Part shown: positions 1 through 64,000 of the stretch, one piece after another | How the letters are laid out: every line of letters starts with the position of its first letter | Position numbering within the stretch: the first letter of the stretch is position 1 | IMG/VR virus record: IMGVR_UViG_3300020276_000001 | Span: 1-64,000 of that record | Origin: a virus | Lineage: Duplodnaviria; Caudoviricetes | Direction: 5' to 3' (one strand) | Length of the DNA stretch: 64,000 bases | Program-made: the position numbers and the translations under genes | The notes under the pieces: model-generated | What the model was told of the DNA's origin: nothing | Databases searched by the model: none | Seen by the model: the letters and a program-made list of their open reading frames with translations, nothing else

Positions 1-3000
1 TGAATGTAATCATCATCTTTATATTTTGTAGGGAACGGTTTATGATCATAGCCGTCTGGTTTTAAATAAGTTTCAAACGGTCTTTGTCTATAGATTAAAT
101 CTGTTTCTTGTCCTGTTATAGAACTTACAAGTTCTACAGGTTGAGGAGTTAATCTAAATTTAGCTTCGTCTAACTTGTATTCAACTTCGTCAAAGGACTG
201 TGATGATCCTAGTTGGCCAAGTCTCACTGCCCATTCTTCATAGAACTCTACACTATCCGTTGTAGTATTTGATAATGCATCAAACAGTTTAGTTAGTGAA
301 TTTTTTGTACCCTTGTCTTGAATAAATCCTTGATAGAATTTGTACTGTGAAACATCATCATTAATAATATTTTCTAAGTATTGACGTTTTTGATAACCAA
401 TTAGATGTTGTGCAACTTTTTGTTGACCTTCATCAAAGTTATCTGTGTCTAAGTCATAAAAGTCACCAAACTGTTTTGCTTTATAGTCTAGGTTTGCAAT
501 CAATCCAGACTGTGGTTTTGTACGTAAACGTTCCCAGCTAGACTCATCAAAAATTTCTGATCCGGGTACTTTTACTTTTGCAACATAATAAAATTCTTTA
601 TACTTAACTGTATCGCCAAGTGCGTAATCTGTCCATGTATCCCATTCAGTAATCTTAACATCATCAAAAACAAATCCTGGAATATTAAATCCACCAGTCC
701 ATTGATCAGTTCTATATCCTAATACCTTAATTCTTTCTTGTCTATATCCTGGTTCTAAATCATAAATGTAATCTTTGAATACAGTGGTGTTGTCAAGTAA
801 TACAACGTGTTCAACTTGTATTAAAGGAATCTTAACAGCATAGATTCCATCTGCTGTATTCTTGGTAGTAATTTCCATATAGTTGTCGTTATCTCTATAT
901 GTGTTTACAAATGCTTGTAATAACTTTTTACCATCTGCTTTGAACATATTGTAACCGTAGAAGTTATCAAAAATATTATCTGCAACATGATTTTCTTTGT
1001 AAAAACAAAGTTTGTTAGCACCTGCACTTAAAGTTATAACACTATTCTCTGCCCAGTTCTGTGTAGTCCAGAACATAAACTCTCTTGCACTTAGGCGCCA
1101 ATCTTCAACTTGGTTTATTTCTGTGTTGTATTGTTCAAACTTAAACCCTTGTGCATTTAGATATCTTTCATATCCTAATAGAAAATCAACAACTCCTTGT
1201 ATAGTCCTAAACATAGTACCATAAGCTAACTCTAACGGTTCGTCGTTGATTCCTTCATTCCATTGTTTATGGAATATTGCTGTTCTTCCTCCTGTTGTAG
1301 GTAGTTCAGCTAATTTAACAAATTTTGATTGGTCAAAATTATCACCAGCAACGTGTTGTGTTTCAGTCATATAATATTGACTTCCAAACTCAACAATTAG
1401 CCCTGGGCTATAACTTTGTCCACTTGACCAAGTTACAAAACTTTCTGTAACTCCGCCGACCCTTGCTACCGGATCATCTGCAAGTTCAACAGGTGAATAG
1501 TATTTGAAGTAAGGGTTATTATAGTTGTATCCTCTAACAATAAATCCAGCGGCAACTTTTTCTATAATTACACCACTGTATGGAATAAGATCAATTACGC
1601 TACTCTTATTAAGAAATACTTGATAGTTTTCTTCTGGAACAAAAACATTACCTTCATTATAAGGAGTTCTTGAATCTAGTGCTAGTTTAAATTTAGTTTT
1701 TTCTGTATATCCACCAATCTTTAATCCTAGTTGGTTGGTAACATTTTTTAGATCAGTTTTGAATTGTGAATAATACTTAATTGTTTTGCTGTTCATGTAT
1801 TCAGCAATATAGTTTACAAGTCCTGATGTAGTTACTCTTGTTGTATCCTGATCCGTATTAGGAAATACTAAATCTTCTAATCTAAGTCTTTTGTTAGTTT
1901 CACTATAGATAACTTCTTTAGCAGGATTACGTTTAATTCTTGCTCTATCATATCCTAGTCCTATAATTTTAGTTGGTTGGTTAAGCATCCAAGCTATTAT
2001 TAATGCAAATGGATATTCAGAACTTCTACGCCAAGCAGTTTCAGTAGGTGATTGATCACCAAACACAAATGGATTTTGTGTTCTGTTACTAATGTAATCT
2101 TTTGCATAGTTTGAATCCAACGGACTTAATAAGTTACCACCATCGTCAACTGGAATGTGCTTTGTTAAATTAGTTCTAGCATAGTTGCTATTATAAGTTA
2201 CAGGTTGTCCTGGAATTCTAATTACACCATCTTCAAGATCTTTCCATAAAATTTTATTTTCACTTGTATAAGGAGCCGCACCGTAAACTGTATCCCACCA
2301 AGTTGGTTTTAAACTATATCCTAACATTTCCCATGGATGGGTATGAGGACGATCAGTATCATATGCTTCTTTGTATACTGCTCTCCAGTATCCTGCATTT
2401 TGTTTTCCGCTTGGGCTATTAGTACTGCTATAGTTGTATGTAAAACTATTTGATCTAGTCCAGAAGCTATAGTCTGTGTAATCCGGACTTCCTAGTAAAT
2501 TACTCCATTCTATAAATTCAGATAATAGTGCTTTATCTCTTGAAGCTCTAGTAAATCCTGTATCTCTAGTTTCTCCGCCAATGTATTCGTGTATGTTAAC
2601 CATAGTAGCATCATAGTCAACTTTAATATTATTGTAAATTCTTTTTTCTAGTTCAAGTAATAAGTCGTCTCTGTAATCATTATAAGCAACAAATATATTT
2701 CCATCATGCCCTTGGATAACATTAACCGGTGTTTGGTATGTTGTATCTGAAAACTTTTGAGGAACAAATTTAGGATACAATCCTAACTTGGTCGGTGTAG
2801 GTGGAATATATGATCCATCAGTATTGCTATATTCGTATATGTCAATAGTATCTCCGATAACCTTAGTTTTTGTAATAGTTACAAATCCACTATAGTTTGC
2901 TTCAAATATGTAATCAGTTCCTTCTATAAGCTGTACTCCGTTAATATAAACGTTTACAGCTCTATTACCAACTGACGTAAGATCAAATGCTGTGTTCAAC

Positions 3001-5741
3001 GCATAATATTGTGTGCTTGGATTCTGTACAATATGAGTTGATTTTTTAGAACTTAGGTAACCTATCATGTCACTAAAGTAAAACGGCATATCGCTAGTTT
3101 TACTGTCGTTAAGTTTTTCCATCACTTTATCAAAGTGAATTTTATTTTGTCCATCAAATCCTAAAGTATCTGCTGTCTGTAAAAATAGCTTTCTAAACTT
3201 ACCGTATTCTCTTTTAGCAAATTGTACTGCTTTTATGATGTTAGCATCTTTATTAGTGATATGGTAGTTTGCTAAATTAAAAGGTCCACTATGTTGTAAA
3301 AATTTTGTACCATAAGCAGACAAGTTTCCTAAATCTCTTAGATTACCTGTACCTGGAAAATCACCTACAAAGTCATCACGCATCTCACAGATGCTTTCAA
3401 CATGGTCATTAACTTCTCCTAGTGTAAACGATCCAATGTTATTATTAAGTGGATTGCTTTCTAAGTTTGATGCTATTTCATAAACACCATTTGCGTTTTT
3501 CTTTGTATCACTTTTTGTTTTAATTAAAAGTATATCGTCTTTTACTAAAGGTGTAGTAAAAGTAATATACGCAATCTTATTAATTCTGTTAACAGTATAA
3601 TCTGTAAGAGGTTTTTTACGTTTATTGTTTACATAAACTCTTACCCATAAGTCATTTAAGTTACCACTATCTTTATAAACGTCAACTGCAAAATCATTAT
3701 ATTGTGTATCTATGACATACTGTCTATTAACTAATTGTTTACTATCTTCATATCCTTTAGTCCAACCTGAAGTATATGTAAATGTAGTTCTATCTGTATA
3801 TCTTCTTAAAAGACCAACTTCTGTTTTTGCTGTGGCACTTGCGTTGCTAGTTTGATATGTAAATTCATCCTGTAATAAATTAAAATCAAATACAATATCA
3901 CCTGTATTTTCTAATGCTCTATATGTTAAAGGAAAACCTAATACAGCATCGTTAGTTCCTGTACCTTCTTTGTAAGAAAATAATTTAGTTCCTGCAAAGG
4001 TTGAGTTAGGATAACTTGTTGTATCGTTAAAGTCTACTCCATTCTGATCATATAAGTCAAAGGTTGGAGATTGGTTAACTGCTGTTTTGTCTTGTCCAGC
4101 TTTCCATTTGGTTCCGTTATAAAACCACATCTTTCCTTTATAGTCTGTACCATCTTTGATTAATACAGTTTCATTTAATAAAGGTGTTGTATCTGTTTCT
4201 TCTATTAAGCTGATTTGTCTTACAAAGTTATGTATAATAAATTTAACTTTAAAAATCTTACCTGCGACTCTTGTATCTGGATCAGCAGTAAATAAGATTC
4301 TCATTCCGTCAGCAACGTCTACGCCATCAATGTTGTAACCTATTGCACCTTCAACAGTTGAAAATACATCAGCTGTAAATGTGTCTAGTAAGTCAACGTC
4401 TTGTTTTGCTTCAGTACCAAAGTTCCATAATTTAAGTGTTGGATCAAATTCAATAATTGGTCTTGTAGCTCTACCTGTTTGATTAATATCACTAGGTTCG
4501 TCATTGATTAATGCTGTAGCTTCTAGTACTGACTTATGAAACCACTTGTTATATCTTGACCAAGAACTTTTACTTGTTGAAGCTCTGTTTTGTACAATAT
4601 AATCTTTTGTTGTTGCCCAAGCATTTGCATTACTAAAAGGTGCTCTATCAAACTTTTGACTGTCAAACAGGATTGGCTGATTTGTGCTTACTGTACCAGG
4701 TACTTCAATATCTTTTTCGTTAATAAGTTTTATTTCACTACCCACTCCTTCAACATACCAATTGCCTTCGGCATATTTTGTAGGCGTTACTGTACCTTGG
4801 AAGTTTACTTTCATACCGTTTGACATTTCATATCCGTTTGTCATTGAGTATGTTTTCTTACCAACTATCTCTGCTTCAACATCAATAGCTGTGTTATCTA
4901 AAATATCATAAACTTGTATCAATCCACTTGCATTAATATCATTACCATTTACATAATATAATGTATCTGGTGCAAGTACGTCAACTGTAAATTCAATAGT
5001 TCCTACGTCTGTTGTATGTGTGCTATCGCTAATACCTACACTATAATTGTATGCACTATCTAACGTTCTAGCTGTCTTGATTGACATCGGCATACCTGGG
5101 GTATTGATATCAAACTTATACGTTTGTCCTCTATATAATTTAAGTGTTGGATTCTGTGTTTGTCCATCAGGTGTAAAAAGATATGCTTTATTATCTAAGT
5201 TATCTACACTTGTAACTGTATATGTACTTGTTAATCCTTTTGCTTGTCCAACAACAGGAATACTTAATGGTCCATTTTCTAACCAGTAGTAATCTCTAAA
5301 GTTTGTAAACATATCCCAACAAATACTGGGATTCCAAGCATAATACTCTTGACTGAATAATTTACTATCGTTATCAACAGTACCATTAAATGCTTTAACT
5401 TGATTTTTTAAATCGTTATAGTCTTTGTAAAAAGTTACGTTGTTTAACGTATCCTTAACGACTGTTGCAGGTTCTAATTGATAATTTTCTCTTTGTGTGC
5501 TAACATCACCTACGTAAGTATCAGATGCCTTACGTGCTTTAGCAATTCTTCTACCATAGTAAGAACTAATCTTTTCTGCAACACCTGGATTTAATAACTG
5601 GTCAAGTGTAGCACTTAAGAATTTTTTATTATGTGAAGTCCTAAAATATCTTGGAAGGTGTTCAGCACTGGTCCTAGTGTGGCTAGTGTCTGATGTTCCA
5701 CCTGGTAAAGGATATTCGTTTTGATTATCATCATATGCCAT
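1..5741 (-). CDS. Giant baseplate wedge / virion structural protein (gp7-like position), >1900 aa, truncated at the window edge; absent from the ORF track
   Basis: ATG at 5741-5739 overlaps the gp6 stop (TAATG coupling). It reads MAYDDNQNEYPLPGG...SAEHLPRYFRTSHNKKFLSATLDQL... and the sampled parts read as protein toward the left edge. It follows gp6 in the baseplate operon. Confidence 0.75.
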   Translation of the reverse strand, partial: MAYDDNQNEYPLPGGTSDTSHTRTSAEHLPRYFRTSHNKKFLSATLDQLLNPGVAEKISSYYGRRIAKARKASDTYVGDVSTQRENYQLEPATVVKDTLNNVTFYKDYNDLKNQVKAFNGTVDNDSKLFSQEYYAWNPSICWDMFTNFRDYYWLENGPLSIPVVGQAKGLTSTYTVTSVDNLDNKAYLFTPDGQTQNPTLKLYRGQTYKFDINTPGMPMSIKTARTLDSAYNYSVGISDSTHTTDVGTIEFTVDVLAPDTLYYVNGNDINASGLIQVYDILDNTAIDVEAEIVGKKTYSMTNGYEMSNGMKVNFQGTVTPTKYAEGNWYVEGVGSEIKLINEKDIEVPGTVSTNQPILFDSQKFDRAPFSNANAWATTKDYIVQNRASTSKSSWSRYNKWFHKSVLEATALINDEPSDINQTGRATRPIIEFDPTLKLWNFGTEAKQDVDLLDTFTADVFSTVEGAIGYNIDGVDVADGMRILFTADPDTRVAGKIFKVKFIIHNFVRQISLIEETDTTPLLNETVLIKDGTDYKGKMWFYNGTKWKAGQDKTAVNQSPTFDLYDQNGVDFNDTTSYPNSTFAGTKLFSYKEGTGTNDAVLGFPLTYRALENTGDIVFDFNLLQDEFTYQTSNASATAKTEVGLLRRYTDRTTFTYTSGWTKGYEDSKQLVNRQYVIDTQYNDFAVDVYKDSGNLNDLWVRVYVNNKRKKPLTDYTVNRINKIAYITFTTPLVKDDILLIKTKSDTKKNANGVYEIASNLESNPLNNNIGSFTLGEVNDHVESICEMRDDFVGDFPGTGNLRDLGNLSAYGTKFLQHSGPFNLANYHITNKDANIIKAVQFAKREYGKFRKLFLQTADTLGFDGQNKIHFDKVMEKLNDSKTSDMPFYFSDMIGYLSSKKSTHIVQNPSTQYYALNTAFDLTSVGNRAVNVYINGVQLIEGTDYIFEANYSGFVTITKTKVIGDTIDIYEYSNTDGSYIPPTPTKLGLYPKFVPQKFSDTTYQTPVNVIQGHDGNIFVAYNDYRDDLLLELEKRIYNNIKVDYDATMVNIHEYIGGETRDTGFTRASRDKALLSEFIEWSNLLGSPDYTDYSFWTRSNSFTYNYSSTNSPSGKQNAGYWRAVYKEAYDTDRPHTHPWEMLGYSLKPTWWDTVYGAAPYTSENKILWKDLEDGVIRIPGQPVTYNSNYARTNLTKHIPVDDGGNLLSPLDSNYAKDYISNRTQNPFVFGDQSPTETAWRRSSEYPFALIIAWMLNQPTKIIGLGYDRARIKRNPAKEVIYSETNKRLRLEDLVFPNTDQDTTRVTTSGLVNYIAEYMNSKTIKYYSQFKTDLKNVTNQLGLKIGGYTEKTKFKLALDSRTPYNEGNVFVPEENYQVFLNKSSVIDLIPYSGVIIEKVAAGFIVRGYNYNNPYFKYYSPVELADDPVARVGGVTESFVTWSSGQSYSPGLIVEFGSQYYMTETQHVAGDNFDQSKFVKLAELPTTGGRTAIFHKQWNEGINDEPLELAYGTMFRTIQGVVDFLLGYERYLNAQGFKFEQYNTEINQVEDWRLSAREFMFWTTQNWAENSVITLSAGANKLCFYKENHVADNIFDNFYGYNMFKADGKKLLQAFVNTYRDNDNYMEITTKNTADGIYAVKIPLIQVEHVVLLDNTTVFKDYIYDLEPGYRQERIKVLGYRTDQWTGGFNIPGFVFDDVKITEWDTWTDYALGDTVKYKEFYYVAKVKVPGSEIFDESSWERLRTKPQSGLIANLDYKAKQFGDFYDLDTDNFDEGQQKVAQHLIGYQKRQYLENIINDDVSQYKFYQGFIQDKGTKNSLTKLFDALSNTTTDSVEFYEEWAVRLGQLGSSQSFDEVEYKLDEAKFRLTPQPVELVSSITGQETDLIYRQRPFETYLKPDGYDHKPFPTKYKDDDYI

Positions 5742-8700
5742 TAATAACCACTCCCAGAGCTTCCACTATTTGAACTTGAAGAACTTGAAGAACTTGAAGA
5801 ACTTGAAACTGTTGATGCCGCTGTATAACTAGATCCACTTGTAACACCACTTGAAGTAGTAGCTGTTGATGTAAGAACATTTCCTGATGCTTTTAATTTA
5901 CTTGCCGTAATTGCATCAATAATTGCTACATCATCAACTGTTGCTCCGCTAACAAAAACTTCATCTGCTTCTGACTTGATTTCGTAAAGACTTCCAAATC
6001 CTTGAGAGTCTTGTTTAGGAACAATTACAATGTTTACTAGATCAGGTGCAACTTCGTTCATAATATAAGTAGCCATCTCTGAGAAATGAAACGTATCACC
6101 GAAATCCCAATTTTCTAAAGCAAAGTAGCCATTCATTGCTGAAATAACTCTTGCCTTAATATCGTTATCGTTAACAACCTGATCTGGATTCTTAACTATT
6201 TTAATATTTGCTTGTACTTGAGCATCTGCTTTTGATCCAAATAAAACTTTATATTTTACTGGATGATAAATTACATCATCACTAATAGATTTAATCTTAT
6301 TAATTTCAGCACCGTAGTTGTTAAACAGATTGTCACTGCTAGGTGGTAAAGGTTTATTTACAACCGTACCATCTAGATATCTTCTAAATTCTGTATCATA
6401 AGTTCTTGTTAATAAGTAACTGTCAATTAAGTTACTTGAACTTGGATCAATTCTGCTGTCATCATCTGCTGAATGAACGTAATGGAATTTAAGTCCACTT
6501 CTACCTACGTATGCTTTATAATCAGTTGTTAATGATAGTGTGCCTGCTGTTGAGCTGTATACTTTAAATACGTCTTCAGTAACTAGATAAAATACCTGTC
6601 CATCTGTGTACGTGCTTAATGCACCAACAAGACTTTCACTTTGTTTTACTAGTACACTACCGGAACTATTATCCATATACTTGTAGTCATCAATACCATC
6701 TGATGATGTATATTTTTTCAAGAAAACATATTTTGTTAAAGCATTAGTTGTTTCGTCAACTAGTGCAATAAAAGTTTCAGGATCATCTACAACTCCATCA
6801 GAGTCTGAATCATAAAAACTTACTTCAACTTTTTTACTGTCAATGTATCCGTCTCCGTCTCTATATTCTTTAGATATTTCCCATGGATAATCTATTGTAA
6901 AAGGACTTGTACTATCTGGTTGCGTATTAATACTTAATACTGCAATCTTATCTTTAATAATTTTACCTGTTCTGTTATCAAATATTTTGCTTGTACTATC
7001 ATAATAGAATCTAATTTCTTCATTACTTTCAAAAACGTATCGTTGTGCTCTTGAAGTAACTGTATATTTTTCACCGTCTGTTTCAAATAATACTAACCAA
7101 CTTGAATCTAATGCTTGATCTGTAACATCACCTGTTTTACCTGTGCTAAAATCACTTGAAATATCTAAGTTAGTTGCAGTAATCATTCGCCATTGTCTTA
7201 ACGCACTATCATATCTTAAACCAAATGTTTTATAAGCAAAAATTTGATCTGTAATCTGTGATTGTACATCAGTTAACAACGTTTTACTAAACTTAGGTTT
7301 TAGTTCTGACAGGACAGCATTTGTAGGAATAATATCATTTAGTATAATAGGTCCTGTACCGTCTGTGTTATCAGTTCTTCCATCTCCAGTTACACTTACA
7401 ACTTTTACCCATTTGTAAGTTATTGCGTTAGGATGATCTGCATTGCCAAGCATAAGTGCATGACTGTTGTTTGCCATAAAATGATATCCTGTTGGAGCAA
7501 CAAATTTTAATAGTGTTCCTGGTTCAATAAACTTTAATGCACTAGCAGTAAAACTTCCTACTTGTAATGATGTACTGTTTGCATCAACAAATGATCCTGT
7601 TGATTGATTTGTTGTTGTAGTTTTGCTTGACCATTTTGCACCCAAGTCAGCAACAAGCGTCTTAGGAAAGTTAGTCAAATAATAATTCAACATCTGCTTC
7701 TGGCTTAATATTGGTGTTATAGTGTTTACTAGAACGCCCTGTACGTCTGTTTTAGTACTAAACGTAAAAGATGTTTTATCTGTGTAAGAGTCTTTATAAA
7801 TGACGCCGTCAGCACCATATAAGTTAGTGCTAGAATATTTTCCTGTAGCATCTAATAAATCATAGTATCTTGAAATACCACTTGAAGTTCTGTTTACACT
7901 TTTTACTTTAATAATTTCTTGGCTGATTCCTAAAGGACTTACTTGATAGTCTTCTCCAGTAACCATTCTGTTCTGTGTGTAATATGTACTTGGAGCATTC
8001 TGTCTAATACTTGCATTACTTTCTGAAATGGTTGCATTGTCAACAGTATATTTTAACTCCAACGAAATTGTAAGTGTTTCTTGATTTCCTGTTTTTGATG
8101 TGTAAGGTATTGACACACTGATGTTAACTAAATCTGCTGGAACAATATTGTATTGATCGTTTACACTTGTTCTATAATATGTTCTAAAGTTTCCTTGTGG
8201 TAAGTTACCAAACGTACCATCACTAAAAATTAAATCAACTGAGTCTTGTGATTTACTTAATACTCCAAAGATATTTCTAACATTTTTTCTTATGCTGTTG
8301 TATACAATGTTATTACCTTCTGTTGAATCAACCTTTGACCAAATTTCGTCCTCAGCCCCAATTGAATTTAATCTGTATAACCAAACATCTGTGTTGTTGA
8401 TGTTAGTTGCTTCAAGTCCTATTGTTTGATTCGTGCTAGGAGATGTAATATTAAAAGTACCTGTATCTAATGTACCTTGTCTAAAATGTGAAAAGTATCC
8501 TGTGTTAGAACTTCCAGGTCCTCTTCCGTCATCTCTATATAAAAATCCTAAACTGTTTCCAGGTAGTGGTGCTTCTTCTGATATAACACCGTTATTAACA
8601 TCTGTCGAAACAACTTGAAATTGTAAATTCTTTCCGTCAACGTTTTTACTAAAAGTATAAACAGGAACATCTGTATTACTTGCATCAAATCTGTATTGGT

Positions 8701-9253
8701 ATGTTGGTACTCCTTCAACAGTATCTTTTTTGATAGGTTTACCTACAATGCTGTTTACTGGCAATGACGCATTTAAAACTTTTTCAAACTGTTCTCTCCA
8801 GTTTGTGTTTGCAGGGTCGTTCCATAAAACTGTTTGGTTTGATAGGTTAGTACCATTTGAATCAACTATGTCCTCTGATGTACTTACACTTTCAAATTTA
8901 AGCAATCCGTTTGCTGTTTGATTACGTTTTGGATTGTATGATAAGAGCCTAGCTAAACGTAAAACTGATTCTCTACGTTCAGCTAACTCTAAAAAGTTTT
9001 CTCTAGCATTTAAATCTACGCGGAAAGCAATATTTTGACCTAGGAAAGCTATAAGGTCAATTAATGCAAGGTACTCACTTGATTCAATATAATCGTTAAA
9101 ATCTTCTGGATAATTTTGTCGTATATAGTTGATCATTGTACGACGCAGATTATCAAAGTCATAAGACTTAAATTCTGCATTTCTAAATGACTGATAGACC
9201 TTTTTCCAATCTTCAGCTAACAATAATCTGTTTTGTCTATTTGTTGACGACAT
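5741..9253 (-). CDS. gp6: Baseplate wedge subunit, T4 gp6-like
   Basis: N-terminal SYDFDNLRRTMINYIRQNYPEDFNDY...ENFLELAERRESVLRLARLLSYNPKR and internal ESNASIRQNAP...QNRMVTGEDY are gp6/Baseplate-J signatures; it lies next to gp25. Confidence 0.9.
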   Translation of the reverse strand: MSSTNRQNRLLLAEDWKKVYQSFRNAEFKSYDFDNLRRTMINYIRQNYPEDFNDYIESSEYLALIDLIAFLGQNIAFRVDLNARENFLELAERRESVLRLARLLSYNPKRNQTANGLLKFESVSTSEDIVDSNGTNLSNQTVLWNDPANTNWREQFEKVLNASLPVNSIVGKPIKKDTVEGVPTYQYRFDASNTDVPVYTFSKNVDGKNLQFQVVSTDVNNGVISEEAPLPGNSLGFLYRDDGRGPGSSNTGYFSHFRQGTLDTGTFNITSPSTNQTIGLEATNINNTDVWLYRLNSIGAEDEIWSKVDSTEGNNIVYNSIRKNVRNIFGVLSKSQDSVDLIFSDGTFGNLPQGNFRTYYRTSVNDQYNIVPADLVNISVSIPYTSKTGNQETLTISLELKYTVDNATISESNASIRQNAPSTYYTQNRMVTGEDYQVSPLGISQEIIKVKSVNRTSSGISRYYDLLDATGKYSSTNLYGADGVIYKDSYTDKTSFTFSTKTDVQGVLVNTITPILSQKQMLNYYLTNFPKTLVADLGAKWSSKTTTTNQSTGSFVDANSTSLQVGSFTASALKFIEPGTLLKFVAPTGYHFMANNSHALMLGNADHPNAITYKWVKVVSVTGDGRTDNTDGTGPIILNDIIPTNAVLSELKPKFSKTLLTDVQSQITDQIFAYKTFGLRYDSALRQWRMITATNLDISSDFSTGKTGDVTDQALDSSWLVLFETDGEKYTVTSRAQRYVFESNEEIRFYYDSTSKIFDNRTGKIIKDKIAVLSINTQPDSTSPFTIDYPWEISKEYRDGDGYIDSKKVEVSFYDSDSDGVVDDPETFIALVDETTNALTKYVFLKKYTSSDGIDDYKYMDNSSGSVLVKQSESLVGALSTYTDGQVFYLVTEDVFKVYSSTAGTLSLTTDYKAYVGRSGLKFHYVHSADDDSRIDPSSSNLIDSYLLTRTYDTEFRRYLDGTVVNKPLPPSSDNLFNNYGAEINKIKSISDDVIYHPVKYKVLFGSKADAQVQANIKIVKNPDQVVNDNDIKARVISAMNGYFALENWDFGDTFHFSEMATYIMNEVAPDLVNIVIVPKQDSQGFGSLYEIKSEADEVFVSGATVDDVAIIDAITASKLKASGNVLTSTATTSSGVTSGSSYTAASTVSSSSSSSSSSSSNSGSSGSGY
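5772..5807. repeat. 4 x GAACTTGAA tandem repeat encoding a poly-Ser tail of gp6
   Basis: Read directly from the sequence. Confidence 0.9.
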
Positions 9254-9300
9254 TTGCTTTCCTTAATATTACTATTTATTGTAATCCGTAAAGTACGTAC

Positions 9301-9732
9301 TTAATAAGAGCCTGACTCTTCATCAAAAGTCAACCTCAGTTTTTCTGAAATATTGTATGGCAAATACATCAGATCAACATCAATTATTATTCCGCTCTCA
9401 TACGAATCAATTACTATACTTGAAACAACTATACGTGGATCGCTGTTTACGACCGTTGTAACGTTCTTTGCAATAACTTCTTTCATATCCTCTGTTAAAG
9501 GTTCGTGTATTGCGTCCCATATCACTGTTCCAAATTCTGGATTCATCAGCTTCTCACCCTGTCTAATGTGGAAGTGATTCAATAAATCTTGTTTAATAAG
9601 TCCTATGTCAAACAGCCTTTTGCTGTTATTATTAGGATTAACTGTACTTGTACCCTTATAGGCACGATTAGTAGTAACCGGTTGCTGGTTTACTCCTGAA
9701 GGTACTGTAATTTTTTTATATAAGTCTGCCAT
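9301..9732 (-). CDS. gp25: Baseplate wedge subunit, gp25/GPW family
   Basis: LIKQDLLNHFHIRQGEKLMNPEFGTVIW...DPRI motif; 143 aa; between gp5 and gp6. Confidence 0.9.
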   Translation of the reverse strand: MADLYKKITVPSGVNQQPVTTNRAYKGTSTVNPNNNSKRLFDIGLIKQDLLNHFHIRQGEKLMNPEFGTVIWDAIHEPLTEDMKEVIAKNVTTVVNSDPRIVVSSIVIDSYESGIIIDVDLMYLPYNISEKLRLTFDEESGSY

Positions 9733-9744
9733 AACAATATTTAC

Positions 9745-11310
9745 CTATGCTTTAAATTCCTTTTTGAACACGTCAGCTGTGGTTGATGTTGGTAAAGGAT
9801 TTGCTACTGTAGTCACTAAATCCCTATCTGTAAGTGCAATTTTAAATGCTAACGGGTTTAAATTCTCATGATGTGTCCAAGGTTCAGCTTGTGGTGAACG
9901 TTGTGAAAGAACACCAAGTGTTGTGTGACCAGGTACGCGATGTACGGACAGAGCGGACGCGGTAGCGGCCGTAGCCGCCTGCGGTCCATTCATATGGATT
10001 TCGGAAGCGGTTTCTGTATGGTTGCCTCCGCTGAGTATATCAGTAGTTCCGCCTGCTGTAAGTTTGTTTGCTCCACCTGTGTTTATATCAAAGTCTGAAG
10101 TTGTTGTAATCTTGGTGCTACCGCCCACTAGTATATTTGTATTCTTGTTTGATTCTATCTGCACCCTTCCTTTGAGAATCTTATCTCCAACATAATCTCC
10201 TGATGCTTTTAGGCTTAGATTAGCACCTGCTTCTATTGTAACGTTTCTGTCTGCTGTAAGATTAAAATCATTTGCTGTGTGCATACTGATTGAATCCTGT
10301 GCAAATATATCAATCTTACCATCTGAAGTTAATTCTATCCAAGCAGTACCTCTAGCATTTCCTAGATATATCAAGTCTTCCGTGTTGTGTAAAAGTATTT
10401 GGTGTCCTGTACGTGTACGCAATCTCACAAGTTCGTTGTGCAACAGACCTTTCTGACCTTCCATTTCACCTTGATTTACGTCTGCATAGTCAGGGGCTCC
10501 TTCACTTGCAGATTTCTTTCTTAGGTACTTGTCATTACCATCATCAAAAACAAAACTTGTTCCACCAAGTCTTGCCTTGAACACACTTGTATTGTCGTCC
10601 TTTGAACCTATCTTAACCTGTGGTGATCCAGGACTCTTGTCTACAGGTCCAGGTGTGCTTATCCCAAATACTGCACTAGGCACTTCACGCCTTGCACTTG
10701 AACTTGTTATACCACGTGTTTCATCTTCCAACAATCCTTGTGCAACAAGGTTGTCAGTAAATGTTTTTTGATAGGGTTTTAAATATCTAGTAGGGTCTTG
10801 TTGTGTTCCAGGATTTAATACTTTGTTGTATTCACTTGCTGGTAACTTTTTACCTTTTAGGTTATCTGGAACATCTTCGTTAAGAAGTGTTGTTGCGGCA
10901 TGACCCGGTACACTAAAGTTCATAAACTTGTCTTGTACAACACCTAACCAGTAACACATATTAGGATTACCTTCTGCAAATATAACCAATACTGTCGTTC
11001 CTACATCTGGTGGAACCATCCACATACCGTAGCTCTGTTGGCTGTCTTTGTATCCTGTATTCTTTGTACTTCCAAACCCAGGAGTTGATCCTCCAAATGG
11101 TTGCAGATATTTTGCTGTATATAATTCGCCGTCTGCAAAAGCAATACCTTGCGACTCGTTCATTTTTCTTAGTTGTACAGTTATGGCTCCATGGAATTCA
11201 GGATCTAAATTGTTTATAACAACAGCTTCAAACGGACCAGGTTTAAATTCAGGAGAGGTATACTTACTGGTCCTGTCTATGTTTTGATTTTTTTCTGGTA
11301 ATCCAGCCAT
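9745..11310 (-). CDS. gp5: Baseplate central spike, gp5/VgrG-like (OB fold plus beta-helix, no recognisable lysozyme domain)
   Basis: SYGMWMVPPDVGTTVLVIFAEG OB-fold motif, RLRTRTGHQILLHNTE and Thr/Gly-rich beta-helix repeats ending EIHMNG. Confidence 0.8.
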   Translation of the reverse strand: MAGLPEKNQNIDRTSKYTSPEFKPGPFEAVVINNLDPEFHGAITVQLRKMNESQGIAFADGELYTAKYLQPFGGSTPGFGSTKNTGYKDSQQSYGMWMVPPDVGTTVLVIFAEGNPNMCYWLGVVQDKFMNFSVPGHAATTLLNEDVPDNLKGKKLPASEYNKVLNPGTQQDPTRYLKPYQKTFTDNLVAQGLLEDETRGITSSSARREVPSAVFGISTPGPVDKSPGSPQVKIGSKDDNTSVFKARLGGTSFVFDDGNDKYLRKKSASEGAPDYADVNQGEMEGQKGLLHNELVRLRTRTGHQILLHNTEDLIYLGNARGTAWIELTSDGKIDIFAQDSISMHTANDFNLTADRNVTIEAGANLSLKASGDYVGDKILKGRVQIESNKNTNILVGGSTKITTTSDFDINTGGANKLTAGGTTDILSGGNHTETASEIHMNGPQAATAATASALSVHRVPGHTTLGVLSQRSPQAEPWTHHENLNPLAFKIALTDRDLVTTVANPLPTSTTADVFKKEFKA

Positions 11311-13928
11311 TATGTTAATCTTCCTTTGACTTCATTTACAGCTAAATTAACTGCTGAGCCTAAATCTTCTGTTATGTCTGCACCTGCATTAAACTGATCT
11401 ATCAGTTCTTGTCCAATGTTTATCCGATTTTGATTTGCTAGTGCCATGGCTCTGAGTTCAGCTATCTTGGCTTGCATTGGAATAGGCTTCTTCTTGACAG
11501 CGGCAAAGTCATCAACCATCATCTGTGTTTCCATTGACTTATGGCTTTTCTTGTCTGGACCTTCACCCTTTGGAGCTGGCTTCTTCTCAGTTGGGTTAGC
11601 TATTCCAGTTGGTTTTTGATCTGTATCTAGATTTGTTTGATTAGGCGCTCTGATAAGTGTTAGTTCCTGTGTAAACTGTCCGCCACTAAAGTCACTAGCA
11701 ACTACAGTAACTCTGTATAATCCGCTAAAGGATTTAACTACCATTCCTCCCTTGGACGTAAGCAATCCGCCTTCACTAACCGGATCAATATCAAAAGGTG
11801 TTCTAAAGTTTAGGTAAATGAATACCTGCTGTCTTACATAATCCATTTGCTTTTTTTCATCATCAAACATCATGAATCCAGATCTTGCTTGATAGTTTCC
11901 TATACCACTGTCTGACAGATACCAAGGATCTCCCATAATTTTTAAATTTACATTAACCAGGTCAACTGTACTGTTGATAAGTGCCTTGTGAAATTCTCTA
12001 GCTATCTTACCTTTGGTCGTGGCATTGGCGGCTGTTACACCTGTTGTTATGTTTGCCATGTCAGACGCACCAACAACCTTTAACGGATTTACTTTTGGTG
12101 TTTCTGTTGATCCTGGAGCGTTGGCAATTATAGTACCTTCTTCATTTACTGATGCATTGGCAAGATATGCATTTGGTATTTCAGGTTTCTTGTCCATCGG
12201 GGTAGGAGTTAAGAATCTAGTTTCGTACTTGATGTCAAAGTCTAAAATATCTTTGTTCATTCCTGTGTAGATATAATTGTATGCTTTTCTTACTTTTCTT
12301 TTTATTTCCTCTTGTCCTTCGGTAACAGTTTGTGGAGCCTGCCAAACACTTGAATGAACCTTGTATGGTATAACCTTGAACACATAAATCTTAGGCATTC
12401 TTGCTTTGGCATCTTCTACCTGCTTCACAGGAACATCGTACACACACCCTTGTATCGTAAACCAATTTCTGTAACCTTCTTTATCAAGGTCTTGTTTTGT
12501 TAATTCTAATCCATAACTACTAGTAACAACTATCTCCTCAATAATCGTGTTCAGCGTTGTACCTTTGGTAAATTTAAAAGCTCTTTTGTCTGCTGGTATG
12601 GCTATCTGACCTTGTTCAAATACCTGTTTCTCTTTGTCGTAACTTGCATAGTAAGTTCCAGGTTTAATGCCTCCAGGATCTAGTTTTTGTTCTAGTAATG
12701 TTGCCTTACCTATTTCACTAATATTTTCTTGTTGTGTTGTGCTGGTTCTTATTGCATCACTTGTTTTTGATCTTTTAACACCAAAGCCTGTAACACTTTG
12801 AAACCATTCTTCATAGTTTAACTTCTTTACACCCTGGGATGCACCATATCTTGATTCATATTCTTTCTGCGGATCATATGTTGCTTTTCCTGTGGTCTCA
12901 TCCGGTGATGTTGCAAAAGTCTTACTTGCAAGATCTTCTTCCTTAGGAAACATAATAATATATTCATCAGCAAACTGTTCTGTTTCTGACTCTTCTCTTT
13001 CAAGTAGTGTTGTGTTCATTACTCTTGTTAGACTTTGACTTCCACTCTGAAGTGCTTCTTCAACAGTTCCACCAATAACCGTTACATCTGTTTGTAACAT
13101 CTGTATTGCATCTGTATAACAAGCACCGTTTCTAGCAGTTGCTTGGATATCGTATTTGGTTCCTCCTGCGTCAGCAGTGATTGATGTAGTACTTAATTGT
13201 ATAGGAAAATATCTTTTTGCAACTCTTTGGGTAGTGTTCTCATCTGTGTGTCCAATGAACTCACACATTAATAAAAAAGGTGCTGAAATATATTGTTTGT
13301 ATCCGGCTGTAACTGCCGCTACCTGTAAACTTTCCATAAAGTTACCAAGACTGTATGGCTCTGTAACTTCAAAGTTAAATGTGTGAACCGCTGGCATCCT
13401 TGATCCCATACCGCCTGGTTGTAATACTGATTCTATACGGACATTGTCGATATAGTATTCTACCCTACCGAAGGTATCTTCGGTTAAAGTTGTTGCACGT
13501 CTACCTTCTTTAATATTCTGACTTCCGCCACCGCCCTTGATAACATTAATCATAGGTTCGCTTTGCATAAATGTTTCATCTGGCTTTGAAGCTTCGTCAA
13601 CAGTTAAACAAAATAATGACCAAATCTGACTGTGTGTACGGAACTGGTCCATTATGTTAGGCTCAACGGCTACAAGATCTGTATGAATATAAACTTTTGG
13701 TTTTGAAGGTTCTTCAGTGCCTTTTTCAGCACCGTCTTTGGTTGCTGTTTTATCGGCGTCTTTATCTTTACCTACCTTGTCAAGGTCACCTTGTAAATCA
13801 GTTGTGGCTTTGTTATTTTTACCTGTTATGGTATCGTCGAATTTTTCTGTTTTTTCTTTGGTAACAGCATCAAGTTTTTCTTGAAGGGTTAATTGTTTTT
13901 CTGCTTTTGAATTATTAGGTACAGCCAT
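11310..13928 (-). CDS. Putative baseplate hub protein (gp27/gpD-like)
   Basis: Located upstream of gp5. C-terminal LKIMGDPWYL...SGLYRVTVVASDFSGGQFTQELTLIR resembles hub/late-control D C-termini. Confidence 0.6.
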   Translation of the reverse strand: MAVPNNSKAEKQLTLQEKLDAVTKEKTEKFDDTITGKNNKATTDLQGDLDKVGKDKDADKTATKDGAEKGTEEPSKPKVYIHTDLVAVEPNIMDQFRTHSQIWSLFCLTVDEASKPDETFMQSEPMINVIKGGGGSQNIKEGRRATTLTEDTFGRVEYYIDNVRIESVLQPGGMGSRMPAVHTFNFEVTEPYSLGNFMESLQVAAVTAGYKQYISAPFLLMCEFIGHTDENTTQRVAKRYFPIQLSTTSITADAGGTKYDIQATARNGACYTDAIQMLQTDVTVIGGTVEEALQSGSQSLTRVMNTTLLEREESETEQFADEYIIMFPKEEDLASKTFATSPDETTGKATYDPQKEYESRYGASQGVKKLNYEEWFQSVTGFGVKRSKTSDAIRTSTTQQENISEIGKATLLEQKLDPGGIKPGTYYASYDKEKQVFEQGQIAIPADKRAFKFTKGTTLNTIIEEIVVTSSYGLELTKQDLDKEGYRNWFTIQGCVYDVPVKQVEDAKARMPKIYVFKVIPYKVHSSVWQAPQTVTEGQEEIKRKVRKAYNYIYTGMNKDILDFDIKYETRFLTPTPMDKKPEIPNAYLANASVNEEGTIIANAPGSTETPKVNPLKVVGASDMANITTGVTAANATTKGKIAREFHKALINSTVDLVNVNLKIMGDPWYLSDSGIGNYQARSGFMMFDDEKKQMDYVRQQVFIYLNFRTPFDIDPVSEGGLLTSKGGMVVKSFSGLYRVTVVASDFSGGQFTQELTLIRAPNQTNLDTDQKPTGIANPTEKKPAPKGEGPDKKSHKSMETQMMVDDFAAVKKKPIPMQAKIAELRAMALANQNRINIGQELIDQFNAGADITEDLGSAVNLAVNEVKGRLT

Positions 13929-13929
13929 G

Positions 13930-14235
13930 TTAGACTCCTAGCATACTTTTTAACGGTCCACCTTTTGGTACGTATATGGTTGCACCTGACTTGAAATCGT
14001 ATATAGGATCTTCCATAGTATCTAAATTACGTTGACAAAATACCCACCATAGATTTGGGTTGTCATACATATCATATGCTAACAAGTCTGGTCTTTGATG
14101 GTACTGTGGTTCAATAGTATATGTTGCATCATCAGACTGTGCAGGTATAGTTCTAATTTGATAAAATCCTAAATGTTCTCCACTAGGATTCATTGAGGTT
14201 GCTTTGTAAGGACTTGACTGTTTATATGTTGCCAT
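13930..14235 (-). CDS. gp53: Baseplate wedge protein, gp53-like (LysM-like)
   Basis: YHQRPDLLAYDMYDNPNLWWVF...GATIYVP motif. Confidence 0.75.
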   Translation of the reverse strand: MATYKQSSPYKATSMNPSGEHLGFYQIRTIPAQSDDATYTIEPQYHQRPDLLAYDMYDNPNLWWVFCQRNLDTMEDPIYDFKSGATIYVPKGGPLKSMLGV

Positions 14236-15176
14236 TAAATAAATCCTCCATCGCCAACATATCCACCATTAACATAATTGTTCAAGCTAAATTTCTCAAC
14301 TTCTCTTCTGCTGTAGATCGGTTGTACCGTAACAGTTATTAAGCTCTGTGAAGGTGCCCAACCAATGGGACCATCTCTTTGATCTATTGCCCCTTGTTTT
14401 GATTGAGGATGGCTTGGTGGAATATCAGCAACACTATCAGGTTTACCTGTTGCAATATAGTCAACGTCCTGTGGAAGGTCAACTGTAAACTGTGTTATGA
14501 TTACCGGAACATTATTAAAAATATAATCACCGTAACCATTTAATTTTACTACTGGAGGAGGTGCTCCTATTGTTTTATCATCTCCACCATAAAACATTTT
14601 TGTCATGCTTCTTAGATAATGCAGGGCACCGACCCAATAAGAGGCTTCTGTACCATTCTGACAGAAAAAGTCGCCTGTGATAACCAACTGATCCACTTGT
14701 GAATTCTGGTAAGCAAAGTACGGATAATTAGTATGTGTAGGGGCCATTGTATTGTAATTGGCGCTGTGTGCCACAATAATAGTTGGAGTATATGGAAAAA
14801 CTAAACCGTTCGTTACTTTCAAAGGATTTAACAGTTCTGCACTTGAAAAAGGTTCAATAGTGGGTATACTTAATTTAACACGCCAGTCTTGCTCAACTGC
14901 TTTTTTAAAAGAGGCTGTAGCACTACTTTTAGGAAACCCTGCTAAACCGTCTTTTGGAATATTCTTACTACGTAATTCTTTACCAATTCCCATTTCATCC
15001 ATAAACCGTTGTGCACCTTCTGGTGTACCTTTGGATGTATTCGCAGTTGGATCGGAACCACTATGTGGACCCATGCTAAATTCATTAGCACGTTCACGAT
15101 CAGTAAAGCCGTCTTTACGAACTTGGTTATCAGACGAAATTACTGTTCTACCATTTACTGTTCTGAATGTTGTCAT
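14235..15176 (-). CDS. Tail tube initiator / baseplate-tube junction protein (gp48/gp54-like)
   Basis: LVFPYTPTI and GAPPPVVKLNGYGDYIFNNVPVIITQFTVD tube-fold motifs; first gene of the baseplate operon. Confidence 0.65.
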   Translation of the reverse strand: MTTFRTVNGRTVISSDNQVRKDGFTDRERANEFSMGPHSGSDPTANTSKGTPEGAQRFMDEMGIGKELRSKNIPKDGLAGFPKSSATASFKKAVEQDWRVKLSIPTIEPFSSAELLNPLKVTNGLVFPYTPTIIVAHSANYNTMAPTHTNYPYFAYQNSQVDQLVITGDFFCQNGTEASYWVGALHYLRSMTKMFYGGDDKTIGAPPPVVKLNGYGDYIFNNVPVIITQFTVDLPQDVDYIATGKPDSVADIPPSHPQSKQGAIDQRDGPIGWAPSQSLITVTVQPIYSRREVEKFSLNNYVNGGYVGDGGFI

Positions 15177-15202
15177 TTTGGCTAACTCCTACAAGTATTT
15201 AG

Positions 15203-15231
15203 TTGACTTTTTTAACTACGTAGTTTATAAT
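15203..15231 (+). promoter_or_regulatory. Sigma70-type promoter for gp55
   Basis: TTGACT-17 bp-TATAAT. A divergent TAAATA late element for the baseplate operon lies just upstream on the minus strand (about 15196-15201). Confidence 0.85.
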
Positions 15232-15263
15232 AATGTATTATTTAAGGTTTGGAGAAAACAAAT

Positions 15264-16097
15264 ATGAAAAGAGTGAATTATCTCAACAATAGAGATATAC
15301 TGGCAGAAATACATAAATCAAAAAACACGTTTTGTAGTTATACAGACGACGATTTTGCACAATATGATATAATTCTACCTAGTATAGATAAGATTAACAT
15401 AAGAACTATAGCAGATGCTAAAAGAAACCAGGCTAAACGCATTGGTTTGAAGGAATATGAGTCAAGGAAAGAAGCCGGCGAAAAGGTTAAGCAGGCTGAT
15501 TGTGCCGTAGACTACAGAAAAATAGCTAAAACCGATGTAGTATTCCGAATTATGATGTATGATCACATTCCAGAAGAAAAAGGTAGGAAGAAAAATCCTA
15601 AAACTATAGCAGATACTAAAACAAAATTAAATTTTCCACCATTTCAGCATTATAAGTTCAACGAGAAGGACGAACTTGTATGTGTAGGTAAGAGCCACTG
15701 GGAAGGTGGTATGTCAAATGGTAACTTTAACAAAGGTCACGGAATGGCAACCAATAAACTTGCTTTGATGTGGATGAAACTTTGTGAACGTTATGCAACA
15801 AGAGGTAACGTTAGAGGTTATACATATAACGATGAGATGAAAGGACAGGCTATTCTTCAATTGACACAGATTGGCTTACAGTTTGATGAATCAAAATCAA
15901 ACAATCCTTTTGCTTACTACACCGCGGCTGTTACTAACTCGTTTGTAAGAATCATTAATATCGAAAAACGTAATCAAAACATACGTGATGATATTTTAGA
16001 AATGAATCATATGAATCCTTCCTTTACCAGGCAGAATCAAGGTCAGTGGGAGAAGAGTGTGGAACGTCAAAACACAAAAGATACTTCGGACAAATAA
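15264..16097 (+). CDS. gp55: Late transcription sigma factor, T4 gp55-like
   Basis: RVNYLNNRDIL, NVRGYTYNDEM and FDESKSNNPFAYYT motifs; gp55-47-46 synteny. ATG at 15264 follows GGAG and is preferred to the TTG at 15249. Confidence 0.9.
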   Translation: MKRVNYLNNRDILAEIHKSKNTFCSYTDDDFAQYDIILPSIDKINIRTIADAKRNQAKRIGLKEYESRKEAGEKVKQADCAVDYRKIAKTDVVFRIMMYDHIPEEKGRKKNPKTIADTKTKLNFPPFQHYKFNEKDELVCVGKSHWEGGMSNGNFNKGHGMATNKLALMWMKLCERYATRGNVRGYTYNDEMKGQAILQLTQIGLQFDESKSNNPFAYYTAAVTNSFVRIINIEKRNQNIRDDILEMNHMNPSFTRQNQGQWEKSVERQNTKDTSDK

Positions 16098-16100
16098 AGT

Positions 16101-16129
16101 TTGACTATTTTATCTTTATCGTGTACAAT
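16101..16129 (+). promoter_or_regulatory. Sigma70-type promoter for gp47-gp46-sufE
   Basis: TTGACT-17 bp-TACAAT. Confidence 0.8.
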
Positions 16130-16152
16130 ATAATAAATTGTGAGGATTAGGT

Positions 16153-17169
16153 TTGTTTAAGAAAGCGGCAGTATTTACAGACATACACTTTGGTTTGAAG
16201 TCAAACTCAAAGGTGCATAATGATGACTGTGAAGAATTTATTGATTGGTATATAGAACAAGCAAAAGAAAACGGTTGTGAAACTGGAATATTTTGCGGTG
16301 ACTGGCATCATAATCGAAACAGTCTAAACATTACTACCATGGATGCAACCATTAGAAGCCTTGAGAAACTAGGTAAGGCTTTTGAAAAGTTTTACTTCTT
16401 TCCTGGTAATCACGATTTATACTACAAAGACAAAAGAGATATTAATTCCATCGACTTTGCAAGACACATTGAAGGCATTACAATGGTCAATGAGATGATG
16501 ACCGAAGGTAACACTACTTTAATCCCTTGGTTAGTTGGTGATGAATGGAAAAAGATTCCTAAAATAAAAAGCAAATACATATTTGGTCACTTTGAACTTC
16601 CAAACTTTTATATGAATGCTATGGTACAGATGCCTGACACGGGTGAACTACAAGCAGATCATTTCAAGAACCAAGAATATGTGTTTAGTGGTCACTTCCA
16701 TAAGAGACAAGTAAAAGGTCCTGTTCATTATATAGGTAATGCTCTTCCTCACAATTACGCAGATGCCTGGGATGATGAACGTGGTATGATGATACTTGAA
16801 GATGGAGGTGAACCACAGTATATCAACTGGTGGAACTGTCCTAAATATAGAACAGTAAAACTTTCCAGACTGTTAGATGAAAAAGATACACTAATAAAAA
16901 GTAAAATGTACCTACGTGTTACACTAGACTTGCCTATTAGTTATGAAGAAGCAAACTTTATCAAAGAAACTTTCATGAAAGACTATGAATGCAGAGAAAT
17001 TTCTCTTATTCCTAACACACAGGACGAAGAAATGAACTCAGACATAGATATTACGAAGTTTGAAAGTGTAGATGAGATTGTTGCAAAAGAAATTGAAGCT
17101 ATCGAGTCGGATAGTTTTGATAAAAGCAAACTACTTTCAATATATAGAGATTTAAGCAAAGATGATTAA
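16153..17169 (+). CDS. gp47: Recombination endonuclease subunit (Mre11/SbcD-like)
   Basis: Metallophosphoesterase motifs DIHFG, GDWHH, GNHD and SGHFH. Confidence 0.95.
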   Translation: MFKKAAVFTDIHFGLKSNSKVHNDDCEEFIDWYIEQAKENGCETGIFCGDWHHNRNSLNITTMDATIRSLEKLGKAFEKFYFFPGNHDLYYKDKRDINSIDFARHIEGITMVNEMMTEGNTTLIPWLVGDEWKKIPKIKSKYIFGHFELPNFYMNAMVQMPDTGELQADHFKNQEYVFSGHFHKRQVKGPVHYIGNALPHNYADAWDDERGMMILEDGGEPQYINWWNCPKYRTVKLSRLLDEKDTLIKSKMYLRVTLDLPISYEEANFIKETFMKDYECREISLIPNTQDEEMNSDIDITKFESVDEIVAKEIEAIESDSFDKSKLLSIYRDLSKDD

Positions 17170-18934
17170 GATAAAAAGCCTTACAGTTAAGAATTTTATG
17201 AGTGTGGGTAACACTACACAGGGAGTAGACTTTAACAAACAACAACTAACGTTAGTGCTTGGCGAAAACTTAGATCAAGGAGGTGACGATTCTGGTTCAC
17301 GTAACGGTACAGGTAAGACTACAATTATTAATGCGTTGTCATATGCCCTGTACGGCCAAGCACTAACGAACATTAGAAGAGATAATTTAGTAAACAAGAC
17401 CAACAACAAGGGTATGTTGGTTACACTAGAGTTTGATAAAGATGGTAAACAATATCATATTGAAAGAGGACGTAAACCTAACACACTAAAATTTAAGATT
17501 GATAACAAGGAACAAGAGCTTACAGATGAAAGCCAAGGTGATTCACGTAAGACACAGTTGGATATTAACAACCTACTAGGTATGAGTCATGATATGTTCA
17601 AGCATATTGTGGCACTTAATACGTACACAGAGCCCTTCTTAGCACTCAAGAACAATGATCAACGTGCTATTATAGAACAACTGCTTGGTATTACACTACT
17701 TTCTGAGAAGGCAGAGTTGTTAAGAGAACAAATACGTATCAATAGAGATAAGCTAACCGAAGAAAATGCTAGAATAACAGCCGTTAAGGATAGCAACGAA
17801 AAGATCAAAGAGAATATTGAAAGATTGCATAGTAGACGCAAGGCTTGGATTGCACAAAACAAACAGGACTGTGAGAAACTTGCAAAAGCAATCAAAGAAC
17901 TTGAACAACTAGACATCGATCAAGAACTAGAAGATCATGAGAAACTAGAAAAGTGGACTGAGAACAGTAAACATCTTACAAACCTAACAAAAGAAAAAGC
18001 AACTGTTGAACGTGCATTGGAACAAGCCGATAATAATGTAAACAAACTTGGTAAGGATCTTGATGATCTTGAAACTGCCAAGTGTTATGCTTGTGGACAA
18101 GACCTACATGATGACAAACTTGAAGAAATGAAAGACAAGCTACAAAAGGATTATGGTGATGCTCACATTTATCAAACTAGCATGGCAGAAAAAATGCAAA
18201 AGGTTGAAAAACTAATTGAAGACATTGGTGACCTAGAGGCAAAACCAAATACCTTTTATGAAACAGCCAAAGAAGCATATCAACATAGAGGTAATGTTGA
18301 GAGCTTGACTAACAGTTTACGAGAAAAGACTGATGAACTTGATCCATATCAAGAACAAATTAAAGATTTAGAAGATACTGCAATACAAGAAGTGACTTGG
18401 GATACTGTAAACGATCTTAACAGTACTAAAGAACATCAAGACTTCTTATATAAACTATTAACTAACAAAGATAGCTTTATACGTAAGAAGATCATCGATC
18501 AGAACCTTGCATACTTGAATAATAGACTTACATACTACTTAGACAAGCTAGGACTTCCGCATACAGTGGTGTTTAAGAACGATCTAAGTGTTGAGATTAC
18601 GCAACTAGGACAGGATCTAGACTTTGATAACCTAAGTAGAGGTGAACGTAATAGACTTATACTTGGTATGAGTTGGAGTTTCCGTGATGTATGGGAAAGT
18701 CTATATCAAAACATCAACTTATTGTTTATTGACGAATTAGTTGATAGTGGTATGGATGCAAATGGTGTTGAAAACAGTATGAGCATACTTAAGAAGATGG
18801 GTAGAGAACGTCAAAAGAACATTTATCTTATATCGCACAAAGAAGAACTAGCAAGTCGTGTAACAAACGTACTAAAAGTTATAAAAGAAAACGGATTTAC
18901 ATCTTATGACAATGATGTAGAGATAATGCAATGA
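17162..18934 (+). CDS. gp46: Recombination ATPase subunit (Rad50/SbcC-like)
   Basis: Walker A NGTGKTT, coiled coil with CYAC zinc hook, signature LSRGE and Walker B LFIDE. Confidence 0.95.
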   Translation: MIKIKSLTVKNFMSVGNTTQGVDFNKQQLTLVLGENLDQGGDDSGSRNGTGKTTIINALSYALYGQALTNIRRDNLVNKTNNKGMLVTLEFDKDGKQYHIERGRKPNTLKFKIDNKEQELTDESQGDSRKTQLDINNLLGMSHDMFKHIVALNTYTEPFLALKNNDQRAIIEQLLGITLLSEKAELLREQIRINRDKLTEENARITAVKDSNEKIKENIERLHSRRKAWIAQNKQDCEKLAKAIKELEQLDIDQELEDHEKLEKWTENSKHLTNLTKEKATVERALEQADNNVNKLGKDLDDLETAKCYACGQDLHDDKLEEMKDKLQKDYGDAHIYQTSMAEKMQKVEKLIEDIGDLEAKPNTFYETAKEAYQHRGNVESLTNSLREKTDELDPYQEQIKDLEDTAIQEVTWDTVNDLNSTKEHQDFLYKLLTNKDSFIRKKIIDQNLAYLNNRLTYYLDKLGLPHTVVFKNDLSVEITQLGQDLDFDNLSRGERNRLILGMSWSFRDVWESLYQNINLLFIDELVDSGMDANGVENSMSILKKMGRERQKNIYLISHKEELASRVTNVLKVIKENGFTSYDNDVEIMQ

Positions 18935-18935
18935 T

Positions 18936-19340
18936 ATGATACTAGATAAGATCAAAGAACGTGGTGAGGAAATGGCTCCTTTAGAAGGACATGACCGATT
19001 ACAGTACTTGGTTGATCTAGCAAGAGAAGTAGAACCATTAAGTGCCGAAGATAAAATAGACGAAAACAAAATAAGAGGGTGTGCAAGTAATTTGTGGGTA
19101 GTAGGTAAGATGAATAAAGACGGAACAATGTCTTACAGACACGACGGAGATGCTTGGATTACAAAAGGTACTGCAAAAGTAATAGTTGATCTAGTAAACG
19201 GTGCACACAGAAGCGAGATTGCACACCTTACAATAGAAAGTTTCCAAGGATTGGGGATAAGAGAGTTACTAACCATGCAGAGACAAGTGGGGTTTGGCAG
19301 TTTAATTGAACGTATTATAGGTATAGCAAAACATGGATGA
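18936..19340 (+). CDS. sufE: SufE-family sulfur-acceptor protein (auxiliary metabolic gene)
   Basis: RLQYLVDLA, ENKIRGCASNLW (acceptor Cys), DGDAWITKG and LGIRELLTMQRQVG match the SufE pattern; 134 aa. Confidence 0.85.
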   Translation: MILDKIKERGEEMAPLEGHDRLQYLVDLAREVEPLSAEDKIDENKIRGCASNLWVVGKMNKDGTMSYRHDGDAWITKGTAKVIVDLVNGAHRSEIAHLTIESFQGLGIRELLTMQRQVGFGSLIERIIGIAKHG

Positions 19341-19539
19341 TACACACGATAAATTAACCAAAGCATACTTGGAATATTTCAAAGCCAACGAGGCTTGGGA
19401 AGTACGCAAGAGTGAACGTACTAAAAGATCCTCAAGAAAATGGTTAAGTGAGATACGTAGACTGTGTACAGAACGTAGAAAAGAAATAATAGAAGAGTAC
19501 AAAGCCAAAAATGGTAGCCCTAGCGATGATACTGAGTAA
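19333..19539 (+). CDS. Hypothetical small basic helical protein
   Basis: 68-aa ORF overlapping the end of sufE. Confidence 0.7.
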   Translation: MDDTHDKLTKAYLEYFKANEAWEVRKSERTKRSSRKWLSEIRRLCTERRKEIIEEYKAKNGSPSDDTE

Positions 19540-19547
19540 GTATCACT

Positions 19548-19970
19548 ATGCAATGGACATATCAGGGTAAAAAAGTAGACGAGCTACCAGAAGACTGCGA
19601 AGCATTTGTTTACTTAATCACAAATACAACCAACAATCGTAAATACGTCGGCAAAAAACTAGCTAAATTCAAAAAGACTAGGCCACCTCTGAAGGGTAGG
19701 ATAAACAAACGTAGAAGCAAAGTAGAATCAGACTGGAGAGACTATTGGGGCTCCTCAGATCAACTACAAGAAGACGTGAACCAGATAGGCGAAGACAAAT
19801 TTACAAGAGAGATATTATACTATTGTCCAAGTAGAGGCGTAGCAAGTTATTTAGAGGCAAGAGAACAGTTCGAAAGAAGAGTCCTAGAGAAGGACGAGTA
19901 TTACAATGGTATCATCAACGTCAGAGTAGGCGGATCCAAAATATTACGTGAAGCATTAAAAGGCAAATAA
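19548..19970 (+). CDS. Small GIY-YIG family nuclease (DenA/Seg-like)
   Basis: AFVYLITN...KYVGKK, DYWGSS, F-x-REIL and YYNG motifs, with a basic insert. A TAAGTA late-promoter variant lies at 19537-19542. Confidence 0.85.
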   Translation: MQWTYQGKKVDELPEDCEAFVYLITNTTNNRKYVGKKLAKFKKTRPPLKGRINKRRSKVESDWRDYWGSSDQLQEDVNQIGEDKFTREILYYCPSRGVASYLEAREQFERRVLEKDEYYNGIINVRVGGSKILREALKGK

Positions 19971-19971
19971 C

Positions 19972-20327
19972 ATAACAACATTGTTTGGTCGGGGTAGCTC
20001 GACCCGTATTGAGGTCACGAAGTATGACCGGAACTTACGAGTTGTAAGGGTAAGCTAACTAAAGGCTTAAAAGATGTGGCTCTGTGAAACAGATACAACC
20101 ACAGCATTAATATATTTTGCTTAACAAGGGTATATTAGTGTTCCGAAACTATGCGAAGGCTAAGGTAGGGAGTTGGCGGGTTTCCGCTTCCGTACATATT
20201 ATAATGTAATCCTTTTTGTTAAGATGGTAATCTCATCTCACATGATGTAACCAATCTTTGCCCGGAGACGGGCGAAGTATGGCTCAACTATCTACATGAT
20301 GCAAAGTGCTAACGCACTAATTGTTAT
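19972..20327 (+). ncRNA. Candidate large structured non-coding RNA (about 356 nt), family unknown
   Basis: ORF-free and more GC-rich than its flanks. It has a closing stem ATAACAA/TTGTTAT, about 10 hairpins with G-U pairs, a GAGA tetraloop and two long-range pairings. Confidence 0.65.
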
Positions 20328-20365
20328 CACATACAATAAAATTGTTTGAGTGTTAACGAAAACAA

Positions 20366-20385
20366 AGTTGAGCTTTAGCTCAACT
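20366..20385. terminator. Perfect hairpin between convergent transcripts
   Basis: AGTTGAGC-TTTA-GCTCAACT, immediately after the stop of the minus-strand 64-aa gene. Confidence 0.55.
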
Positions 20386-20386
20386 A

Positions 20387-20581
20387 CTAATGCAGTTCCG
20401 GATCGCGTCCGTAACGAAATGCATCACTATCGTATACAGCAACTTCTTCCACTTTATATTCTTTTTGTGGATTAGCGTCCTTTAACTGTTGTACTGTGAG
20501 ATCAGCTTCAAGCTCGTCACTGCATTGAGTTAAGGGTTCAGAGTTGCCTATCTCAAAAACATTATATCTCGTCTGAGGCAT
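20387..20581 (-). CDS. Hypothetical protein (64 aa)
   Basis: ORF preceded by a minus-strand GTAAATA late-promoter motif (about 20587-20593). Confidence 0.65.
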   Translation of the reverse strand: MPQTRYNVFEIGNSEPLTQCSDELEADLTVQQLKDANPQKEYKVEEVAVYDSDAFRYGRDPELH

Positions 20582-20615
20582 AAGAGTATTTACGGGGTAT
20601 GTTCGATGAATTATG

Positions 20616-20623
20616 TATAAATA
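20616..20623 (+). promoter_or_regulatory. T4-type late promoter TATAAATA
   Basis: Exact T4 late consensus. Related TAAATA boxes on + at about 24624, 27222, 29061, 30027, 34449, 37254, 38760, 46423, 53104, 54228, 58031 and 62392, and on - at about 9273, 9739, 15196 and 24648. Confidence 0.85.
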
Positions 20624-20645
20624 TAAAGTAACAGGAGACTAAACC

Positions 20646-21209
20646 ATGAAAATAACACAAATAACAAGCGAAAATATAGTTAGCGAAGCTCCTGGTGGTT
20701 CTGCGTTAGGCAATATAGCACGTAAGGTAGGCGCAAAAGTGGCTGGCGCCGTTGGCGCAAAGGCTACCGCCGCAGGAATGACGGGAAAAGCTGATGCTAA
20801 CGACAGATCAAAAGAAATGTTTACACAGTATAGAGCATTTATGGGTCAAACAGGTGGTAATCCAAAAGCACCAACAGTTGACCAAGTACAAGACTTTATG
20901 CAAAAGCAAGGACTTTCAACTACACATCTTAAAGGGTTATCAGGACAGATGACACCTAAGCAGGTTGACGATGTTTTACAAAAAACTGCACAGGATACTT
21001 TTAAAGGCGACCTAGGAAAACAACAAGCAGGGTCGGCACCAGCAACACTAGGACAAAAATATAGTGGAGGCGGTGATGCACCAGCAGGTGGTACTGATCA
21101 AGCAGGCGCTCCAGCTAAAGCTGGCGGTAAAGCTGTGCCAGGTGACATACAAAAAGCAGTTGATAGTTTAAGTCCAGCACAGAAAAAAGAATTAGCACAG
21201 TTGTTATAA
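20646..21209 (+). CDS. Ala/Gly-rich putative internal head protein
   Basis: Late promoter and AGGAG RBS; N-terminus MKITQITSENIVSEAP. Confidence 0.6.
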   Translation: MKITQITSENIVSEAPGGSALGNIARKVGAKVAGAVGAKATAAGMTGKADANDRSKEMFTQYRAFMGQTGGNPKAPTVDQVQDFMQKQGLSTTHLKGLSGQMTPKQVDDVLQKTAQDTFKGDLGKQQAGSAPATLGQKYSGGGDAPAGGTDQAGAPAKAGGKAVPGDIQKAVDSLSPAQKKELAQLL

Positions 21210-21219
21210 GGATAGAGTA

Positions 21220-23526
21220 ATGAAGTTAGGCGAAGTTACAAACTATAATTTAAAATCACAAACAATACTAGCAGAAGGCTGGCAGGATCTTAACGAAGCA
21301 CAACGTATATACGTTGGCAAATGGGAAAGAGAAGTTTGGCCATTAGTAGAAGGCATTAACAAACTTTTTGAAGCTGAACTTACTGCTAAACAGATTGATG
21401 GCATCTTTGGTAATGCAGAACAAGTTGCTATGGATAGTGGTGATAATAAAACTGCACTTGGTAAAGCGGGTGGAGTTGTAGGTGACCAAGCTAAAAAATT
21501 ACAAACACAAATTGACCAATTACTTAAGGCCGCACAAGATAGCGGACCTGTTAAAAACTTTGACGCACAATTTGAAAAACTTAAAGCACAATTAAAAACA
21601 AAACTTGAAGGCAATCCAATGGGTCAAAAGATCCTTAAGACTGTCGAAGGTTACGGAGACTTTGCAAAAGGAAATCCAGCCAAGGCGGCTTTTGTTATTG
21701 GAGCAATGACTTCAGTACTTGCATTTGCAAGTGGTGGTATTGTTTCAGGTGCGGCAATTGGTTTCTTTTTAAAATTAGCTAACAATACATTAAAAGGCGA
21801 TAAACTTTCAACAGCAGTTGCTAAAGGTGTTAAAGGCGCGGCAATTGGTGCACTTGCAGGTGCATTAGGCGATGCGATGGGAGATGCTGAAGCATCTGAA
21901 CTGATACCTGGAGTTGATGCAGATGAAGCCGCTGAGGTTAGTTCAACAATGGACGGTGATGAAGTTGAAGCCGCGGTTGGTGCCGATGCTGATGCTGATG
22001 GCGGAGGTGAAACTCCTGAACTTCCTGATGTTGACGAATTCAAAGAAAATTATATTAGAGGAATGATTGAGAAAGGTAGATTTGCCAATCAAGAGTTTAC
22101 TGACGGCATGGTCCAAAAGATGGCCAACGAAGTTAATATAGTAGGAACATATCCAGATGATATCCAAGGCGTAGACTTTAAAGGTACTATTGTTAAAGGA
22201 AACATTTATCTTACTCCGGAAGAACAAGCAGACTTTAGTGCTTACTTAAAATCACAGCCTGGAAGTGATATGGCTAAGATAATGAGTAAAGAAACTGATG
22301 AGTGGTTAAGTGCGAATGTTAGTGAAGCAGATAACACATTTCAAGTAAGAGATGATGCATTTGCGGCCAAGCAGGCGGCCATTGAAGCAGATAAAGTATT
22401 AGATGCGGCTGAAGTTGAAGGAATGGCTGAAACAGATATCCAAGCCAGAATGAACGAGATCCAGAAATCAACTAATCCAGTTACTGGAGGAAAAATTGAT
22501 GTTGAGAATGGTAAAGATGCACTAGCAAGAGAGTATAGACAACTTCAAAATGAACTTAATCGTAGAGAAGAATTAAACTTTTCAGGTGCAACAACAGATC
22601 CAACAGGACTTATACAAGAGTATACAGATTACCTAGACGACACAATGGTTGAAGGGCCAGTTCTTGACAAAATGAAAGCACTTGCTAAATCAGGTGCAGT
22701 AGCAGTTGGCAAGGGCATGGATAAAGCAGGTGAAAAAGTTGCAGGTGGAATTAGCAAAGCCGGAGCCGCAGTTAAAGGTGCAGGTAAACAACTTGGAAAT
22801 AAAATTACAAAAGAAAAATTAATGAAGTCTTGGACTAAGATGGGCAAACCAACTGACCTAGGATCAATAACAAACATATTAAGCGATGCAGGGTTATCAG
22901 ATGAGTCAATAGGTACAGTTGCAACTAACACAAAGGTTCCTTTAAAACCTACAGCAAAACCAGACGCAGGTGAAGAAGATCCTAAAGCACCAACACCGGG
23001 AGGAGCAACAGCTAAACCAGGAGCAGAACCAACTGACACTGATGCAGTTGCTAAAGGAGTTGATGCAAACAAAGATGGTAAAGATGACAAGACAGGTAAA
23101 GTAATTCAGATGCCCGGCACGACACCAGCTGACGGAGTTGACGCTCCTAAGAGTGGAATAGCAAAAGGTGCCGCAGGTGCAAGTGCACCAGCAGGTGATA
23201 AGAGTATTAAAGTTACAGGAATGCCTGGACAAGGTGCAGGAGGTTCAACAACTTCAACAACTGGAACTAAACCAGGTGCAACAGCAAAACCTAAAGCAGG
23301 TGCAACAGCAGGTGCAGGTGCAAAAGTTGATATTCCGGCACTAGCTAAACAAATAAGTGATGCAGGAATAGGTGCTGAGATAAAAGGTCAGCTTACAGGA
23401 CAGGGTGGCGGAAGTGATCTTGGATCAGGAATGCAAATTGATATACCTACACTAGCACAAAAGATTAGTGATGCTGGTATGCAACAACAAATTAAACAAC
23501 AACTTTCACAAAAACAAACAGCCTAA
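21220..23526 (+). CDS. Large low-complexity putative internal/ejection protein with a hydrophobic segment
   Basis: 768 aa with hydrophobic AAFVIGAMTSVLAFASGGIVSGAAIGFFL and a duplicated C-terminal DIPxLAxxISDAG. Confidence 0.6.
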   Translation: MKLGEVTNYNLKSQTILAEGWQDLNEAQRIYVGKWEREVWPLVEGINKLFEAELTAKQIDGIFGNAEQVAMDSGDNKTALGKAGGVVGDQAKKLQTQIDQLLKAAQDSGPVKNFDAQFEKLKAQLKTKLEGNPMGQKILKTVEGYGDFAKGNPAKAAFVIGAMTSVLAFASGGIVSGAAIGFFLKLANNTLKGDKLSTAVAKGVKGAAIGALAGALGDAMGDAEASELIPGVDADEAAEVSSTMDGDEVEAAVGADADADGGGETPELPDVDEFKENYIRGMIEKGRFANQEFTDGMVQKMANEVNIVGTYPDDIQGVDFKGTIVKGNIYLTPEEQADFSAYLKSQPGSDMAKIMSKETDEWLSANVSEADNTFQVRDDAFAAKQAAIEADKVLDAAEVEGMAETDIQARMNEIQKSTNPVTGGKIDVENGKDALAREYRQLQNELNRREELNFSGATTDPTGLIQEYTDYLDDTMVEGPVLDKMKALAKSGAVAVGKGMDKAGEKVAGGISKAGAAVKGAGKQLGNKITKEKLMKSWTKMGKPTDLGSITNILSDAGLSDESIGTVATNTKVPLKPTAKPDAGEEDPKAPTPGGATAKPGAEPTDTDAVAKGVDANKDGKDDKTGKVIQMPGTTPADGVDAPKSGIAKGAAGASAPAGDKSIKVTGMPGQGAGGSTTSTTGTKPGATAKPKAGATAGAGAKVDIPALAKQISDAGIGAEIKGQLTGQGGGSDLGSGMQIDIPTLAQKISDAGMQQQIKQQLSQKQTA

Positions 23527-23753
23527 AAGAAAGGCATACTTGTCTTTTTAGCAGTTTCAAGATTTTCTTTAACGAGTGTAGCAAAAATTTCTCTATCCTC
23601 AGGACCACAGGCATATATTTCGTCAAGGGTTACACCTCCACGCATATACCAGCACAATCTAGCTAGTTCTAGTTTGAAATTTTTTGTCTCGTTATCAAGG
23701 TCATCAACTAATTTTAGGATCTCTTCGAGAGACTTACTTAAGATCCTTATCCG
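23523..23753 (-). CDS. -1 frame extension (76 aa) of the gp26-like gene; absent from the ORF track
   Basis: Open frame RIRILSKSLEEILKLVDDLDNETKNFKLELARLCWYMRGGVTLDEIYACGPEDREIFATLVKENLETAKKTSMPFF*, entered through the slippery T-TTT-TTC. Confidence 0.7.
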   Translation of the reverse strand, partial: RIRILSKSLEEILKLVDDLDNETKNFKLELARLCWYMRGGVTLDEIYACGPEDREIFATLVKENLETAKKTSMPFF

Positions 23754-24610
23754 AAAAAATTTGACTGATCAAACGTAATAGGAACATCAAAACTCTCAGG
23801 TGCTCCTGCTTCTCGTTCTTCAGCAGTCGTTTCAACCTTAAAAGGCTCCACGTCGTATTTTTTCTTTTGAGCTTCCATGTGTTCAGTGATTCCTGCATAG
23901 AAGTCTTTATCACCTTTGGTAATAAATTCCATTATGTGATTTTGATCTACAACAACTTGGTCGTCTACTTGTATTTGTACAATACCATGTACAACCATAT
24001 CAATAGTTACCTGTGTTAGTTTGTTAAATGAATCAGAGAATCTATCAAGTTTTTCACCATCACTTAATTTTGAGTTACTTACTGTTTCAGCAATTCTTTG
24101 TTCTTCAAAGGTTTTAATTGCTGTTCTAGTAAACTCTCTATAAGTTTGTGGTTTCAATGTAATTTTCATTCCACCGATCTCAACTACGTTTTCGTATTCA
24201 ATTCCTTGATATCTGTCTAATAACAATCTTAAGTCTAGATCAAATTTACGCATTGTTGCCGCTGTGGGCACTCTTGTTTCAATTTCCATCTTCTCACCAT
24301 ATGTAGCAATTCTGATAGCAATTAAAATTGCGTCAACATCAATACTTGGCATCAACCAAGGGTCTTTGATGTTAGGTACACAACTTTTAACTACGTCTAC
24401 AACAGACTGCCCATTTAATAGTGCATCTGGAGTTTTGAAAGCAAGTTCGTCTTTGGCCGTCATAGCATACACAGGAAGTTCGCCATTTTCGGTCATTTCG
24501 ATGGCTCCCTCTGGATACCAGTGACCTTTACTCGGCAAAGACAAGTATATTTTAGGTTGCCTAAAATATTTCTGTAACGGGTTTGGTCCCGTTTGTTTTA
24601 TATCTGGCAT
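23747..24610 (-). CDS. gp26: Baseplate hub assembly chaperone, T4 gp26-like
   Basis: NPLQKYFRQPKIYLSLPSKG, PVYAMTAKDE and DVDAILIAIRIATYGE motifs. Confidence 0.75.
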   Translation of the reverse strand: MPDIKQTGPNPLQKYFRQPKIYLSLPSKGHWYPEGAIEMTENGELPVYAMTAKDELAFKTPDALLNGQSVVDVVKSCVPNIKDPWLMPSIDVDAILIAIRIATYGEKMEIETRVPTAATMRKFDLDLRLLLDRYQGIEYENVVEIGGMKITLKPQTYREFTRTAIKTFEEQRIAETVSNSKLSDGEKLDRFSDSFNKLTQVTIDMVVHGIVQIQVDDQVVVDQNHIMEFITKGDKDFYAGITEHMEAQKKKYDVEPFKVETTAEEREAGAPESFDVPITFDQSNFFG

Positions 24611-24682
24611 GATTTTCTCCGGCTAAATAATAAAGTATTCATATTGATATTTATGGTACGGAGTTAACTAGGTATATAATAT

Positions 24683-27304
24683 ATGGTTCAAGTCACTTAT
24701 CAAGGCGGAGGAATGGATGGCGTTACATCAAATGCCGCCTCAGAAGCCACACTACAGCTACTCGTAAAGTCCCTGGGTGGGGGCTCTGGTGGAGCAGGTG
24801 CCGGTGCGAGTGCTGAATACAGTAAAGCCCAAAAAGCCGGAACTGTTGGACAGAAAGCGGCCAATAAAGCACAAACAACCACAACCAAATCAACCACAGC
24901 ATTAGGAAAAGCGGCCAATGTCGCAGGTAAAGGCCTTAAAATGGTTGGAAATGCGGCCAAGGGTGTCATGGGAATGGCCATTGGAGCAATTGGTAATGTA
25001 GCCAACACAGCGGCCAATCTAGGTAAAGAACTATTAGTAGGCGGAAACAGATTAACAGATTTTTCAAAACACATATCAGGACTAGCACAGACAATACCAT
25101 TAGTTGGAGGTTTACTAGGTGGTGCTATAGAAACCATGACCGGAATGATACAAGGTCAGGTAGATGTATTCCGACAACTCTCTAGTACTGGTATTGACTT
25201 TGGTGGATCTATGTTTGAAACCATGAAAATAGCAACTGAAACAAATTTATCATTAGAACAATTTTCAACTGCAATAGCACAGGGTAGTCAAAACCTATCA
25301 ATGATGTTTGGTGGAGCAACAGCTGGTGCCAGAGCATTTGCAGGCATACAAAAAGAACTTAAAGGATCAATCGGAGAGTTAAACAGACTAGGTATTACCA
25401 TGGATGAGGTTGGCGAATTTACCAACGACTATCTAGAAATCCAAAGAATATCTGGACGTTACAAACAAATGGATGATAGAGCACTAGCGGCAGGAACAAA
25501 AGATTATATTATGCAACTTGATCAACTTGCTAAAGTTACAGGTATGTCAAGAAAAGAAGCGGCCGCGGCTTTAAGAGAACAAGCTAATGATAAGAGACTA
25601 CAGGCATTGTTTGCAACAATGTCAGACGAAACTAGAAAAGTAGTTGACAATTCATTGGCAATGATGGGCAACGTTGGTCCAGAGTTTAAAGAAGGTATTA
25701 CAGAATTAATTGCAACAGGTGGTGCTCCGTTAAGTGAATACTCAAAAGGTTTAGTAGCAACTATGCCAGAGATAGGTGAAGCGGCTCGTAAGTTGAAAGA
25801 AGGCGGAATAACCAACGAAGAATTTGTTGCTACTGTTAAAAGAGCTCAAGCAAAACAACAACAATTTGTAGAAGCCAACGGGGCAATGATAGCAACTGTT
25901 ACAGCTCAAGGTAACAACATTTATGCTAGTACACTTGACTTGGTCAAGGCAGGTAAGATAGCTGGAGATCTGCCAGAAGCTGTAAAACAACAACGAGATG
26001 CGGCCAAGGCGGCAGGTAGAGGATTAACAGAGTTTGAAGGTAAGATTCAAAACATTAGAAACAAAATTGTAAACGCATTAATAGATAGCGGAATATTTGA
26101 TAAGTTAACTATAGTATTTGAAGGTGTTGCTGACACATTTACAAAACTGTTTGCACCAGGTGCCCCAGGAATGGTAGCATTTGATGGTGCCATGAAATGG
26201 ATTTCTGATACTATTACAAAATTTACAGATGGTATGAAGAATATGTCGTTTGGAGCAATGATTAAAGAATACATTTGGGAACCACTTAAAAAGGCAATTG
26301 GTGGTATGTTGTTTGGTACAGCAGGAACACCAGACAAAAAAGACCAAAGAGGAAGAACAACAGAAAAAGGCACAGAAGGTTCAAGTGGATTATTAAGTCC
26401 TATAGTTGACGGATTAAAAAGTGTAGGAAAATACTTACTCATAGGCGGAGTTGCCATGGGAGTATTATTCTTAGGACTAGGATTAGCAATAGGTAAACTA
26501 GCAATACCACTAGGACTTGCGGCACCAGGATTCTTAGCACTTGGTGTAGCAATGGCTGGTATTGGAGCCGCTGGTGCTGGTATATCCTTATTGATAGACA
26601 GTATATTCAACTCTGTTGGTAACCTTGCTGATGGTGTTAAAAAGTTTGAAGACATGGACGGAGCCAAACTTGCACTTGTTGGAGGTGGATTAAAAGAAAT
26701 TACAGGACCAATCGCGGCCCTTGCCGCAGGTGGTATAGTTGCAAACTTTGTAGGTAAAGATGCACTTGGTTCTTTAGCAAGAGGCGTTAAGGCGTTTGAA
26801 GATCTTGATCCTGCTAACTTACACGCAGTTGGACCTGCATTAACAAGTTTACACAAAGGTATGAGTGCATTTACAGGAGATGGTGTACTAGATAGTATTG
26901 GTAAAGCATTAGGAAGTTTATTTGGAGGAAGTTCGGGCGGAATAGCAGACTTGGCAGAAGACGTAAAACTATTTGCTGATGTAGATGCCGCAGGACTACA
27001 AGCAATTGGTGATGGATTACAAGGTATTGCTAACTTCTTAGAAGCAATGGATGGAGCCAATTTAAAAAGTGTATCAAAATCTCTTACAGAACTAACAAAA
27101 CAATTAGGTGATTACCAAACTCAATATAGTAAAATGGATGCAGATGCTAAAGCAAACCTTGTTAGCAACTTCACAAGTTTTGGTGAAGGCCAGAAGGGTG
27201 CCGCAGATAAGTTAGATCAGTTAAATAGTAGTGTACAGATGATGCTCGTTGAACTAAGAAAACAATCAAGAAGCGGTCAAACAGTAGCAGACAACCTCGT
27301 ATAA
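24683..27304 (+). CDS. Putative tape measure protein
   Basis: 873 aa, Ala/Gly-rich and helical, with a hydrophobic stretch and periodic repeats; divergent from the gp26-like gene. Confidence 0.7.
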   Translation: MVQVTYQGGGMDGVTSNAASEATLQLLVKSLGGGSGGAGAGASAEYSKAQKAGTVGQKAANKAQTTTTKSTTALGKAANVAGKGLKMVGNAAKGVMGMAIGAIGNVANTAANLGKELLVGGNRLTDFSKHISGLAQTIPLVGGLLGGAIETMTGMIQGQVDVFRQLSSTGIDFGGSMFETMKIATETNLSLEQFSTAIAQGSQNLSMMFGGATAGARAFAGIQKELKGSIGELNRLGITMDEVGEFTNDYLEIQRISGRYKQMDDRALAAGTKDYIMQLDQLAKVTGMSRKEAAAALREQANDKRLQALFATMSDETRKVVDNSLAMMGNVGPEFKEGITELIATGGAPLSEYSKGLVATMPEIGEAARKLKEGGITNEEFVATVKRAQAKQQQFVEANGAMIATVTAQGNNIYASTLDLVKAGKIAGDLPEAVKQQRDAAKAAGRGLTEFEGKIQNIRNKIVNALIDSGIFDKLTIVFEGVADTFTKLFAPGAPGMVAFDGAMKWISDTITKFTDGMKNMSFGAMIKEYIWEPLKKAIGGMLFGTAGTPDKKDQRGRTTEKGTEGSSGLLSPIVDGLKSVGKYLLIGGVAMGVLFLGLGLAIGKLAIPLGLAAPGFLALGVAMAGIGAAGAGISLLIDSIFNSVGNLADGVKKFEDMDGAKLALVGGGLKEITGPIAALAAGGIVANFVGKDALGSLARGVKAFEDLDPANLHAVGPALTSLHKGMSAFTGDGVLDSIGKALGSLFGGSSGGIADLAEDVKLFADVDAAGLQAIGDGLQGIANFLEAMDGANLKSVSKSLTELTKQLGDYQTQYSKMDADAKANLVSNFTSFGEGQKGAADKLDQLNSSVQMMLVELRKQSRSGQTVADNLV

Positions 27305-27313
27305 GGATAATAA

Positions 27314-29065
27314 ATGAGTTGGAAAAGATATTTTAACCCCGTAGATACAGAACAAGGCGGTTCTGGAAGTTACTCACCTTTGGGTGGTCCGGGTAATAAT
27401 GGAATGGGTCCTGCTCAAGCTAATTATTCTTCTTATCTACCAGATGTGTATGTAGGTAGTCCAAATCGTGTTGAACGTTATGGACAATACAACACAATGG
27501 ATTTAGATTCAGAAGTAAATGCCGCACTAGATATTCTTGCAGAATTTACAAGTCAAAAAAATAAAAACAATCAATCACCTTTTATTATTGATTACAAGCA
27601 AGATGCAACAAACACAGAAGTACAAACTTTAAAACTATACTTACAACAATGGTGTAAGATACAGAATTTTGAAACTAAGATGTTTCGTATATTACGTAAC
27701 ATTTTTAAATATGGTGATGCCTTTTTCATTAGAGATCCTGAAACTAAACGTTGGTTCCATGTTGATCCAGCAAACGTTTCACGTATCATTGTAAATGAAT
27801 CACAAGGTAAAACACCAGAACAATACATTGTTAAAAATGTAAATTTAAACTTTAAAGATGCAGTAGCAACTACACCACATCAAACTAACGGAAACGTTAC
27901 AGGTGGCGGTGACGGATACTTAACAGGTTCAGTTCGTGGACAAGTAGGTGCACCTAATCAATCAATGAGCGGTGGGCGTTTTCAAAAAGACGCAATGGAA
28001 ATTGCCGTTGATGCAGAGAACATGGTACATTTAAGTTTAAGTGAAGGACTTGATGGAAACTTTCCATTTGGTAATTCATTGCTTGAAAGTATTTTTAAAG
28101 TTTACAAACAAAAAGAATTACTTGAAGATGCAATTATAATATACAGAGTACAAAGAGCGCCTGAACGTAGAGTGTTTTATGTAGATGTAGGTAATATGCC
28201 ATCGCACTTGGCTATGCAATTTGTTGAACGTGTAAAAACAGACATTCACCAAAGACGTATTCCTAGTGCAACAGGTGGCGGACAAAACGTTATTGATAGT
28301 GCATACAATCCATTATCAATCAACGAAGACTACTTCTTTCCACAGACTGCTGAAGGGCGTGGCTCTAAAGTTGAAACATTACCAGGTGGTACTAACTTAG
28401 GTGAGATTGATGATCTTAAATACTTTACTAACAAACTTGTTAGAGGATTACGTATTCCAAGTTCATACTTACCAACAGGACCAGACGATGGAGCAACACA
28501 GTTTCAAGATGGTAGAGTAGGTACTGCATACATTCAAGAACTAAGATTTAATACATATTGTGAAAGATTACAAAACCTAGTTATAGAACAGTTTAGCCAA
28601 GAGTTTAAACGTTACTTGCTAGAAAAAGGTATCAACATTGATACTGCTATGTTTGATTTAAGATTCCAACCACCACAAAACTTTGCAAGTTACAGACAAA
28701 GTGAAATTGATAATGCAAGAGTACCAACTTATACACAAATGAGTGCTATACCTTACATTAGTAATAGATTTGCACTTAAACGTTTCTTAGGAATGACAGA
28801 AGAGGAACTTGCAGAAAACGAAAGACTATGGCGTGAAGAGAATGATGAAAATATTACTCCAGTGCCAACAGATTCAGCAGGTGAGTTAAGAGGAGCAGGA
28901 ATTTCAAGTGCAGGTATGTCAGCAGACATGGCCGGTGACGGAGCAGGAGAAGATGTTGCGGCAGGAGATGAGCCTGCACCAGTAGACGGAGGAACAGCAC
29001 CTCCAGTAGATACAACAACGGGCGGAGGAGCACCTGGCGGCGGAACACCACCACCTCCAGCATAA
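27314..29065 (+). CDS. gp20: Portal vertex protein
   Basis: LEDAIIIYRVQRAPERRVFYVDVGNMP, EDYFFP and ETLPGGTNLGEIDDLKYF motifs. Confidence 0.97.
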   Translation: MSWKRYFNPVDTEQGGSGSYSPLGGPGNNGMGPAQANYSSYLPDVYVGSPNRVERYGQYNTMDLDSEVNAALDILAEFTSQKNKNNQSPFIIDYKQDATNTEVQTLKLYLQQWCKIQNFETKMFRILRNIFKYGDAFFIRDPETKRWFHVDPANVSRIIVNESQGKTPEQYIVKNVNLNFKDAVATTPHQTNGNVTGGGDGYLTGSVRGQVGAPNQSMSGGRFQKDAMEIAVDAENMVHLSLSEGLDGNFPFGNSLLESIFKVYKQKELLEDAIIIYRVQRAPERRVFYVDVGNMPSHLAMQFVERVKTDIHQRRIPSATGGGQNVIDSAYNPLSINEDYFFPQTAEGRGSKVETLPGGTNLGEIDDLKYFTNKLVRGLRIPSSYLPTGPDDGATQFQDGRVGTAYIQELRFNTYCERLQNLVIEQFSQEFKRYLLEKGINIDTAMFDLRFQPPQNFASYRQSEIDNARVPTYTQMSAIPYISNRFALKRFLGMTEEELAENERLWREENDENITPVPTDSAGELRGAGISSAGMSADMAGDGAGEDVAAGDEPAPVDGGTAPPVDTTTGGGAPGGGTPPPPA

Positions 29066-29073
29066 ATACTAGC

Positions 29074-29319
29074 ATGATACTACGTGAACTATTTTATTTT
29101 GATAAAGAAACTTTGGAGCCTACTGAAAATAAAGGTTACGATCCAAGTTATGACGATTCTATTGTCTCAAAAGATGATACACGTAAAACAAGATTAACTC
29201 TACGCCAAATTAACAAAATTCGTAAAGCATCTGAACTACATAAAGAAGAGCAACAAAAAGAATTGCACTTTGTTCGTCAGATGTACGGTTTAGCCGCTAA
29301 CGCCGAAGAAGCAGTTTAA
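29074..29319 (+). CDS. Hypothetical head-module protein
   Basis: 81-aa ORF after a CATAAATA late promoter. Confidence 0.7.
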   Translation: MILRELFYFDKETLEPTENKGYDPSYDDSIVSKDDTRKTRLTLRQINKIRKASELHKEEQQKELHFVRQMYGLAANAEEAV

Positions 29320-29337
29320 ATTTTACGAGGAAGTTAA

Positions 29338-29976
29338 ATGTCCACAGCCTTTATAATAGGTAATGGAAAATCAAGAAACCCAATCCCATTAGAAGCATTA
29401 AAGCCACACGGTAAGATATATGCCTGTAATGCTGTGTATAGACACTTTGAACCAGACTATCTGGTAGCTGTTGATACTAAGATGATACAAGAGATCAATA
29501 GACATAAGTGGCAATACAACAACGAAGTATGGACTAATCCTAATAAGATATACAAGGAAATGAATCTTTTTAACTTCTTTGACGAGCCATTGGGTTGGAG
29601 TAGTGGACCTACAGCATTATGGTTAGCCACATACGGAGATCCTAAAAACCCACAAGCACATCAGAATGATACTATGTATTTGCTAGGGTTTGACTTCATG
29701 GGCACTGATGCAGAAAACGTAAAGGGTGAAGGCGGATCACTTAATAACATATACGCAGACACAGAAAATTATAAAAAATCTAATGACCCTGCTACATACC
29801 ACGGTAATTGGGCCAGACAGGTTGGTATCGTTTGTCAGAAAAATCCTCAAAAGAGATATATAAGAGTAGTACAGAACAAAGAGGATTACTGTCCGGACAA
29901 TTTAGTGCAATTAGTGAACTTTTCACACATGACAACGGCAGAATTCACAGAAAACTTTAAGATTTTACAATCTTAA
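29338..29976 (+). CDS. Rossmann-like protein of the DUF115/MptE/sialyltransferase-like (GNGxS) group
   Basis: FIIGNGKSR, YACNAVYR, LVAVD, WSSGPTA and YLLGFDF motifs. Confidence 0.65.
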   Translation: MSTAFIIGNGKSRNPIPLEALKPHGKIYACNAVYRHFEPDYLVAVDTKMIQEINRHKWQYNNEVWTNPNKIYKEMNLFNFFDEPLGWSSGPTALWLATYGDPKNPQAHQNDTMYLLGFDFMGTDAENVKGEGGSLNNIYADTENYKKSNDPATYHGNWARQVGIVCQKNPQKRYIRVVQNKEDYCPDNLVQLVNFSHMTTAEFTENFKILQS

Positions 29977-30075
29977 TGTAAAACCGGCGCATTTAAGCCT
30001 ATATCTACGTACTTTTCTTCAAAATCCATAAATACAATTGACAGCCTTACCATATCTAAACAATAGGAGAGAAAA

Positions 30076-31110
30076 ATGGCAAACCAATCTAAATTTGAAG
30101 CGATGCTTGAAAAGTTAATCGCAGAAGACAAAGCGGGAGCTGAAGAGCTATTTCACGAAATAGTTGTTGAGAAATCTCGTTCAATATACGAAGACTTACT
30201 TGAGACTGATACAGCAGAAGTTGAAGTGGATGAAGCCGCTAAAGACGATGCTAAAGACGAAAAAGTAGAAGAAAAAGAAGAAGCTAAAGACGAAGACAAA
30301 GTTGAAGAAGCATCAAAAGAAGACGATGCAGAAGACAAAGTTGAAGAAAAAGCTGACGCTGACAAAGACGAAGACGTTAAAGAAGCTACTGACGAAGACG
30401 AAAAAACTGACGAAGCTACTGAAGAAAAAGACGTTGAAGAAAACTTTGCAGACCAAATTACACCAGAAGGTGATGATGAAATGGGTGGCGATGCCGCTGA
30501 TGACATGATTGCTGACATCGAAGATGATGGCGAAGGTGAAGAAGATAAAGGCGACGACGAAGACTTAGAAGACAGAGTTGTTGACCTAGAAGATGCTCTT
30601 GATGATCTTAAAGCTGAATTTGACGGAATGATGTCCGACAAAGACGGTGACGAAGACAAAGGCGAAGATGACATGGAAATGGACATGGACGCTGGAGACG
30701 ACGAAGGTGATGAAGAGAAGGAAGACGAAGCAGTAGTAATTGCTCCGGAATCCGACCTTGAGCAACCAGTTGCGTTTGAAAATGCTGAAAAACCAGTACA
30801 ATCAAGTGCAGAGCTAATGAGAGAGTACGTTTCAAAAGTAGCACCTAAAATGGGTGATGCTGGAACAGACGGTACTAAATCACCAGTAGCTGGTAAAAAC
30901 GACATGGGCGGAGAAGCTAGTAACATCGCACAAGGTGGCGAAGAAACTGGTGGAAAAGCACAGGCTCCAAAAGAAGATTCAGCTGGTAACGTAAACGTTC
31001 CAGGTGGAAAAGCAAGTAAGAGTATGTCGAAAGACTCAAAAGGCCACGGCGCAGAGAAAAAAGGCGCAGGCGAAAGTGGAGCAGATAGTAAATCTACTAT
31101 CGGTTCCTAA
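30076..31110 (+). CDS. Highly acidic prohead core/scaffold-associated protein
   Basis: D/E-rich 344-aa protein between portal and protease; late promoter and RBS. Confidence 0.7.
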   Translation: MANQSKFEAMLEKLIAEDKAGAEELFHEIVVEKSRSIYEDLLETDTAEVEVDEAAKDDAKDEKVEEKEEAKDEDKVEEASKEDDAEDKVEEKADADKDEDVKEATDEDEKTDEATEEKDVEENFADQITPEGDDEMGGDAADDMIADIEDDGEGEEDKGDDEDLEDRVVDLEDALDDLKAEFDGMMSDKDGDEDKGEDDMEMDMDAGDDEGDEEKEDEAVVIAPESDLEQPVAFENAEKPVQSSAELMREYVSKVAPKMGDAGTDGTKSPVAGKNDMGGEASNIAQGGEETGGKAQAPKEDSAGNVNVPGGKASKSMSKDSKGHGAEKKGAGESGADSKSTIGS

Positions 31111-31133
31111 TAGTTGTTGTTAAGGAGAACTAG

Positions 31134-31766
31134 GTGATAAACTTAAGAGAGAATTTGACATTCGACCAAGCTAAAATGGTCATTGAGACTACTGAAAACG
31201 ACAAGGGTGGAAAGGACCTTTTTTTAAAGGGAATTTGTATCCAAGGCGGAGTAAAAAACGCTAACCAGCGAGTTTACCCTGTTACCGAGATAGGTAGAGC
31301 TGTCAACACTCTTAACGATCAGATTACGGGAGGATATTCAGTTCTCGGCGAAGTTGATCATCCAGAAGGACTTAACATAAACTTAGACCGAGTTTCGCAC
31401 ATGATTACAGAAATGTGGATGGACGGACCAAACGGTTACGGGAAACTTAAAGTATTACCTACGCCAATGGGACAACTAGTTAAAACAATGCTGGAAAGCG
31501 GAGTTAAACTAGGTGTTTCATCGCGTGGTAGCGGAAACGTCATGGAAGATGGTTCCGGACAAGTAAGCGATTATGAGATTATAACAGTCGATGTAGTTGC
31601 TCAACCCAGTGCTCCAGGTGCCTACCCGACACCAATATACGAGCATTTATTAAATGCCCGTGGGGGGTACAAGGCACTAGAATTAGCACGAGAAGTTCGA
31701 GGCGACAACAAGGCACAAAAGTATTTGAAGGAATCTTTGGTTAATATAATCAAAGGCCTCCAGTAA
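31134..31766 (+). CDS. gp21: Prohead protease
   Basis: NANQRVYP, LGEVDHP, LGVSSRGSG and DVVAQPSAPGAY motifs. Confidence 0.95.
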   Translation: MINLRENLTFDQAKMVIETTENDKGGKDLFLKGICIQGGVKNANQRVYPVTEIGRAVNTLNDQITGGYSVLGEVDHPEGLNINLDRVSHMITEMWMDGPNGYGKLKVLPTPMGQLVKTMLESGVKLGVSSRGSGNVMEDGSGQVSDYEIITVDVVAQPSAPGAYPTPIYEHLLNARGGYKALELAREVRGDNKAQKYLKESLVNIIKGLQ

Positions 31767-31779
31767 TAAGGAGAAAAAT

Positions 31780-32883
31780 ATGTTGGAAGCACTGAAATCA
31801 CTTTTTGAAAACAACGCAATTTCAGAAGAAATCAGAGCAGACATCCAAGAAGCATGGGACAAGCAAGTAAGTGAAAACAAACTGGCTGTCACTGCGGAAC
31901 TTCGTGAAGAGTTCGCTAGTAAATACGAACACGATAAAGCTACTATGGTTGAAGCAATTGATACAATGGTAACTGAAAAACTTCAAGAAGAAATTTCCGA
32001 ATTTGCTGAAGATAGAAAACAATTAGCAGAAGCTAGAGCCAAGTATGCTGTAGCTATGCGTGAAAACGCAGGTTTGTTAAAAGGTTTTGTATTTGAACAG
32101 CTTAAGAAGGAAGTGGGTGAGTTACATGAAGACCAAAAAACTATGTCAAGTAAATTTGGCAAGTTAGAGGACTTTGTTGTAGAAGCTCTTGCTAAAGAAA
32201 TTGCAGAGTTCCACGAAGACAAGAAAGATTTAGCTGAAACTAAAGTTAAACTAGTTAGAGAAGCTAAAACACATTTAGCAAAAGTACGTAAGTCTTTTGT
32301 TGAGAAAAGTGCAAAAATTGTATCTGAAGGAGTTAGTAAAAAACTTTCAAGTGAAATTACTCAACTTAAAGAAGATATTGATTCAGCACGTAAAAATGAT
32401 TTTGGTCGCAAAATTTTCGAAACATTTGCAGGCGAGTATGCAAATAGCTACTTAAACGAAAAGTCCGAAACAGCTAAACTATTAAAAGTAGTTAATGTTA
32501 AAGACAAAGCAGTTGCAGAAGCTAAAGCAGAAGTCGAAGAAGTTAAGAAAATCGTCGAGAGTAAAGACGCAGAGATTGGAAAAATTTCTGATGCGGCTAA
32601 ACGTAAAGAAGTAATGCACGAATTAACTGGACCTTTGAGCAAGGACCAGCGTGAGATTATGGTAGACTTACTGGAAAATATACAGACAAGCAAACTGCAA
32701 AGTGCGTTTGACAAGTATATTCCGGCGGTAATAGACGGTAAAACTCCAGCGAAGAAGAAGGCTACTCTTACAGAGTCCGAGGCAAAAGAAATCACAGGCA
32801 ATAAAGAATCTAACGTTAGTAGAGTAAGTCAAGAAGAGAATAATAATATTATTCATATTCAAAAACTTGCTGGATTGAAATAA
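31780..32883 (+). CDS. gp22: Prohead core scaffolding protein
   Basis: Coiled-coil protein between protease and major capsid gene. Confidence 0.8.
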   Translation: MLEALKSLFENNAISEEIRADIQEAWDKQVSENKLAVTAELREEFASKYEHDKATMVEAIDTMVTEKLQEEISEFAEDRKQLAEARAKYAVAMRENAGLLKGFVFEQLKKEVGELHEDQKTMSSKFGKLEDFVVEALAKEIAEFHEDKKDLAETKVKLVREAKTHLAKVRKSFVEKSAKIVSEGVSKKLSSEITQLKEDIDSARKNDFGRKIFETFAGEYANSYLNEKSETAKLLKVVNVKDKAVAEAKAEVEEVKKIVESKDAEIGKISDAAKRKEVMHELTGPLSKDQREIMVDLLENIQTSKLQSAFDKYIPAVIDGKTPAKKKATLTESEAKEITGNKESNVSRVSQEENNNIIHIQKLAGLK

Positions 32884-32893
32884 GGAGAAAACA

Positions 32894-34060
32894 ATGTCAG
32901 AACTACTAGAAAGTCGCTGGCAGGATACCAAAACTGCACTTTTAGAAGGCCTAAATGGTAATAAGAAAGCTGTAATGGCAAGTACTCTTGAAAACACACG
33001 CAAGTGGTTGAATGAGACTGCTACAGCTGGTTCTACAAGCGCCGGTAATGTTGCAACTCTAAACAGAGTTATCCTACCAGTAATCAGACGTGTCATGCCG
33101 ACTGTAATAGCCAACGAATTAGTTGGTGTACAGCCTATGACAGGTCCAGTGGGTCAAATCCACACATTAAGAGTACGTTACGCTGATTCGTCAGATGGTA
33201 ACGAAGTTGGTGAAGAAGCATTATCACCATTTAAGATCGCGGCGGCATACTCAGGTAACGCCACTGATGCAACACCTAAAGGATCTGCTACAGCGGCTCT
33301 AGAAGGTCAAGCTGGAAAGAGAATGTCTATCCAGATCTTAAAGCAAACTGTCGAAGCAAAAACTAGAAAGCTATCAGCTAGATGGACTTTTGAAGCGGCA
33401 CAAGATGCTCAAGCACAGCAAGGCATCGATATTGAAGCAGAAATTATGGCGGCATTAGCCCAAGAAATTACTGCTGAGATCGATCAAGAAGTATTAGCTT
33501 CTTTGAGAGCTTTAGCTGGTACGCAAAACCAACAAGCATACGACCAGAACGCTGTAAGCGGTACTGCAACATTCGTAGGTGATGAACACGCGGCTTTGGC
33601 TGTGATGATCAACCGTGTTGCTAACAATATCGCACAGAGAACTAGACGTGGTGCTGGTAACTATGCTGTGGTTTCACCACACGCATTAACTATCCTACAA
33701 AGTGCAACAACTTCAGCGTTCGCAAGAACAACTGAAGGTGCATTTGAGGCTCCTACAAATACTAAAATGGTTGGAACATTGAATTCAGCTATGAAAGTAT
33801 ATGTAGATTCATATGCCACTGATGCAACTGCAATTCTTGTAGGTTACAAAGGTTCAAGTGAATCAGACGCACCTGCGTTCTACTGCCCTTACATTCCTTT
33901 AATGTCAAGTGGCGTAGTACTAGATCCGTCTAGCTTTGAGCCAGTAGTTAGCTTTATGACAAGATACGGTTATGTTGAGTTAAACAACACAGCATCATCT
34001 CTTGGTAATGCGGCAGACTACTTAGGTACAGTTACTATTGCGAACGTAACATTTAGCTAA
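32894..34060 (+). CDS. gp23: Major capsid protein
   Basis: GVQPMTGPVG, VEAKTRKLSARWT, EITAEIDQE, AFYCPYIPL and FMTRYG motifs. Confidence 0.97.
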   Translation: MSELLESRWQDTKTALLEGLNGNKKAVMASTLENTRKWLNETATAGSTSAGNVATLNRVILPVIRRVMPTVIANELVGVQPMTGPVGQIHTLRVRYADSSDGNEVGEEALSPFKIAAAYSGNATDATPKGSATAALEGQAGKRMSIQILKQTVEAKTRKLSARWTFEAAQDAQAQQGIDIEAEIMAALAQEITAEIDQEVLASLRALAGTQNQQAYDQNAVSGTATFVGDEHAALAVMINRVANNIAQRTRRGAGNYAVVSPHALTILQSATTSAFARTTEGAFEAPTNTKMVGTLNSAMKVYVDSYATDATAILVGYKGSSESDAPAFYCPYIPLMSSGVVLDPSSFEPVVSFMTRYGYVELNNTASSLGNAADYLGTVTIANVTFS

Positions 34061-34095
34061 TCCATAGGGTTAGTTACTTAATGTAACAAAGTATT

Positions 34096-34125
34096 AGAAA
34101 GGCCCTTCGGGGCCTTTCTTTTTTT
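34096..34125 (+). terminator. Rho-independent terminator of the capsid operon
   Basis: AGAAAGGCCC-TTCG-GGGCCTTTCT followed by a T tract (cUUCGg loop). Confidence 0.95.
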
Positions 34126-34169
34126 ATGGATATTCTTTCTATTTTGGTAAACCTTTTTGCATTTTCTGG

Positions 34170-34198
34170 TTGCTTTTTGTAACTAGAGGTGCTATATT
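34170..34198 (+). promoter_or_regulatory. Sigma70-like promoter upstream of a structured RNA
   Basis: TTGCTT-17 bp-TATATT, placing +1 near 34205. Confidence 0.65.
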
Positions 34199-34204
34199 AG
34201 TAAC

Positions 34205-34421
34205 ATAAGCATTAGTAGAGTAATTAACTACTAATTATAGTGCAAGGAAGAGGCTCCTACCAAAAGAGTCGAACTTGACGGTCCAGGGGTGGTACCCAGG
34301 GTTTGTAGTAGAAATACGCAGGCTCACATCGCACTAACCCGCGGGGATCGGTTGTACGGTTTAGAAATGGTATTTCGGTCCGTGCTTGTAGGTGTACCCA
34401 AGTCCTACCTATTTTGCTTAT
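34205..34421 (+). ncRNA. Candidate stand-alone structured ncRNA (about 217 nt)
   Basis: Terminal stem ATAAGCA/TGCTTAT starts at the predicted +1; multiple internal helices and a GAAA tetraloop. Confidence 0.7.
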
Positions 34422-34461
34422 ACTTTCTTTCCCCATTCCCAAAACTTTGATAAATACTTGT

Positions 34462-34530
34462 GTCTATAGAGCGAGTCGCCATACAGCGGCGGACTTATGC
34501 GGAATACCATCCGCGTAGACCTAGAACGTC
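34462..34530 (+). promoter_or_regulatory. Structured 5' leader after late promoter GATAAATA (34449)
   Basis: Hairpins GAGTCGCC/GGCGGACTT and TATGCGGA/TCCGCGTA just before the GGAG RBS. Confidence 0.5.
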
Positions 34531-34544
34531 AAAGGAGAAACAAA

Positions 34545-35162
34545 ATGGGAAGACCAATTAATAAAAAACACATTGGTGATGGAGCAGGTAAAATCCAAGT
34601 AACTGCGGTTAAATTCGCGGCAGGTGGAGAAATTACTACTGAGTCACACATTGTGAATCAAAGATCAGCAAATAAATTTACTGTTACAGACGGAAGTAAA
34701 ACTGAAGTATGTACACTTGTTAACAAGTCAATCGGTGGTTTAGGTGCTAGTGAATTTTGTATCAACGTTACAGACAGTGATGGTGTTACAAAACAAGTAA
34801 CTAAAATGTTCAACAGAAAAATGCAACTTGAAGGAGCAACTAGACATAAATGGGCTAGAAACTCTGCAGGTGCATCTACGGCAGTTGAGAAAGTTATTTC
34901 AGGTGCTACAGCGGCAGATCCAGTTGTTATTACAGCAACAGGACACGGCTTCAGCAACGGAGATAAAGTATCTATCCGTGGCGTAGTTGGAATGGTTGAG
35001 CTTAACACTGAAACTGCATATACAGTGGCAAACAAAGCAACTAACACATTTGAATTATCAGGTGTTGACGGTAGTGGCTTTACTGCATACGGTAGTGCTG
35101 GAGTGGCAACTAAAGCGGCGGCTGAAGCTGGCGGCATTGTTGTTGACGCACAGGCATCGTAA
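34545..35162 (+). CDS. Virion structural/decoration protein with an FCCH-like beta domain
   Basis: Start reassigned to ATG 34545 (AAGGAG RBS). ISGATAADPVVITATGHGFSNGDKVSIRGVVGMVELN is the phage FCCH-like motif. Confidence 0.7.
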   Translation: MGRPINKKHIGDGAGKIQVTAVKFAAGGEITTESHIVNQRSANKFTVTDGSKTEVCTLVNKSIGGLGASEFCINVTDSDGVTKQVTKMFNRKMQLEGATRHKWARNSAGASTAVEKVISGATAADPVVITATGHGFSNGDKVSIRGVVGMVELNTETAYTVANKATNTFELSGVDGSGFTAYGSAGVATKAAAEAGGIVVDAQAS

Positions 35163-35171
35163 TTGAATTAA

Positions 35172-35198
35172 TGTTGTGGGGACTTGTTCCCCACAATA
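35172..35198 (+). terminator. Intergenic hairpin (terminator or processing site)
   Basis: TGTTGTGGGGA-CTTGT-TCCCCACAATA, with no clear U tract. Confidence 0.45.
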
Positions 35199-35214
35199 GT
35201 TCAAGGAAAACACA

Positions 35215-36186
35215 ATGGCAAAAAATTTAGTAGTAGACGGAGATTACAGAATCAAGACAGGAGATGCAGGAACCATCTTCCTTGATACTGGTACTCAGAT
35301 AGGTCAAGTTTATATGACCGGTAACCTTGTCGTTAAAGGTACTACAACTCAAGTTGATGCAACAGATTTAAATTTAAAAGATAACATCATTCAAGTTAAC
35401 GCAGGAGAACAGGGTGCAGGTGTAACACTTGGTACTGCTGGTATCCAGGTTGACAGAGGTAGTTTAGTTGATACACAAATTGTTTTTGATGAAAGTGTAA
35501 CATGGAATGATCCTGTTACCAACACAGTAAAAACAGGTGGATTTAAACTAAGAGATACCAATGGTAGTAACATTGGATTAGAAGTTAGAAGTATTGCAAC
35601 AGGAGGTGGAGACTTATTTTTAATTAACACTGGAACAGGTGTTATTAGTGTAAGTGGAACTAACCAATACGAAAATCAAATTACTGATGACGATGACATA
35701 CCAAATAAAAAATATGTTGACGTGCAAATTGCGGCACAGGTTGCCGCGGCAGACTTCCAAAAGATTAGAGATGGAAGTTCAAGTTTTACACAGGTAGTTG
35801 TAGCTGACTTTGAAACTACAAGTAATCCAAGTGTAGCGGCAATTACAGTTGATGGAAATAATCACGTAAACTTTTACGATAACAGAAGTGAACTACATGA
35901 CCTAAGAATTACAGGTTCAAAAATTGAAACTACTGTAAGTAGTGCAGATCTTGTTTTATCAGCACCAGGTACAGGTTCAGTAGTTATTGACGATCAACTA
36001 CAAATTTTAACAACACCTAGTCCAGATGACGCTGGTGTAGATCCTGCACAACCAACAGATGGTTTAAAGATTTATGCAAAGAGTCAAGGTGTAGGTAAAA
36101 CAGGCTTATATTATGTAAATAGTAGTAATGTAAGAGACGAACTAATTAGTAAAAATAGATCATTGCTTTTAAGCATGATCTTTTAA
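35215..36186 (+). CDS. Virion structural / fibre-like protein
   Basis: GNLVVKGTTTQVD...DNIIQVN...GIQVDRG and DIPNKKYVD fibre motifs. Confidence 0.7.
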   Translation: MAKNLVVDGDYRIKTGDAGTIFLDTGTQIGQVYMTGNLVVKGTTTQVDATDLNLKDNIIQVNAGEQGAGVTLGTAGIQVDRGSLVDTQIVFDESVTWNDPVTNTVKTGGFKLRDTNGSNIGLEVRSIATGGGDLFLINTGTGVISVSGTNQYENQITDDDDIPNKKYVDVQIAAQVAAADFQKIRDGSSSFTQVVVADFETTSNPSVAAITVDGNNHVNFYDNRSELHDLRITGSKIETTVSSADLVLSAPGTGSVVIDDQLQILTTPSPDDAGVDPAQPTDGLKIYAKSQGVGKTGLYYVNSSNVRDELISKNRSLLLSMIF

Positions 36187-36195
36187 GGATAGAAA

Positions 36196-36528
36196 ATGGC
36201 AATAGCACAAGCGGCAATAGGAAACACAGATACAGTAGTACTAACGGTACCTGCAAGTACATCTTATGCAATTACAACTGTTATGGTTTGTAACCATGCA
36301 GGTTTCAATTCCGGCGGAACTAATGATACATCATTTGATTTACACTTTGTAAAAAGTGGACAAGCAAAGTCCAACACTAACATGGTAGTAAAAGAAATGC
36401 CAGTACCAGGTGGAGAAACATTTACATTTGATACTGAAAAAGTAGTGTTAGAAGCTGGTGATAAAGTAACTGTATTATCACAAGCACCGTTGAACTTGAG
36501 TATAACTGTAAGTTACTTAGAGGTATAA
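36196..36528 (+). CDS. Small beta-rich structural protein, paralogue 1
   Basis: LTVPA...VCN...LEAGD...SYLEV pattern shared with the ORFs at 40370 and 52782. Confidence 0.7.
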   Translation: MAIAQAAIGNTDTVVLTVPASTSYAITTVMVCNHAGFNSGGTNDTSFDLHFVKSGQAKSNTNMVVKEMPVPGGETFTFDTEKVVLEAGDKVTVLSQAPLNLSITVSYLEV

Positions 36529-36531
36529 TAG

Positions 36532-37035
36532 ATGAGATATCTAAGAAGACAATCAACTAATGCTCGTGGGATCTATGGAAACAAAGATATCCGCAGAGAT
36601 ATCAACGGACAAGTTGTCTTAGATAGTACGGATATGATGTTAGTTCCTACAGGAACAACAGCACAAAAACTTACTAGTCCTGTAAACGGCCATATGAGAT
36701 ATAACACAACAACTAATGTGTTTGAAAATTATCAAGCAGGTAGTTGGGCACCTATTAGAAGATTTGAGCCAGCAAGTATTGTTATGCAAAGTTTAGGCAA
36801 CGGTAACGATGTTGAAACTAAATTTGGTCCATTAAACAATGGAGACTCTTATAACCCTGCACCAGCGGCGGCACAAAATTTAATCGTATTAGTTGAAAAC
36901 GTATTTCAACTTCCAACAACAAACTATACTCTAGAACAAAACCCAAGTGGTTATGCGGCAGGTTGGTATGTAGTATTTGGTACAGCAGTACCTACAGGAA
37001 AACCAGTCACAGTTCTACACAACTTTGACAAGTAA
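36532..37035 (+). CDS. Fibre-associated structural protein
   Basis: VPTGTTAQ...GHMRYNTTTNVFE fibre motif. Confidence 0.7.
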   Translation: MRYLRRQSTNARGIYGNKDIRRDINGQVVLDSTDMMLVPTGTTAQKLTSPVNGHMRYNTTTNVFENYQAGSWAPIRRFEPASIVMQSLGNGNDVETKFGPLNNGDSYNPAPAAAQNLIVLVENVFQLPTTNYTLEQNPSGYAAGWYVVFGTAVPTGKPVTVLHNFDK

Positions 37036-37247
37036 TGTCCGATAACGGTATATCACACTTAGAATTTAAAAGACAACGCCAAGAGCAAAAGTTAAAACTT
37101 GCGGCTGAAAAACGTGCGGCTACAGGCAAAAGAGCTACACTTAAAAAGGGCTTAATGCCTACTATGTATCAAGCAGGTAATAACGATACATCAAAGAAAA
37201 AAGAAATCACAACAGGAACATTAAAAGCTGGCCGTCCTTGGACATAG
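37035..37247 (+). CDS. Small basic hypothetical protein
   Basis: 70 aa, coupled to the upstream gene by TAATG. Confidence 0.6.
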   Translation: MSDNGISHLEFKRQRQEQKLKLAAEKRAATGKRATLKKGLMPTMYQAGNNDTSKKKEITTGTLKAGRPWT

Positions 37248-37278
37248 TATTCCGATAAATATAGTATAGGAGTACAAC

Positions 37279-38748
37279 ATGGCAATAGCTAGAATTTCAG
37301 GACCATTATTAGCGGCTAATTTAAAGAGAACGCTCAGTAATCTTGCGTTCGAAACTGATCTATTATACATCGGTGCTTTAAATGGCAGAGTGGGTGTTAG
37401 AACTGATAGTCCTAATGCTGAACTTAATGTTAACGGTCAAATTAATGCTCCTACTGTTTATGCCACAAGACTAACAGGTGGTAATTTAGAATTTAGTACA
37501 ACAGGTGTTAGATCCATAACAGGTGATATCATCTTAAATGCTGTTGAAAATATTAAAATTGACAGATTACAAACTACCGGTGTAAGAAATCTAGAAGTAA
37601 ACGGCAACGACATAAAAACATTTCAAAACAACGATGATATTGTTTTTGATCCTAACCAAAGTGGTAAGACACATTTCTTAAAAAATACAAAAGTTACAGG
37701 TAACGCAACAGCAACTGGTAATGTTACTATTCCAGGTAATGTAACAGTTGGCGGAAACTTTGACTTAGGTAACCAAGAAACTGATACAGTTGATTTTGAC
37801 TTTGTAAAATTTACACAAGATTTAGTTCCAAGAGCAACAACAGATTTATTAAACTTAGGTAGTGCTACTAAAAAGTGGAACGATATAAACAGTGGCATGG
37901 CAGACATTGGTGATATAAACATTGATACTAATGTTATAACTACAAAAACATTTAACAATAACTTTTACATTAGACCATCAGGTACTGGTGCTATTGTAGT
38001 TGAGGATTTGCGTTTTAGTGCAAATGTATTATCATCTACAGGTTCTAACGATATAGAATTTAAGCCAGGTGGAGAAGATATAAGCATCACGGTACAAGGT
38101 GCTATGAGAGTTCCGGCTGGTACAGAAGCACAAAGACCTAGCTCATATAGAGATGTAAGATACAATACTACAACTAATTTCTTTGAATTGTTTTCAACTG
38201 CATATACTCCTTTGAGAGGTATATGGAGTGAAGATAGACAAACTTATGTACTAGCAAATAACGACAATACTTTTAGTTTTGTTACAAATAATGCTACAAA
38301 TACTACACTTACATCAGATGGATTAGTAACAAATAAACTAATTTCTCAGGATAATATTACTATTGATAATGCAAATATTACAAGTGCTTCAACAAACGCA
38401 AACATCAATCTTACAGCCAACGGTACAGGAACAGTTAACATAGGTGACTTAAAAATTAACGGAAGTACTATTACAAATACAGGTTCAGGGGACATGACCA
38501 TGACAACACTAGGATTAGGCAACGGAGGAGTTGTTCAATTTGGTGGTACTGGTGGATTTGTTATACCAGCAGGTTCAGTTGCTGATAGACCCATTGGACA
38601 ATTAGGTGCAACCAGATATAATACTGTACTAAAATACCTAGAAACTTGGGACGGTACGCAGTGGGCTAACGTATCTGGTGCTGGTGATTCTGTAACAGTT
38701 GAGTATATGGAAGAACTAGTTAATATCTATACCTTAGCACTGGGTTAA
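37279..38748 (+). CDS. Fibre-like virion protein, paralogue A
   Basis: MAIARISGPLLAANL, LxPNGTG repeats and P-x-GT-x-AQRP...RYNT motifs. Confidence 0.75.
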   Translation: MAIARISGPLLAANLKRTLSNLAFETDLLYIGALNGRVGVRTDSPNAELNVNGQINAPTVYATRLTGGNLEFSTTGVRSITGDIILNAVENIKIDRLQTTGVRNLEVNGNDIKTFQNNDDIVFDPNQSGKTHFLKNTKVTGNATATGNVTIPGNVTVGGNFDLGNQETDTVDFDFVKFTQDLVPRATTDLLNLGSATKKWNDINSGMADIGDINIDTNVITTKTFNNNFYIRPSGTGAIVVEDLRFSANVLSSTGSNDIEFKPGGEDISITVQGAMRVPAGTEAQRPSSYRDVRYNTTTNFFELFSTAYTPLRGIWSEDRQTYVLANNDNTFSFVTNNATNTTLTSDGLVTNKLISQDNITIDNANITSASTNANINLTANGTGTVNIGDLKINGSTITNTGSGDMTMTTLGLGNGGVVQFGGTGGFVIPAGSVADRPIGQLGATRYNTVLKYLETWDGTQWANVSGAGDSVTVEYMEELVNIYTLALG

Positions 38749-38774
38749 TATCCAAAACGTATAAATACATATAA

Positions 38775-38878
38775 CATAAAGCAAGACCATCTGAGGGAGA
38801 GAAGCCCGAAGACGTTTTATGGGACATACTGTGGTTAACCGGCAATGTAATTAGGTTAGAGGGACAAGATCCCCGTAT
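38775..38878 (+). promoter_or_regulatory. Structured 5' leader between late promoter TATAAATA (38760) and the GTG start
   Basis: Stem CATAAAGC/GTTTTATG, then a three-way junction ending 2 nt before the GGAG RBS. Confidence 0.5.
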
Positions 38879-38890
38879 TAGGAGAAACAA

Positions 38891-40366
38891 GTGGCTGTAG
38901 GTCGTATATCGGGTCCGCTTTTAAAGGCAAATCTTCTGCGTAATGGCGTAGATTTAGCATTTGAAACCGACCTTCTTTATCTGGATGTTAATAACAGTAG
39001 AATAGGTGTTAAGACTGCATCTCCTCAATACGATTTAGACGTCAACGGAACAACAAGATCAACAGATTTAATTACTACAGGAACATCATATATAGGTGAT
39101 GTTAGAGTAAGTGGTAATACAATTACTACAGTTTCAAATACATTAAACTTAACAACTGTAGGTTCAGACAAAGTTACAGCATTAAAGACTCTTGATATTG
39201 ACGATTTAAGATTTGACACAAACGTAATTTCAAGCACAGTTTCAAACTCAGACATTGAAATACTTCCACATGGTTCGGGTAAGGTTGACGTACAAGGAAA
39301 TTTAGCAGTTACAGGTAATATAGATATTACAGGAAATTTAGTTGCTGATGGTGACATTACAATTTCAGGTAACGTACAGATAGGTGACGAAGCTACTGAT
39401 ACAATTAGTATCACAGCAGGTATTACATCAGATCTAAAACCAGATGCAACTGCAACATATAATTTAGGTACTCCAAGTAAAAAATGGAATAGCATACACT
39501 CATCAGCGGCCTACATAGACGACATAGTAATTGATAATAACATAATTCAAAATACAGTTTCAAATGCAGACTTAGAATTAAGAACAAACGGGTCAGGTTA
39601 CATTATTGTAGATGACTTCTTAATGAAGAATAACAGATTAGAAACAGCTACTTCAGACATGGTATTCAATCCAGGTAGTGGTGTTGTTAATGTAAATGCT
39701 ACGGGCTCGGTTAGAATACCTGCAGGTACTACAGCTCAAAGACCAAGTGTACCAGCAACAGGAATGATACGTTACAACACCACTACTTCAAAGTTTGAAG
39801 GTTATGATGGTAACTGGATTGTACTAACAGGTGTGTATGATTTAGATGCTGACACTTATATTACAGCAGAATTAACACCTGGTGCAAATGATAACACTAT
39901 TAGATTTTACTCTAATGGTAACTTAATTGCAAATATTACAGAAACAGAATTTAATGTTGCTAAGATTAACGTAGATAGCATACAAATTGACGGCAACACT
40001 ATTAGTACAACTACTGCAAATACAGACCTTAATTTAACACCAAACGGCACAGGCGGTGTACAAATAGATAATTTTAATATCAGCGGAAGTACTATAAATA
40101 ACACTAGTAGCGGTGCTACAAGTGTGTTAGATCCAGGTACTGGATTCTTTAAAATTGAAGGTACAGATGCATTTATAGTTCCAGCTGGTACAGGTGCCCA
40201 ACGTCACGCAAGTCCTATTTTAGGAATGACACGTTGGAACACAACAGATGGAAGACTAGAAATATATGATGGAACAGTATGGGACACAGTTGCAGGTAGT
40301 TCTGGAGCAGTTTCTCAAACAGATGCACAAAACATCGCATTAGAATTAGTATTAAGTTTAGGATAA
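38891..40366 (+). CDS. Fibre-like virion protein, paralogue B (GTG start)
   Basis: MAVGRISGPLLKANL; colinear with the 37279 ORF. Confidence 0.75.
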   Translation: MAVGRISGPLLKANLLRNGVDLAFETDLLYLDVNNSRIGVKTASPQYDLDVNGTTRSTDLITTGTSYIGDVRVSGNTITTVSNTLNLTTVGSDKVTALKTLDIDDLRFDTNVISSTVSNSDIEILPHGSGKVDVQGNLAVTGNIDITGNLVADGDITISGNVQIGDEATDTISITAGITSDLKPDATATYNLGTPSKKWNSIHSSAAYIDDIVIDNNIIQNTVSNADLELRTNGSGYIIVDDFLMKNNRLETATSDMVFNPGSGVVNVNATGSVRIPAGTTAQRPSVPATGMIRYNTTTSKFEGYDGNWIVLTGVYDLDADTYITAELTPGANDNTIRFYSNGNLIANITETEFNVAKINVDSIQIDGNTISTTTANTDLNLTPNGTGGVQIDNFNISGSTINNTSSGATSVLDPGTGFFKIEGTDAFIVPAGTGAQRHASPILGMTRWNTTDGRLEIYDGTVWDTVAGSSGAVSQTDAQNIALELVLSLG

Positions 40367-40369
40367 AGC

Positions 40370-40699
40370 ATGGCAACGTTTTTTAAAAATAAAGTAGTAA
40401 AGCAAGTAGGAGTAGTACCAGTAGAAATACTATCTGTTCCTGTAGGCTCCAAGGTTACTGCTATTGGTTTATCGATTGCAAACTTATTAGATGGTAATAC
40501 TAGAGTTAGTATTCAAGTCAAAGACGAAACTAGTGTAACGGGATATTATGTTAAAGACGTTATGATAGCCCCGAACGCCAGTTTAAGAGCAATCAATGGA
40601 GGCGAGAAATTAGTCTTGCCGGCAACAAATGGAGTTATTATCACAGCAGATCAAAATGATGCTGTAGATGTAATTCTAAGTTATGTGGAGATCGTATAA
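40370..40699 (+). CDS. Small beta-rich structural protein, paralogue 2
   Basis: LSVPVG...IAN...SYVEIV. Confidence 0.7.
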   Translation: MATFFKNKVVKQVGVVPVEILSVPVGSKVTAIGLSIANLLDGNTRVSIQVKDETSVTGYYVKDVMIAPNASLRAINGGEKLVLPATNGVIITADQNDAVDVILSYVEIV

Positions 40700-41100
40700 T
40701 GAGTTTTAATTACGTAGGACAAGCACCATTACAAGGTGATACAGACGAACGTTATTTCTACGCATTACGTAGAGATGATGATGGACAAATGTTTATTCAA
40801 AAAGTAGACATGGCATCTCCAACAGATTCAGCACAAATTAACAGACCAGGTGGTACTGATGGTAACTATACAGAGTTTCAATCAGGTGAGGACTTCTTTG
40901 AGGGAAGAAATCCAAACCATGTATTAGTTTTTGATAACTTACTTTACGAACAAATGCGTTGGGACGATAAAAACATTTACTATTATGTAAACAGTGAAGG
41001 CGAACTTGTTTTAAGAGTCAATACAAAATACGAATATGACAACGGTCTTTCAAGTGATCATTTAGAATTTGGTCAGAACGCAACAGGATACGCAGGGTAA
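40699..41100 (+). CDS. Hypothetical structural protein
   Basis: 133-aa ORF translationally coupled on both sides. Confidence 0.7.
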   Translation: MSFNYVGQAPLQGDTDERYFYALRRDDDGQMFIQKVDMASPTDSAQINRPGGTDGNYTEFQSGEDFFEGRNPNHVLVFDNLLYEQMRWDDKNIYYYVNSEGELVLRVNTKYEYDNGLSSDHLEFGQNATGYAG

Positions 41101-44100
41101 TGGCACAATTTAATTTAGCAAGAATACGTTATAACTGGAAAAATGTTTGGTTACCAGGTGCAACATATATCAAAGATGATATTGTTCGTAATGGTGGTAA
41201 CACTTACATCTGTATGGTTGGACACGTTTCCGATCAAACAAGTTTTAAAACAGACTTAACTGCAACCCCAGGTAAGTGGTTATTAAACGCAGAAGGTTAT
41301 GCTTGGAAAAACAACTGGCAAGTTAACGTAAGATATGCTGTAAATGATTTGTTCAAATACAATGGTGTAATTTATAGGGTATTAGAAGAACATCTTTCAA
41401 ACTCAAACGCAACAACAGGTATCTCAGCTGACTTAGGTAAGTTACAAGCCTATGCAAAAACTCCTAACTGGAGAATAGATTGGACACCTGCAACAAGATA
41501 CAGAGTAGATGATTTAGTTAAGTATGGTGGAATTTTATATCAGTGTTTAGAAGAACATACTTCATCAACTACAGTAGCAGGACTAGAACAAGATCAATCA
41601 AGATGGGACATCGTTGCAAGAAGTGACGATTGGAAATCTAATTGGACAGTAAGTACAAGATATGTAAAAGATGATCTTGTAAGATATGGAGCAACACTTT
41701 ACAGATGTAACACAGGACATACTTCAGCAACAACAACTATATTAGGATTAGAACAAGATTCAGCTAAATGGGATACCGTACTTGAAGGTATAGTTTACAA
41801 AGGTGAGTGGCAAGGTAATTTAGACTCGTCAGGTATTAGATATAAAGTTGGAGATATTGTAAAATATGGTCCTACATTATGGAAATGTAAAACTGCTCAC
41901 AGTTCATTAGCAAGTTTCGACGAAGCAAAATTTGACATATGGTGTCCTGGATTAGGTTATGAAGCTGTTTGGAATAGTGCGGCAGTTTACCAACCAGGTG
42001 ACATTGTAATATACGGAGGATACACTTATGTATCAATGACTAATAACACATCTAGTCCTCCAAGTGTTACTGGTGTGTTCTACGAAGGTGAAAGTTTACA
42101 AGGTTTATACGACTGGGAATTAATGATAACCGGTTACCAAATGAAAGGTGAGTGGGATAATGGTACTGCTTACAGAACTGGTGACGTTGTTAGAAATAAA
42201 GGTTTTGTTTATATTGCTGTTAGAGATAGTACTGGACAACAACCAGATGCATTAGATCCAGAGTCAAGAGGATATTACGATCCAGGTTCAACTAGATCAA
42301 CTGAAGGTTCAGTTAATATGTACTGGCAGTTATTGATCACTGGTATCTATTACAGAGGAGAGTGGTTAACTAGTCAAGCATACGTACTTGGAGATATTGT
42401 TGCACACAAAGGAACTACTTATAAATGTATACAAGCACACGCAGGTGATGATTCATCACTTGTTACTCCAGACTTAGATACAACAAACAGTTATTGGGTC
42501 ACATACATTGGAGGTACGCCAGGTAACGTATTACAATATAGAGGTGACCTTAGAACACATGATGGCAGTAACCATACAAAATTAGCAATTGGTTCACCAG
42601 GACAAGCATTAAAAGTTGTTAATGGAACAGGTACTTGGGAAAGACTTGGAGAAGTTGCAAAAGTTTATTATGTTGCTCCAGGTGGAAAAGACGATGCAGG
42701 ATTTGGATTAACAATTAGTGCTCCATTTGCCTCAATCAAATATGCAACACAATATATTTTACAAGATGAAGCCAACAGAGCTCCTGCAACAATTTTTGTT
42801 AGCACAGGACTTTATGAAGAAATTACTCCGATTAATGTACCGGCTGGAGTTGCTATTGTTGGAGATGAATTAAGAAGTACAACTGTTAAACCTAGAGTAG
42901 GTTATGAAACTCTTGATATGTTTAGAGTTAGAAATGGTTGTGGAATAAGAAACATGACACTACAAGGTATGAGTGGTGTACTAGGAAGTGCTGATAACTA
43001 TGGTGCACAGGTTCCTAACACAGGTGCTTACGTGGCACTTGATCCAGGATCAGGACCAGCAGACACTAGTGTATGGATTACAAACAAATCAACTTATGTA
43101 CAAAACGTTACAACAATAGGAACAGCTTGTATCGGAATGAAAATTGACGGTGCATTACACAATGGTGGTAACAAATCAATTGTTGCTAATGACTTTACAC
43201 AGGTTATAACTGATGGTATTGGTATGTGGTGTAACGCAGATGGTAAGTCAGAGCTTGTATCAGTGTTTACATATTATTGTCACATTGGTTACTATTGTAC
43301 AGCAGGTGGTAAGATACGTGCTACAAACGGTAACAACTCATATGGAAAATATGGATCATTTGCAGAAGGAGAACTTGCAAGTGAAACACCTATTACTTGT
43401 ACATTGAACAATAGATATTATGATGCAGAAGCACCAGTTGTTTACAACAACGCAAATAAGATTTTTGGATTAGGTTACACACACGCAGGTGAGGCTTATG
43501 ATGATGCAACATTTACAGTTACAGGTTCAGGTTCAGGTGTTGAAGTTGATAACGATTTCATTGAACAACGTAACGCAAGTATTTCAGAAATAAGAATGCT
43601 TGATCCAGGTGATTCAAGTTTACCTGGAGGTAGAGGACACTTAACAGGTATAAGAAACTCTGCACAAAGCGGAACTAACCTTAATATTAAGATTGCACAA
43701 TCAGATGCTGAAACTACTCCTGCAAAATATGTAGGTAGAGCAATACTTACAGTAAGTAATATTTCAGCGGCAGATCCAACTAGAGTAGGTAATCCATTAG
43801 ATGCACCTTACACTTATACGGGTGTTACAGGAACTTCAAACAATCCGTTTGCAACTACATCACTAATGACGTTTACTGTTGTTATTGATAACACAGGCGC
43901 CGCGTCAGTTACAGTAACCAATGGCGGTGACAGTCATAGAATTGGAGATACAATTACAATCTTAGATTCAGCATTAGGTAACTTTGGAGCGGCAAACTTA
44001 ACATTCCAAGTTGGAACAATAAGTGAATCAATGCTAATCTTTATTGAAGAAGGTAAAGGTGTTGGACAATATGCAATCATAGATGAATACTTTATAACTA

Positions 44101-46421
44101 CTAAACAAATTAACTGTATTAGACCATCAGATGGTAAACGTGGTTGGGATCATATTGTTCCAGGTACTGCTATTGAAACAAGTTTAGATGGTTCAACAAC
44201 TTATAGAATTGAACCAAGAATTGAAGTTGCAAAACCAACTTATGCAACAGCATCAAACAACACAAATATTACAGACACATGGCAACCAGTTGCTGGTGGT
44301 GTTGGAACTACTATGGTAGCCTTTCCGGCAACACATTCCAACAAAGCACTTTACAGTGACGCAGGAGGATCAAGTTGGTCAGCGGCAATAGTTGATAACG
44401 ATTTTGTAAGACCAACGTGTATGGTAAAATGTAAAGGTAAATTAAAATACTTTATTGCATTAGGTAATGGAACTAAAGCTAACTTATCAACAGCAGGTAC
44501 AGCCTGGGGTTCAACAGCTTATAATATTACTCAACGTCCTTGGGTTGATATTGCAGAAGGACCTTTTAGTGCTACATCACATACTGTCTATGCAATAGCA
44601 GACGATTCAGATGAATTAGCAAAATCAACGACAGACGGAACATCATGGACTTATGTAAGTTCAGGTATGGGAACAGGACTAAAACATATTAGATACGGTA
44701 ACGGTAAATGGATGGCTGTTAAAGCAGACGGTACCGCTTACGAAAGTATTGATAACGGAACAACTTGGACATCAACAACAAGAGTTTGTCCAACAACTTA
44801 TAACGTAACAGACTTTGCATACGGTAATGGATTATTTGTAGCGGCAGTAAAACCAAACGGAACTGCTTCGTTTCCATTTAATCCTGCAACACCGTCAACA
44901 GCAATTAGTGATGGAACGTCAGCAACTACAATGACGTTTGGTTTACCTTCAACTTTTTATATTAGTGATACTAATTCTTCAGAAGGTGCCAACAATGCAA
45001 CTTGGAGACCAGTAGCAAGTTCAGGTATTATTAATGAACTTGAATGGGGATTAGATTATAGCGATGGTGTTTTCTGTGCAGTTGATACAGCAGGAAATAT
45101 AAGAACTTCAGATGGTGGCGATGTTTGGGTAACACAAAGTCAAATTACTCCTCCAGCTGGTGCGTTTAGACCAAAAGTAAATCCAATGACAGGTGGTGCA
45201 GGACCTAAGTTCTTAGTTATAGATTCAAGTTCTACTGCAACTGTTAACAGTATTAAGACAGGTGCTCAAGCACAAATGAGAGCAACCACAGACACAGGTA
45301 GAATTACAAAATTTGTAATGACAGAAACTGGATCAGGATATGACTCAGCTAACCCACCTGTGATACATATTCACGATACACAGAAAACACAAGAAGCTAA
45401 CATTCAAGTTAGAATAAAAGATAGAGTACTTGGACAACCAATATTTAAAAACAGAGGTGCATTGTATACTAAATTTAATGCAGTAACAATCGTAGGTAAC
45501 GGATTTATTGACAAGTATCAAACTGGTGGCGAAGTAATTGTTGACAACTTAACACTATTACCAAGTCCAGGAGATAACTTAAGATTTCCAAGTATCACAG
45601 ATATCATTTATAAAATTGGAACAGCAACAGTTATATCAGGAACTGCTCCAAACATTAGAGCAAAAATTAGTATTGCACCAACAATGGGAATTCAAGAATC
45701 TCCAGAGCATAATGAAAGTTTAACTATTAGACAAAATTACAGTCAGGTTAGATTGACAGGACATGACTTCCTAGATATTGGTACAGGAAACTTTGCAGAA
45801 ACTAGCTATCCATTACTTTACACAGAAGGTTACGGTTCAGTAAACGAACCACAACAACCACAAGAAACACAAGAGTACAATGGAGGTAGAGTATTCTACG
45901 CATCCACTGACCAAGATGGTAACTTTAGAGTTGGTGAACTATTTAAAGTTGAACAGAGTACAGGTATTGTTACAATTAACGCATCACAGTTTGATCTAGC
46001 AGGACTAGATGAATTAAGATTGGGAGCGTTTATACTTGGTGGGACAAACGCTGTAATTAGAGAATTTTCTAAGGAACAAACATTTGTTGCTAACAGTAAT
46101 AGTATTGTTCCAACACAAAGGGCCGTTGCCGCATATATCCAAAGTAGGATATCAGGTGGTGGATCCAACATTGCCGCAAACGCACTAACGGCAGGAACTT
46201 GTAAATTTAGTCAGATTAACCACTTATCAAACACAGGTGGATTACCGATTAACATTCCTGTGGCCTTACACGCCACTAAAATGCCAGGTGGAACTATGGT
46301 TGCACAGGCATTTAACAATATTAACAATGATATGGGTGCTATGATGGATTCATTTGATGATCTAGAAGGATCAGATGGTTACTATAACGATAGTGGAAAT
46401 GGTTATGGGGGAACGCAATAA
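41100..46421 (+). CDS. Giant fibre/appendage protein 1 (Trp-rich carbohydrate-binding-like repeats, pectin-lyase-like beta-helix, BNR-like propeller region)
   Basis: Repeats W-x4-Y-x2-D-x-V-x-YGG-x2-Y-x-C-x3-H-x-S, VGDELRST, and S-x-DG-x-W Asp-box motifs. Confidence 0.75.
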   Translation: MAQFNLARIRYNWKNVWLPGATYIKDDIVRNGGNTYICMVGHVSDQTSFKTDLTATPGKWLLNAEGYAWKNNWQVNVRYAVNDLFKYNGVIYRVLEEHLSNSNATTGISADLGKLQAYAKTPNWRIDWTPATRYRVDDLVKYGGILYQCLEEHTSSTTVAGLEQDQSRWDIVARSDDWKSNWTVSTRYVKDDLVRYGATLYRCNTGHTSATTTILGLEQDSAKWDTVLEGIVYKGEWQGNLDSSGIRYKVGDIVKYGPTLWKCKTAHSSLASFDEAKFDIWCPGLGYEAVWNSAAVYQPGDIVIYGGYTYVSMTNNTSSPPSVTGVFYEGESLQGLYDWELMITGYQMKGEWDNGTAYRTGDVVRNKGFVYIAVRDSTGQQPDALDPESRGYYDPGSTRSTEGSVNMYWQLLITGIYYRGEWLTSQAYVLGDIVAHKGTTYKCIQAHAGDDSSLVTPDLDTTNSYWVTYIGGTPGNVLQYRGDLRTHDGSNHTKLAIGSPGQALKVVNGTGTWERLGEVAKVYYVAPGGKDDAGFGLTISAPFASIKYATQYILQDEANRAPATIFVSTGLYEEITPINVPAGVAIVGDELRSTTVKPRVGYETLDMFRVRNGCGIRNMTLQGMSGVLGSADNYGAQVPNTGAYVALDPGSGPADTSVWITNKSTYVQNVTTIGTACIGMKIDGALHNGGNKSIVANDFTQVITDGIGMWCNADGKSELVSVFTYYCHIGYYCTAGGKIRATNGNNSYGKYGSFAEGELASETPITCTLNNRYYDAEAPVVYNNANKIFGLGYTHAGEAYDDATFTVTGSGSGVEVDNDFIEQRNASISEIRMLDPGDSSLPGGRGHLTGIRNSAQSGTNLNIKIAQSDAETTPAKYVGRAILTVSNISAADPTRVGNPLDAPYTYTGVTGTSNNPFATTSLMTFTVVIDNTGAASVTVTNGGDSHRIGDTITILDSALGNFGAANLTFQVGTISESMLIFIEEGKGVGQYAIIDEYFITTKQINCIRPSDGKRGWDHIVPGTAIETSLDGSTTYRIEPRIEVAKPTYATASNNTNITDTWQPVAGGVGTTMVAFPATHSNKALYSDAGGSSWSAAIVDNDFVRPTCMVKCKGKLKYFIALGNGTKANLSTAGTAWGSTAYNITQRPWVDIAEGPFSATSHTVYAIADDSDELAKSTTDGTSWTYVSSGMGTGLKHIRYGNGKWMAVKADGTAYESIDNGTTWTSTTRVCPTTYNVTDFAYGNGLFVAAVKPNGTASFPFNPATPSTAISDGTSATTMTFGLPSTFYISDTNSSEGANNATWRPVASSGIINELEWGLDYSDGVFCAVDTAGNIRTSDGGDVWVTQSQITPPAGAFRPKVNPMTGGAGPKFLVIDSSSTATVNSIKTGAQAQMRATTDTGRITKFVMTETGSGYDSANPPVIHIHDTQKTQEANIQVRIKDRVLGQPIFKNRGALYTKFNAVTIVGNGFIDKYQTGGEVIVDNLTLLPSPGDNLRFPSITDIIYKIGTATVISGTAPNIRAKISIAPTMGIQESPEHNESLTIRQNYSQVRLTGHDFLDIGTGNFAETSYPLLYTEGYGSVNEPQQPQETQEYNGGRVFYASTDQDGNFRVGELFKVEQSTGIVTINASQFDLAGLDELRLGAFILGGTNAVIREFSKEQTFVANSNSIVPTQRAVAAYIQSRISGGGSNIAANALTAGTCKFSQINHLSNTGGLPINIPVALHATKMPGGTMVAQAFNNINNDMGAMMDSFDDLEGSDGYYNDSGNGYGGTQ

Positions 46422-46454
46422 TGATAAATAACAGTAATAAGGATTTAAAACACA

Positions 46455-49400
46455 ATGGCTGAGTTTAAACTAGGTAGAATTAGATTTGTATGGAAAGGCG
46501 CTTGGGCGGCGGCTACCTCATATTATAAAGACGATATCATCAGACACGGTGGTAGAACTTACTATTGTGCAGTAGGACACACAGCCTCTACATTATTCAC
46601 AACAGACGAAGCTACAAAATGGAATTTATTTGCTGATGGTCAATCATGGCAAGGTGACTGGGTAGCAGGAACCTACTACAAACAGAACGATATTGTCAAA
46701 TATGGTGGTTATCTATATGTTGCCAACACGGCTCACACAGCAGAAGCTGATGGTGGAAGTGCTGGTAAACTAGAAACTGATCAAGCTAAATGGGATTTAT
46801 TCGCAGAAGGCTTTGATTGGAAAAATATATGGACAGTAGCTACACAATATAAAGTAAATGATTTAGTTAAGTATGGTGGAACAGTTTATCTTTGTACAAC
46901 TGCACATACTTCAAGTGCAACTTTTGCCTCAGACGCAGATGGACTAGAAGCAGATCAAGCCAAGTGGGATGTCTTTTCAAAAGGCATAGACTGGAAAACA
47001 GATTGGACAGTTGCAACAAAATACAGAGTTAACGATACAGTACGTTACGGTGGACAACTTTATATTTGTAACGAAGGACACTTATCATCAGCAACAGTAA
47101 GTTTAGGACTTGAAGCTGATCAAAGTAAATGGGATTACGCACACAAAGGTATTGAATATAAATCAGTACACGCAACAGCAACAAGATATAAAGTTAATGA
47201 CGTTGTTAAGTATGGTGGCGGTTTATGGATTGCTACAAGAGAACACACATCAGGTGGAACTAACCTAGCAGATGACAATGCAGTAACAGGAGTTGCGGCA
47301 ACTGTAAATTCAATTAGTGCCGCAGATGCAACAAGAACAGCAGGAACTTACAAAGACGTTGGAGGTTCAAGTGGTGGATCAGGTACAGGACAAAGATTTA
47401 CAATCGTAATTGATGGTTCAGGTGCGGCAAGTGTCACAATAACTAATGGTGGTTCAGGACACTCAGCATCAGATACAATTACAGTAACGCCAGGATTTAT
47501 TGGAGGCACAGGAGCTTCTTTAACTTTTAATATTGCAACAGTAACACAAACAACTAACTGGTCACAATTTGTTCCAGGATTAGAGTTTGAAGATTCATGG
47601 GCAAGTACAACAAGTTATCAACCAGGTGACTTTGTAACTTACGGTGGTTACTCTTATATTGCAAAAACAAATCATACAAATGTTGTTCCATATAACAATG
47701 CGGCAACTTGGGATTTATTTACAACAGGATTTAGTTTAAAAGGTGACTATGCAAATGCTACAGCGGCAGTTAACGGTACAACTTCAAACTCAACTGCATT
47801 AGTAGTTGACGGCAACGTTGGCACTATTGTTCAAGGCATGGTTGTAACTGGAACAGGTGTTTCAGGTGTAGTTACAGTAACAACAGTTACAGATCAAAAT
47901 AATTTAGTATTAAGTTCAGCACAAAGTTTAACTAACGATGTTGCTTTATCTTTCAACACAGCATACAAAACAGGTGATGTTGTTAGAGTTGGTGGTTACA
48001 CTTATCTTGCTATAGCAGATACAACAGGTAACAGACCACCAAATGCAAGTTACTGGGAAAAACTTAACGAAGGTATTAACTGGAAAAATACTTGGACTAA
48101 CGGAACTTACTATGATGTAGGTGATGCTGTTAGAGGTATTAACAATGTTAACTCATATATTTGTGTTACGGCACACACAGCTGATCAAGTTTCTGCACAA
48201 AACAGACCAGATCAAGATGTTGATGGTAGCGAATGGAAATTAATTTCAGGTGGTGCTGAATCAGGCAACTTAACAACTGCTGGTGATTTAGTTTACTACG
48301 GTGGATCAGGTCCAACTAGATTACCAATTGGTATTGCAGGACAGGTATTAAAAGTAAATGACGCCGGTAATGCTCCTGAATGGAGTTACTTTGGTCAAGT
48401 AGATCAAGTTTACTACGTAGGTAAAGGTGGCGGAGATTATGCGGCACCAGGATACGGTGTTACTATTGACAAACCTTGGAAAACTATTAGACACGGACTA
48501 CGTGAAATTAAGATGGGTCCAAGAAATCCAATCGTAGCAGATATTTTAATTAGAAATAAACAGTTTATACAAGTTGAAGCAGGTAAAGAATATCCAGCTT
48601 ACCAAATTGCAAACGCAGGTGGTAGTGGTATATGGAATGGCTTTAGTTTTGATAATGCAAAATGTCAAAGAGACATTGGATTAATCACAGATGCAATTAT
48701 TTGGGATTTGAAACATGGTGGTAACGAACGTTCAAGAGAGATGGCACAGTCATACTTTAGTACAGCAGGTGCTAGTTACGTTTCAGGACAAGAAGCAAAT
48801 ACAGTAGAAGTTATTAATTACGCAAACACAATGATGCAAAGAATTGTACAGAACTTAACTGTTACAACTAACTATCAAGCACTAAACTCTGCGTCAAATG
48901 TTGTTACACAATACACTTCAGCATTGACTCCAGAATCAGGTGTTACTACACACATAACAACTTTAATTGGAATCATTACAGAAGTTATTACAGCAGGAAA
49001 CTTAACAGGTTTAGATGCTAAAATTAAACCAAACACAACATTGTTTGTTAAAACAGGACAATACACAGAAGTACTTCCGTTGATTGTTCCAGCGGATTGT
49101 GCCGTTGTTGGTGACGAATTACGTTCAACTGATATTGGATTATACGCAACAGGTACTACACTAGCCAATGATGCTACACTTACAATGGCTTCATTAACTA
49201 GATTAAAAGCTATCATGAGTGATTTAATTTTAAATAATGCAATTACAAAAACACCAGCAGGTGCAATGGTTAAAGTTGATACATTTGGTGCCGCTGATGC
49301 AAGTAGAACAGCAGGAACATATACAGGTGTAGCAGGTGCAAGTGCAGGTTCAGGTACAGTAGGAACATTTAACGTTACTGTTGATGCTTCAACTGGTAAT

Positions 49401-52400
49401 GTTTCAAACGTAGATATTATAACAGGTGGATCAGGACACGCAGTTAACGACACTATTACTATTCAAGATAGTGCATTAGGTGGCGGTGGTGCGGCTAACT
49501 TTACATTTGATGTTGCTGAAATTGCCACAGGTAATACACAAACACAAAATACAAACCATCCGGTAGGAGATGCAACAGCAGTTACATCTACAACTAATTT
49601 AATTGATGATATTAGTAACAAAATTAATTATGGTGTAAATGGTGCAGGTTCAGATGTTACGGTAACAGGGCAGACTACAACAAATGCTAGAGCAGGTGAT
49701 GTATATGCTAGAGGAAGAATTTATGCTAACTTAGACTTTTTACTTTATGAAGGTCAAGAATATATTAAAGCAAACAATACAAAAATGTATATGGAGAAAG
49801 AAGCAACTTATGGTTCTACTCACGATGCAAAATGTAGAGATGACTTAAAACGTTACATAGACGCAATCCTTTGGGATTTAGAAAACTATGGAAACTATAT
49901 GTCCGTACTAGCGGCAAGATACTTAATAAATGCTATTAACGGATCAACTACAGAAGATATGTTCTACATGGAAAATGGTACTGGTTTAAGAAACTGTACT
50001 GTTAGAGGATTAACAGGAACATTAGGTAGTGCAAACTCATATGGAACTAAACGTCCAACAGCAGGTGCTTTTGTTTCACTTAACCCAAGTTGGGGACCAG
50101 CAGACACAAGAGCTTGGATATCAACACGTTCACCATACGTACAAAACGTAACAACTTTTGGTACAAAATGTATTGGAATGAAAGTTGATGGCGATATACA
50201 CGCAGGTGGTAACGATTCTATCGTTGCTAACGACTTTACACAAATTTTAGATCAAGGTATTGGTGCTTGGGTAACTAACCTAGGTAGAGCAGAGCTTGTT
50301 TCCGTGTTCTCATACTACGGACACATTGGATACCTTTCAGAAAACGGCGGAAAAATTAGAGGAACTAATGGTAACTCATCATATGGTGACTTTGGTTGTG
50401 TTGCAGAAGGTGTTGACTTAACTGAAACACCAATTGAAGCTTTCGTTGATAACAGATCATTTGATGCACTAATAGGTGCAACTATAACAGATAACAATAA
50501 TATTATTGCACTAGAATACCAGAACGCAGGAAGAGATTACAACGTATCTACAACAGCATTTAGTTTAAGTGGAGACGGTTATGGTGTTACAGGTTTAACT
50601 CCAGTTATTAATACTGGTGGCTTAATGGAAGTTAGAATGACAGGTGATAGCACAACATTTGGTGGTGCTGATTACAAATTTGCAACTAACACTCCACAGG
50701 CAGGTACAGCAACACAGATTACTTTATCCAACACTGATACAGCCTTAAGTGCGGCGTATGTTGGAATGGCTGTATTCATTACAGGCGGTAAGGGTGCTGG
50801 ACAATATGGTTATATTGACACATACAACGCAGGTACAAAAGTTGCGACAATTAAAAAATATTCAGATAACACAGCAGGTTGGAATCAGATTGTAAGTGGT
50901 AGAGCTATTGAAAGTGCTTTAGACAACACAACAGTTTATAGTGTTGAGCCTAGAGTTAACGTAACTGCTCCACAAAACGATGGATCAACTGCGGTAGAAA
51001 CTGCATTATGTAGAGCCAAAGTTGCAGATGGAAAAATTAGTGAAGTAAGAATTATCCATCCAGGTAAATCTTACACAGCGGCTCCAACAGTAACATTTAC
51101 AGATCCAAACAATACAGCAGATGCTCCATTAGAAACATTTATTGGAGACGGTGTATTAGCTCAACCTTCATTTACTTCAAGAGGTACAGGCTTTACAACT
51201 TTAAGTGCTACAGTGACAGACGCAGGTACAGTAAAAGATATTACAGGTGTTAGCTATACTGCTAATCCTTATGCAAAAGTATTGTTAACTGCAAACAAAG
51301 AATATATTAAAGACGAAACAGTTGCTTGGATTAATAGCCAAGTTACTAATAACCCAACATCAACTACTTGGGGTGGATTTATTTACGATCAAGTTAAGTG
51401 TGAAAGAGACACAGGGTTAATTATTGATGCTATGTTACACGATCTTGAATTTGGTGGAACTAGAGAAACAATTAAAGCGGCTAAGGCTTATTGGATTGGA
51501 ACACAATCTCAAGTACTTGGACAACAAACACAAACAGTATTGTCATTGTTACAAACAAAAGTAATTATTAATGATTATGTAATGGATAATACTTCTTACA
51601 GTTCTTTACAGTCAGTAACTTCACAAACTACAAACAGTAACAACGGTGAAGCGGCGGCACAAACTAAAGTTGCAGAATTATTTGATATTATTACAGAAGT
51701 AATTAACAACGGACTTGGTGCAGTTCCAACTAATGGTGGAACAGGTGTTGTTAATATCACAGTTGCAACACATAACATTTTAGAAAGAACTAAAATTAGA
51801 ATTACAGAAGTTGGTGGTACAACAACACTTAACTCAAACGAATATTATGTTAAAGTTGTTGATGCAAATACTTTACAACTTTATATTGATAAAGATTTAT
51901 TATTCCCAGCAGTATTAACTACAGGATCAGCTTATAGTTCCGGTGGTAAAGTTACTTTTGGTGCTGGTTACAGAGATGCAAAACAGTCAGGAAAATATGT
52001 ACAGGTAGAAGGTATGTTAAGTGTACCACAAGCTGGAGCAAACGTTGTATTCTCAAGTTTACCAAGTAAATTTTTCAAACTTGTTAGTGTAACAAACTTA
52101 ACAGGTTCAGGACCATATGCGGCATTATTACAAGTTTCGCCAGATGTGGCAATTGACGAATCACCAGTACATGGTGACAAAGTTGAAATGAGAATTAGAT
52201 ATTCACAGGTACGTTTAACAGGACATGACTTCCTAGATATTGGTACAGGTGGATTTACTACAACAAATTATCCTGGAACACCAACTATACCATCAGATCA
52301 AAATGATGAAGCAGTTGTTGGTGGTGGTGGAAGAGTGTTCTTTACATCAACAGACCAAGATGGTAACTTTAGAGTTGGTGGATTGTTCAACGTTGAACAG

Positions 52401-52769
52401 GCAACTGGTATTGCTACCCTAAATGCTGATGCATTTAGTATTTCAGGATTACAAGAACTACAGCTTGGTAGCGTTGCACTTGGTGGTACGGGTGCTACAA
52501 TTAACGAGTTTAGTACAGACGGTACATTTACAGCAAATAGTGACAGCATTGTCCCAACACAGAAGGCAATTAAGACATATATTACCTCCCAAATTGGTGG
52601 TGGTGCTTCAGAATTGAACGTAAATACAGTCACAGCAGGTGTAGTACATATTAGCGGAAACACAATCACAACAACGACTGCGGTTCCGATAAATATAACT
52701 GCAACTATGAACTTTACTGGTGGTATAAGTGGATCACCGGTAGCGATGCAACAATTTATATTGAGTTAA
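46455..52769 (+). CDS. Giant fibre/appendage protein 2, paralogue of the 41100 ORF
   Basis: Same N-terminal repeats, beta-helix core and C-terminal SQVRLTGHDFLDIGTG...STDQDGNFRVG; extra helical KCxRD repeats. Confidence 0.75.
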   Translation: MAEFKLGRIRFVWKGAWAAATSYYKDDIIRHGGRTYYCAVGHTASTLFTTDEATKWNLFADGQSWQGDWVAGTYYKQNDIVKYGGYLYVANTAHTAEADGGSAGKLETDQAKWDLFAEGFDWKNIWTVATQYKVNDLVKYGGTVYLCTTAHTSSATFASDADGLEADQAKWDVFSKGIDWKTDWTVATKYRVNDTVRYGGQLYICNEGHLSSATVSLGLEADQSKWDYAHKGIEYKSVHATATRYKVNDVVKYGGGLWIATREHTSGGTNLADDNAVTGVAATVNSISAADATRTAGTYKDVGGSSGGSGTGQRFTIVIDGSGAASVTITNGGSGHSASDTITVTPGFIGGTGASLTFNIATVTQTTNWSQFVPGLEFEDSWASTTSYQPGDFVTYGGYSYIAKTNHTNVVPYNNAATWDLFTTGFSLKGDYANATAAVNGTTSNSTALVVDGNVGTIVQGMVVTGTGVSGVVTVTTVTDQNNLVLSSAQSLTNDVALSFNTAYKTGDVVRVGGYTYLAIADTTGNRPPNASYWEKLNEGINWKNTWTNGTYYDVGDAVRGINNVNSYICVTAHTADQVSAQNRPDQDVDGSEWKLISGGAESGNLTTAGDLVYYGGSGPTRLPIGIAGQVLKVNDAGNAPEWSYFGQVDQVYYVGKGGGDYAAPGYGVTIDKPWKTIRHGLREIKMGPRNPIVADILIRNKQFIQVEAGKEYPAYQIANAGGSGIWNGFSFDNAKCQRDIGLITDAIIWDLKHGGNERSREMAQSYFSTAGASYVSGQEANTVEVINYANTMMQRIVQNLTVTTNYQALNSASNVVTQYTSALTPESGVTTHITTLIGIITEVITAGNLTGLDAKIKPNTTLFVKTGQYTEVLPLIVPADCAVVGDELRSTDIGLYATGTTLANDATLTMASLTRLKAIMSDLILNNAITKTPAGAMVKVDTFGAADASRTAGTYTGVAGASAGSGTVGTFNVTVDASTGNVSNVDIITGGSGHAVNDTITIQDSALGGGGAANFTFDVAEIATGNTQTQNTNHPVGDATAVTSTTNLIDDISNKINYGVNGAGSDVTVTGQTTTNARAGDVYARGRIYANLDFLLYEGQEYIKANNTKMYMEKEATYGSTHDAKCRDDLKRYIDAILWDLENYGNYMSVLAARYLINAINGSTTEDMFYMENGTGLRNCTVRGLTGTLGSANSYGTKRPTAGAFVSLNPSWGPADTRAWISTRSPYVQNVTTFGTKCIGMKVDGDIHAGGNDSIVANDFTQILDQGIGAWVTNLGRAELVSVFSYYGHIGYLSENGGKIRGTNGNSSYGDFGCVAEGVDLTETPIEAFVDNRSFDALIGATITDNNNIIALEYQNAGRDYNVSTTAFSLSGDGYGVTGLTPVINTGGLMEVRMTGDSTTFGGADYKFATNTPQAGTATQITLSNTDTALSAAYVGMAVFITGGKGAGQYGYIDTYNAGTKVATIKKYSDNTAGWNQIVSGRAIESALDNTTVYSVEPRVNVTAPQNDGSTAVETALCRAKVADGKISEVRIIHPGKSYTAAPTVTFTDPNNTADAPLETFIGDGVLAQPSFTSRGTGFTTLSATVTDAGTVKDITGVSYTANPYAKVLLTANKEYIKDETVAWINSQVTNNPTSTTWGGFIYDQVKCERDTGLIIDAMLHDLEFGGTRETIKAAKAYWIGTQSQVLGQQTQTVLSLLQTKVIINDYVMDNTSYSSLQSVTSQTTNSNNGEAAAQTKVAELFDIITEVINNGLGAVPTNGGTGVVNITVATHNILERTKIRITEVGGTTTLNSNEYYVKVVDANTLQLYIDKDLLFPAVLTTGSAYSSGGKVTFGAGYRDAKQSGKYVQVEGMLSVPQAGANVVFSSLPSKFFKLVSVTNLTGSGPYAALLQVSPDVAIDESPVHGDKVEMRIRYSQVRLTGHDFLDIGTGGFTTTNYPGTPTIPSDQNDEAVVGGGGRVFFTSTDQDGNFRVGGLFNVEQATGIATLNADAFSISGLQELQLGSVALGGTGATINEFSTDGTFTANSDSIVPTQKAIKTYITSQIGGGASELNVNTVTAGVVHISGNTITTTTAVPINITATMNFTGGISGSPVAMQQFILS

Positions 52770-52781
52770 AGGAGAAACAAT

Positions 52782-53102
52782 ATGGCCACAGGAAGACTAG
52801 GACACGCAGATTTGGCGGCGGCTACGAATACTTCTCTTTACACAGTACCAGCTAACAATTTCGCGATTGCTACTGTATCTGTATGTAACAGAGGTAACGC
52901 GGCTGTGTCAATTAGATTAGCGGTCGCAAGTGCTGGGTCACCAGCAAATAGCGAATACATCGAATATGACGTAGAGCTTTTACCCAAAGGGGTATTAGAA
53001 AGATCAGGAATTGCAATGGCGGCAGGGCAAATTCTGGTAGTATATAGTAGTGCCGCGAACGTAAGTGCAGTAGCGATGGGCATTGAAACATCAACTGCAT
53101 AA
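52782..53102 (+). CDS. Small beta-rich structural protein, paralogue 3
   Basis: LYTVPA...VCNR...GIET. Confidence 0.7.
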   Translation: MATGRLGHADLAAATNTSLYTVPANNFAIATVSVCNRGNAAVSIRLAVASAGSPANSEYIEYDVELLPKGVLERSGIAMAAGQILVVYSSAANVSAVAMGIETSTA

Positions 53103-53128
53103 TGATAAATACATAAAAGGAAGATAAA

Positions 53129-53461
53129 ATGGGAAGATATATATCAACAACTGGAACTGCAAGTAGTGTTATTCGTAACGTTTCTACTACTTTTTCCGCT
53201 ACAGTTAATGATCGTATTCTTGCTAACTCATCAGGTGGAACGTTTACAATAACTCTTCCACTAAACAGCACTTTGCTTGTTAATGATGTAGTCCAAATCG
53301 TAGATGTAACAGGTTCGTTTAATACAAATAACGTAACACTGGGCAGAAATGGTAGCAAAATACAGAATTTGACAGAGGATTTGGTGCTAGACATTAACAA
53401 TATTGCTGTAACAATGATTTATACTGGTTCAACTTACGGTTGGATCATTTCAGGAACGTAA
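53129..53461 (+). CDS. Fibre connector-like protein (resembles T4 proximal fibre repeat)
   Basis: ANSSGGTFTITLP...VQIVD...NNVTLGRNGSKI...MIYTGSTYGW motif. Confidence 0.6.
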   Translation: MGRYISTTGTASSVIRNVSTTFSATVNDRILANSSGGTFTITLPLNSTLLVNDVVQIVDVTGSFNTNNVTLGRNGSKIQNLTEDLVLDINNIAVTMIYTGSTYGWIISGT

Positions 53462-53476
53462 GAGAGGAAACAAATT

Positions 53477-54217
53477 ATGGCAAACCTCAGAGTTTTGATG
53501 GGAGATCAGGTAGAAGGTGCTTCAGTACCTACAAAGTATTTCTATGTTTATAATAACAATAGAGGTATTAACAACGGTGGATGCTGTTGTAACTGGACAG
53601 TACCGGCTAACATTAAAAACGTAACATTTGAATTATGGGGAGCAGGCGCGGCAGGAGCCGGGTCATGTTGCTGTATGTGGTCATCACAGAATGCGGGAGG
53701 CGGATCCTATGCAATTAGATCACACTCAGTGGTCGCTGGATGTACTTTTACGATTTGTGCGGCAGGTAACGGAAACTGTTGCGAAAGAGATTGTTTGGGA
53801 TACGATGGATCAACTAGTTTTGTAACTGGTTCAGGTATTTCAACAACGTGTGCTAGAGGTGGATGTACAGGAAGAACAAACTGTCATGCTCACTATGCCT
53901 ACAACTGTTGCTTTGGTTGTTCTTGTATTGCAGGAGGAACACAAGGTGACTTTAGATTAGGACACTCTAGAAACCAACCACTACAAACTCACTATTGTCA
54001 CAACCAAATGTGGGATTATGTTAGTGGGCCACCAAAAGGTGGTATGACAAGACACGGCAAGGATTACTGCGGTAAGCCAATGACGTGTTCGGGTTGTGGA
54101 TGGGGATGTGCCCAACCATATCCAGGAGATGCAGGATTCAACGGAACATCATGTGGTGGACCGTGTTGTTGGGGTCACTGGGGATCCGGAGGAATGGTCA
54201 AGGTATCATACAGTTAA
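53477..54217 (+). CDS. Cys/Gly-rich adhesin-like protein 1
   Basis: WTVP...FELWGAGAAG...GGGSYA...GSGGMVKVSY Gly-rich scaffold; 26 Cys by hand count. Confidence 0.7.
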   Translation: MANLRVLMGDQVEGASVPTKYFYVYNNNRGINNGGCCCNWTVPANIKNVTFELWGAGAAGAGSCCCMWSSQNAGGGSYAIRSHSVVAGCTFTICAAGNGNCCERDCLGYDGSTSFVTGSGISTTCARGGCTGRTNCHAHYAYNCCFGCSCIAGGTQGDFRLGHSRNQPLQTHYCHNQMWDYVSGPPKGGMTRHGKDYCGKPMTCSGCGWGCAQPYPGDAGFNGTSCGGPCCWGHWGSGGMVKVSYS

Positions 54218-54252
54218 GAAACATATGACTAAATACAAAGGAAGAGAATAAA

Positions 54253-54948
54253 ATGGCAACAGAAATTACAAAAACATTTACATATGATATCCCCGACGAG
54301 TATTTGGCTCAAACAAACTCGAACGGAGATACCGCTACAGCTACATATACAGGACCGGACAAATTGTACGTGTTCGTAGATGAAGCTACAAACAAGAATA
54401 CAGAAGCTCAGCAACCACCTGATGAAGATTTTCATTACAATCCAAGTACAGACACAGCACCAGATGGTGAACGTGTTGTTACTTTAGATTGTGCGGGTGC
54501 TGATACTTTAATGTGTGCTATATTTTTACCACACACAATAACTTTAACACAATCACAGGTTACAGTTGCACTACCAGAAGGTTATGGAAACTATCAAAAT
54601 CCGTGGCCACCATATCCAGATCACGCATATGAAAGAACACTTTCAGTACATGACGAAGCATCAGGAAATTGGACATTGACTTGGAAGCAACCTTGGCAAA
54701 CTTGGGCAACATTAATTCAGTTAAGAAATGATAGATTAGATGCTACTGATTCAAAAGTATCTTCAGATAGCCCAGATGCAATTAAAAATCCTTGGATTGA
54801 GTTTAGACAAAAATTAAGAGACCTTCCTGTAACATGGAAAAAAGGTGAATCAGATGAATATGCTCCACACATGGTTAAGTTTCCAGAAGAACCAGTTGTT
54901 GGAGGATTTGCTGAACCACCCGCTGACGATGGCGTAGGAATAGGATAA
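54253..54948 (+). CDS. Protein with a phage tail assembly chaperone-like C-terminal domain
   Basis: W...RNDRLDATD...D-x-P...WIEFRQKLRDLP motif. Confidence 0.75.
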   Translation: MATEITKTFTYDIPDEYLAQTNSNGDTATATYTGPDKLYVFVDEATNKNTEAQQPPDEDFHYNPSTDTAPDGERVVTLDCAGADTLMCAIFLPHTITLTQSQVTVALPEGYGNYQNPWPPYPDHAYERTLSVHDEASGNWTLTWKQPWQTWATLIQLRNDRLDATDSKVSSDSPDAIKNPWIEFRQKLRDLPVTWKKGESDEYAPHMVKFPEEPVVGGFAEPPADDGVGIG

Positions 54949-54962
54949 TAGGAGAGTAGTTA

Positions 54963-55733
54963 ATGTCTGCATTAAGAACTTTACTTCAATTAGGCGGAAA
55001 CGAAACCGCATTAACGTTGCGTACTATCTATGTGTATCATACATCAATGGATACTACACGTAACAGTAACCCAGGTTGCTGTTGTTTATGGACTGCTAGT
55101 GCAGACGTTAAATGGGCCGCATTTGAAACATGGGGTGCAGGTGGAGACGGTGGCGGAGGCTGTTGTTGTATGGCAGGTTTCCCAGGAGGCTCAGGTTCCT
55201 ATGGAAGAAAAATTGGAGAAATTACACCAGGTGCGGCATTTACCCTTTGTGCAGGGTCGGCAGGTTGCTGTCGTCCAGTAATGGGTTGTCCAGGTTGTGG
55301 TAGTTATGCTTGTTCGGCAACAGGATGTTGTGACGGAAGTTATTTCTGTTTATGTTCATCAGGTGGCGGATATGGTTGTGCTACTTGTGGATTTGGAACT
55401 GCATGGGGTGGACATTGTGGATGTCCTAACTACGTATGTGGTTGTGTAAAAGGAGCAGATTTTAGTATTTGTGGTTTCAACGGTGGTGGAGCAGGAACAT
55501 CTATGTGTTCTAGTTCATCATGGGAGAACATGACATCAGCACCATACGGTGGACAAAGTGCTAGAATGTCAAGAGATAATTGTTATAAAACACACGGTCG
55601 TGATAGTGATGGACCAGCTGACTTCCCAGGAGGAGGTGGTGGTACACTACACACTCACAACGGTACTTGTTACTGTGGTGGACCGGGAGCGGGCGGATTA
55701 GTAGTTGTTTACTATCAATCCGACGTAGGATAA
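54963..55733 (+). CDS. Cys/Gly-rich adhesin-like protein 2
   Basis: FETWGAGGDGGGGCCC...PGGGGG...GAGGLVVVYY; 27 Cys by hand count. Confidence 0.7.
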   Translation: MSALRTLLQLGGNETALTLRTIYVYHTSMDTTRNSNPGCCCLWTASADVKWAAFETWGAGGDGGGGCCCMAGFPGGSGSYGRKIGEITPGAAFTLCAGSAGCCRPVMGCPGCGSYACSATGCCDGSYFCLCSSGGGYGCATCGFGTAWGGHCGCPNYVCGCVKGADFSICGFNGGGAGTSMCSSSSWENMTSAPYGGQSARMSRDNCYKTHGRDSDGPADFPGGGGGTLHTHNGTCYCGGPGAGGLVVVYYQSDVG

Positions 55734-55747
55734 GAGGAGTATAAAAT

Positions 55748-56548
55748 ATGTCAAGTTTAAGATCTTTTGTACCAGGTTACGATACGGGTGTTAAGGCTCC
55801 TCAAGCATTTACAGTAAGTTATGCTTGGAGTTATGATCATAACGAAGCGTGGCCAAGACAAGCTAGAGGCGTTCCACCAACATCAAGATTTTGTTGTAAC
55901 AACAACGGCGGTAAATGTTGTTTATTTACAGTTCCGTCAGGATCTAGTTTTGCAGTATTTGAAATGTGGGGCGGCGGTGCTTCAGGAACTGGAGGATGTT
56001 GCTGTATGCAGGGTTATCCAGGAGATGGTGGCTCTTACGCAATTAAATCAACAACAGTAGCGGCAGGTGATACTTTCACAATTTGTGCAGGTAGATCAGG
56101 TTGCTGTTTATACGCAGGTAATAACTATGCAGGACATAACAGTTTTGTTATGGGAACTCCATCAGGACAATCATGTTTCTGTGCAGTAGCTTGTGGTGGA
56201 TACTGTTCTAACTGTACTCACTGTCATGGTTACTTTGGATGTTATGGTTGTTGCATGAGTTGTTACAACTGTCAATCACAACCAAATAACGTTGACTTTG
56301 GTATAGCAAGTTACACAGGATCTTCACAAAGATCACAGCATTGTGGAGACAGAGGATTACAATTTACACCGGTTGCGCCAATGGCACAATCAGGACCAAG
56401 AATAGGACCAAACGGTTGTTGTACACGTGGAGGTGATCAATTTGGATCATGGCCAGGTGGAGGTGGAGTACACGGATCACCATACGGTGGTGGATGTTGT
56501 TGTGGATCACCAGGCGCCGAAGGTGCTGTTTATGTGGTATACTACTAG
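55748..56548 (+). CDS. Cys/Gly-rich adhesin-like protein 3
   Basis: FTVP...FEMWGGGASGTGGCCC...GAEGAVYVVYY; 27 Cys by hand count. Confidence 0.7.
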   Translation: MSSLRSFVPGYDTGVKAPQAFTVSYAWSYDHNEAWPRQARGVPPTSRFCCNNNGGKCCLFTVPSGSSFAVFEMWGGGASGTGGCCCMQGYPGDGGSYAIKSTTVAAGDTFTICAGRSGCCLYAGNNYAGHNSFVMGTPSGQSCFCAVACGGYCSNCTHCHGYFGCYGCCMSCYNCQSQPNNVDFGIASYTGSSQRSQHCGDRGLQFTPVAPMAQSGPRIGPNGCCTRGGDQFGSWPGGGGVHGSPYGGGCCCGSPGAEGAVYVVYY

Positions 56549-56557
56549 GATATAATT

Positions 56558-58018
56558 ATGGGACACGGATTAGACGCACAAAACAGAAATAACGAAGTTG
56601 AAGTTCAGTTTTCATATGATATGCCAGACGCATATTTGTATCAAACTACAACTGAAGGTAAAGTAGGTACTTGGACTTATAAAGGCCCTAGAGAAATGTG
56701 GGTGTTTATGAGAAAAGTAGACAACAAACGTTCAGGTGAAGTTAGATATGGATACGAAATTGAAAATGACTTTGTACCAGCGGCTCACGAGTATATGGTT
56801 AAAGTTAACTGTGAAGAAAATCCTTTGCTTTGCGAACTAATGGAAGTACACCAAGATACTTTAATGTTAGAAGGTAGAGAACACATAACAGAAACGTTAC
56901 CACAAAAAGATATTAACGGTAATTACTTTAAGCACATTGAGCCTAAAGTTCCTACTCCAGATCATACATATGACAGAGATGAAATTACTTATGATCCAAT
57001 TAAAAAAGAATGGAACACACCATATCCTTTCTTAAAGCCACACGTAGGTTGGGATGAAATTAAACGTACAAGATGGTCACAACTTTCTTGGTCAGATTCA
57101 CACGTATCAGATGATATGCCAGAATCTTTAGCAAATAAATGGAAACAGTTTAGACAAGAATTAAGAGATTTACCAGAACTTTATGGTGCTTGTTGGACAC
57201 CTACTATTACAGCAGGTGGAACAGGTTATTCAGTAGGCGACCACTTATTAGTTGATGCTACTGTATTAGGTTATAGTGCAGATCAAATTGGTACAATGGA
57301 TGATTTATCAGCACCAATGGGACAAAGACCAGGTTTTGATTTTGAAGCAGATCCAAATGATGGAGAAGCATGGAAACCAGATGCAACAGCTGACGCAGTA
57401 AACGGATCATTAGACGTAAACATTATTGTTACAAGCATTGGACAAGACGGTGCTATTACAGGTGTAAGAACACGTAACGCCTTTAACGCCAGACACATGA
57501 AAGAAGCTAAAGTAATTAATAATGTAGCTTATACTATTGTTAAAACAGGTGACAGTTCTACAACAGGAACTGGTGCTACTTTTAAATTAGAAAAGAAAGC
57601 ACGTATTGAACCTTGGAAAGTTAGACTTCCACAATCACCAAAAGCATTACAACCAGGTATTTGGGGCGAAAACGATCAGTTCCCAGGACAAACAGGACGT
57701 TATGGTGCGGCTGTAAACGGTATGGACGCAACATCTACACTAGGTGATAACGTTCCAGATGGTACAGCAGAAGCAAACAGAGATAATCCTAACGATGGTT
57801 GGTTGATGGAACACACATATCACCCTGCAACAGGACACTTTATTCCACCAGAAATGGACGGAAACTATTTTGGTACAGATCTAAACAGATTAGGTTTAAG
57901 CACAGACGGTACTCCATTTGATGATGGAGCGGCAGATGGGCTACCTGCGGCGCCTACAGACGCTAAAGGCAAGACTAGAATAGCTGGTACTATTACAGCC
58001 AGAAAACAAACTTCCTAA
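56558..58018 (+). CDS. Tail assembly chaperone-like protein with insertions, paralogue of the 54253 ORF
   Basis: FSYDMPDAYL (cf. FTYDIPDEYL), PDHTY and WKQFRQELRDLP. Confidence 0.7.
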   Translation: MGHGLDAQNRNNEVEVQFSYDMPDAYLYQTTTEGKVGTWTYKGPREMWVFMRKVDNKRSGEVRYGYEIENDFVPAAHEYMVKVNCEENPLLCELMEVHQDTLMLEGREHITETLPQKDINGNYFKHIEPKVPTPDHTYDRDEITYDPIKKEWNTPYPFLKPHVGWDEIKRTRWSQLSWSDSHVSDDMPESLANKWKQFRQELRDLPELYGACWTPTITAGGTGYSVGDHLLVDATVLGYSADQIGTMDDLSAPMGQRPGFDFEADPNDGEAWKPDATADAVNGSLDVNIIVTSIGQDGAITGVRTRNAFNARHMKEAKVINNVAYTIVKTGDSSTTGTGATFKLEKKARIEPWKVRLPQSPKALQPGIWGENDQFPGQTGRYGAAVNGMDATSTLGDNVPDGTAEANRDNPNDGWLMEHTYHPATGHFIPPEMDGNYFGTDLNRLGLSTDGTPFDDGAADGLPAAPTDAKGKTRIAGTITARKQTS

Positions 58019-58094
58019 TATAATTCCTTTTAAATAACTGCATAGTGCTATTAAGATGTAGCACATAATTACGCACAGATTAAAAGGATGATAA

Positions 58095-59072
58095 ATGTCA
58101 ACAGATAAAAGAAACTCAGCTATTTTTATTAATGGCGGTGCCGGACGAGTAATAGCATCTATCCCTGCTCTAGAAAAATTTCAAGAAGAAAATCCAGATG
58201 ACGATTTTGTAATTGTTTGCGAAGGTGGAACTGATTTCTTTAAAGGACATAAATCCTTATATGCTAGAGTATATGATCACTGGCATAAAGGTTTATTTCA
58301 AGATAAACTAAAAGAACGTGAACTAATTACACCTGAACCATATAGGGTTTGGGAATACTATAATCAGAAATGTTCTATTGCACAGGCATACGATATTGCT
58401 ATTAACAACAAAGGACTAAGAACACTACAAAAGCCTAGGATTACATTAAACAAAGAAGAAATGATCTTTGGTAAAAAACTTGTAGATGAAGTTAAAGAAA
58501 AAACTAAAAAAGATAAGGTAGTAGTATTTCAACCATTTGGTAGAACAACACAACACGAAAACGGTATGATTTCAGATTACAGTGGTAGAAGTTTTGAAGC
58601 TGAAAATTCAGTTAATATTGTTAAAAAACTTTCTAAAAAATATGGCGTAATTCATATGGCAGAGTTTGGCATTGACTTTGCTAAACATGGAATAAAAGAT
58701 GCAGTAGCAAGTCCTATGGGAGCAGACTTAAGACATTGGTGCGGTATTATTTCAAATGCAGATTACTTTTTAGGCTGTGACAGTTCAGGACAACATATGG
58801 TCCATGCATTAGATAAAAAATGTACAGTAGTTATTGGATCAACTTTTCCTATTAATGTTTCTTATCCAGACGATGAAAACTTTGACATCTTAGATATGGG
58901 TGAAGGTGCAAGAACTTACTCACCTATCAGGGTTACAACTGATGAATATGCTGATAGAACCAACGATGGTGTTATGGCAATGAATGATAAAGTTGAAACA
59001 ATTATCATTGAGTCAGTTACTAACGGACTAACTGGAAAAGAAAGAATAGGTCACAAGTATAAAGAAGATTAA
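58095..59072 (+). CDS. Putative GT-B glycosyltransferase (GT9/heptosyltransferase-like)
   Basis: GGAGRVIASIPAL N-terminus and IISNADYFLGCDSSGQHMVHAL C-terminal motif (cf. DSG-x-x-H-x-A). Confidence 0.65.
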   Translation: MSTDKRNSAIFINGGAGRVIASIPALEKFQEENPDDDFVIVCEGGTDFFKGHKSLYARVYDHWHKGLFQDKLKERELITPEPYRVWEYYNQKCSIAQAYDIAINNKGLRTLQKPRITLNKEEMIFGKKLVDEVKEKTKKDKVVVFQPFGRTTQHENGMISDYSGRSFEAENSVNIVKKLSKKYGVIHMAEFGIDFAKHGIKDAVASPMGADLRHWCGIISNADYFLGCDSSGQHMVHALDKKCTVVIGSTFPINVSYPDDENFDILDMGEGARTYSPIRVTTDEYADRTNDGVMAMNDKVETIIIESVTNGLTGKERIGHKYKED

Positions 59073-59890
59073 TGTCTAGGCTGTTTACATTTGGCTGTTC
59101 ATACACTTCTTGGAACTGGCCTACATGGGCAGACTTACTAGGCTTAGACTTTGAAGAACATCAAAACTGGGGTCATGCTGGTTTAGGAAATCGTGCAATA
59201 GCTGAACGTGTTTCCGAATGTAACATAAAAAATAAGTTTACATCTACAGACAAAGTAATAGTACAATGGTCAAGTCATTTAAGATATGATTGGCTTAACT
59301 TTAATCATGATGAACCTTGGCAAACAAAAGGTAGTATATTCAGTTACCAGAATGAAAAAGTTTTTGATAAGAAATGGATAGAAACTTTTTATGATGAAAA
59401 GGCTTTATTTTTACACACATTACATAACATAGAATTAACAAAAGGATTGTTAGAATCAACAGGTTGTGAATTTCATTTTACAAGCATAAGTGATATTAAT
59501 ACACTAGGTACTGATATTCCACATCAAAAAGGACATGGAGAAAATTTAAGAAATACTCCACAACTTGCAAATGCTTTTGAAGAATATAGTTTACAAGATT
59601 ACAAGCATATACTTAAAGGAGATCATTGGTTAGAACCATTAGGTATTCATGCTTGGAATAGACCAGATTTAAGTTGGTGGTTTGAAGAAGATAATGGAGA
59701 TAAGTGGTTAGAACTACATCCTAGTCCAGAACAACATTTAAGTTGGGTACATCAATACAATCAGAACCTAACTGTTGAACAAGAAAATTTGATAGATACT
59801 ACTAACAATGCAAAGACTAATGATTATAAAGAAACTATTGCAAACATTACTAAAACAGTAAATTGGAATAGAGATTATAGAGGATTTTAA
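59072..59890 (+). CDS. SGNH-hydrolase-like hypothetical protein
   Basis: FGCSYT, G-x-GN, IVQWS and late HPS motifs. Confidence 0.55.
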   Translation: MSRLFTFGCSYTSWNWPTWADLLGLDFEEHQNWGHAGLGNRAIAERVSECNIKNKFTSTDKVIVQWSSHLRYDWLNFNHDEPWQTKGSIFSYQNEKVFDKKWIETFYDEKALFLHTLHNIELTKGLLESTGCEFHFTSISDINTLGTDIPHQKGHGENLRNTPQLANAFEEYSLQDYKHILKGDHWLEPLGIHAWNRPDLSWWFEEDNGDKWLELHPSPEQHLSWVHQYNQNLTVEQENLIDTTNNAKTNDYKETIANITKTVNWNRDYRGF

Positions 59891-61696
59891 ATGAAAAAGA
59901 AGCCAGTTTGGATTGCCGGAATTGCAAGGGGACACAATGCAGGTGTTTGTCTTTTAAAAGATGGTGAGATAGTATTTGCAATAGAAGAAGAAAGACTTAC
60001 ACGTCAGAAATATGATGGTGGTCCTTATGCTTCTATGATGAAAATTTTAGAATACACAGACAAACTAGATTTCTTATGTGTTGCACACACACAAAATTTA
60101 CAAAGAACAGCAGGTAGAGTAGACTTTAGTGGAGATGATGTTTACACAGGACTTGCACGTAAGATGGGATTAATAAGTAGAAAGCCTTATAACCCAGAAG
60201 AAAATCACCCACAAGTAATTGACATGAGTCATATACATCATAAGTTACACGCCGCGACAGCCTTTTATAGATCAGGATTTAGTGATGCAGTAGCAGTTAT
60301 TGTTGATGGTGCAGGTACGTTTATAGATTTAGCTACTAACCAAGGTGAACCACAAACTGTTTGGGAAACAGAAACAATATATGATTGTGCATATCCAGAT
60401 AATTTTAAAACACTTTACAAACACCTAGGTACTAACGGTCCTATGGTTACGCAATACTTAAAAGATATGTCAAGTGAGTTATATGATGAACCTAAAGAAT
60501 GGACACACGATGTTTTACTTACTGAAAATGCAGGTATAGTAAAAACTTATGAGGCAGTAACAGAATACTGTGGCTTTAGCTTTATTGAAGCAGGTAAAAC
60601 AATGGGATTATTTCCATATGGTAGACGTGCTAATATTAAACTATTTAGAAATGATACTATGTGGCCTATATCAGATAGACAAATGATTATACCTACATAT
60701 CCAAACGGTGCTCATGTAAACTATAACTTCTTTCAAGAACTTGTAGATCATGATAATGAAGATGTAAGCAAATTAGAAAACAGAAGGAATTTAGCTTATG
60801 CTGTACAAACAGAAACACAAAATCAAGTTGTTAAACTTATTAAACGTGCAGTTGAAATGTCCGGTAAGAATAAAGTTGTTATTAGTGGCGGCTACGGTCT
60901 TAATTGTGTAGCAAACTATGAATATTTAGATCAACTTAAAGATGAAAATATTGAAATATATGTTGAGCCAGTAAGTAATGATGCAGGTACGGCCATGGGT
61001 GCGGCAATGTTAATGCATAGAAGACTTACAAAAGATAATAAAGTACAAGAACAGCAAGATACGTTATATGAAGGTCCTGCTTATTGTTATTCAGATGATG
61101 ACATTAATAAAGTTGTAGAAAAATATAATGCAACAGTTGAAGAAGCAGATGATAAAAAAGTAGTTGACATACTAGCAGATAGAAAAATTTGTACAATCTT
61201 CCAGGGTCGTTCAGAGAACGGTCCACGTGCATTAGGTAATAGAACTATCATGTATGACCCAAGTGATCCTAATGGTAAAGATCACGTTAACCTTATAAAA
61301 CGTAGAGAATACTTTAGACCTTTTGCAGGTAGTATACTTGAAGAAGATGTACATGAATGGTTTGATTTACGTGGTATGAAAAGTTCACCAACAATGATGT
61401 ATGCTGTAAACTGTCAAGAAGGTATTGCAGAAAAGATTCCAAGCATTATACACGTTGACGGAACTTGTAGAATACAAACAGTTAGTGAAAAACAAAATCC
61501 TCATTACTATAATTTAATTAAAGCCTGGAAAGAAAAAACAGGATTATCGATTATTTTCAATACAAGTTTTAATTTAGGTGGAGAACCATTAGTAGAAACA
61601 TTAGATGATGCTGTACGTACATTGAAACACAGCGACATTGAATACTTGTACTTGCCTGAATATAAAAAACTTGTTACATTGAAAAATGACGGCTAA
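59891..61696 (+). CDS. O-carbamoyltransferase, NodU/CmcH/TobZ family
   Basis: EEERLTRQK, HHKLHA, VIVDGAG, GKTMGL, SGGYGLNCVAN, EN-GPRALGNR, KRREYFRPFA and NTSFN motifs. Confidence 0.93.
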   Translation: MKKKPVWIAGIARGHNAGVCLLKDGEIVFAIEEERLTRQKYDGGPYASMMKILEYTDKLDFLCVAHTQNLQRTAGRVDFSGDDVYTGLARKMGLISRKPYNPEENHPQVIDMSHIHHKLHAATAFYRSGFSDAVAVIVDGAGTFIDLATNQGEPQTVWETETIYDCAYPDNFKTLYKHLGTNGPMVTQYLKDMSSELYDEPKEWTHDVLLTENAGIVKTYEAVTEYCGFSFIEAGKTMGLFPYGRRANIKLFRNDTMWPISDRQMIIPTYPNGAHVNYNFFQELVDHDNEDVSKLENRRNLAYAVQTETQNQVVKLIKRAVEMSGKNKVVISGGYGLNCVANYEYLDQLKDENIEIYVEPVSNDAGTAMGAAMLMHRRLTKDNKVQEQQDTLYEGPAYCYSDDDINKVVEKYNATVEEADDKKVVDILADRKICTIFQGRSENGPRALGNRTIMYDPSDPNGKDHVNLIKRREYFRPFAGSILEEDVHEWFDLRGMKSSPTMMYAVNCQEGIAEKIPSIIHVDGTCRIQTVSEKQNPHYYNLIKAWKEKTGLSIIFNTSFNLGGEPLVETLDDAVRTLKHSDIEYLYLPEYKKLVTLKNDG

Positions 61697-62321
61697 TTTT
61701 ACACAATACTTCGACACAAAAATATACTGGACAGATGAAATAGACGGTTGTGGTAACACCATGATTGATGACTTCCTTGATGCAACCAGTTTTATTACAG
61801 AAGATAAAACATTTTACAATGCATTAGAATGGTGTAGTGGTCCAGGGTTTTGGGGATTTGGTTTATTAGGTACAGATAAAACAGAAAAGATTACTTTATC
61901 AGATGTATGGGAACCAAACAAACCAGCAGTACTACAAACAATACTAGAAAATAACTTAGATCAAAAAGCACATTTCGTTCTAAGTGATAATTTTAAGTCA
62001 ATTCCCGAGCAAACATTTGACCTAATTGTTGCTAATCCTCCACATTTCAATGGTGACCCGTATGTTGCACACTACGATGAGCCAAGGAAATATAAAGATT
62101 TAGACTGGTCTATACACAAAAACTTCTTTGATAATGTAGGAAACTACTTAACACAAGATGGAGTAATCATACTTGCTGAAAATGTATGGGGATCAAATCC
62201 TGATACGTTTAAAGATATGATTACAAAGAATAATCTAAAAATAACACATCATTTTCCTTCAAAGCAGTATCCGTTAGATATGTGGTATTTAGGAATCGCG
62301 AGAGAATCCGCGGAGCGGTAA
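61686..62321 (+). CDS. Class I SAM-dependent methyltransferase (HemK/N6-type NPP motif)
   Basis: LEWCSGPGFWG (motif I) and FDLIVANPPHF (motif IV). Confidence 0.85.
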   Translation: MTANFTQYFDTKIYWTDEIDGCGNTMIDDFLDATSFITEDKTFYNALEWCSGPGFWGFGLLGTDKTEKITLSDVWEPNKPAVLQTILENNLDQKAHFVLSDNFKSIPEQTFDLIVANPPHFNGDPYVAHYDEPRKYKDLDWSIHKNFFDNVGNYLTQDGVIILAENVWGSNPDTFKDMITKNNLKITHHFPSKQYPLDMWYLGIARESAER

Positions 62322-62383
62322 AACGCAAATTTAATGCCGCGAAGCGGTAAAAAGCGGTAATATGCTTTTGAACAGAAGCCGCT
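62308..62383. repeat. Three AGCGGTAA direct repeats with GC mini-hairpins
   Basis: Repeats at 62314, 62343 and 62353; hairpins CCGC-GGA-GCGG and GCCGC-GAA-GCGGT. Confidence 0.7.
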
Positions 62384-62417
62384 ACTAATTGAATAAATAC
62401 TACAAAGAGGATGTTTA

Positions 62418-64000
62418 ATGGCGTTTGATATCAGTAAGTTTTTCCGTAAAGGGCAAAACAACACAATAGAATTTAGAGGCGGTAGTAACCTAAGTTACGC
62501 CGGTCCTTCTTCTACACTTGTAGAAAATGGGACCGAATTAGACCGTTGGTATGTTGGTTCGTATTTCGGCGTAGAATACACTATAGCCTGTGATGTGAAC
62601 TCAGCACGTAAAGAGATCATTAAATGCCTATGTACAGCAAGTACAAGCACAGCAAACATAGTAATATACGGTAGAAGTAACCTAGGTAATGATTTATTAC
62701 AGCTAGAAGTTGAAGTAACAGATGCTTACTTTAAACTTATGGCATATCCTAGAGTACAAGATGATTCAACTAGTATAGAAGGTGCAAAAATCATACATAG
62801 TGCTAACTATTATGCAACACTAAATGAGCCAGGACCTGTTATTGCAGGATCAAGTTCAAGTGCATATTCACCAACTTACACATTATCAAGATCTACTTCA
62901 CAAGCAAATGAAGGACAATCATTTAGCATAACACTTATTACAACAAATGTCAATGCAGGTACAACTGTTCCATTTACAATTACTGGAGTACAGAGTGCAG
63001 ACATTGGAGGAGCAAACCTAACAGGAAACTTCATAACTGGAACAACAGATACATTTACGTATCCAGTTACATCAGACCTTTCAACAGAAGGTGCAGAAAC
63101 ATTTACAATGACACTTGACAATGATCCAGGTGGAACTACAACAAGTGCGGCTGTTCTGTTTAACGATACTTCACAGACTCCTGCTATTTCATACACATTG
63201 ACTTCTAACTTATCAAATGTTAATGAGGGAGATACATTTAGAATTACACTTACAACAGGAAACGTTGATCCGGGTGTTACACTAGATTACACAGTAACAG
63301 GTGTTACTGCGGCTGACCTAACAACAGGATCACTAACAGGAAGTTTCGTTGTAGGTACAACAGATTATTTTGACTTTACACTTGCTGAAGATACAACAAC
63401 TGAAGGTGTTGAAAGTTTTAACATACAGTTGAACAACGGACAAGCAACTGCACAGGTACAAATTGCAGATACTTCACAAGCGGCGGCTGTGTCAAGTTAC
63501 AGCTTGGGTCGTTCTGTTCCAACAGTTAATGAAGGTGGTAACTTTACAATTACACTTACAACTGAGAATGTTGCAAATGGTACAAGTTTACCTTACACAA
63601 TTACAGGTGTAACAAGTTCAGATATTAACGGAGCGTCATTGACTGGAGACTTTATTGTTGGCTCACAGGAAACATTAAACGTTACTGTGTCATCAGACTT
63701 AACAACAGAAGGTTCAGAAGTTTTCCAACTTGCATTGGATAACGGTGAAGCTACTGTAGGCGTAACCATTGCTGATACATCAATAACTCCAGGTAACAAC
63801 TATACGATCACGGTTGGTAACGCAGGTTCAGGATCATACACATTATCAGGTACAGATAGAAATGGTAGTGTAAGTGGAAACAACGCACAGATTAATCTAA
63901 ATGTTAATGACAACTTAACATTAACAATGAATGCGGCAGGGCATCCATTGTATATTAAATCAACAAACGCAACAGGTACAGGTAATCAGGTTACAACACC
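62418..64000 (+). CDS. Virion surface protein with three Calx-beta-like repeats, truncated at the window edge; absent from the ORF track
   Basis: MAFDISKFFRKG... after AATAAATA and GAGG; repeats Y-x-L...NEG-x2-F-x-ITL-x-T-x-NV...TEG-x-E-x-F, then GHPLYIKS. Confidence 0.8.
   Translation, partial: MAFDISKFFRKGQNNTIEFRGGSNLSYAGPSSTLVENGTELDRWYVGSYFGVEYTIACDVNSARKEIIKCLCTASTSTANIVIYGRSNLGNDLLQLEVEVTDAYFKLMAYPRVQDDSTSIEGAKIIHSANYYATLNEPGPVIAGSSSSAYSPTYTLSRSTSQANEGQSFSITLITTNVNAGTTVPFTITGVQSADIGGANLTGNFITGTTDTFTYPVTSDLSTEGAETFTMTLDNDPGGTTTSAAVLFNDTSQTPAISYTLTSNLSNVNEGDTFRITLTTGNVDPGVTLDYTVTGVTAADLTTGSLTGSFVVGTTDYFDFTLAEDTTTEGVESFNIQLNNGQATAQVQIADTSQAAAVSSYSLGRSVPTVNEGGNFTITLTTENVANGTSLPYTITGVTSSDINGASLTGDFIVGSQETLNVTVSSDLTTEGSEVFQLALDNGEATVGVTIADTSITPGNNYTITVGNAGSGSYTLSGTDRNGSVSGNNAQINLNVNDNLTLTMNAAGHPLYIKSTNATGTGNQVTT

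What the first reader, a model, noticed from the sequence alone, without database searches (positions are those of the whole stretch)
19548..20327. Compact GIY-YIG nuclease immediately followed by a ~356-nt highly structured RNA: candidate nuclease-RNA system
Seen: starting 2 nt after the nuclease stop, ATAACAA (19972) can pair with TTGTTAT (20321) to enclose an ORF-free region almost fully tiled by helices. These include GGTCGGG/CTCGACC (19987-20004), GGTCA/TGACC, CTTACG/TGTAAG, TAAGC/GCTTA, TGTGG/CCACA around TCTG/CAGA, a 13-bp stem at 20104-20141, GCGG/CCGC, TACAT/ATGTA, CTTTGCCCG-GAGA-CGGGCGAAG (20256-20277, GNRA loop) and AGTGC/GCACT. Two long-range pairings also occur: CTTAACAA (20120) with TTGTTAAG (20216), pseudoknot-like, and GTAGGGAGTTGG (20165) with TCAACTATCTAC (20284). 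ACATGATG occurs twice (20240, 20294). Many G-U pairs favour a plus-strand RNA. The 140-aa nuclease has no separate DNA-binding domain but has a K/R-rich insert (KKLAKFKKTRPPLKGRINKRRSK). Inference: an undescribed large ncRNA, possibly forming an RNP with the nuclease (by analogy to 3'-encoded RNAs of small RNA-associated nucleases), or a ribozyme or replication-origin element. I cannot match it to a family I know.
Basis: partly seen in the sequence, partly recalled or inferred. Interest (0 to 1): 0.85.

Follow-up and report, generated by a model that had tools for sequence, protein, structure and literature searches.

The report
Knotted twin-box RNA behind phage nuclease
The gene-free stretch behind a small DNA-cutting enzyme gene of this uncultured marine T4-like phage encodes a real, intricately knotted RNA of about 355 bases. 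Its family is not catalogued and its job is unknown, but it is its own gene, not a guide for the enzyme, because related phages carry it without that enzyme.

Summary
Window 19971-20327 (+) is a conserved structured RNA: MFE z = -5.9, and 51 of 83 proposed pairs show compensatory changes across 33 relatives. It contains at least two covarying pseudoknots. G-U pairs outnumber A-C 297 to 52, which fixes the plus strand. It matches no Rfam family, though a diverged relative carries a Polynucleobacter-1 (RF01718) module in its 5' half.

The oddest feature is two single-stranded boxes, CU(C)-NN-AURAW, at 20237-47 and 20292-301. They stay identical to each other through about 20 variants, and no complementary partner exists inside the RNA.

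The "nuclease-RNA system" reading is weakly supported.
- **For linkage:** the RNA lies beside the GIY-YIG gene in more than 200 contigs, and in one phage lineage the order is reversed.
- **Against dependence:** at least eight contigs have the RNA with no such nuclease nearby, one of them beside a PD-(D/E)xK nuclease. Others have genes inserted between nuclease and RNA. Identical nucleases carry different boxes. The nuclease family is a single-copy syntenic gene in cyanomyophages that lack the RNA.

My best reading is an independent trans-acting RNA made as the tail of an operon, whose twin boxes address an unknown external partner. This scan has reported the same "twin-box" family several times on other DNA.

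The parts
19548..19970 (+). Stand-alone GIY-YIG nuclease gene (140 aa) with a K/R-rich beta-hairpin insert. It is a neighbour of the RNA, not a shown partner.
   Evidence: PF19835 E 5.8e-35. AF2 pLDDT 96, with strands 40-45 and 55-60 forming the insert. Best PDB fold match is the I-TevI catalytic domain, E 0.03. Single copy in the 104-kb contig.
19971..20327 (+). Whole twin-box RNA, about 355 nt, running from just after the nuclease stop codon to the U-rich tail behind the last hairpin.
   Evidence: nhmmer family profile covers 19971-20325. z -5.9. 86.9% of cells paired, covariation 0.363 vs 0.163 in shuffles, 0 of 500 shuffles as high. G-U 297 vs A-C 52 cells.
19975..20045 (+). 5' multi-branch domain. 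Closing helix ACAAC/GUUGU (19975-79/20041-45), hairpin 19987-20004, helix 20005-08/20036-39 and hairpin 20013-29. This part is variable or replaceable between subtypes.
   Evidence: Helices 1-4. The hairpin 19987-20004 is absent in 14 of 33 relatives. The 5' half is replaced by other modules in diverged members.
20051..20102 (+). Hairpin 20051-69, then helix GUGG/CCAC (20076-79/20099-102) capping the near-invariant loop GCUCUGWGAAAAAG(AUA)CAAC.
   Evidence: helices 5, 6. The loop motif found family members independently of the nuclease.
20105..20140 (+). Long G-U-rich stem (20105-18/20127-40). Its loop UAACA (20122-26) forms pseudoknot PK2 with UGUUA (20217-21).
   Evidence: Helix 7: 9 of 14 pairs compensatory. 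Helix 8 (PK2): 100% paired, 4 of 5 compensatory. Among the top mutual-information pairs.
20145..20214 (+). Knotted core. PK1 GAAACU(20145-50)/GGUUUC(20179-84) crosses hairpin GGGAG/CUUCC (20168-72/20187-91) and helix AAGG/CCUU (20162-65/20211-14). Includes the variable hairpin 20193-208.
   Evidence: Helices 9-13 are 91-100% paired. Compensatory pairs: 4/6, 4/4, 2/5 and 4/4 (helix 12 is a single pair). Mutual information.
20237..20247 (+). Twin box 1, CUC-ACAUGAUG (variable core 20240-46), single-stranded.
20256..20277 (+). GNRA-capped hairpin between the two boxes.
   Evidence: Helix 14: 95.9% paired.
20292..20301 (+). Twin box 2, CU-ACAUGAUG (variable core 20294-300). It is preceded by UCAAC (20285-89), which may pair with GUUGG (20172-76) as a tentative third pseudoknot.
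   Evidence: Box identity. Tentative PK3: invariant within the subtype, but GUUGG/UCAAC is replaced by GGUCAG/CUGACU in subtype B1.
20305..20327 (+). 3' hairpin AGUGC-UAAC-GCACU with a U-rich tail, the likely intrinsic terminator and 3' end of the RNA.
   Evidence: Terminator-like site. The stem covaries between relatives, and the UUAUU-rich tail is conserved.
20366..20385 (-). Terminator hairpin of the convergent 64-aa ORF (20387-20581, minus strand). It marks the end of the plus-strand transcription unit.

Best explanation
Window 19971-20327 (+) is a gene for a stand-alone structured non-coding RNA of about 355 nt, the "twin-box RNA" of aquatic T4-like and related phages.

**Shown.** It is a plus-strand RNA structure. 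It has a 5' multi-branch domain, a core tied by at least two pseudoknots, and a 3' domain made of two similar units. Each unit is a single-stranded segment ending in a box, followed by a hairpin. The last hairpin looks like an intrinsic terminator. The two boxes, CU(C)-N1N2-A-U-R-A-W, stay identical to each other while N1, N2, R and W change between phages.

**Inferred.**
- The RNA is transcribed as the tail of whichever plus-strand operon precedes it, here gp47-gp46-SufE-68aa-nuclease, and ends at its own terminator.
- The pseudoknotted body is a rigid scaffold that displays the two boxes.
- The boxes are read by two copies, or two symmetric halves, of one external partner. That partner could be a protein dimer or a nucleic acid, and its specificity drifts between phages.

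The GIY-YIG nuclease is a frequent neighbour. It is probably a DNA-processing enzyme in its own right, either T4 EndoII-like or junction-cutting. It is not an obligate partner or an RNA-guided effector.
For: **Real RNA**
- MFE z -5.9.
- 83 pairs, 86.9% of cells paired against 37-48% when slid.
- 51 pairs have compensatory changes; covariation 0.363 vs 0.163, with 0 of 500 shuffles as high.
- The top mutual-information pairs are all Watson-Crick partners, including both pseudoknots.
- G-U 297 vs A-C 52 cells.
- No ORF. Conserved in hundreds of contigs at 60-98% identity.

**Operon tail plus own terminator**
- The RNA starts within a few nt of the upstream stop codon, whichever gene that is.
- Terminator-like 3' hairpin.
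- Contigs from RNA libraries of two studies run from inside the nuclease gene through the whole RNA without joints.

**Independence from the nuclease**
- Eight loci of 8-14.5 kb have the RNA but no GIY-YIG homologue, one of them beside a PDDEXK_15 nuclease.
- Inserted genes separate the two in L216, L249, L238, L299 and L346.
- The identical nuclease proteins of L193 and L263 carry different boxes.
- The nuclease family is single-copy and syntenic (after nrdA-nrdB) in cyanomyophages, and is present in Melnitz, all without the RNA.

**Boxes read from outside**
- Box position 2 is identical in 107 of 107 unique sequences while using all four letters. Position 1 is identical in 105 of 107.
- About 20 variants exist.
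- At least 16 label changes are needed on the nuclease tree.
- The best mutual-information partner of each box column is the same column of the other box. No complementary column exists in the RNA.
Against: - No partner has been identified. No complement of the box is enriched in flanking DNA, in the window or in the 104-kb contig.
- Linkage to the nuclease is much tighter than for a random neighbour: 113 of 113 and 95 of 96 informative loci.
- That linkage survives an inversion of gene order in L237 and L206, which hints at a functional tie.
- The transcript's ends, strand and abundance were not shown. The RNA-library data are contigs only, and DNA carry-over is not excluded.
- The nuclease-free loci are fragments, so the nuclease could lie elsewhere in those genomes.
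Confidence: 0.6

Rival explanations
1. Nuclease-RNA ribonucleoprotein. The RNA binds the DNA-binding-domain-less GIY-YIG protein through its K/R-rich hairpin. The two identical boxes address a dimer or tetramer of it to a dyad-symmetric DNA or branched target, so that it acts as an RNA-guided or RNA-scaffolded cutter.
For: - Adjacent in more than 200 contigs, and the pair stays together when the order is reversed.
- The nuclease lacks the C-terminal DNA-binding domain of Seg/Tev enzymes.
- The boxes are hypervariable yet twinned, as two guides for a symmetric target would be.
- In one nuclease-less locus another nuclease, PDDEXK_15, sits beside the RNA.
Against: - The RNA occurs without the nuclease in at least 8 loci.
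- The nuclease family is mostly RNA-less.
- Identical nucleases carry different boxes.
- Genes are inserted between the two.
- No target carrying the box complement was found.
- Boxes of 7-8 nt are very short for a guide.
Confidence: 0.1
2. Replication-origin or primer RNA. The structured transcript forms a persistent hybrid, or is processed to prime DNA synthesis, and the twin boxes are iteron-like sites for an initiator. Earlier agents of this scan guessed the same.
For: - It lies in the recombination/replication gene block, next to gp47/gp46.
- Twinned direct repeats resemble iterons.
- From my own knowledge: T4 origins use transcripts as primers, and oriE has iterons.
Against: - No GC- or AT-skew inflection at 20.3 kb. 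The only switch, near 14-16 kb, follows gene orientation.
- The constraint is on RNA pairing, with G-U asymmetry, not on duplex DNA.
- In other phages the RNA sits next to baseplate genes.
- There are only two repeats.
Confidence: 0.1
3. Cis-acting 3' UTR. A large protective or regulatory structure stabilises or terminates the upstream operon mRNA and has no trans function.
For: It always starts right after an upstream stop codon on the same strand and ends in a terminator-like hairpin.
Against: - A 350-nt double pseudoknot with invariant single-stranded motifs and twinned boxes is far more than protection from exonucleases needs.
- The upstream gene differs between phages: GIY-YIG, a 369-aa unknown protein, a methyltransferase-like protein, a dioxygenase-like protein.
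- In L237 it precedes the nuclease instead.
Confidence: 0.08
4. Translation-apparatus mimic. Each box reads as a sense triplet, mostly NNA, followed by UGA or UAA. The RNA would display two identical codon-plus-stop sites to bind two copies of a tRNA, a release factor or a ribosome-associated nuclease, acting as a decoy or sponge.
For: - In 16 of the 21 variants listed, positions 4-6 of the box are U-R-A. In three more (AUCGUGA, AUCAUGA, AUCGAGA) positions 5-7 are UGA or AGA, one position later.
- The preceding triplets are ACA, GCA, GAA, AGA, AAA, AUA, GGA, UCG, UCA and UGG.
- From my own knowledge: T4-type phage tRNAs read NNA codons.
Against: - This rests on pattern reading only.
- No tRNA genes occur in the 104-kb contig.
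- The residue 3' of the triplet is U, not the purine used by T-box specifier loops (my own knowledge).
- No T-box or tRNA-like Rfam hit.
Confidence: 0.06
5. Self-processing RNA, or the substrate of a dimeric RNase. The two identical boxes are twin cleavage or ligation sites that release or circularise the roughly 54-nt unit between them.
For: Twin identical sites flank a stable hairpin, within a complex pseudoknotted fold typical of ribozymes.
Against: - RNA-library contigs from two studies cross both boxes with no joints (table 5).
- No match to any ribozyme family in Rfam.
Confidence: 0.05

Closest known systems
Polynucleobacter-1 RNA motif (Rfam RF01718; Weinberg et al. 2010, PMC2864571)
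   Same: In the diverged family member L060, the 5' half of the nuclease-downstream RNA matches RF01718 at 59.4 bits against a cut-off of 37. The 3' half of the same RNA is the twin-box domain. Both are aquatic, and neither has a known function.
   Different: The window's RNA does not match RF01718 even at E<=10. RF01718 has 141 positions with no pseudoknots or twin boxes in the model. Here it appears as one interchangeable 5' module of a larger RNA.
Large ornate ncRNAs of unknown function that are often phage-borne (GOLLD RF01998, ROOL RF03087; cryo-EM preprint 10.1101/2024.12.08.627333, seen)
   Same: Large, highly structured, pseudoknotted and phage-encoded, with no known biochemical role.
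   Different: No sequence or structure match. It is smaller, at about 355 nt. The twinned hypervariable boxes have no described counterpart. Multimer formation was not tested.
3'-encoded guide RNAs of small transposon nucleases (omega RNA / reRNA of IscB and TnpB; HEARO)
   Same: A structured RNA starts at the 3' end of a small nuclease gene, and a short variable segment sits in a conserved scaffold.
   Different: The nuclease is GIY-YIG, not RuvC/HNH. There are no transposon ends. The RNA exists without the nuclease. The variable part is two internal 7-nt boxes, not one terminal guide of 16-20 nt.
T4 endonuclease II (DenA) and Seg/I-TevI GIY-YIG enzymes (for the protein)
   Same: GIY-YIG fold: PF19835, and best PDB match to the I-TevI catalytic domain. 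It is about 140 aa and stand-alone, like DenA at 144 aa as annotated. In cyanomyophages the orthologue follows nrdA-nrdB, as denA does in T4.
   Different: No detectable sequence similarity to DenA. It has no DNA-binding domain, unlike Seg and Tev enzymes. It is single-copy and syntenic rather than sporadic like homing endonucleases.

Membership tests
Any Rfam 15 family | Covariance-model score at or above the family's gathering threshold | tested here: not met
   No hit in 19971-20345 at gathering score. Only four chance-level hits in the scanned 19400-20700 (only the snoRNA hit overlaps the RNA) with E 2.7-8.4 at E<=10.
Polynucleobacter-1 (RF01718) | Score of 37 bits or more against the 141-position model | tested here: not met
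   The window gives no hit. Relative L060 gives 59.4 bits in its 5' half. No hit in 121Q, PBECO4, RaK2 or Melnitz.
Group I intron carrying a GIY-YIG homing endonuclease | Group I core (P3-P9), and interrupted exons of a host gene | tested here: not met
   No Intron_gpI hit at E<=10. The flanks are a complete nuclease ORF and a convergent ORF, so no split gene exists.
Nuclease guide-RNA systems (omega RNA/TnpB-IscB type) | Obligate co-occurrence of the RNA with its nuclease | tested here: not met
   At least 8 loci have the RNA but no GIY-YIG gene. Many genomes have the nuclease but no RNA.
Nuclease guide-RNA systems (omega RNA/TnpB-IscB type) | A variable guide segment complementary to a target | tested here: inconclusive
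   Variable twinned boxes exist. No complementary target was found in flanks, window or contig.
SegE_GIY-YIG domain family (PF19835), for the protein | Pfam score above 25 bits, and the conserved Y...Y-G, R, E and N catalytic positions | tested here: met
   120.6 bits. Invariant Y22, Y33, G35, E103 and N120, and nearly invariant R87, in 38 diverse homologues.
Free-standing homing endonucleases (Seg type) | C-terminal DNA-binding domain, and sporadic presence or absence between close relatives | tested here: not met
   The protein is 140 aa, catalytic domain only. It is present in every close relative at the same place and is one syntenic copy per cyanomyophage genome.
T4 endonuclease II (DenA) | Sequence homology to DenA | tested here: not met
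   BLASTP finds no alignment at E<=100. DenA hits PF01541, not PF19835. Only the position after nrdB in cyanophages is shared.
Intrinsic terminator (3' hairpin 20305-18) | GC-containing stem followed by a U-rich run | tested here: met
   Called by the consensus scan. The stem covaries and the U-rich tail is conserved in 33 diverse members. Termination itself was not tested.
C/D-box or k-turn RNA (the boxes resemble RUGAUGA) | C and D boxes forming a k-turn, and a score against snoRNA/sRNA models | tested here: not met
   Only SNORD105 at 16.8 bits, E 2.7. Many box variants (AUAAU, AUAAA) lose the GA of a C box.

The most novel reading that the evidence does not exclude
The two boxes are a pair of identical, evolvable address elements on a rigid RNA scaffold. 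They direct a symmetric effector to a dyad-symmetric or branched nucleic-acid target. The effector would be the neighbouring junction-type nuclease, whether GIY-YIG or its PD-(D/E)xK stand-in. That would be a new RNA-addressed DNA-processing system in lytic phages. An equally unexcluded variant is that the identity of the boxes serves template jumping, as repeat-flanked templates do in telomerase RNA or DRT2 ncRNA.
Probability: 0.07. Interest if true: 0.92.

Novelty: new variant of a known kind. Interest (0 to 1): 0.62.

Why it matters
Large, elaborately folded RNAs with no known function are rare, and each one solved so far has revealed new biology. This one is abundant in ocean and lake T4-like phages: the window's exact nuclease protein alone is seen on 318 contigs.

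It has a compact multi-pseudoknot core suited to structure determination. It also shows an unusual evolutionary signature: two short single-stranded boxes that mutate together to remain identical. That signature points to an unknown partner read twice, and it gives a direct experimental handle, namely changing one box, both boxes, or swapping variants.

The result also corrects the tempting "new RNA-guided nuclease" reading. The nuclease is a frequent neighbour, not a necessary one.

Tried and rejected
- **Rfam.** Scanned at gathering score and at E<=10; nothing found for the window.
- **tRNA/tmRNA.** None in the window or in the 104-kb contig.
- **Cultured carriers.**
  - blastn and nhmmer found no RNA homologue in Melnitz, S-SSM5, S-SRM01, P-TIM68 or the T4 region.
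  - My twin-box covariance model R1 (which has only 5 base pairs) and RF01718 gave no credible hit in E. coli phages 121Q and PBECO4, Klebsiella phage RaK2, Melnitz or S-SSM5.
I guessed which phages were meant.
- **Partner of the boxes.**
  - No enrichment of the box complement in about 1.7 Mb of flanking DNA. The same-sense extra copies are a conserved gp47/gp46 coding motif.
  - No excess of box or complement in the window.
  - No inverted-repeat target.
  - No complementary column inside the RNA by mutual information.
  - Direct box-box pairing is rejected, because most variants are not self-complementary.
- **Convergent nuclease substitutions.** I looked for these in the two AGAUAAU lineages. 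The result was uninformative: the nearest neighbours are about 83% identical and the shared changes look phylogenetic.
- **Origin test by skew.** No inflection at the locus.
- **Expression.**
  - Only Logan contigs were available, so no ends, strand or level could be read.
  - Runs X2 and X9 had no contig of this strain over most of the RNA, which proves nothing. No joints were seen.
- **Nuclease structure.** Foldseek against the PDB gave only weak GIY-YIG hits, with I-TevI at E 0.03. phmmer against PDB sequences gave nothing.
- **Literature.** Fremin et al. 2023 (PMC10690425, more than 10,000 viral candidate RNAs) does not mention this element in its main text, and its supplements are not held. 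The element may still be among their unnamed candidates.
- **Complex prediction.** Not used, because it takes no RNA.
Full report
**Setting**

The window is the first 64 kb of a 104-kb IMG/VR viral contig. Around the finding, the plus strand carries five genes:
- gp47-like, 16153-17169
- gp46-like, 17162-18934
- a SufE-domain protein, 18936-19340
- a 68-aa ORF
- the 140-aa nuclease, 19548-19970

The gene-free stretch follows. After it come a convergent 64-aa ORF on the minus strand (20387-20581) with its own terminator hairpin, and then more plus-strand genes. The closest isolates are the Methylophilales (OM43) myophages Melnitz. They share the nuclease at about 70% nucleotide identity and 73% protein identity. 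This is therefore an uncultured marine T4-like myophage.

**Is the structure real?**

Yes.
- The plus strand of 19971-20390 folds at -128.8 kcal/mol, z -5.9 against dinucleotide shuffles. The minus strand gives z -4.1.
- Fetching loci by nuclease homology and comparing the downstream DNA showed the stretch conserved directly behind the gene at 68-98% identity.
- After profile iteration, all 112 unique nuclease-downstream regions hold at least the 3' half of the element.

On a 33-sequence alignment I wrote a structure of 83 pairs in 15 helices. I derived it from a stacked-covariation scan and from mutual information. Counting gave these results:
- 86.9% of cells paired, against 74.9% in shuffles and 37-48% when partners are slid.
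- 51 pairs with changes on both sides.
- Covariation 0.363 against 0.163, with 0 of 500 shuffles as high.

Four elements are 100% paired, each with two to four compensatory pairs:
- PK1, 20145-50 with 20179-84
- PK2, 20122-26 with 20217-21
- the hairpin 20168-72/20187-91
- the helix 20162-65/20211-14

G-U cells outnumber A-C cells 297 to 52. The constraint therefore acts on the plus strand, the strand of the nuclease gene.

The 5-bp part of that long-range pairing, GUUGG/UCAAC, may still be a third pseudoknot. In subtype B1 the corresponding segments read GGUCAG and CUGACU. I count this as tentative.

**Anatomy**

From 5' to 3':
1. A multi-branch 5' domain closed by (G/A)CAAC/GUUG(C/U). It is variable, one hairpin is missing in 14 of 33 relatives, and diverged members carry other modules in its place.
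2. A hairpin whose loop, GCUCUGWGAAAAAG(AUA)CAAC, is almost invariant.
3. A long G-U-rich stem whose loop forms PK2.
4. The knotted core containing PK1.
5. Two similar units, each made of UGG, 7-10 nt, (A/U)CU(C), the box, a linker and a hairpin.

The second hairpin is followed by a U-rich tail. The scan calls it terminator-like, and it covaries across 33 diverse members.

**The twin boxes**

Box 1 (20237-47) and box 2 (20292-301) share ACAUGAUG here. Across relatives the core reads N1-N2-A-U-R-A-W. About 20 variants occur, including ACAUGAU, GCAUGAU, ACAUGAA, GAAUAAU, AGAUGAU, AGAUAAU, AAAUGAA, AUAUGAU, GGAUAAU, UGGUAAU and AUCGUGA.

- In 107 unique sequences, position 2 is identical in both boxes in all 107 while using C, G, A and U. 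Position 1 is identical in 105.
- In 82 B1 sequences, position 7 is A/A in 67, U/U in 14 and mixed in 1.
- On a nuclease tree the box labels need at least 16 changes. The concerted change has therefore happened many times.
- In mutual-information scans, the best partner of every box column is the same column of the other box. No column shows a complementary pattern.
- Most variants are not self-complementary, so the boxes do not pair with each other.

I conclude that something outside the RNA reads both boxes, or that identity as such is required. I could not find the partner.

**Is it a nuclease-RNA system?**

Linkage is strong:
- The nuclease lies directly upstream in 113 of 113 informative type-A loci.
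- It is upstream in 93, and downstream in 2, of 96 informative B1 loci.
- In L237 and L206, a different phage type, the order is RNA then nuclease.

Four results speak against dependence:
1. A search with the invariant hairpin-loop motif, which ignores the nuclease, found eight loci of 8-14.5 kb with a complete RNA and no GIY-YIG homologue. These are L350, L351, L396, L418, L425, L436, L444 and L389. Their upstream genes include a 369-aa unknown protein and a methyltransferase-like protein. In L389 a PD-(D/E)xK nuclease lies upstream on the opposite strand (PF24608; PHROG "RusA-like Holliday junction resolvase"). In the L350-type loci a baseplate gene lies downstream.
2. Extra genes are inserted between nuclease and RNA in L216, L249, L238, L299 and L346.
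3. The nucleases of L193 and L263 are identical in protein sequence, but their boxes differ.
4. The nuclease family is very large: 2037 clusters at 50% identity, mostly 130-170 aa. It is found in 496 cultured-phage records, one match per record, most of them cyanomyophages. In the cyanomyophages inspected it follows nrdA-nrdB, the place of denA in T4. The three cyanophage loci and Melnitz that I tested lack the RNA.

The protein is a confident GIY-YIG fold with a K/R-rich beta-hairpin. It is nearest to the I-TevI catalytic domain and has no sequence similarity to DenA. Its own role could be host-DNA degradation like EndoII, or junction cutting like the enzymes that occupy this slot elsewhere. 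That remains an inference.

**Expression**

Contigs from RNA libraries of two studies cover 19923-20600 (X1) and 19929-20449 (X3, a 521-nt contig). They cross both boxes without joints. This agrees with read-through from the nuclease gene and gives no sign of excision. It shows neither ends nor strand, and DNA carry-over cannot be excluded.

**Comparison with known families**

No Rfam family fits.

In the diverged member L060, the 5' half of the RNA is a bona fide Polynucleobacter-1 motif at 59.4 bits, while the 3' half is the twin-box domain. RF01718 is therefore probably one interchangeable 5' module of this larger RNA class, and it is the closest catalogued relative.

In size and ornateness the RNA resembles GOLLD and ROOL, but it shares no sequence or model match with them.

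It fails the defining test of nuclease guide RNAs, which is obligate co-occurrence.

**Earlier notes of this scan**

Look-ups show that the same family was reported at least eight times on other genomes under the name "twin-box RNA", with the same Polynucleobacter-1 lead.

I re-derived the following here on independent loci: the structure, the box identity, the RF01718 link and one case of a swapped nuclease. I could not reproduce the claim of copies in E. coli giant phages with my model.

- the box grammar, CU(C)-NN-AURAW
- the lack of any internal partner
- the reversed gene order in a second phage type
- identical nucleases carrying different boxes
- explicit nuclease-free loci

**Verdict**

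This is a real, uncatalogued, multi-pseudoknotted phage ncRNA with a striking twinned-box signature and unknown function. It is most likely an independent trans-acting RNA, confidence 0.6. The RNA-guided-nuclease reading is unlikely, about 0.1, but not excluded.

Noticed in passing
window 34475-34547 (+): A freshwater-2 RNA motif (RF02980) scores just above its gathering threshold (52.5 vs 49.9 bits) elsewhere in the same phage contig.
   Followed up: no
window 18936-19340 (+): The phage encodes a SufE-domain protein (PF02657, E 1e-27) between gp46 and the nuclease. This is an Fe-S cluster auxiliary gene sitting in the recombination operon.
   Followed up: no
window 21220-23526 (+): A 768-aa, Ala/Gly/Lys-rich, low-complexity protein with no Pfam or PHROG match lies just downstream, preceded by a 187-aa protein of similar composition.
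   Followed up: no
L346:4480-5753 (+): In one relative, two auxiliary metabolic genes are inserted between the nuclease and the RNA: an IMPDH/GMP-reductase-like gene and a gene that PHROG labels cysteine dioxygenase.
   Followed up: partly
L216, L249, L238, L299 (about 300 nt after the nuclease): A conserved ORF of about 90-100 aa (MAKLNWQK.../MTKFDYSK...) of unknown function is inserted between the nuclease and the RNA in some B1-type phages.
   Followed up: no
L001:4438-4480 (Melnitz-1): Melnitz lacks the RNA. It keeps the CAUAGCAAC motif right after the nuclease stop, there as part of a simple hairpin followed by a TATAAATA late-promoter-like box. This may be a minimal remnant or a precursor of the RNA's closing helix.
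   Followed up: no
L201:3564-3636 (S-SSM5): In cyanophage S-SSM5, the orthologous nuclease is followed within 160 nt by a tRNA-Arg gene instead of the twin-box RNA.
   Followed up: no

Follow-up and report, generated by a model that had tools for sequence, protein, structure and literature searches.

A manA-family RNA with its own predicted promoter behind the capsid gene of an uncultured marine phage

An uncultured marine phage encodes an RNA of about 217 nt, flanked by the capsid gene and by a gene that has a late-type promoter box; this RNA is a slightly divergent, sub-threshold member of the known manA family (Rfam RF01745) and no new class. The DNA studied, called the window in the following, comprises 64,000 nt of a 103,992-base IMG/VR virus record, which is estimated to represent about 30% of a genome. 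Judged from homologous sequences and from analogy with family members of solved structure, the whole is best explained, in our view probably correctly, by a self-promoted manA-family RNA gene whose product would be folded, free-acting and most likely self-assembling. An earlier reading made from the letters of the window (the sequence-only reading) had proposed that a discrete, structured non-coding RNA is expressed among late genes from a sigma70-type promoter of its own. Covariation bears out the RNA and conservation the promoter, and the location agrees as well. All features are collected in Table 1.

Table 1. Features around the manA-family RNA, in window coordinates.
Feature	Position	Strand	Details
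Prohead protease	31134-31766		Pfam Peptidase_S77
Scaffold-like gene	31780-32883
Major capsid protein gp23	32894-34060		Pfam Gp23, 4e-100
gp23 intrinsic terminator	34096-34126	+	stem-loop 34096-34119 with 10-bp stem and loop TTCG, then T run
Sigma70-type promoter	34170-34198	+	-35 TTGCTT 34170-34175; 17-nt spacer; TG 34190-34191; -10 TATATT 34193-34198; predicted +1 ~34205
manA-family RNA, ~217 nt	34205-34421	+	Rfam RF01745, covariation, loop contacts
P0	34205-11/34415-21		ATAAGCA/TGCTTAT
P1	34212-18/34228-34		L1 palindrome UAAUUA 34221-26
Pseudoknot P2	34237-40/34409-12		ATAG/CTAT
P3	34252-56/34266-70
P4	34279-84/34345-50		CGGTCC/GGATCG
P5	34286-88/34295-97		GGG/CCC; L5 34289-94
P6	34299-310/34315-25		L6 GAAA
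P7	34329-32/34341-44		TCGC/GCGG; L7 34333-40
P8	34354-59/34380-85		inner part 34364-66/34374-76; L8 34367-73
P9	34388-92/34404-08		L9 34393-403
C-rich, G-poor spacer	34422-34449	+	10 C and 1 G in 28 nt; site of an intrinsic terminator in 28 homologues
ATAAATAC box	34450-34457	+	T4-type late-promoter-like element (NATAAATA) ahead of the next gene's leader; putative function
freshwater-2 RNA motif (RF02980)	34475-34547	+	52.5 bits, above the gathering cut-off of 49.9
Downstream gene, 205 aa, MGRPINK...	34545-35162	+	E1_FCCH-like domain; weak PHROG 'major tail protein' match; start codon set by freshwater-2 alignment

Family assignment and fold

At its gathering thresholds, Rfam yielded the freshwater-2 motif alone, and manA appeared under E-value thresholds. 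This match spans positions 34213-34418 and all 192 positions of the model, with E-values of 7e-12 in a 701-nt search and 6.6e-10 in the whole window. Its score of 50.3 bits is just under the cut-off of 55.2, so that routine annotation overlooks the manA RNA of the window. The sequence-only reading had implied that the RNA belongs to no known family, which the full-length match contradicts; identity with a known family, named in that reading as grounds for its own refutation, is what was found. When the region was compared by blastn with 50,697 phage records, Pelagibacter phage Mosig was the sole match (74% identity over 191 nt), and its copy, at L001:2979-3186, passes the Rfam cut-off for manA with 64 bits. 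Ten other homologues gave full-length manA matches throughout, at 40-58 bits, of which three pass (loci L005, L029 and L016). The subfamily of the window, at 40-64 bits, straddles the Rfam cut-off.

Homologues were collected by scanning viral contigs with one 14-mer of the core, followed by nhmmer, which resulted in 78 matching loci with E-values down to 1e-53. The alignment used here, A1, consists of 59 distinct full-length copies and the window (60 in total); it samples one subfamily, and its 14-mer is invariant by construction. Onto A1 we projected the Rfam structure together with the terminal stem of the sequence-only reading. In the resulting fold, 91.4% of the cells are paired and double changes occur in 48 of the 63 pairs, which answers the check for covariation among homologues that had been suggested earlier. 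The covariation score reaches 0.51, compared to 0.17 for shuffled and approximately 0.1 for slid partners, and every variable helix of the manA consensus structure (P1, the pseudoknot and P3-P9) covaries. The minimum free energy of the window sequence is unexceptional, with a z-score of -1.69 and 13 of 200 shuffles folding equally well. The evidence for the structure is comparative and not energetic, and energy alone is weak. As shown by covariation across these sequences, the predicted transcript of the window would fold into the manA core (P1-P9 and the pseudoknot P2), closed by the extra stem P0.

P0 is absent from the Rfam model of manA. Re-examined independently of the end alignment, it has at least 5 bp in 57 of the 60 copies and a mean length of 6.6 bp, versus 4.9 bp with shuffled partners. 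Six compensatory forms were found (ATAAGCA/TGCTTAT, ATATGC/GCATAT, TAATGC/GCATTA, TATAGCA/TGCTATA, TAAGTA/TACTTA and ATAATAG/CTATTAT), and the terminal stem proposed for the window is thus confirmed. Among the internal helices of that proposal, ATTAGTAG/CTACTAAT, GGCTC/GAGTC, GGGTTTGT..GAAA..GCAGGCTC, GTACGG/CCGTGC and GTAGG/CCTAC are present and backed by compensatory changes. The pairings TAGTGC/GCACTA, AACC/GGTT and last loop/GGTAC (34291), being 61-71% paired with hardly any compensatory change, had to be given up. Pairing of the last loop with ACTTG is possible in 95% of A1 but nearly invariant, so that covariation speaks neither for nor against it. P4, P5, P7 and the pseudoknot ATAG/CTAT were absent from the earlier fold. 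Its remarks on composition and coding hold: the G+C content of the RNA is 45.6% versus 37.4% for the window, the reading frame of the window is open in only 15 of the 60 homologues, and no reading frame is conserved.

The likeness to RF01745 extends to the 5' hairpin, the pseudoknot, P3, the P4-closed junction with P5, P6 (GNRA loop) and P7, and then P8 and P9, to the conserved core sequence blocks and to the T4-type marine phages as carriers. In contrast to the family model, the copy of the window lies 5 bits below the cut-off, carries a 5-nt deletion in the P3a region, different L8 and L9 sequences and the additional P0, and resides in a phage whose capsid is closest to jumbo phages and not to a cyanophage. 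Furthermore, Rfam classes manA as cis-regulatory, but a promoter of its own stands before this copy and a terminator of their own behind many relatives. ROOL, GOLLD and similar RNAs gave no Rfam match in the window. A weak match to the ARRPOF RNA (RF02933; 34129-34309, E 0.014) involves core blocks of the form GCAAGG...GGUGGUA that are common with manA, and on sequence the two families may be distantly related.

Promoter, transcripts and neighbouring genes

The sigma70-like promoter that had been noted with its predicted +1 at the closing stem is present (TTGCTT-17-TATATT), and an element at the same distance was found in all 60 copies, ending 5-8 nt 5' of the first base of P0 when the flanks are anchored on P0. 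In the homologues it is near-consensus: the family promoter reads TTGAC(A/T), 16-17 nt, TG-n-TATA(A/T)T, with at least 10 of the 12 consensus positions in 53 of 60 copies and the TG of an extended -10 in 50. The weak point of the window is its -35, where three of six positions match, and because of this a generic consensus scan did not call the promoter. Host RNA polymerase would start at this sigma70-type promoter with extended -10, and the transcript would begin at about 34205. Judged by promoter type, expression may be early.

RNA data were available as assembled metatranscriptome contigs from four runs of four marine studies, which do not reveal start, end, strand or level. The contigs cover gp23 to about 34050-34098 and then 34225-34422, with contig ends at 34225 and 34379; positions 34094-34201 are free of contigs, and none spans 34148-34201. 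One contig (run X8) bridges 34398-34956. This pattern is a weak hint that fits a start after the promoter and some read-through in the lineage of the window. In run X4, one contig links position 34417 back to 34283 through a single additional C, so that the 3' two thirds of the RNA form a circular-looking unitig at a depth of 83; an artefact of assembly or of template switching on an abundant structured RNA could explain it.

Upstream of the RNA, the window holds a T4-type head module. The terminator claimed to precede the RNA was found behind the ORF that matches Pfam Gp23. The capsid protein shares 67-71% identity with its counterparts in the jumbo phages Sinorhizobium phage Phosso, Vibrio phage 2.275.O and Serratia phage BF, and the public runs with this region are marine metatranscriptomes and metagenomes; the carrier is an uncultured marine phage with a T4-type core and a capsid protein closest to jumbo phages. 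The three isolates are without such an RNA directly after gp23, because just about 100-150 nt are present there 3' of the gene. Neither tRNA nor tmRNA was found near the RNA, and a search of the whole 104-kb record (the window and the remaining 40 kb, together about 30% of the genome) gave no further manA copy.

Six copies of ATAAATAC occur in the window, all on the + strand (29062, 30028, 34450, 38761, 53105 and 62393), a number that by itself is not above chance. The box recurs 3' of the RNA in homologues, and on sequence grounds the copies of the window are probably T4-type late promoters. One copy lies 48 nt 5' of an ORF at 30076, and another opens a leader at 38760-38893. The freshwater-2 motif, here in a marine phage and preceded by a ATAAATAC box, ends 3' with the Shine-Dalgarno sequence and ATG of the next gene, whose product is probably a virion protein. 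The motif also stands 5' of the same gene family (MGRPINK...) in loci L005, L066 and L028. It has the appearance of a late mRNA's 5' leader; a literature search on freshwater-2 returned no relevant paper.

Two further RNA elements were observed in related contigs. A glutamine riboswitch aptamer (RF01739, 50-60 bits) is located approximately 150-300 nt 5' of the manA-type RNA in three of them (L028:3026-3075, L005:2812-2861 and L066:5879-5926), and in L028 and L005 a small ORF of 65-77 aa separates the two, where the window has gp23. Moreover, L025:4516-4781 is a permuted (two-piece) tmRNA gene of the alphaproteobacterial type, about 2.3 kb from the manA-type RNA of that contig.

An intrinsic terminator starts 4-9 nt 3' of P0 in 28 of the 60 copies. 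In 13 loci gp23 stands ahead of such a terminator-type unit, and elsewhere one of two other small genes does so; on the 3' side comes a cytidylyltransferase-like gene, the gene of a cold-shock protein or the MGRPINK... gene. These following genes carry separate sigma70-like or ATAAATA boxes; in L029 and L057 the ORF that comes next is encoded on the other strand. Because promoter and terminator belong to the unit itself, while the neighbours are either separately promoted or convergent, the family shows the behaviour of a free-standing RNA gene rather than that of a leader. The position of the terminator directly 3' of P0 in about half of the relatives likewise suggests, from architecture, that the RNA is its own molecule and no switch for the next gene. 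The copies of the window, L028 and L059 are without a terminator. For the spacer of the window, a Rho-dependent stop or read-through is possible, and some transcripts probably continue through the freshwater-2 leader into the following virion gene, which has a late-type box itself. Another 27 loci, Mosig among them, form a second group that also lacks the terminator, and in most of these a gp32-like gene starts 58-98 nt downstream.

According to its typing in Rfam, the RNA would instead be a cis-acting leader or riboswitch, which senses a ligand or protein and controls the downstream gene, i.e. the freshwater-2-led virion gene in the window and gp32 in relatives. We consider this unlikely, even though complex, highly conserved junctions are present and the authors of the 2010 survey rated manA a riboswitch candidate occurring in 5' UTRs (Weinberg et al. 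2010, PMC2864571). In the window, the bridging contig connects the RNA and the next gene with no terminator in between, and the close gp32-like gene in most of the 27 loci points in the same direction; because there is no terminator, the window and gp32 lineages could accommodate a leader role. However, the 28 immediate terminators have stem sequences that vary freely while the 3' part of the RNA is constant, so that no conserved anti-terminator pairing is apparent by inspection. An expression platform was not found, neither as a terminator in the window nor, by inspection, as a conserved alternative pairing in the relatives. The following genes, with promoters of their own or in convergent orientation, are functionally unrelated to each other. 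The 3' strand of P0 shares positions with a perfect TATAAATA box in the gp32 group, and late transcripts of the gp32-like gene would consequently lack the RNA, which would head solely transcripts from the upstream sigma70 promoter. The literature search gave no paper that assigns a function to manA and no ligand, and the family members with solved structures assemble into closed multimers in the absence of a ligand (Ren et al. 2026, 10.64898/2026.07.01.735769).

In L025, L016, L060 and about 20 other loci, the 58-98 nt that join the RNA to the gp32-like gene are G-poor and rich in A, U and C. This stretch is reminiscent of the T4 gene 32 mRNA, in which an unstructured operator follows a 5' pseudoknot.

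Loop contacts and self-assembly

Self-assembly of manA RNAs was described by cryo-EM in a preprint, whose helix names (P1, P2, P3a/b and P4-P9) fit the numbering used here (Ren et al. 2026). At high RNA and Mg2+ concentrations in vitro, family members other than that of the window form closed, RNA-only homo-oligomers from pentamers, namely a 60-subunit T=1 icosahedral cage, decamers and octamers. The cage-former A0F1 is held together by the contacts L5-L7', L8-L9' and L1-L1', and the Photobacterium variants by L6-P6', L5-L7' and L3-L8'. The main text of the preprint is without covariation, in-vivo or promoter analysis (Ren et al. 2026).

In A1, L7 is complementary to the final four bases of L5, and the two vary jointly (GGUA/UACC, UGU/ACA, UGC/GCA, UAU/AUA and AGU/ACU). 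On average 2.82 of the three core pairs are formed, compared to 2.27 with shuffled partners, and none of 2000 shuffles reaches the observed value. The central pair of L8/L9 is U-A in 48 copies and A-U in eight, and by eye the step from CUGU/ACAG in A0F1 to GGUA/UACC in the window is a full swap that keeps the complementarity. The covariation of L5/L7 and of L8/L9 fits pairing within a molecule as well as between molecules; by analogy with A0F1, the L8/L9 contact of the window probably lies between copies. The earlier assumption that the last loop is part of a pseudoknot was right in so far as the loop has a partner, namely L8, whereas the proposed partner GGTAC is wrong by covariation counts. 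The contact L3-L8 (UACCA/UGGUA) is 88% paired, but changes in L8 are compensated in L9 and not in L3, and it was kept as an alternative.

A palindrome of at least 6 nt is found in L1 of 52 of the 60 copies, and its forms UAAUUA, UAGCUA and UUAUAA differ by double changes. Because L1 is A+U-rich, palindromes are common there by chance, and shuffled loops contain one in 18.8 copies on average and in 30 at most. Since a palindromic hairpin loop cannot pair within itself, L1 is the strongest sign in the sequences of a contact between molecules, and its frequency argues for self-assembly. By homology with the manA RNAs studied by cryo-EM, the RNA of the window would most likely self-assemble into closed, pentamer-built homo-oligomers, possibly a cage, through the loop-loop contacts L1-L1' (UAAUUA, 34221-26), L5-L7' (GGU/ACC, 34291-93/34337-39) and L8-L9' (GGUA/UACC, 34369-72/34395-98).

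Compared with the 60-subunit cage of manA_A0F1 (Ren et al. 2026), the window has the same set of helices and loops, the L6 GAAA, the L5/L7 register GGU/ACC and a complementary L8/L9 pair. It differs in the sequence of that pair and in L1, which is a 9-nt loop with a 6-nt palindrome in the window versus a 4-nt loop in A0F1. With regard to the Photobacterium variants, which form decamers via L3-L8' and L6-P6', the 3' half of the window RNA is similar, and its L3 (UACCA) could pair with L8 (UGGUA). Of the functions guessed in the sequence-only reading, "scaffold" comes closest to these multimers, which were seen with other family members.

The multimers also bear on a further alternative, in which the RNA modifies the polymerase close to the promoter and carries it past the following terminator by processive antitermination, like HK022 put or the Bacillus EAR element. 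The epsC motif, which came from the same 2010 survey as manA, later proved to be a processive antitermination element, and in 28 of 60 loci the RNA indeed lies directly 3' of a strong promoter and directly 5' of a terminator. Nevertheless, such a role is very improbable: similarity to any Rfam antiterminator family is missing, in L029 and L057 unit and next gene converge, a palindromic L1 and covarying loop-loop contacts would be unexpected, and the multimers seen by cryo-EM offer the simpler reading. That chance helices in an intergenic spacer were mistaken for a functional RNA would agree with the unexceptional folding energy, but is excluded for practical purposes by the compensatory changes across 60 distinct homologues, the E-value to a curated family and the conserved promoter.

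Meaning for the manA family

The putatively self-assembling manA-type RNA has a parallel in ROOL, GOLLD and similar RNAs. These are free-standing, highly structured non-coding RNAs, often phage-borne, that self-assemble into closed shells; we know of no role for them. The manA-type RNA resembles them as a free-standing structured phage RNA and in the predicted closed shells, and differs in being unrelated in sequence and fold, ROOL and GOLLD being far longer (about 500-800 nt).

With respect to annotation, at least 78 loci in viral contigs belong to a manA subfamily that lies unlabelled around the Rfam cut-off, at 40-64 bits. Since 2010, manA had been an orphan "riboswitch candidate", until RNA-only cages were reported in vitro in July 2026. 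The locus of the window and its relatives add to this the closing stem P0, a universal own promoter, a terminator in about half of the loci and natural covariation at the multimer interfaces. A promoter in front of every copy and a terminator behind about half of them give the manA-type RNA the look of a gene and not of a leader. The loops that hold the multimers appear to be under selection for complementarity, including the L1 palindrome, which would be able to act only between molecules.

From this we tentatively propose, as a possibility that we rate below even chances, that manA RNAs are free-standing phage genes, presumably early because of their host-type promoters, which form RNA-only, pentamer-based shells in the infected cell and whose interfaces L1, L5/L7 and L8/L9 are selected for this purpose. 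RNA cages in infected cells are testable in a cultured system, because Pelagibacter phage Mosig has a copy above the cut-off. If the proposal is true, the label "cis-regulatory" in Rfam would be wrong for at least this manA subfamily, and the cages obtained in vitro would be the selected, functional form, maybe a compartment, sponge or scaffold of the phage.
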